Of a stretch of DNA of 20,000 nucleotides, positions 1 to 20,000 are shown in pieces. How positions within the stretch are numbered: position 1 is the stretch's first letter; the number at the start of each line of letters is the position of its first letter. Source of the DNA: Microthyrium microscopicum. Taxonomy: Eukaryota. The notes below the pieces were generated by a model, which was given only the letters and a program-made list of their open reading frames with translations, searched no databases and was not told the DNA's origin. Both the position numbers and the translations under genes were made by a program. The DNA is taken from assembly GCA_010405405.1 (NCBI GenBank), contig MU004231.1:3574583-3594582 (forward strand), written 5' to 3'.

Positions 1-192
1 GCACGCGAACAAACTTGGCCTTTCCGCTCCCACGCCGCCATCAACCTCCATTGAGGCCATTCATCATCACATCTACCAGCCAGTCTGAGGTCCTTTTACC
101 GCCTGACTTTTTGATCTCCTTGTCTCTCAGGGCCGCCCCGCCCGAGTGACCTCAGTCCTTGACCCGAAATTGAATCCTGATCCATCGCCATC

Positions 193-595
193 ATGATGTC
201 TTCACTCTATGAGCCGAGAGCTATGGAAGGCGCTAGGAATCGCAAACAAAGCATGGCCGAACTTAAATTGCGTCGATTACAAGAGCTGGTGGCGCGATTG
301 AGAGAAGATTTGGAACGAAGGCGGATACCGGTATCAGAAGCAGCAAACGAGTATGTTCCATCGCCAAACTTGCCAAACTCATCTCGGATATTTCGCTAAT
401 CGTAGTATCTTCACAGTCTCATCAATTACACTAAAAAAGAGCCCAAAGATTACATGGTACCATCATTGTGGGGATACGTAAGTTTTTCTATACTCAATTG
501 ATATCAGAGTCAGCCTTACTGACCCATCATAGCCTGCTAGAGGCGAGGACCCATACACACCTCAACAAACGGGCGGCTGTTGTTCAGTAATGTAA
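193..595 (+). CDS. gpgA: Heterotrimeric G-protein gamma subunit (Ste18/GpgA family), 93 aa; exons 193-350, 417-477, 533-595
   Basis: KQSMAELKLRRL..L..RLREDLER in exon 1. Canonical introns 351-416 (GTATGT..GCTAAT..CAG) and 478-532 (GTAAGT..CTGAC..TAG) splice in frame to LINY..KDYMVPSLWG and EDPY.PQQTGGCCSVM*, ending in the CCaaX lipidation motif of fungal G-gamma subunits. Confidence 0.96.
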
Positions 596-1339
596 GAGAT
601 GCAAGAATGAGCGGATTAGATGGTCTTTTCGTCATCATCAAGGCGTTATGGGTCAGGGAAACGTTTTCAATCTCTTGTGTATTCCATCAAGTCTACTGGA
701 TCATTGGTTGATACGCTATAATACCCACGCATGCCCTACTCTGCTTCATATGGAGCCGGTTTACGTTCCGGTTGATAGCTGAATAGGTTTGGATTTGGCG
801 TCAAAAGCCGTGGGTGGCATTCATCATTAACGACTGGTTGGAGGGACCAGCAAAACTTGCGATCGGTGCATTTTCGATGTTCGATAAGAAGCAACCGTCC
901 GAGATTAATCGCAGTGTCAAACTCAAATAAATGTTTTAAATGCTAGTATTTCCTCAATTGTCATTGGTCGCTTACCAGATACCGACTGCAAAAAAATGAG
1001 TGGATTCGTCCGACCTTGTTTGTACTTTGTGTGCCAGAACGGTTCATGCTTTATTACTATTCCAGTACCGGAGGACAGGTCCGCTTCCTCAACATTGATA
1101 TTCCAGCACTTTAATGGGACAGGGTATGCATGTCAAGTCATTTACCTGCCCGTCATTGGGCCGGAAAAATCAACCAGGATATCGAATGTTTTAAAGTACC
1201 TACTACGTAGTGTCCTATTTTCGGCCTCGTCAATGGGCTGGCAAGGCTGGTCACTCCGCTATAAAAACAACCCGATACCGGGTTTATCAACAACTCCAAA
1301 CACTTACAACAACATAACAAGTCGAATAAATAAATCATC

Positions 1340-2405
1340 ATGGCACACAGAGCAAGCGTAGGAATCATTTCAATTGGGGAGATGGGTTTGGGTGTCGCAA
1401 AGCTCCTCATATCACAAAATTACCGCGTCTTGACAAACATCACAGGCAGGAGGTACGTACCGAACACATTCTGATATTCCAAACCACACTTCTCTCCAAA
1501 AAGAAACGCTTTCAAACTCTAACATCTGTCATAGCCAACATACCCAAGACCGAGCCAAAGGCGCCTCCGTCCAACTCGTCTCCTCAGACGCAGACCTAGT
1601 CCACCAATCCGACTACATAGTCTCCATCGTGCCCCCCAAAGACGCCCTCGCCACCGCCGACCGCATCGTCTCCGCACAATCCAGCAAACCACGTCCCTCT
1701 GATGCTTCTCCCCTGTACTATCTCGACCTCAATGCCGTAGCACCCAGTTCCGCGCTCGCCATTGCCGCGCGCTTCAAAGACTTGAGCTCCGCCATCCGCT
1801 TTGTTGATGGCGGCATCATTGGTGGTCCTCCAAAAGCACCAGCAGATGGCGGCGATGCTAGTGATGCAGCTGCATGGACGCGTCCGTCCATCGTGCTGAG
1901 TGGCAAGTTTCCGCTGGTCGAGGCACCAAAGGATGGGAAACATATGGCCGAGTTGCTGAACACGAAACATGTGGGTGATGATATTGGCGTCGCTAGTGGA
2001 CTCAAGTGCTGCTATGCGACGCTCACCAAGGGATTCACTGCGCTGGCAATCCAGAGCTATACGACGGCCGCACGGCTGGGTGTGCTGGAGGAGTTACGGA
2101 CTGAGATTCGTGCGACGAATCCGGCGAACGAGAAGAGGGCTAATGGTGGCCTGGTTGGCATGGCGCCGAAGAGTGGACGGTGGGTGGCGGAGATGCACGA
2201 GATTGCAAAGACACATCGTGAGACTGGTGGGTGGGCGGATGCGGGTGAGAAAGAGGGTGGAGCTAGTGGGATCTTTGATGGAGCGGCGGAAGTTTATAGA
2301 TATGTTGCGGAGGATACGGTGTTGGGGAAGGAACATAGTTTGAAGAGGACGAGGGGGACTACGGCGGAGGATGTGGTTGCTGCTATCAATGAGAGTAGGA
2401 AGTAG
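1340..2405 (+). CDS. 6-phosphogluconate/3-hydroxyisobutyrate dehydrogenase-like NAD(P)-binding protein with DUF1932-type C-terminus, 327 aa; exons 1340-1452, 1535-2405
   Basis: ATG at 1340 gives Rossmann motif VGIISIGEMGLGVA. Intron 1453-1534 (GTACGT..CTAAC..TAG) joins in frame to the 1629-2405 ORF with SIVPP, YLDLNAVAP, DGGIIGGPP, ASGLKCCYATLTKG and RWVAEMHEIA. Confidence 0.9.
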
Positions 2406-4353
2406 GTTGTGGGATCAGAGATCCATAGCGGCATGTAGTATCGATAAATAAGATAGTAACTACTAGTAGCTGGTAGAAACATGATTTTTTCTTACCACAA
2501 ATATGAGAACAGCGATATCAAGAGCGTGAATCTCACCACAGACGGCGACGGGCTCTGCAGACTGAGCCATAGACGACGAGGCCCTTTCACAAGGTCTCCC
2601 GCATGTACAATTTTTCATTCTAATATTCCCTTATAGTTTTGCCTGCCTCTTGTTGCTGCCTTTACTTGTCTGCCAATCGCTGGTCGATAGTCAAAGCACA
2701 TGGTTGCGGTTCAATGGCCGATACTAATGGGCAGTGAGCTGCTGTGGTATCCTCGCCGCGTAGCTGTTATGGTCACGGCAGTAAGACGAAAGGTTGATGG
2801 CTTTTCCGCTTTCTTGTCCCAACGTCGCTTCTTCGTCCGATGCGTGTTTGGGTTGAAAAACACTACACGAGCCGGCGCCGAGGACAAGATATCTTTGAGA
2901 AAGGCTGGAGATCGGTGGCCTTCTTCCAACGAGCGTTGTTGGATCTAGTCAAATGAGCTGAAAGTCCCAGGCCACGGGGAAGTTCTGCAGCGCGAAAACG
3001 ATGAGAACAGTTTTGAGAGGCAGATGAGTACTTCATTTCGTTGAAGTACGATATCGGCTTGGAAGGATCTCGAGTAGGCCCCTTTTTGAAGCATTACAAG
3101 ATCAGACTGTAGTTGCACCCACCAATCATCACTGTGACGGCCTGTGTTCGGTATAAGGCTAAAGTATAATCTTTTGGCTATGCGAGTATTCCAGATACAA
3201 CAAAATGATCTTAGTTATCGTTAGGAAGCTTAAGCTCGGAAGCGTCGAATGCTGCTTTTAGCTTTGGCATTCGTAAAGACTGCGATCGACGATTCCGTGC
3301 CTTGCAATTCAAGTTATGACGTGCCCGCCTACCTACTTGAGTAGGTCGGCAGGGCGATAATCAGCCTGATGGTGACCGTTATATTCGACATGGTATAAGC
3401 GGTCAAGAATACGGCGATGTATGGTTGGATATAAATAAACAAACAAACTTCGCCGCGGAGAACCCGAACCACCCTCTAGAGAAAGAAGGAAACACTACAT
3501 GGCCCTTTTATGTAAGTCAATTGCGCCAAAAGACTGGGAGTTCTCCCTTCATAAGGATGAGCTCCATAATACTTGAAGCCCAAGTATTTTGCTGGAGTGA
3601 GAAAGATCAGGCATAATGTACATGTTTGACAACAACACTACAAATTCCGAAACCAGCAAAACGTCGTATGGTTACCAAGTATCCCAAGAAACCACTTGGA
3701 CGCCAAAAAGTTGGCAGTGTCAATAGCTTGAATATAGAGTATTCGATTCAACCCTCAACATTTCTTTTACATCTCATTTTCTGGTAGTTGGTGTCTACAT
3801 GACAAAGAAATAGCCATCACTCCATGAGGTTCAAAGTTGTGGCACGAAGGTGACTAATTTGGAAATCCCCAGTGGTTTGAATAGATCAAGTCCAATCGTT
3901 CGTCCATTTCACAGCAAATACGCCGCTCAGTAGGTGGGAAGTCTCCAGTATAAGTCACAAAACTTGTACGTTAGGGCCAAAGAATAGTGGAAACATCTTT
4001 GCCCAAGGCCCAATAGCCAAAGTCCTTTTTCTCTCTTGCAGTGTGCTGAACAGCGAGACGTTTCATATCTTGAACTAAGCTCTAGGCCTGCCTCAAGTCA
4101 ACAATGCGTCAAGTTTCTACTCTTAACTGCCCAATTATTAAACATGACCAAATCTGATCGGCATCATTCGCCTGAATACACTTAGTACCCCAGAGAAGTT
4201 TATAGAATACCTAAATGTGATGTGAGAACCAGTCATCCTTTATCCACGACTTACAACCTGTCACTCCAGCGTCAGTGAGCCGAATTCTGGTCGACATGAA
4301 AATTTCTCTCATATTATTGTTGTGAATATCAACTATAGCCCTTGACAGTGGGA

Positions 4354-5610
4354 ATGTCTCTCATGAACGATACATTCACAGCTTGGAGGATACCCCTCTA
4401 TGTCTTGCTGGAATGGCCGAAAGCTGATCTCGAGCATCCTGTGATAAGGAGATGGTCAGTGCCGATTTATCTTGCGCTTTGGGCTCTTGGAACTGTGTGT
4501 CTACTGGGTCGGTCATATGCTAGATATCAAGGAAGAGCGGGGAGACTAGCGATAGATGATACTATACTGGGGATTGCCTGGGTAAGTTCAGTGACTGTCC
4601 ATGATGAACGAGCTGACAGGTCTTCAGATATTTGCCACGATATCAATCGTAACGAGCATATATGGTAGGCTTTATCAAGCAACTTCAACACATATCTAGT
4701 ACTGACATTAGGATTAGGTGTCTTGGGAGCTGGCTTTGATCGCCATGTATGGGATGCTCTTGTCTTCGGCGGCCGTCAAGGCGTGGTATGGCTATCGATC
4801 TCGTGAGATATTCTATCGCTAACGAAGCCACAGGCCGCATGGGTCCATGAACTAACCTTCATCATCGGCTCCTCACTTGCGAAAGCCTCTGTTCTTGTCT
4901 TCTATCGTCGAATATTTGCTCCAGTCAAATTCTCCACGATGAGATGGGCAGTCGACTTTGCATTATTCATCACCTTAGCTTTCATGACCGCCATATCCAT
5001 CAGCATCATTTTCGCCTGCTCTCCGGTTCATGCCTTCTGGGATGCGTCTAATCCGACCTACGGAGGGAAATACCATTGCTTCGATCGTCACATATACGAC
5101 CCTATCAAAGGCTTGATCAGCGTCATAAGCGACATCTTTTGTCTTCTTCTACCACAAATTGTTATTTCAAGGCTGAAGCTAGAAACAGGCGCAACATTAC
5201 GCTTGAGCATAATATTTGGGTGCGGGATCTTGTAAGATATCTCCTTCACGTTTTCACTGGGATGATCGCTGACAGAATGAAATAGAGCTACATTGGCTGG
5301 CATTGCTCGGACAGTAGAGTTAACACGACTCTACTCAGATCCATTGCGGGATCTTACATGTAAGTCCTAAAAATTCCCAAGCATCAACAAATGCTGATCA
5401 CGTACAGGGGTTGGACACGATGTCTTCCTTTGGGCAGAGGTAGAGATTCAACTGGGTATAATATGTGCTTCAGTCCCTATGATCACGACCTTATTTCGAC
5501 CTCCATCACAAGCAGTACAGGACATGATGAAGTCAAAATCGGCGGAGAGAGAAAGTCAACAACCAATAAATAATACCACTGTCCAGGAATTGTCAAATCT
5601 TAACCCATAA
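4354..5610 (+). CDS. PTH11-like fungal rhodopsin-domain integral membrane protein without CFEM, 335 aa; exons 4354-4581, 4628-4664, 4718-4785, 4834-5231, 5286-5359, 5408-5610
   Basis: Five GT..branch..AG introns splice to one 1008-nt open frame with family motifs WP..D..HP, R.YAR....LAIDD, FDRHVWD, KASVLVFYRRIF, C.PV.AFWD, SDIFCLLLP, DLTW and EIQLGIICASVP. Confidence 0.9.
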
Positions 5611-5657
5611 TGAAGTCGAAGGAACCTGAATTATTGTATTATGTATAAACCATGACG

Positions 5658-6513
5658 TTACTGGTTTTTAGCAATCAATTCTCCATTAGTAACCACATAC
5701 CATGCATCCTGAGTTGTCTGAAAGTCTTTCCACGCTCTTGAAATCCGTTGCATATCCTCCTCTTTTGCCATTCCCATGGAAACACAGTTATCATGAAACT
5801 CCGACTGTAATACTCGATCTGCCCACATCCCTATAACCCGTTAGCTCGACATACTCATGGCCAACGAATGACTTACCAGCCCAAAAGTCCAATCCTTCCT
5901 GATCCGCATAAGTCCAATTACTGCTAGTCACCGTAACATCACTCTGCTCAAACCCAGCCTCCCTCGCAAACTTCCTAAACATCTTTCCCGCCCCTGGATG
6001 TGTCCCCAAACGTGTCGAAATCCCCCAAAACAGCTCCCTAAACTCCACCAGCTCGGGCTTCTCCGGCCAATGTAGGAAGTCCGTCATATCCCGCACCGCC
6101 ACTATCCCTCCCTTCTTCGTTACTCGCCTCATCTCCTTCAGCGCTCTGACTGGATCACCTAAATGCTGCAACACCTGATGGGCATGAACCACATCAAACG
6201 TGCCATCCGGAAAGTCGAGCGCATACACATCGCCCGTGTGGAACTCAACGTTCGCCACGCCGCTCTCTTTGGCAAGGCTCGTTGCGTCCGCGATGACAAT
6301 GTCAGCGCGGTCAAGTCCAATGACGTGGCCTGAGGGCACACGGCTGGCGAGGTCAATGGTGATGTTGCCGGGCCCGCAGCCGACGTCGAGGATGGTAGTT
6401 GTTGGAGTGAGGTGTGGGACGAGGTAGGCGGCGCTGTTTTCGACGGTGCGCCATTTGTGGGAGCGGAGAACGCTGGGATGGTGGCCGTGGGCGTATTGGG
6501 CTTCTTCTGGCAT
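5658..6513 (-). CDS. Class I SAM-dependent methyltransferase (UbiE/Methyltransf_11-like), 269 aa; exons 6513-5877, 5830-5658
   Basis: YAHGHHPSVLRSHKWRTVENSAAYL, motif I ILDVGCGPG, FDVVHAHQVLQH, MRRVTKKGG. A 46-nt intron 5876-5831 (GTAAGT..GCTAAC..TAG) leads to GMWADRVLQSEF...ISRAWKDF...DAWY..GELIAKNQ*. Confidence 0.92.
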
Positions 6514-7046
6514 GATGAGTGGTATGTGTGATAGGTGATTGAGTGGTGTTTTGGGGTCGATGATGGATGTTGCTGGAGTAAGAGGTCAGTGACTGTTTGA
6601 ATTGAGCCTTAAAAAGTGACGAAAATGAGGCTTCTTTGATCACAATTATGGGACTGCGAAGTCGGGATCTGACTATTTTATATGCATGGCTATCTATTTC
6701 TCAAACCCTTGCGTCCTCTTACAAGTAAAGACAATTAGAACCTACCTTTCAGCTAGAATGATTGTTTGGTTGCGATGTCGGAGTGATATGGAGTTCAGGA
6801 GACGGCGCAGACGATCAGGGTCCTGAGCTCTTTAAATGTTTGTTGGATCAGGCTGAAATTGGTGGAAATAGGCCGGATATAAATACTACTTATTAGGCAA
6901 CACCAAAGATAGATTGTGTGGCAAATCTCGTCGACCTAAGGTACATCTATTCAGAATGCTAGAAAAACCGTAATTACTGTATTGGCACTAGAAGCAGGTT
7001 AATATACATGTGTGAAAATACAGGGTATCATAATACGAAGAAGTCG

Positions 7047-8543
7047 TCATGAAGGTACTGATGGTTTGTGAACGGATGGTGACTTCAGATTGTTCTCAAT
7101 CCAGCCGCGACCATCAATCTCATTTTCGGGAGAGACAATGTTCTCCATGCTCCATTTCCCGAGCACGCGGATGCCTAAAGAGCTGATATGTCCAGCCTCA
7201 TACATTTCGCATCCAGCCCAGCCTATCATAGCCGCATTGTCTGTACACAGAGCAATGGGTGGAGCGCAAATTTCGATGTGACCAAATCCTCTAGCTCTGA
7301 GGAGTTGTTGAATGACATAACGCAAGAATTTGTTGGAAGCGACTCCACCACTAAGGACTAAGGTCTTGGAAGGCGAACTACCATGGCTCTTCTCTTCTTC
7401 TAGAGCGAGAACAATTCGACTCGCAATTTGCCCAAAGGCAACTTTCATGGTTTCTTGCGCTAAACACCGAGCTTCGGCCTCTGGCATAAGGCTCGTTCGA
7501 TTTTGCTTGCTCCATTTTGACAGCGCTTTATCCCATCCTCGCTCAGCGATTCTCTGGGCTTGAGATTCAATTCCCGTGAAGCTGAACTCGGGTATGTTGA
7601 GCCTTGATCCTGCTCGAGAGATGGCGAGTGGGAGAGTAATATACCACCCATAGGACGTTGGACGCTTTGCTCGAGCTCTCTCTTCCGAAAGTGATTTTGG
7701 CGGATCGTAAGAGTAATCGGACGACCCATTAGGAAAGGCGAACTTTTCTAGGATAGGGCCGTATGATGGAGTTTTACTGGATGCTATGAGCTCCTCAGGA
7801 AGCAGAAATCGGCCGATCTTGTCAAGACAGTCTCCAATTGCATAATCTCCCGTGTTTGCTAGGATCTTATGGGTTACAAGATCCTCCGACCTTACGAGTA
7901 GTGTGTGGCCGCCCGAGACAAGAAGTGACAGAAATGGGAATTCTGGCTTGGGCGATAGGTTGGTGTTTGGAAAGTCTGCCTTCCCTGGCAACTCAGCATC
8001 CAATGCATTAACAAGCCTGGATGTCAAAGCATGGGCTTGCATATGATGTACTCCGACAAGAGGAACCTGCCACGCGACTGAAAGTCCTTTTGCTGTATGT
8101 AGTCCAGTATTCAGACTTGTCCGCATTCCGGGTCCTCGAGTGACTGAAATGAAATCCGGAGCTTTTCTCAGCGAGCTCGAACCATCCTTTTCAGATATTT
8201 CAATGCATCTTGTCGAAGAATTGTAGCCGTTCGCAGGGATCGCAGGACGTGGGAGGTATGGCAAGGCTTGATTAAGCAGTCCAGCAAGTGTTTTCTCGTG
8301 GCCTTCGAGGGCAACTATTGGATGGATGCCAAGCAGAGGACCTTGATCCGCTGTTATCCGCTGATTGAAATGTAGACGGGCAGCTGCGCCGTTCTTCTCG
8401 ACTATTGCGACGGCAGTATCGTCACAGCTGGTTTCGATTGCAAGAGTAAGGAGACCACGGCGCCGAATGGCGGAGGATATCGTTTGGACCAGAGTCCTGT
8501 GAAAGGCATAATGAGATGTCTGAGAGAGACGATAAAGCTTCAT
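7047..8543 (-). CDS. QRI7: Mitochondrial tRNA N6-adenosine threonylcarbamoyltransferase (Qri7/TsaD family), 498 aa, single exon
   Basis: LAIETSCDDTAVA, VTRGPGM, GVHHMQAHAL (metal-binding HxxxH), LLVSGGHT, GDCLDK, FSFTG, SGGVASN, LCTDNAAMIGWAG; basic/Ser-rich N-terminal presequence. First ATG is at 8543 (the ORF track start at 8546 is TTG). Confidence 0.95.
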   Translation of the reverse strand: MKLYRLSQTSHYAFHRTLVQTISSAIRRRGLLTLAIETSCDDTAVAIVEKNGAAARLHFNQRITADQGPLLGIHPIVALEGHEKTLAGLLNQALPYLPRPAIPANGYNSSTRCIEISEKDGSSSLRKAPDFISVTRGPGMRTSLNTGLHTAKGLSVAWQVPLVGVHHMQAHALTSRLVNALDAELPGKADFPNTNLSPKPEFPFLSLLVSGGHTLLVRSEDLVTHKILANTGDYAIGDCLDKIGRFLLPEELIASSKTPSYGPILEKFAFPNGSSDYSYDPPKSLSEERARAKRPTSYGWYITLPLAISRAGSRLNIPEFSFTGIESQAQRIAERGWDKALSKWSKQNRTSLMPEAEARCLAQETMKVAFGQIASRIVLALEEEKSHGSSPSKTLVLSGGVASNKFLRYVIQQLLRARGFGHIEICAPPIALCTDNAAMIGWAGCEMYEAGHISSLGIRVLGKWSMENIVSPENEIDGRGWIENNLKSPSVHKPSVPS

Positions 8544-8593
8544 CAAACGCTTGCAGTATCTATCGTGAAGATTGAATCAAGCAATTGCGACTG

Positions 8594-8614
8594 TGATACC
8601 TGATACCTGATACT
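8594..8614. repeat. Short tandem repeat TGATACC x3 upstream of QRI7
   Basis: tgatacc tgatacc tgatact seen directly. Confidence 0.8.
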
Positions 8615-8667
8615 GTACTTTTCACAGCTGCCCCTGCCGTCCATAAAACTGGACTCGGACTTATCTC

Positions 8668-8730
8668 AGTTCTCAGACCCTAACCCTACCCGTCCGCGGG
8701 CTCCCTCCGTAGGAGGGTCTAAGGCTAACT
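8668..8730. repeat. GC-rich inverted repeat/hairpin at the gene/AT-block border; candidate transposon terminus
   Basis: CTCAGACCCT (8672-8681) pairs with AGGGTCTAAG (8714-8723) with one RIP-type TG>TA mismatch; outer AGTT/AACT; inner CCCG-tccg-CGGG and CCCTCC-gta-GGAGGG. Confidence 0.65.
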
Positions 8731-9810
8731 TGGATCTTTTTAGTATGACGCGCTTCGTAGTTATTAGTAAATACCTATATTATTATAATTATGTCCTTAC
8801 TACTAATATATAAATATTTTTAATAATTCTACTATTATTATAATTACTATCTTTTTCTTTATTAATTCTATAAATTATATCTCTTATTAGAAATACGCAT
8901 TATAGAGAAGAGTCTTATAGAGATAACCTAATTTCTATATAAGCTAGGTATACCTCTCTTTAGTAATAATAGTAATAAAGATAGATTTATCTCTATAATA
9001 ATAAAGACTCTATATTTATATATCTCTAGTAATATAATAACTATAATAGATTCTATAAATACCTTAAGTAGGATTTAATATAAGCCTAATAATACTAAAC
9101 TATTAGGTTATTTATAATTAGTAATAATAATAATACTATAGTAAAGCCTAAACTTAGTTAAATAAAAGCTTACTTTAATACTAAAATATATTTAAGATTA
9201 AAAGATAACTATAAAATCGTTTTTTCTATTATAGGCTAGCTAAAAAGATACTTATAGTAATATTATTCTTAATAGTAACCTATATATTAACGTTATTACT
9301 TACTATAAGCTTTTAAAGGACGTTATAGAAGAGTTATTAAGTAATAGAATTTTACTAAAGTATTATATAGATTTTAGACTATAGGTAGAGTTTTATACCC
9401 TTATAAAACTTATAAGCTTTAACTACTTTAGTAGTAAAGTAGATAATATAAATATTAACTTTAAGAAAGCTATTAAGAAGATAAGAAATACTATACTTAT
9501 TTAGATAGCTTTCTTTTATAAACTTATATATAATTAAAATTATAAAATATATAAATAGAGTAATAAGCTAAGATAGAAGCTTATATATATAATTATAATA
9601 ATTATTTTTTATTAGTAGAGTAGAGAGATAAATAACTATTTAGTAGTAATACTTAGAGTCTATCTACTTAGGTTAGATATAAAGAGATAAATTATAGACT
9701 TACTAGTAGCTCTTAAAGTATATACTAGTTATAAGACTATACTAAGATATATAAAAAAGGTTTTAAGATAAGCCTTAGTATATAATAGTACTATACTTAG
9801 TATTAAATAT

Positions 9811-9920
9811 AAAATCTTATAAAATCTTTAAATATATTATAAAATTTTTATATATCTTATAATATCTTTATATATATTATAAGATCTTTATATATTTTAT
9901 AAGATCTTTAAAAATCTTAA
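9811..9920 (+). repeat. Minisatellite of 11 degenerate 10-mers (20-bp higher-order unit) inside the putative intron
   Basis: aaaatcttat aaaatcttta aatatattat aaaattttta tatatcttat aatatcttta tatatattat aagatcttta tatattttat aagatcttta aaaatcttaa. Confidence 0.85.
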
Positions 9921-11194
9921 GTTTATAACCTTAAAAAACCTTATATATTACTAATACCTAATATATAAAGAAATATTAGATAATATATACTAAACCGTTA
10001 GGCTATCCTATATTATAATAATATAAACTTTATATTTTATAAGTATAATAAGATAGTAGGTAATATTATAAGTATAGTAGCTATTACTACTACTATTATT
10101 ATAATCTATTTATTTTTACTTCTAAGAGGACTAATATAAGATATATATAATCTAATAAAGGAGTTTAACTAGAAATTAATATAGAAAGGCCTATTAGTAA
10201 AGGCTAATAGCTAAGAAGGTAAATATATTAAAACTATTAGCTAGTACCTTATTATAAATACTTTAAAACGTAGTATTCTAGATATTATTAAACTTTAGAT
10301 TATAAAGTATAAAAAGGATAAACACTAGCCTAGTATACTAAATATTAATATACTTATACTATATAAAATAAAGTTTAATTAACTTAGTACTATTATAAAG
10401 AATAAAGAAATAATAAATAGTACTTACTAAGTATATAATAAAATTTTCTTATAATATTTTAGCTTCTTAAAACCTCTAATTAATAATATAGAAGATATAG
10501 CCTTATTATTAGATATTATAGCGTCTATTTTATTCTCTTTACCTAATTCTAGACTAGATGCCTCTTTATCTAGTATAGCCTATTTATCTTTTAGCTAAAT
10601 ATATAGTAAGAGTTTATCTATCTATTATATTTCTAGCTAGGACGGATCTAACGTAGATATATTTAAGAATATATCCTTATCTAGCAGCGGCCCTAAAGAT
10701 AATAACTATAATAATAACTATAATAATAAGTAGATTAATATTAAAGATAATAATATAAGTAAGTTTAATAATAGTAAAATAGAAGAAGCGTCTAATAAAG
10801 AAGGTAGTATAAACATTAAGTCTATTAATAATATAAGTATATTTCCTAATCCTAGACGTAGTATTCCTCTAGTAGATTCTATACTAGTATTATTATTTAG
10901 TATCTTAAATATAGTTAGTAATAAAAACTCTACTAATAGTTTATAAGCATTAGATCTAAGTACTAAAATCTTTAGAAAGAGGCTATTTCTTATTTATAAT
11001 AATTAGTTAAGTATAAAGATTAATTACTCTATTAAGGCTAAGGCATTTAATAAAATATAACTATATAATTTAAGGAAGTTCTTTTATTTAGTTTTTAGGT
11101 AGTTCTATATATATATAAACTACTTCTTCTATATTATTTAAACCTATTAGGATTCCTCTAAGGTTAATATACTAGCTTTATATTCTATTATATA

Positions 11195-11207
11195 TAATAT
11201 TAGTATA
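11195..11207 (+). repeat. Left copy of 13-bp target-site duplication TAATATTAGTATA
   Basis: Identical to 18338-18350; the DUF6589-type reading stops right after this copy. Confidence 0.85.
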
Positions 11208-11289
11208 GAAGCATTATTATACTAAAAGATTAATTTCTTAGAATTATTCTATAAAACTATTATTATTAGATTCTTCTTATTAAGACTAT

Positions 11290-12970
11290 TATAATAGTAT
11301 AACTTTTAACTAGACGTAAGCAATAGCTAGCACTATAGAGATAGATAAAGATTTATAGTAGATAGCTATTATTACTATAGAGGCTACTTACATTAAAAAT
11401 AAGGCAATATAGAAACGAAAAGATAACCTAAAACTACTACTTATAAGAGTATAGAGAGAAATTAAAGTACTATTAGGAAGACTTATATCTAAAGAAGAGA
11501 ATCTAATATAACTATTCCTTAACTAGCTAATAGCTAATTTTATATAATATTATACATTCTTTGTTATAATATAAGACTATATTAAATAACTAGTATTCTA
11601 CCTAGCTCTAACTATAAATAAGGCCCCTTTACTAACGCGCTTTAAGGCGCATCTTAACTAAAAACTTAATATAATTATAAAGTAGATTACTAAGATTAAA
11701 ATAACTCCTAACTCCTAAGTAAAAGTTATAAAAGGACCTAACCTACTAATCCCTAACTAAAGAGCCTCCTTTATAAGCCTAATAGTCTAAATTAATATTA
11801 TAAAAGTAGTTAAAAATATATTAAAGGAAGATAAGTAAAATAGAGTAAAGTTATTTAAAAAGATTAAAGAAATTATTCTATAGATAATAGCTATTAAGCT
11901 ACTACCTAGCAAGAATATTAATATTATAATTAATACATAATTAGATAAAGACTATATCTAAAATAGGCTACGCTAAGTAGGCTTAGATAAGGTTTAAGTC
12001 TTATAATAAGACTATTTAGTAGAGATCTTAAGGGCTCTACTTAAATTAAACGTAGCCTATAGTAAGAATATAAATAATAACAAACTAATTAAAGAACTAG
12101 TTAATAGAAATAAGATAAAGTTTAAATACTTAAAGATAAGAGTAGTTTAATAGCTTTATAGAAGTATAGAGTATAAATAAATAAAAAAAGAACTAGAAAA
12201 GCATAAAAAAATACGTACTAAGGGATTACTTATATTATACTACCTAATAATAGTAATAAAAGATAAGGTTATCTAGAAAAAGTTTATTATTAGAGTAAAG
12301 GAGCTCTTTACTAGATTATATAACCTAAAATATATTACTAAATAATACTTCTATTATTAAGTCTAGAGCTATATATAAATAGCTTATACTTAATATAAAC
12401 TAAACTATAGCAAATATATAAGTAATTATAATACTAGGGACTATACTAAGATAAGCTTAGTCTAGTACTCTAATTATAAAAATAATAAGAAAGAAAGTAG
12501 GAGAGAGAAAGAGTAAGGCTAAGGATATTATATATAGTAAAAGAATATATATAAAGTATACTAAACCTACTTTAAGAATATAAAAGAATTTTAGGTAGTA
12601 AATAAAAGATATATAGAATAGATAAAAGCTATAATACCTATCTAAATTATACTAATCTAGCTTATAGATAATAATAAATATACTATAGTAAATAGTATAA
12701 AGAAAAGAAAAATAAGAACTAAGAACCTTAGAAGACTATTAGTATTATAAAAAGTAAAGAATAAGATATATAATAATCTAGTCTAGGGTACTTAGAGATT
12801 AATTATAAGTATATTTAACTTTAATAGAGGTAATAATAGCTTATAAATTATAAGAAATAGCGCCTTAAAAGACTAATAAAGAAATAACTATAAGAAAGTA
12901 AGATAAGCTATAAATAACCCTAGGCTAACCTCTAATAATAAAATAAGTAGAATCTAAATAATAAACTTAA
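11290..12970 (+). pseudogene. LINE ORF1 (gag-like) relic; start approximate
   Basis: De-RIP: AIK.LPSGDI (~11890-11920), QCF.CQ.WGH....C (12343-12387), CGKC...H.TRDC (~12406-12444), CSNC...H.AW....C (~12466-12552), all in one frame. Confidence 0.82.
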
Positions 12971-15900
12971 ATAAATAGTATTAATATTATATAATATAAC
13001 TATAAAAGATTAAATAAAAGAAAAGTAAAGCTATTCTTTAATTTACTAGATAATACTAAGTAACTAATTATAGTAGTTTAAGACTCTAGAAGAATTATAA
13101 AGTTAGGGGAAATATACTACCCTCCTAGCTATACTCTAATATATAACTAAGATAATTAATTAAAAGTATACTTTATAATAAGTAAGGTACTTAATATAAG
13201 GAACTAGTAAGTAAAATATTATAATTAATTTGTCTTAATACTATGCCTTTAGTATAAGTATATAATATTAATAATTATTAATATATATAGTAAAGGCTTA
13301 GTAATAAGTAATTATAACTATATTACTAAACGCCTAATACTAATAAAGATAATTAATAAGGCAAAAGAAGAGATCTTATTAGTAGAAGACTTTAACTATT
13401 ATTACTATTAATAAAAAGGCATAGTATTAGCTACTAAACCCTAAGTAAATATTTTACTTTATAATATAATTTAATAAAGACTTTACCTAGATATACTAAA
13501 AAGAGAGCTAATTTATAGATTGCATAAGGAAAAGAAAGTAGGAGTAGTAAAAATAGTAATTAACCTTATATTTATATCTTAATTTCTTTAAGAAAGACTA
13601 AAGTTCTATAACCTAGTTAATACCTAGGTATTAATAGAAGATTATATCCTAGTACTAATTTAGCTTACTCTAAAATAAGAGAAGTATATACTAAAAGTAT
13701 AGTATAATATATAAAAACTAGATATAAAATAATTTATTAAATATATAAATAATAGCTTATAAGATACTAAAAATATACTAATAGAGGCTCTATATAGAGT
13801 AATAATAGAAGTACTAGAGATTTACTACCTAAAAGTAAAACTCTTAAAGTAAGCTTTATATAGGTAGTTACCTATAACTACTCTACTAATATAGAGAAAG
13901 CACTATATAAGAAAAAGATACCTTTAGATAGAAAATAATTAGAATAAGTATATATATAAATTAGTTATAGCTTAGCTAAGAAAATCTCTACGCTAAGATA
14001 AAGTAATATCCTAGCGAACCTTTATAAGAAAGATTATAAAAAATTATAAGCACTATAAGAACTAAGGCTTATAGAGAATAAGTAAGTAAATAAAAGCTAA
14101 AGTAGGTAAACTAAAGGAAGACTTATACCTACTAATACTTAGATAGATAACTAGTAATAACTATACTTATAATAACTAAGGTAAGGTAAATATACTATCT
14201 ATAAAGTTCTTTTCTTAAACTAGGGTAGCAAACCTAAGTAATATAAAAGATACTATTCTACTCTTAAAACTAGAAATAGACTATAAGATAATAGTAAAAG
14301 AAATAAATTACGTAATTAGTAGCCTCTTAAATTATAAGGTAATAGGACCTATTAATATACTAAATAAAGTCCTAAAGGCTCTTAGGCTTAAGGCGTAGCC
14401 TAAAAAGAAGAATAATAATCTAAAACTAACAAAATTTAGTAAAAGACTAGTACCTATAATTAGTAAAATACTAATAAGTAATATAATCTTAGAATGCTTA
14501 AAGTAATTCTATATACTAGTACTAAAAAAGCTAAGTAAGAAAGACTACTTACTACTATTAGCCTATTAGCTAATTACTCTTAAGAATACTATAGTAAAGT
14601 TAGTTAAAAAGATTATTACTAATAGACTTACCTAACTTATAAAAGATAATAATCTACTACCCTAGAACTAAATAAAGGCTAGAGCAGAATAATTAACGCT
14701 AATAGTAATATAGCTCTTAAAGAGTACTATTAAGGTAGCATAGAAAGAAAATATAAAAGCTATAGTATTAGTACTTAGTCTTAACTTTTAAGAAGTATAT
14801 AATAATATTAATCTAAAGAGACTTCTTTATATCTTAGAGATAAAGAAAGTCCCCTAGTAGCTAATTAATATAGTAATAAGCTTTACTACTAATTATATAA
14901 CCTAAATTATATTTGCTAGGCACTAGAGCCTAGTAATAATAACTAATATAAGAATTCTCTAAGGATCTTTTTTCTTACTTATCCTCTTCCTCTTTTTTAT
15001 ATTAGAACTACTAAAATACTTCTAAGACATAAGTAATAATATCTTTAGATTTAGATTTATAGATAATACTATATTAGTTATATAAGATAATACTACTTAA
15101 AAAAACTATATAAGATTAAAAGAAGCTTACTAGAAGTATACTAACTAGGTAAATAGATATAGTATAAAGTTTACTCTTAATAAGTACTAAGTAATATACT
15201 TTACTTAGAATATTTACTACCTAGAAGTAGACTTATAATCTATAGTAATAGTAAATAGTATATTTACTAAGCTTATATTAAAGAGTATTAGAGTACTAGG
15301 TATATAAGTAAATAGAAGAATAAATTAGAAAGACTATATTAAAAAGACTAGAACTAAAGGATTTAAGCAAGTAGTAGTACTTTTAAGAATAGTATAGTTA
15401 AGATAAAGACTAGTTTTTAAAAAGATAAAGCTTCTTTATATAGTAGTTATTAGGCTAACCCTTATATATAGAGTATAAATATAGAGTCTAGAATTACTAT
15501 TCCTTAAGATACTAAAAGATTATTATAAACTACTAGTAATAGTTTAGAATGATATACTCTATAAGATAATAAGAAAATACTAAAGAACTTCTATTACTTT
15601 ATTAAATAAAGAAATAAGAGTTAAACTACTCTAGATAAACGCTATAGTTTTAGTAGAGAAATATACTAATAAGAATAAAGACTTAATAGTAATATAAAAG
15701 ATAAGCAAAATTATTACTAAAGTATACTAAGTAAACCTTCTAAGAAACTAGAGAATATTTCCTTAGTAGTAATAACTAAGAAGCTTAGTAATACTTAAAC
15801 TAGTATAGATATACGTAATTAAGATTATAGCTTAAGGAGTTAATATACTAAAGTAATAAAAGAAGAAATTAGAGATAAAGTAGAAGTAAGATACTAACTA

Positions 15901-16460
15901 TAAGTAAGTAATATAACTAATAAATAGCATACTATAAAAGAAAAAGAAAATAAAAACTAAACTAGAGTTAAAGATATCCCTAATTAGAGTATATTACTAT
16001 AAGCTCTAGATAAATACTTAAGTATAGCTTATAAGGACGTAGTAGCATACTACTATAGTATAGAGAATATTATAAAGTAACTAACTAATTAAGCTTTATA
16101 ATAGTCTTAATAAAGTATAAGTAATAGTGCTCTTCTTTATATAATTAAAAGTTATTAGACTTAATAATTAGCTATATAGCGTATAGGTACTAATAGTCTC
16201 CCTACTATAATACCTATATAGTTACTAGTAATAAATAGTTTACTATATATTACTAAACTACTTATAATATTATAAAGAAAGATTACTAAAATAAGTAATA
16301 ATACTAAATAAGGCCTATATACTCTCTAATCTAAAGAATACTTAAGTAGCAGCTAGATAGCTACTAAAAAGTAAAGCTCTTTAGTAATTTAGGCTAACTA
16401 AAAAGATTATAGAAATAAACCTTAAAGTACGTAGAGAATTACTAAGACTTAAAGATTCTA
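12971..16460 (+). pseudogene. LINE ORF2 (APE endonuclease, reverse transcriptase, C-terminal CCHC finger) relic; end approximate
   Basis: De-RIP motifs: I.QYNC..SN (12980-13015), IAVQ, LL.GDFN.HH..W (13376-13420), IDL.F, KA.GP..IPN..LK (~14337), VLKKPGK.DY..P.AYRPIAL.NT..K (~14520-14600), LLPWNQMGAR, LSLD...AYDN, GIPQGS..SPILFLF (14951-15000), FVDD (15056-15067), KFAPDKY, R.LG..D, CPCG...QTV.H.LL.C (16211-16261), ARW....G.L.QF.LA (~16350-16400). The motifs I checked share one frame. Confidence 0.93.
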
Positions 16461-16559
16461 TAAATAACTAACTATAATACTATAGTACTAATAGGCTAGT
16501 AATATATAATTATAAAGGAAATAACTAAGTCTAGGAACGTAATTAATTTTATTCTATAT

Positions 16560-17440
16560 CTATCTACTACTTTTTATTAAATAATAATACTACTCTACTT
16601 AATAATTAAGATATCTTTACTAATAAATTTATCTTTATGCTTTAAGCATAAAGCTCTAGCAAGATAGCTTATAAGTAAGCTAAATTAATAGCTAGTATAG
16701 CTATATTAACCTTTAGCTTCTTCTTCTTCTACTATACTAGTAAGGCTATAGTAGAAGTAAACTAAGCCCTATAGCTAGTAAACTTACTTACTAAACTCTC
16801 TATAACCTTTACTTACTTAGTAGCTTTCTTATTTATACTTAATAATATATACTTTTTAACGCTTTAATAAGAGTTAACTAGGTTAGCTATTACCTTATTA
16901 AAGGCACGTTAAAGGCGCTTACTTTACTCTTTTAACTTTACTAGTATTTTACTATAATATTAGAAAAGGCAAAAGATTAAAAGCAAAGATATACTTATAG
17001 CCTTATATTTAGAATATTACTCTTTATAATAAGAGTAAGGATGCTAGCTAGGGCTAGCTTAACTATAAATATAAGTAATTACTATAGTAAGCACGTTAGA
17101 ACTAACTAGGTACTTACTATTAAGTAACTCTATATAATAGTATAATACTTAAAGATAGTATAAATAAATTCTTATACTAAGGGTATATATAATTTATATT
17201 ATAATAGTTAATACTATATATAAAAAAATACTAAAAGACTTATAATAGGAGTTAAGATAGAATTAACTAATTTTATATCTAAGGATAAAGCAGTATTTTT
17301 AATATTTATAAATAAAGTAGTTTTTACTTTCTTTAGAGATAATAGAAGGAGGGTACCTATAGGTATAGAATATTTACTAAGTACCTAAAAATATAAAGAA
17401 GAGAAGAAAAGAAAGCCTATAGAGAACTTACTCTTAGAAG
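16560..17440 (-). pseudogene. Putative antisense intron-containing cargo gene (Cys6-like motif plus coiled coil) in the 3' region of the LINE insertion
   Basis: Minus-strand intron-like units at 17431-17385 (GTAAGT, polypyrimidine, TAG), 17117-17082 (GTAAGT..CTAAC..TAG) and 16998-~16950 (RIPed ATAAGT, polypyrimidine, CTAAT, TAG). TAY codons spaced Cx2C-x16-C-x11-Cx2C-x6-C, then a ~125-codon A/E/K/Q/L-rich exon. Confidence 0.55.
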
Positions 17441-18337
17441 AGAAATTAAGAAAAGTAAGAGGTATAATAAAAACTTAGAGAAAAAAAAGTAACTAAAACT
17501 ACGTAGATTTAAAATACTTTATACTCTAAAAGTAGACTATATAAACTATTAGAAACTTAGAAGTAGCTATTTAGTAGCCTATTATATAGTATTAAAGAGC
17601 GTAGATTAATAGAAAAAACTTAGCTAAAAGGTATTATAAATACCTTACTTAATAGGTATTAAAAGAGAGGGCTTAATATAGTTAAGAGCTATAGCAATAC
17701 TAAAGCCTATTAAGAGTAAAAATTAATTATAAAAACTTAGAAATACGTATTATATACGCTTATTATAAAACTATATAGAAAGTTAACTATATAAGGATAA
17801 TAGCTATAAGCCCTTAAAAAGAGAAAGATTAATAGAAACTTATTAAACTATAATAGTAAAACTTAATAATAAGGTAATACTAAATAGAAATAGGCGCTAA
17901 GAAGCTAGATCTAACCTATTCTAAGAGACGCTATAGCCTTAAGTAATTAAGTAATAAATAAGTCTTAAAAGGAAAACTAGTAATAGGAATAGTATTAAGG
18001 ATTAAGATCTTAGCGCGTAGTATAAGATCTATATAATATATAATATACTTAAGCTATATAAGGCCCTTAGTAGTTAGTAACTACTAGTTACTTACTATAT
18101 TAACCTACTAACTAGAATTCTTTTAGTAGGCTTATAGTTTATAAAGAGATAATATAAGTCCTTTTATTTAGAAGTAGTAAACTAAGAGGGTATTATAATA
18201 ATAATAGAACAAGGCTACTAGAAGGTAACTAAAGGAATACTATAAGTTTCCTTATAGGGGTTTTTCTAAAAGTAAGAGTAGCGTCTACATAGCCTATTAG
18301 CGTAGCTAAAAGATAATAAATAAGATTTATTTATTAT

Positions 18338-18350
18338 TAATATTAGTATA
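18338..18350 (+). repeat. Right copy of 13-bp target-site duplication TAATATTAGTATA
   Basis: Identical to 11195-11207; the DUF6589-type reading resumes right after it. Confidence 0.85.
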
Positions 18351-19450
18351 TAGGAATAAAGCTATAGAAAGTATAATAATACTTAAACCTATTAGGTTAT
18401 TTCTATCTTAATATAAGAATTTAGTAGTAGAGTCTTAATATTATTTTTATAAAGTTTAGACTAGAAAGGTTACTATCCTAGATATATTAATAATTTATTC
18501 TTTACTATTCTAGAACTACTTAAATTTTATATTAATAAGTTATCTATAGAATAGTTTAATAAGATTATTAAAGATATCTATTAAATAGCCTTTATAAGAA
18601 AAGCATAGAATAGGTATCTAAATAAAAGTAATAATATTAAGTTCTAAACTATATACTAGTACTTATAAGAGATTAAGTTACTCTTAACTATATAATATAC
18701 CCTTTAATATAGTAATATTAGACTTTTATACTTCTTAGTTAATTCTTTAACTATTTACTTTTATAGTACTAGTTAGAATAACTATAGAGATAAGATACTA
18801 TAGCTTAGATAGAACTTATTTAATATAAATACTCCTAAACTTTAAAGATTTATTCTAGCCTTAAGCTTAGTTAACTAAAAAGGCTATAAAAACTTTTTTA
18901 AGCCTATAGATCTAAGACTAGAGTATTTAAATAGTAACTATAGTAAAGATATAAAGTTATTTAGTAACTTAACTTATAACGTTAAAGTAATATTTAATAG
19001 AGTCTATCTTTATAATATATATATATATTATTTATAAGACATATTTATATATATATTTATATATAAAGCTAGTAATAAGTATACTAACGCTAGTATAAAG
19101 TATAATATATTCTTATTATACTAGAATTTAATTAAAGATAGCCTTATAAAGTCTTAACCCTAGTTAGTAATTAAGAACTATAGCCTATATTATAACTTAC
19201 TAGATATAAAGAGAATAGGACTTAATAAGCTTAATATTAAAGCTAAGTCTTTTAATTATAAAACTACTATTAGGCAAGATTATATAGAGAATAATATTAT
19301 AACTAGGCTTATTAATATTCTTAACTAAGACATTAATAGTAATAACTTAGATATATAAGAAGAGGTTATAATAGAGAAGACTATAAGTAATATATTATTT
19401 AATAAAGATAATTCTAGCGCATTTAAAGCTATAGAAGTTAATTTATAAAT
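18351..19450 (+). pseudogene. RIP-inactivated DUF6589-type gene, 3' part; end approximate
   Basis: De-RIP: W.R....QGF..RVL, D.EF....YLQE...L....AL..GDIGLL (~18630-18730), YFHG.GQ.NYG.EML (~18755-18800), PELQRFILASSLVN.KG....FKP.DL.LEHLN (~18835-18935), NSTHDV...FDRVCL, S.KHT, then an acidic tail. Confidence 0.8.
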
Positions 19451-20000
19451 ATATATTTATTTAAGGTTTCTACTTTAGTTATAATTTATATAAGGTTAAA
19501 ATTATAGTAGGATATAATAGGATCTTATCTATTATAATATAATCTAATTAATATTAGAAAATATTAGATAATATAAGATAATATTAGCTAATAGGATTAC
19601 GCTATTTAATTTAGCTTTACTAATAAATACTTTCTTATTTCTATAATAGGATTATTTTAATAGATAACTCTAAGCACGTCCTAGATATAGAATAGTATAT
19701 TAACCTTTATTATATATTAAATATAGAGGAGTTTAAAGTTATTATAATCTCCTATTTAAGTATTAGTTATATCTATTTATTAATTTAGACTCATTCTAGG
19801 TTAGCTTAAAGTATAGAGATAAAAGTAATTTTATACTACTAGGCAAACTACTATTATCTATATTAATAGTTTAAATTATTATCTTAGCCTTACTTATTAT
19901 AATATAGGATTCTCTATAAGCCTATAAGGTAATATATAGAATAATAAATAATTATATTTTATTTCGTATTAGTTCTATAATATTTTAAGTTTTATCTAAG

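Follow-up and report, generated by a model that had tools for sequence, protein, structure and literature searches.

The question raised by this locus is what kind of mobile element, if any, carries the RIP-damaged DUF6589-type gene in the right half of the window (the whole stretch of 20,000 nucleotides analysed here), and how far that element extends. The mutated part, from 8661 on, is very probably the left end of a dead copy of an autonomous DDE transposon of about 30 kb that belongs to the Academ superfamily and works in an AcademH-like manner. The evidence comes from the termini of eight copies, from one unmutated copy elsewhere in the genome (G000:C6) and from the protein which that copy encodes.

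Ends and flanks of the element

The homology of the eight copies begins at position 8661 with the left terminal inverted repeat (TIR) TTATCTCAG (9 bp, 8661..8669, plus strand); the element reads TTATCTCAG…CTGAGATAA, the right end being the reverse complement of the left. The target-site duplication (TSD) of this copy is 8 bp long: ACTCGGAC stands on the left at 8653..8660, and the right-hand ACTCGGAT, which differs by one C>T, follows G000:C2:3662504 (87,922 when the window count is extended). An 8-bp TSD was present in all eight copies with both ends (six exact, two with one C>T), the eight 8-mers being unrelated in sequence, and also in a 723-bp derivative and in three copies of a sister family. 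A reading of 9 or 10 bp was rejected for all eight copies, as the outer bases differ. These eight copies with TIRs and TSDs bear out the multicopy DNA transposon supposed in the first-pass annotation; the contrary case named there, in which RIP would have leaked into a host gene present only once, is excluded.

The hairpin CCCTCC-GTA-GGAGGG (8703..8717), earlier regarded as terminal, is subterminal, the true end lying at 8661; it is found at the left end only and is kept in all left ends. A RIP-altered copy of an 18-bp subterminal motif (8717..8734, plus strand) adjoins it. This motif occurs in inverted orientation near both ends of the intact element, with 18/18 identity between the two, and is a candidate binding site of the transposase. 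The host flank outside the element holds a QRI7/TsaD-type gene (7047..8543, minus strand), the ATG of which lies 117 bp from the element end, and an SNF1-type kinase gene begins 158 bp past the right end. The window copy splits a short divergent QRI7/SNF1 promoter: one insertion moved the two genes, which formerly shared a promoter region of about 270 bp, 79 kb apart.

The transposase gene and its nested insertion

The two parts of the element in the window, 8661-11207 and 18351-20000, adjoin each other in all seven other copies, base-exactly in four (e.g., between C14:34844 and 34845), while in the remaining three the join alignments end 5-24 bases early. The join proposed after removal of 11208-18350 is thus correct, whereas the single reading frame proposed along with it applies to exon 3 only (9969-19448), since two further exons precede it. 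Exon 1 (8877..8978, plus strand, aa 1-34) and exon 2 (9028..9777, plus strand, aa 35-284, a helical N-terminal region) are both RIP-mutated; intron 1 is spliced (GT-AG) in contigs of read run X5, which was treated as RNA solely because its contigs skip GT-AG introns, no run being recorded as RNA (run X6, a small share of the reads, was left out). Intron 2 contains a 20-bp tandem array (9814..9913), which is also present in the intact copy. The first part of exon 3 (9969..11207, plus strand) encodes D301, an acidic low-complexity insert, D629 and H664, and the second part (18351..19448, plus strand) encodes R-x-G-D (816-819), Y842, D884 (codon 18909-18911) and E888 (codon 18921-18923) and continues to the stop. 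In an alignment of the joined window with the unmutated copy (4186 bp, two small gaps), C>T/G>A changes make up 1086 of the 1123 differences, and the window has stops at 73 of 1063 codons. The window gene is a RIP-killed DUF6589 transposase of a TIR transposon of about 30 kb.

The intact copy encodes a protein of 1062 aa (P0001), in which the order of the motif series first noticed in the window is confirmed: YDN (300), NEGT (429), GDQL (628), GWFH (661), YMN (666), GDIG (818), GQNNYG (838), LVNWEG (870) and DLGLEHLN (884). The corresponding window forms are mutated, namely YNN, NKEI, NN(stop)L, R(stop)FY, YIN, SNIR, S(stop)NNYR, LVN(stop)KG and DLRLEYLN; D301 (10017-10019) and D629 (11001-11003) have become Asn, and H664 (11106-11108) Tyr. 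The family assignment holds as well, as Pfam PF20231 (DUF6589) was matched by the window half (E 4.8e-9, 39.4 bits) and by the intact copy (E 2.8e-54, 209.7 bits against a curated cut-off of 27). Among the rows of alignment A1, D301, D629 and E888 were conserved at 96%, 94% and 99%, respectively.

Regarding the fold, the predicted model of P0001 (pTM 0.75) gave as top matches Hermes (Z 8.8, rmsd 7.1, 309 residues aligned) and the P element (Z 7.8, 6.2, 356), followed by Tn5 (Z 7.1, 5.2, 194), ISCth4 (Z 7.1, 5.2, 255), integrases and RAG1, which agrees with the suspected RNase H-fold transposase core. Fold-search values of this order (Z 7-9 with rmsd 5-7) are middling and were counted on the opposing side. 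A Foldseek search of the model against the PDB returned no match at E<=0.001, and a sequence search against the PDB returned a single match (E 4.6). As modelled, P0001 is an RNase H fold broken by a helical insertion domain, in which D301, D629, H664, D884 and E888 are conserved; model, fold search and conservation agree on an RNase H fold with D..D..E residues, of which the catalytic role is putative.

The gene is interrupted by an unrelated LINE-like repeat of about 7.14 kb (11208..18350, plus strand), flanked by a 13-bp duplication, TAATATTAGTATA, at 11195..11207 and 18338-18350. The repeat has about 21 copies (21 of 68 candidates scored), several of them 5'-truncated, and five copies inspected by eye have TSDs of about 11-14 bp and a TA-rich tail; the truncations and variable TSDs fit a LINE. 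Motifs resembling those of a reverse transcriptase were seen by eye. With X placed at stops, the insert matched nothing in Pfam, the reverse transcriptase profile included, or in the PDB, and it did not match the intact reverse transcriptase frames of L109 and L110. By eye it looks like a Tad1-type LINE, and its insertion looks later than that of the transposon.

Contents, size and present activity of the element

The interior of the element runs past the window (19449..20000 and beyond) with more genes, as had been considered possible. In the intact copy (29,968 bp, unmutated, with both TIRs and an exact TSD) the part beyond contains spliced antisense-transcribed DNA, tandem arrays, three DUF3716-like ORFs and a RecQ-like helicase gene. 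The helicase lies at the far end, convergent to the transposase (DEAD, E 5.8e-13; Helicase_C, E 1.1e-7), and its best PDB matches are WRN, RECQ5 and RecQ. The three DUF3716-like ORFs are Cys-rich, their DUF3716 matches falling under the Pfam cut-off (E 0.0014, 0.0058); Atlas scores below 0.9 were listed beside these weak matches as counter-evidence. An internal ORF of 554 aa had no homologue but itself, and none of the ORFs scanned was recognised as a host-type cargo gene. The antisense RNA, spliced in silico, is free of stops over at most 184 codons in any frame; Met comes late there, and nothing suggests a conserved protein.

Related transposases were located at 80 metagenomic loci; a convergent helicase accompanies 33 of them, and the 415-aa Cys-rich ORF has a homologue at 14. 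The end-pair search covered 27 of the 33 helicase-bearing loci: TTATCTCA ends with an 8-bp TSD were present in five (8.6-10.0 kb), one of which, L131, can also be read with a 10-bp TSD and ends one base shorter, and the pair was not found in 22, many of them on short contigs and five with other, ambiguous inverted repeats. The element of about 30 kb is three times the length of these relatives. Right ends of the sister elements on C3 and at C2:1.40 Mb were not found within 40 kb; two candidates for the latter, in AT-rich DNA, were taken as chance.

Given these shorter relatives, the tandem arrays in mid-element and the nested blocks of about 43 kb in two of the eight copies (the window copy among them), the true element might measure 9-10 kb and have been filled up later, through nested repeats or through gene conversion between RIP blocks, with no whole transposition. 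This is very unlikely: six copies, spread over five contigs, keep the same order for about 30 kb and have a TSD each; five uninterrupted RIP copies (29,585-30,625 bp) cover 28,678-29,954 of the 29,968 bp of the intact copy, which has the same middle and over which read depth is uniform in the part covered. Two sub-lineages, the window copy with C14 (and C13) and C5 with C2_048 and C2_162, appear in the transversion patterns at both ends (4.2 kb on the left, 11 kb on the right) and, being common to both, show that the whole unit of about 30 kb moved; the patterns of C13 and C2_197 conflict between the ends, and copies have therefore recombined or been converted. Transposition of the complete element has taken place at least eight times. 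RIP has hit every assembled copy except one, and that one could be a domesticated, immobile single locus of an extinct family. Much of its transposase gene is spanned by spliced antisense RNA, and the second left junction detected, which matches an empty site at C11:684631 (left junction alone seen there), could be an assembly artefact, as C11 is assembled empty and the extra left end adjoins a 10-N gap. This reading bears solely on whether the element is active today and leaves the transposon anatomy untouched; it is the less probable one, as the intact copy has kept both TIRs and an exact TSD, and DNA depth within it exceeds that of the flank (1714-1885 vs 1024 in X3; 164-202 vs 98 in X1; depths taken from contigs, giving no strict copy number, with X1 and X3 from one sample). 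The depth of about 1.7-2x and the second junction suggest a second intact copy, the two implied copies showing no sequence differences beyond the shared end, and therefore possible recent activity. Continued mobility of the intact copy is mildly favoured. The duplication predicted for an insertion at C11:684631 is GTGCTCCT.

Regarding the superfamily, many DDE superfamilies share an RNase H core that has a conserved His and a helical insert, and the KDZ/Dileera-like affinity first proposed, or a Plavaka one, would fit that much. It is nevertheless the least probable of the readings considered: none of 28 family proteins matched the KDZ, Plavaka or CxC models at E<=0.01, none of the eight ORFs of the intact copy matched such a domain, P0001 has no N-terminal Cys cluster, and a PF18758 (KDZ) search of G000 gave no match, the control being likewise without a match anywhere. 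The supplement of PMC5751038 gives the Academ profile consensus as DN (3-4), gdq (190-192), w..p..g.fH (214-223), R.gd (375-378), Y401 and D450/E454. P0001 matches five of these motif blocks in order, with equal spacings from W/F to H (9) and from R to Y (26), in a comparison made by eye and unscored, which covered 185 of 465 positions of RNase_H_Academ and the Academ profile alone. An AcademH assignment is indicated because the motif series matches this profile and a RecQ-like helicase is carried. A DDE lineage outside Academ, either KolobokH-like or unnamed, that gained its RecQ helicase independently would leave the anatomy unchanged and would explain why the 8-bp TSD is at odds with the AcademH elements reported (PMC10045372), and fungal KolobokH elements also pair a DDE transposase with a RecQ helicase (PMC9587614). 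Such a lineage is unlikely in view of the ordered motifs with two exact spacings and of the TTAA TSD (4 bp) of Kolobok (PMC9587614), against eight unrelated 8-mers here.

Mechanism, significance and comparison with known systems

For the Academ element thus preferred, the transposase would bind the short TIR and the subterminal motifs, cut both ends and, in the manner of hAT and P transposases, join them to the target at positions staggered by 8 nt, D301/D629/E888 being the putative catalytic triad. Cut-and-paste, in which gap repair would add copies, is the probable mode of transposition, copy-out of the IS256 type being the less likely one. The helicase may aid processing or repair of a donor or target intermediate, and the DUF3716-like proteins may be element-borne accessory regulators rather than host cargo. 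A broader proposal is put forward only tentatively: an ascomycete Academ sub-lineage with TTATCTCAG ends, 8-bp TSDs and DUF3716-like genes would owe its release from the size limit of DDE elements to the RecQ-like helicase, would have reached 20-30 kb in at least two families of one genome and would still be transposing in a RIP-competent fungus, controlled by its own spliced antisense RNA, as a second, recombinase-free route to giant elements beside Starships.

DUF6589 has 1254 representatives at E<=0.001 and has been named in the literature as a possible virulence factor. The present assignment gives the family a predicted function, that of an Academ-type DDE transposase, and such genes should therefore be masked or annotated as transposons. 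A eukaryotic DDE element that moves as one piece of 30 kb in a fungus reaches a size class otherwise associated with Starships. With a copy that is intact, transcribed and perhaps active, the helicase of Academ elements, whose role is unexplained, becomes open to experiment.

Starships are giant multi-gene elements of ascomycetes with a left-end mobility gene, a tyrosine recombinase captain and host-type cargo. The present element resembles them in being giant, multi-gene, ascomycete and provided with a left-end mobility gene, but this gene encodes a DDE-fold DUF6589 enzyme, the TSD is 8 bp, cargo of that type is lacking among the ORFs scanned, and none of the eight ORFs scanned matched the captain-type DUF3435. 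Elements of the hAT (Hermes) and P types also make 8-bp TSDs, and their transposases, the best fold matches, share the RNase H core with a helical insertion; the present transposase differs in its sequence (9-11% identity) and has no hAT or P Pfam match, and the element bears a helicase. KolobokH differs by the TSD given above. REP9/Styx of Zymoseptoria tritici is likewise a dothideomycete TIR transposon with DUF3716 genes, but is 7.9 kb long with an IS3EU/integrase-type transposase, a 6-bp TSD and a 43-bp TIR, and the word 'helicase' is absent from the text of the paper (PMC8232023).

In the literature searched, some of it accessible in part, no giant or 8-bp-TSD Academ element and no link between DUF6589 and Academ was found. 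The AcademH lineage was reportedly treated by Kojima in 2020 (Mob DNA 11:15), a paper outside that search which may cover part of this. As far as PMC10045372 and PMC10799480 describe this lineage of Academ transposons, the present element shares with it a DDE transposase with the Academ profile motifs, a DEAD and Helicase_C helicase, TIRs and a low copy number in a fungus, and is unlike it in a TSD of 8 bp instead of 9-10 bp (PMC10045372). Beside AcademH, it is distinguished by a length of about 30 kb, as against 8.6-10 kb in the relatives measured here, and by its three DUF3716-like ORFs, tandem arrays and spliced antisense RNA.

The RIP-mutated copy and its surroundings

The feature in the window is real: it is one copy of a giant Academ-type transposon and has been inactivated by RIP. 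The window is part of a 37-Mb fungal assembly (G000:C2:3574583-3594582) and contains host genes: a short, spliced gene presumably resembling a G-protein gamma subunit (213-595), a DUF1932 dehydrogenase-like gene (1340-2405), a membrane protein gene which we take to be rhodopsin-like (4354-5611) and a SAM methyltransferase gene (5791-6513). Near position 8750 the GC content drops from approximately 48% to approximately 20%; from there dinucleotide counts show a rise in TpA and the loss of CpA and TpG, which together mark a RIP block. The insertion site is a divergent intergenic region of approximately 270 bp (window 8543-8661 and G000:C2:3662504-3662663); QRI7/TsaD and SNF1-type kinase genes diverge from it, with start codons (ATG) 117 bp and 158 bp from the element, respectively. 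The two genes are now 79 kb of RIP DNA apart, and both ORFs appear intact.

The left (8700-11207) and right (18351-20000) pieces were searched one by one in the assembly. Both matched the same seven other loci and were adjacent in each; the junction is base-exact in four, and in three the alignments stop 5-24 bases early, which bears out the joining of the two halves proposed in the first-pass annotation. Mapped onto P0001, the DUF6589 transposase of the unmutated copy on contig C6, the window holds the entire motif series named there, in the same order, and the DUF6589 assignment is confirmed by matches of PF20231 to a window half (E 4.8e-9) and to one stop-free copy, on C6 (E 2.8e-54). The window differs from the C6 copy at 1123 positions, 1086 of them C>T or G>A; its transposase carries 73 stops relative to P0001, and D301, D629 and H664 are mutated. 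Between 8661 and 20000, CpG is mutated nearly as often as CpA (355/416 versus 558/580; CpC 23%, CpT 16%), suggesting that methylation-assisted deamination may have acted in addition to RIP.

The intervening insert (11208-18350) belongs to a separate repeat family of approximately 7.14 kb (about 21 copies among 21 candidates scored, of 68; several lack the 5' part) and has a 13-bp duplication on both sides. By structure and motifs read by eye it looks like a Tad1-type LINE; profile searches of the insert gave no match. Its 3' part (16460-17300) is T-rich, with reversed skew and runs such as CTTCTTCTTCTTC. This insert and a further block of approximately 43 kb extend the whole copy to 79,262 bp, in which 24,766 of the element's 29,863 bp could be recognised, with N runs between. 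The block (extended window 25,953-68,673; G000:C2:3600535-3643255), possibly a further giant element, matches over its first kilobases the beginning of a block of approximately 43 kb that lies at another element position in the copy at C2:0.48 Mb.

Ends, target site duplications and copies

Aligning the copies, as the first-pass annotation had advised, showed that homology begins at window 8661 and extends approximately 30 kb, with the termini TTATCTCAG…CTGAGATAA, an 18-bp motif common to both subterminal regions and an 8-bp TSD. A pattern search of the assembly found nine left and ten right ends. The telomere-like unit CCCTAACCCT (window 8681-8687) is present in all nine left ends, being part of the search pattern itself. 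Every one of the eight copies with both ends has an 8-bp duplication (exact in six, one C>T in two; the C6 match uses the outer of two left ends, next to a 10-N gap), as expected of the multicopy DNA transposon that had been postulated. Outside the left TSD the adjoining base is G in 7/8 copies, a possible weak target preference.

The intact copy (C6:1228813-1258780) comprises 29,968 bp with 47% GC and without N; five RIP copies without large inserts measure 29,585-30,625 bp, each accounting for 28,678-29,954 bp of it. One extra right end comes from a relative of 723 bp that has lost its interior by deletion (L096:1501-2223, on contig C1). This relative is flanked by an 8-bp duplication of its own (TSD GGTATAAG) and has the same TIRs, GC-rich ends and a RIP-like middle; its left end recurs in further contigs, and it may represent a MITE family. 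Another right end is that of a C11 copy, whose left part was looked for and not found. Transversions in the leftmost 4.2 kb, like those in the rightmost 11 kb, group the window copy with C14 (and C13), and C5 with C2_048 and C2_162, with some conflicts between the two ends; the matching sub-lineages indicate repeated copying of the entire unit from more than one parent.

Gene content, transposase fold and transcripts

The C6 copy encodes P0001 (1062 aa, three exons; element 217-3645, plus strand) and, on the minus strand, a helicase (25,937-29,215; stop-free frame of approximately 1090 codons; DEAD E 5.8e-13, Helicase_C E 1.1e-7), whose nearest PDB matches are WRN, RECQ5 and RecQ, and three Cys-rich ORFs (554, 226 and 415 aa). 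The anticipated extension past the window with more genes was thus found, at approximately 30 kb in total. Two of the three Cys-rich ORFs match DUF3716, below the cut-off, and in the Atlas the 554- and 415-aa ORFs have DUF3716 clusters as neighbours (scores 0.87-0.89, leads only). No match was found for a 217-codon ORF, the interior holds tandem arrays of 80-98 bp, and no host-type cargo gene occurred among the eight ORFs scanned, a scan which spliced genes may escape.

In an alignment of 88 rows, picked for coverage from 152 proteins, the most conserved P0001 residues were D301, N302, G628, D629, H664, D819, Y842, D884, E888 and N891. The AlphaFold model built from this alignment (pTM 0.75) has an acidic disordered insert at 466-594. 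Foldseek yielded nothing at E<=0.001; an exhaustive fold search ranked Hermes (Z 8.8), the P element (7.8), Tn5 and ISCth4 (both 7.1) above integrases, RAG1 and other RNase H folds. The Z values are middling, yet every top-ranked match is a DDE enzyme, so the model supports the RNase H-fold core proposed earlier. The KDZ/Dileera-like affinity proposed with it was not upheld, as 0/28 family proteins match KDZ, Plavaka or CxC models. Regarding the Academ profile (PMC5751038, supplementary file 1), a by-eye comparison with this profile alone, over 185 of its 465 positions, placed its landmarks (DN 3-4, gdq 190-192, w..p..g.fH 214-223, R.gd 375-378, Y401, D450…E454) in the same order as in P0001, with two spacings exact.

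Contigs of sequencing run X5, compared over the element's first 8 kb, skip transposase intron 1 (GT-AG) and at least nine introns with GT-AG borders when read on the minus strand, including one within the transposase gene; this is spliced antisense RNA, in which no convincing ORF was found. The multi-exon antisense RNA overlaps the transposase gene and extends beyond it downstream (L048:3269-9931, on C6); a skipped piece at L048:3669-3729 has a good donor and ends in TG. P0001 would catalyse movement by a cut-and-paste route, in which the helicase and DUF3716-like proteins may take part, and the antisense RNA could control the element.

Possible present activity, relatives and known systems

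C11:684537-684631 has the same sequence as the 95 bp that precede the inner left end on C6; in the assembly this C11 region is an empty site, where GTGCTCCT occurs once. Contig depth, which is no copy number, was 1714-1885 in the element versus 1024 in the flank for run X3 and 164-202 versus 98 for X1, both from one sample; past the shared end, the contigs show differing letters at one position only. The simplest reading, towards which we lean and which concerns the left junction only, is that most nuclei carry another intact copy at C11, almost identical to the first. At the empty site itself (C11:684624-684631; L107:1588-1595) the left flank appears joined to an intact left end on C6, and the site probably holds a new insertion in collapsed or mosaic form. 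That the element represents a helicase-enabled giant DDE lineage active at present is a doubtful proposition.

Among 80 metagenomic loci kept from 108 (several from one sample or near-duplicates), a convergent helicase is present in 33, and the 415-aa ORF has a homologue in 14. The transposase-to-helicase span is 3.6-10.7 kb in 27 metagenomic loci versus approximately 28 kb in the C6 element; TTATCTCA ends with an 8-bp TSD occur in 5/27 loci examined (two assemblies; 8.6-10.0 kb in size). Two smaller relatives of approximately 5 kb (L176, L177) have long perfect TIRs of different sequence, hence end structure varies inside the DUF6589-helicase group. The assembly holds nine further, more diverged DUF6589 relics, and all five retrieved start with TTATCTYAG. 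A sister DUF6589-helicase family of approximately 20 kb and a third relic lie on C12, C16, C9, C3 and at C2:1.40 Mb (L206-L225); three sister copies close, at 20,005, 20,462 and 28,106 bp, and the 8-bp TSD of each carries one transition. Large size thus occurs in two families of this genome.

Like AcademH, present at low copy in ascomycetes according to PMC10799480, the element combines an Academ-type transposase with a helicase, and it would work similarly. Its TSD is 8 bp, whereas 9-10 bp are reported for AcademH (PMC10045372); it is therefore filed as an Academ element, an AcademH-like variant whose membership in AcademH is not proven. KolobokH differs by its TTAA TSD (PMC9587614). REP9/Styx, though an unrelated element, carries DUF3716 genes too (PMC8232023).

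Follow-up and report, generated by a model that had tools for sequence, protein, structure and literature searches.

The 1.88 kb that follows the pol remnant of this LINE is most probably (we put it at roughly 80%) a long non-coding 3′ region proper to the family, in a multicopy element inactivated by RIP. The element lies in a 20,000-nucleotide stretch of Microthyrium microscopicum (contig MU004231.1), and this whole stretch is called the window here. In the scenario that we propose, a LINE with an ORF1 followed by an ORF2 carrying an AP-type endonuclease and an RT would have entered a DUF6589 gene copy through target-primed reverse transcription, generating a 13-bp target-site duplication (TSD), and would later have been mutated to about 20% GC by RIP. 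The 3′ region would effectively be a 3′ UTR, transcribed in sense within the element RNA and copied at every retrotransposition, and the terminal motif and AT-rich tail at its 3′ end would serve as the priming site for reverse transcription. The first-pass annotation had read the same segment differently, as cargo consisting either of antisense, intron-containing accessory genes or of a 3′ transduction of flanking DNA.

A LINE within a DUF6589 gene copy

The insert occupies positions 11,208–18,337 on the + strand (7,130 bp) and we read it as a full-length, RIP-degraded non-LTR retrotransposon. The exact 13-mer TAATATTAGTATA flanks it on both sides, at 11,195–11,207 and at 18,338–18,350, and no terminal repeats were found at its ends. 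As in LINEs of the APE type, the TSD therefore encloses the whole element, and terminal repeats are lacking.

Judged by comparison of the sequences, the LINE splits a RIPed DUF6589 gene, itself multicopy, of which P0001 is an intact relative. Local tblastn of P0001 placed the 5′ part of the target gene at 9,028–11,207 on the + strand, where aa 35–284 aligned to 9,028–9,777 (50% identity, E 7e-54) and aa 285–697 to 9,969–11,207 (50% identity, E 1e-103). The gap of about 190 nt between these two blocks (9,778 to ~9,970) starts with GT at 9,778 and contains 20-bp tandem repeats. The 3′ part of the gene copy, at 18,339–19,445 on the + strand, matched aa 694–1062 (53% identity, E 1e-100) and holds a Pfam DUF6589 match at 18,543–18,939 (E 8.5e-10). 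P0001 is collinear across the break, since its alignment stops at 11,207 and continues, with the frame unchanged, from 18,339, with an overlap of 4 aa. Both TSD copies encode NISI, four identical residues of the DUF6589 frame. Paralogous copies that lack the insert were also found, as contigs joining 11,191 to 18,343, a single one per run in 3 DNA runs. One and the same sample, which probably also gave the assembly, underlies all the DNA runs.

These three observations (collinearity of P0001, TSD and contig joint) show that the extra 1.88 kb, which lies within the TSD of gag and pol, moved together with them in a single insertion, as the first-pass annotation had proposed. The right TSD copy and the tail that it had described are real as well: the 13-bp repeat is exact, AATAAA is found at 18,315–18,320 and ATTTATTTATTAT at 18,325–18,337.

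The gag-like ORF1 remnant lies on the + strand in frame pos%3==1, at about 11,260–12,820 (limits approximate). A codon model trained on the other regions scored it as coding on the + strand, and in the same held-out control the frame-only model gave 16.4 against 10.5 ± 2.3 in simulations (P 0.017). ORF1 had no Pfam match. The ORF2/pol remnant extends over 12,986–16,456 on the + strand, in frame pos%3==2, and was delimited by stop density and by tblastn of P0002, an intact pol relative found with E 1.7e-51. The alignment of P0002 to the RIPed frame (E 4e-46 overall) comprises aa 6–895 at 12,986–15,727 and aa 987–1109 (of 1178) at 16,091–16,456, both in frame pos%3==2; the second block corresponds to the C-terminal Cys/His-motif region of pol. 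The alignment spans the Exo_endo_phos_2 domain of P0002 (aa 100–215) at ~13,270–13,645 and its RVT_1 domain (aa 499–726) at ~14,530–15,220. The element thus combines a non-LTR-type RT with an AP-like endonuclease N-terminal to it, as APE-type LINEs do. Frame pos%3==2 has 4–8 stops per 100 codons across pol, compared to 10–22 in the other frames. RT motifs seen in + frame pos%3==1 were rejected, because stop density and homology both put pol in pos%3==2.

According to the P0002 alignment, which reaches 16,456 and so stops 1.88 kb short of the 3′ end of the element, the earlier placement of the pol end near 16,460 holds. Pfam searches with X at stops detected neither RT nor endonuclease in the RIPed DNA. 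No RNase H family was found in P0002 at E ≤ 10 nor in the RIPed frames, where Pfam misses even the RT. P0002-related loci in metagenome contigs gave 12 pattern matches, none of which was confirmed.

The 3′ terminus (18,273–18,337, + strand) is composed of a motif of ~52 nt (18,273–18,327), within which the AATAAA lies, and of the ATTT-type tail (18,325–18,337). The motif also occurs in other contexts: run X5 has two contigs, both long, that carry it with 5–7 differences, and all the types of difference listed for the five X5 contigs are transitions. These copies of roughly 70 nt may be insertions with an extreme 5′ truncation, or a SINE with the same tail as the LINE. This run, which we guess to be RNA, yielded 5 contigs on 12 kb that touch the 3′ segment solely at this motif, and it is uninformative on expression. 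The fold of 18,200–18,337 was not significant (z −1.53; 15 of 200 shuffled sequences did equally well), and a RIP-tolerant IUPAC pattern of the motif had 0 matches in metagenome contigs. The terminal motif is probably the element recognised by the RT.

The 3′ region belongs to a multicopy family

The 3′ region (16,461–18,337 on the + strand, 1,877 bp) is assigned to the LINE from a depth equal to that of pol and read as non-coding from the lack of a coding signal on either strand. The first-pass annotation had described it as RIPed as heavily as the rest, which it took to be consistent with a multicopy segment. Both points were borne out, the first by the RIP indices (TA/AT 1.8–2.0 and (CA+TG)/(AC+GT) 0.05–0.09), the second by contig depth. 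In run X1, the summed contig depth, which is not a copy number, was 104 for unique DNA, 1,034–1,964 for the DUF6589 flanks and 5,817–7,871 for the pol bins. The five bins of the 3′ segment gave 8,239, 6,629, 4,639, 6,975 and 8,653, and the bin after the TSD gave 1,464. Depth therefore rises ~5-fold at 11,208, stays at 45–83 times that of unique DNA across 11,208–18,425, with the last bin among the highest, and falls ~6-fold in the bin starting at 18,426, the first one beyond the right TSD. The pattern in X2 was like that in X1. Averaged over its five bins, the segment had ~1.0 times the summed depth of the nine pol bins in X1 and X2; in X3 the ratio was ~1.7, which speaks somewhat against the reading preferred here. 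Since its depth equals that of pol, the segment is an integral multicopy part of the LINE family, and the summed depth also points to a 3′ end common to all copies, as expected of a LINE.

Variant contigs numbered 17 at site 17,266 compared to 16–27 at the pol sites listed. Mapping of the contigs from the DNA runs revealed no pile-up of contig ends anywhere. No bridge over 16,460 is seen among 30 listed contig pieces out of a larger set (a further 13,264 exist), and continuity of pol and segment in other copies rests on the depth and on the absence of end pile-ups. We infer from these two that physical collinearity extends through 16,460 in the other copies as well.

Depth also decides part of the transduction question. 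A one-off 3′ transduction, one of the two origins first suggested, is contradicted because the segment is as deep as pol, and what survives of that idea is an older event. The segment would then be a 3′-transduced flank, or an element nested in the 3′ UTR, of an ancestral master copy, propagated ever since. Such an origin is in our opinion unlikely, though several features would fit it: the first part of the segment, 16,461–16,950, has a skew opposite to that of the rest of the element (purine fraction 0.457, pyrimidine-rich on the + strand; GC skew −0.18), A-rich, AAT-like strings directly after pol (~16,565–16,640) could be the trace of an older 3′ end, and the element is longer than its described relatives. 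However, most of the segment has the composition of the LINE's own sense strand, and neither terminal inverted repeats nor internal duplication were found in it with RIP-invariant purine/pyrimidine (R/Y) coding. R/Y-coded comparison with the rest of the window gave maxima of 32–34 (null 31–39), tblastx and blastn returned scattered short AT-rich matches only, and no relative was found among known proteins or transposable elements, with Pfam searched in six frames and the large protein libraries in two + frames. Tandem repeats were limited to short, low-score arrays. Rfam reported mir-3119 only (20.7 bits against a gathering threshold of 80, E 0.55), which is noise, and ARAGORN found 0 tRNA genes.

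Strand, splice-like strings and coding potential

To read strandedness through RIP, we used the purine fraction, a measure untouched by RIP transitions. It is 0.590 for 16,951–18,337, close to the 0.586 of ORF1 and the 0.572 of pol; this part of the segment has the purine skew of the LINE sense strand. It includes a polypurine tract (17,395–17,480, + strand) whose length varies between copies, as indicated by the joints 17,348->17,460 and 17,361->17,454 among them. Its first 21 nt (17,395–17,415) form the longest uninterrupted purine stretch in the RIP block.

The antisense reading supposed a LINE family with one or more accessory genes on the opposite strand of the 3′ region, whose introns, being antisense to the element RNA, would be retained through retrotransposition. 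The intron-like strings on which it was built are indeed present on the minus strand at the coordinates first given, and none was found on the + strand of the segment. Three of the four units (18,095–18,054, 17,431–17,385 and 17,117–17,082) begin with GTAAGT, the one at 16,998–16,950 begins with ATAAGT, and TAG is at or near the 3′ end. Two of them, at 18,095–18,054 and at 17,117–17,082 (the latter only 36 nt long), combine GTAAGT, CTAAC and TAG. ACTTAC, which reads GTAAGT on the opposite strand, is commoner in the segment (3.2/kb) than elsewhere (0.56–1.25/kb). The integration of the segment into a multicopy family is also what such a gene would predict.

The number of units, however, does not exceed chance. 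With overlapping donors merged, we counted 4 loci for 2.1–2.8 expected in Markov simulations of order 1–3 (P 0.14–0.33), and 2 for 0.55–0.70 expected when a branch site was required (P 0.10–0.17). The minus strand of ORF1 is similarly dense, with 3 loci in 1.78 kb. A higher enrichment calculated from unmerged donors (7 compared to 2.4 ± 1.6) was overstated and disappeared once overlapping donors were merged. The minus-strand "introns" are thus within what chance produces as short TA-rich splice-like strings in RIPed DNA, and the joints that copies show within the segment lack minus-strand GT..AG ends.

Other measures agree with this. No frame is preferred in the largest putative antisense exon, whose three minus frames contain 20, 22 and 20 stops, each over ~207 codons. 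Codon periodicity under the frame-only model was not significant on the minus strand of the segment (best window 9.1, P 0.52–0.78), where the held-out ORF1 control did reach significance. Read as a sense strand, the minus strand of 16,951–18,337 would be 41% purine, unlike all the coding regions found here. None of the three minus frames has a Pfam family; the whole segment gave 0 families in all six frames at E ≤ 10, a silence that is weak evidence because Pfam also misses the genuine RIPed RT. Taken together, chance-level units, absence of frame preference, LINE-sense purine skew, lack of periodicity and lack of protein relatives in the frames searched do not support an antisense intron-containing gene in the segment, and we regard an accessory gene as extremely unlikely.

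A coding sequence in sense, RIPed past recognition and either forming a third ORF or extending pol at its C terminus, was also considered. Our first codon model showed a weak + strand signal at 16,960–17,500 (up to 12), but this signal overlaps the polypurine tract, and after removal of the strand bias the best + window scored 11.1 (P 0.21–0.38). Frame pos%3==1 has 6–7 stops per 100 codons at 16,801–17,400, like real RIPed coding sequence, but phmmer with this frame returned 0 matches at E ≤ 0.001 against 1.84 billion representatives. A word-indexed protein search with the + frame pos%3==0 also gave 0 matches, and the same tool did recover relatives for the translations of pol and of DUF6589, which are RIPed to the same degree; these large protein libraries were searched with two of the six segment frames, both on the + strand. 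As RNase H is not detected in the pol relative P0002, a domain could be out of view, and an ORF that was short or evolved fast could have been lost from the segment through RIP as strong as that observed. We nevertheless consider a sense ORF very unlikely.

Comparison with known LINEs

Tad1 of Neurospora crassa is a fungal LINE of ~7 kb with two ORFs, is not known to carry a poly(A) tail and is a target of RIP. The element described here resembles it in its ~7 kb size, its two ORFs, its RIP and a tail that is not poly(A). In mammalian L1 the 3′ UTR is non-coding and includes a polypurine tract that varies in length, and 3′ transduction is a known means by which L1 carries extra DNA. The present element, which also has such a tract, belongs to a different clade, with a segment of ~1.9 kb and a tail that is AT-rich rather than poly(A).

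In another Dothideomycete, I-superfamily LINEs are described as elements that have two ORFs in 5.7–6.6 kb, 3′ ends made of AAT repeats and highly variable UTRs (PMC4112212). The layout of our element is like that of I-1_CH and I-2_CH of Cochliobolus heterostrophus as given there: LTRs are absent, ORF1 is gag-like, ORF2 has an AP endonuclease and an RT, the 3′ end is AT-rich and AAT-like, the UTRs vary, and the copies are many and mostly full-length. At 7.13 kb it is 0.5–1.4 kb longer than these relatives, and ~1.9 kb of it follow pol. The likeness to Dothideomycete I-superfamily or Tad-like LINEs rests on layout, RNase H being undetected in P0002 and in the RIPed copy.

The nearest precedent for an antisense spliced unit is TART of Drosophila. 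TART has very long UTRs and multi-intron antisense transcripts, with no significant ORF in the spliced antisense RNAs (PMC1636488). Very long UTRs are common to both elements. Unlike in TART, the intron-like strings here are at chance level and there are no direct repeats between 5′ and 3′ UTR. By analogy, the 3′ module might be a conserved functional part of the LINE lineage, either a TART-like source of spliced antisense non-coding RNA or the remnant of an accessory gene erased by RIP in all visible copies, with the units at 18,095–18,054 and 17,117–17,082 as real introns. This seems to us highly improbable; if true, it would be the first case of an antisense spliced unit in a fungal LINE.

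As a non-coding 3′ region, the segment is an ordinary finding of little import beyond annotation: it documents, in a strong-RIP ascomycete, a LINE family that is full-length and inactivated by RIP and whose 3′ region is unusually long. Short splice-like strings are to be expected by chance in its TA-rich RIPed DNA. With regard to method, mapping intact relatives back onto RIPed DNA defines empty sites and TSDs, and RIP-invariant measures (purine/pyrimidine coding and purine skew) separate questions of strand and coding from RIP noise. The insertion itself is a clean case of a LINE entering another multicopy gene, here of the DUF6589 family.

Composition of the window and limits of the insertion

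The window is of normal composition up to about position 8,725 (GC 0.41–0.59), and from ~8,760 to 20,000 GC is ~0.16–0.25. In this AT-rich half, TA/AT is 1.4–2.0 against 0.6–0.9 in the first 8 kb, a strong signature of the fungal repeat-mutation process RIP; (CA+TG)/(AC+GT) is 0.00–0.15 against 1.1–1.5, and zero ORFs of at least 60 codons are left. The normal-GC half (1–8,600) holds several ORFs, for example on the minus strand at 7,047–8,546 (499 aa) and 5,791–6,513 (240 aa). A short telomere-repeat-like string, CCCTAACCCTA, lies at ~8,672–8,690, directly ahead of the RIPed block, and unique contigs stop at 8,725–8,825, near its start.

Pfam analysis of the six-frame translation, with stops as X, gave a sole match, DUF6589, at 18,543–18,939 on the plus strand. 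A protein search with this frame retrieved P0001, an intact 1,062-aa DUF6589 protein (E 1.4e-115, 53% identity) that NCBI names a hypothetical protein of Microthyrium microscopicum. Local tblastn placed P0001 on the plus strand in three pieces: aa 35–284 at 9,028–9,777, aa 285–697 at 9,969–11,207 and aa 694–1062 at 18,339–19,445. Since these pieces are collinear with the window, the RIPed DUF6589 copy is broken between 11,207 and 18,339; four P0001 residues are encoded on both sides of the break. An exact 13-bp direct repeat, TAATATTAGTATA, forms the target-site duplication (TSD) at 11,195–11,207 and 18,338–18,350, and both copies translate to NISI in the DUF6589 frame. The insert is therefore 11,208–18,337, 7,130 bp. 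The right-hand boundary proposed by the first-pass annotation, with AATAAA (18,315–18,320) and an ATTT-type tail (18,325–18,337), is correct by sequence. Among sequencing runs, the insert turned up in four of DNA type, all of a single sample, and in another that was guessed to be RNA (X5). In each of three DNA runs, a contig connects 11,191 directly with 18,343, which represents the empty site of paralogous DUF6589 copies.

The LINE target (8,760–11,207 and 18,338–19,445, and beyond) is a RIPed, multicopy DUF6589 gene, with a summed depth ~10–19 times that of unique DNA in DNA run X1. At 9,034 (DNA runs) and 19,406 (X5, depth 1,502), the consensus strings of loose ends run on with normal GC and, translated by eye, resemble P0001 at matching positions. 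From such ends, a DUF6589 paralogue without RIP seems to exist, possibly expressed. The ~190-nt gap in the P0001 alignment, from 9,778 to ~9,970, begins with GT, moves the reading frame from pos%3==1 to 0 and includes four 20-bp tandem repeat units (9,814–9,913); it is either a DUF6589 intron or a small insertion. RIPed DNA carries on beyond the alignment end (19,446–20,000). A joint 19,606->19,790, bridged by 180 different letters, is seen there in X5 contigs as well as in those of the DNA runs, and the stretch is thus unlike the paralogous copies. The sole paper found with the term merely lists DUF6589 among domains enriched in pathogenic fungi.

ORF1, pol and the copy depth of the 3′ segment

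Between 14.1 and 15.6 kb, the pol frame (pos%3==2) has 4–8 stops per 100 codons against 10–22 in the other plus frames. A search with it retrieved P0002 (source jgi, E 1.7e-51), an intact pol relative of 1,178 aa with Pfam domains Exo_endo_phos_2 (aa 100–215) and RVT_1 (aa 499–726) and no Pfam RNase H family at E<=10. On the plus strand, in frame pos%3==2, its aa 6–895 map to 12,986–15,727 (E 4e-46) and aa 987–1109 to 16,091–16,456 (E 0.02), so that pol indeed ends near 16,460, as annotated. When a codon model was trained on pol and DUF6589 pieces, with 11,260–12,820 kept out, it called that interval coding on the plus strand (frame pos%3==1); this is ORF1.

Between the end of pol and the right TSD lie 1.88 kb (16,461–18,337). 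Contigs of three DNA runs (X1–X3; all of one sample, which probably also yielded the assembly) and of X5 were mapped to 8,000–20,000 at >=80% likeness. In X1, summed depth was 104 in unique DNA (8,000–8,400), 1,034–1,964 in the DUF6589 flanks and 5,769–7,871 in the ORF1 and pol bins. The five segment bins reached 8,239, 6,629, 4,639, 6,975 and 8,653, and the bin following the right-TSD bin 1,464. The corresponding X2 values were 112, 368–894, 1,552–2,675, 1,416–2,522 and 426. By our own arithmetic, the mean segment/pol depth ratio is ~1.0 in X1 and X2 and ~1.7 in X3; in all runs, summed contig depth does not equal copy number. Depth changes stepwise only at the two edges set by the TSD, and contig-end pile-ups were reported at no point of the mapped stretch. 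At 17,266 there were 17 variant contigs, against 16–27 at the listed pol sites; most listed DUF6589 sites had 2–10. Among the 30 contig pieces listed, beside 13,264 others, none bridges 16,460, and we therefore infer the collinearity of pol and segment in other copies.

Within the limits of depth and of one sample, the 3′ segment is an integral part of the LINE family, as multicopy as pol, and the annotated linkage of the extra segment to pol stands. The same pol-like multicopy depth (summed, one sample) rules out a one-off 3′ transduction.

Coding potential of the 3′ segment

The first-pass annotation had read the segment as antisense, intron-containing cargo. Its four minus-strand intron-like strings are present: 17,431–17,385, 17,117–17,082 and 18,095–18,054 start GTAAGT, and 16,998–16,950 starts ATAAGT; CTAAC is also found in two of the GTAAGT units. 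An apparent enrichment (7 donor-acceptor units vs 2.4 +/- 1.6) arose from counting overlapping donors in GTAAGTAAGT strings separately. Once merged, the 4 loci are within chance (2.1–2.8 expected, Markov order 1–3, P 0.14–0.33), as are the 2 units with a branch site (0.55–0.70 expected, P 0.10–0.17); the ORF1 minus strand has 3 loci in 1.78 kb. ACTTAC is locally enriched in the segment (3.2/kb vs 0.56–1.25/kb), mainly from GTAAGTAAGT-type tandem strings.

In the largest putative antisense exon (18,053–17,432), the three reading frames contain 20, 22 and 20 stops per ~207 codons, so that none is preferred. Because RIP changes are transitions, purine content is RIP-invariant. The plus strand at 16,951–18,337 is 59.0% purine, matching the LINE sense strand (ORF1 58.6%, pol 57.2%); an antisense gene there would mean a sense strand of 41% purine. 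A second codon model compared in-frame with same-strand off-frame usage, which removes strand bias. The best minus window of the segment scored 9.1 (P 0.52–0.78), and the held-out ORF1 control 16.4 (P 0.017). With these results, an antisense unit is the least probable reading of the segment. A sense-strand ORF wiped out by RIP is scarcely more credible: the best plus window scored 11.1 (P 0.21–0.38), and the weak plus-strand signal of the first, strand-biased model was gone.

Pfam found no families in the segment in any of six frames at E<=10. Large protein libraries were queried with two plus frames. Frame pos%3==0 had no relatives at E<=0.01 in a word-indexed protein search, and 1.84 billion representatives searched with frame pos%3==1 gave none at E<=0.001. 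The word-indexed search is not blind to RIPed genes, since the pol and DUF6589 frames, RIPed to the same extent, did yield relatives with it. The observation behind the antisense proposal was largely right, but its interpretation as antisense cargo is without support.

Structure of the 3′ region and known LINEs

The R/Y-coded segment, compared with the rest of the window on both strands, gave maxima of 32–34 vs null maxima of 31–39; it therefore has no TART-like UTR repeats, terminal inverted repeats of a nested DNA transposon or copy in the unRIPed half. Rfam and ARAGORN returned nothing credible on the segment. Its first 490 nt (16,461–16,950) are pyrimidine-rich (45.7% purine), the sole hint of a mixed origin; ancestral capture of foreign DNA is accordingly conceivable, though unlikely. 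A polypurine tract lies at 17,395–17,480, and no pure purine run elsewhere in the RIP block is as long as the one it includes. Copy length varies there (joints 17,348->17,460 and 17,361->17,454), and on the minus strand none of the joints is bounded by GT..AG.

The last ~52 nt before the tail (18,273–18,327) recur in two long, high-depth X5 contigs (1,514 and 8,574 nt) with 5–7 differences; one of them has a 10-nt string common to the loose ends of both sides. Difference types listed for all five X5 contigs are transitions only. As a lead, judged by eye, these copies may be very short 5′-truncated insertions or a SINE-like element with the LINE tail.

According to PMC1636488, the UTRs of Drosophila TART are long, its antisense transcripts contain many introns, and its spliced antisense RNA is without significant ORF. 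Of known elements, TART comes nearest to a precedent for the antisense idea, yet even TART involves no antisense gene. For the I-superfamily LINEs of Cochliobolus heterostrophus, PMC4112212 gives a length of 5.7–6.6 kb, two ORFs and 3′ ends made of AAT repeats, and calls the UTRs highly variable. By that description, the LINE of the window is of the same kind, yet longer. We consider it probable (about 0.8) that the 3′ segment is non-coding and forms the long 3′ region of a LINE that is multicopy and has been inactivated by RIP.
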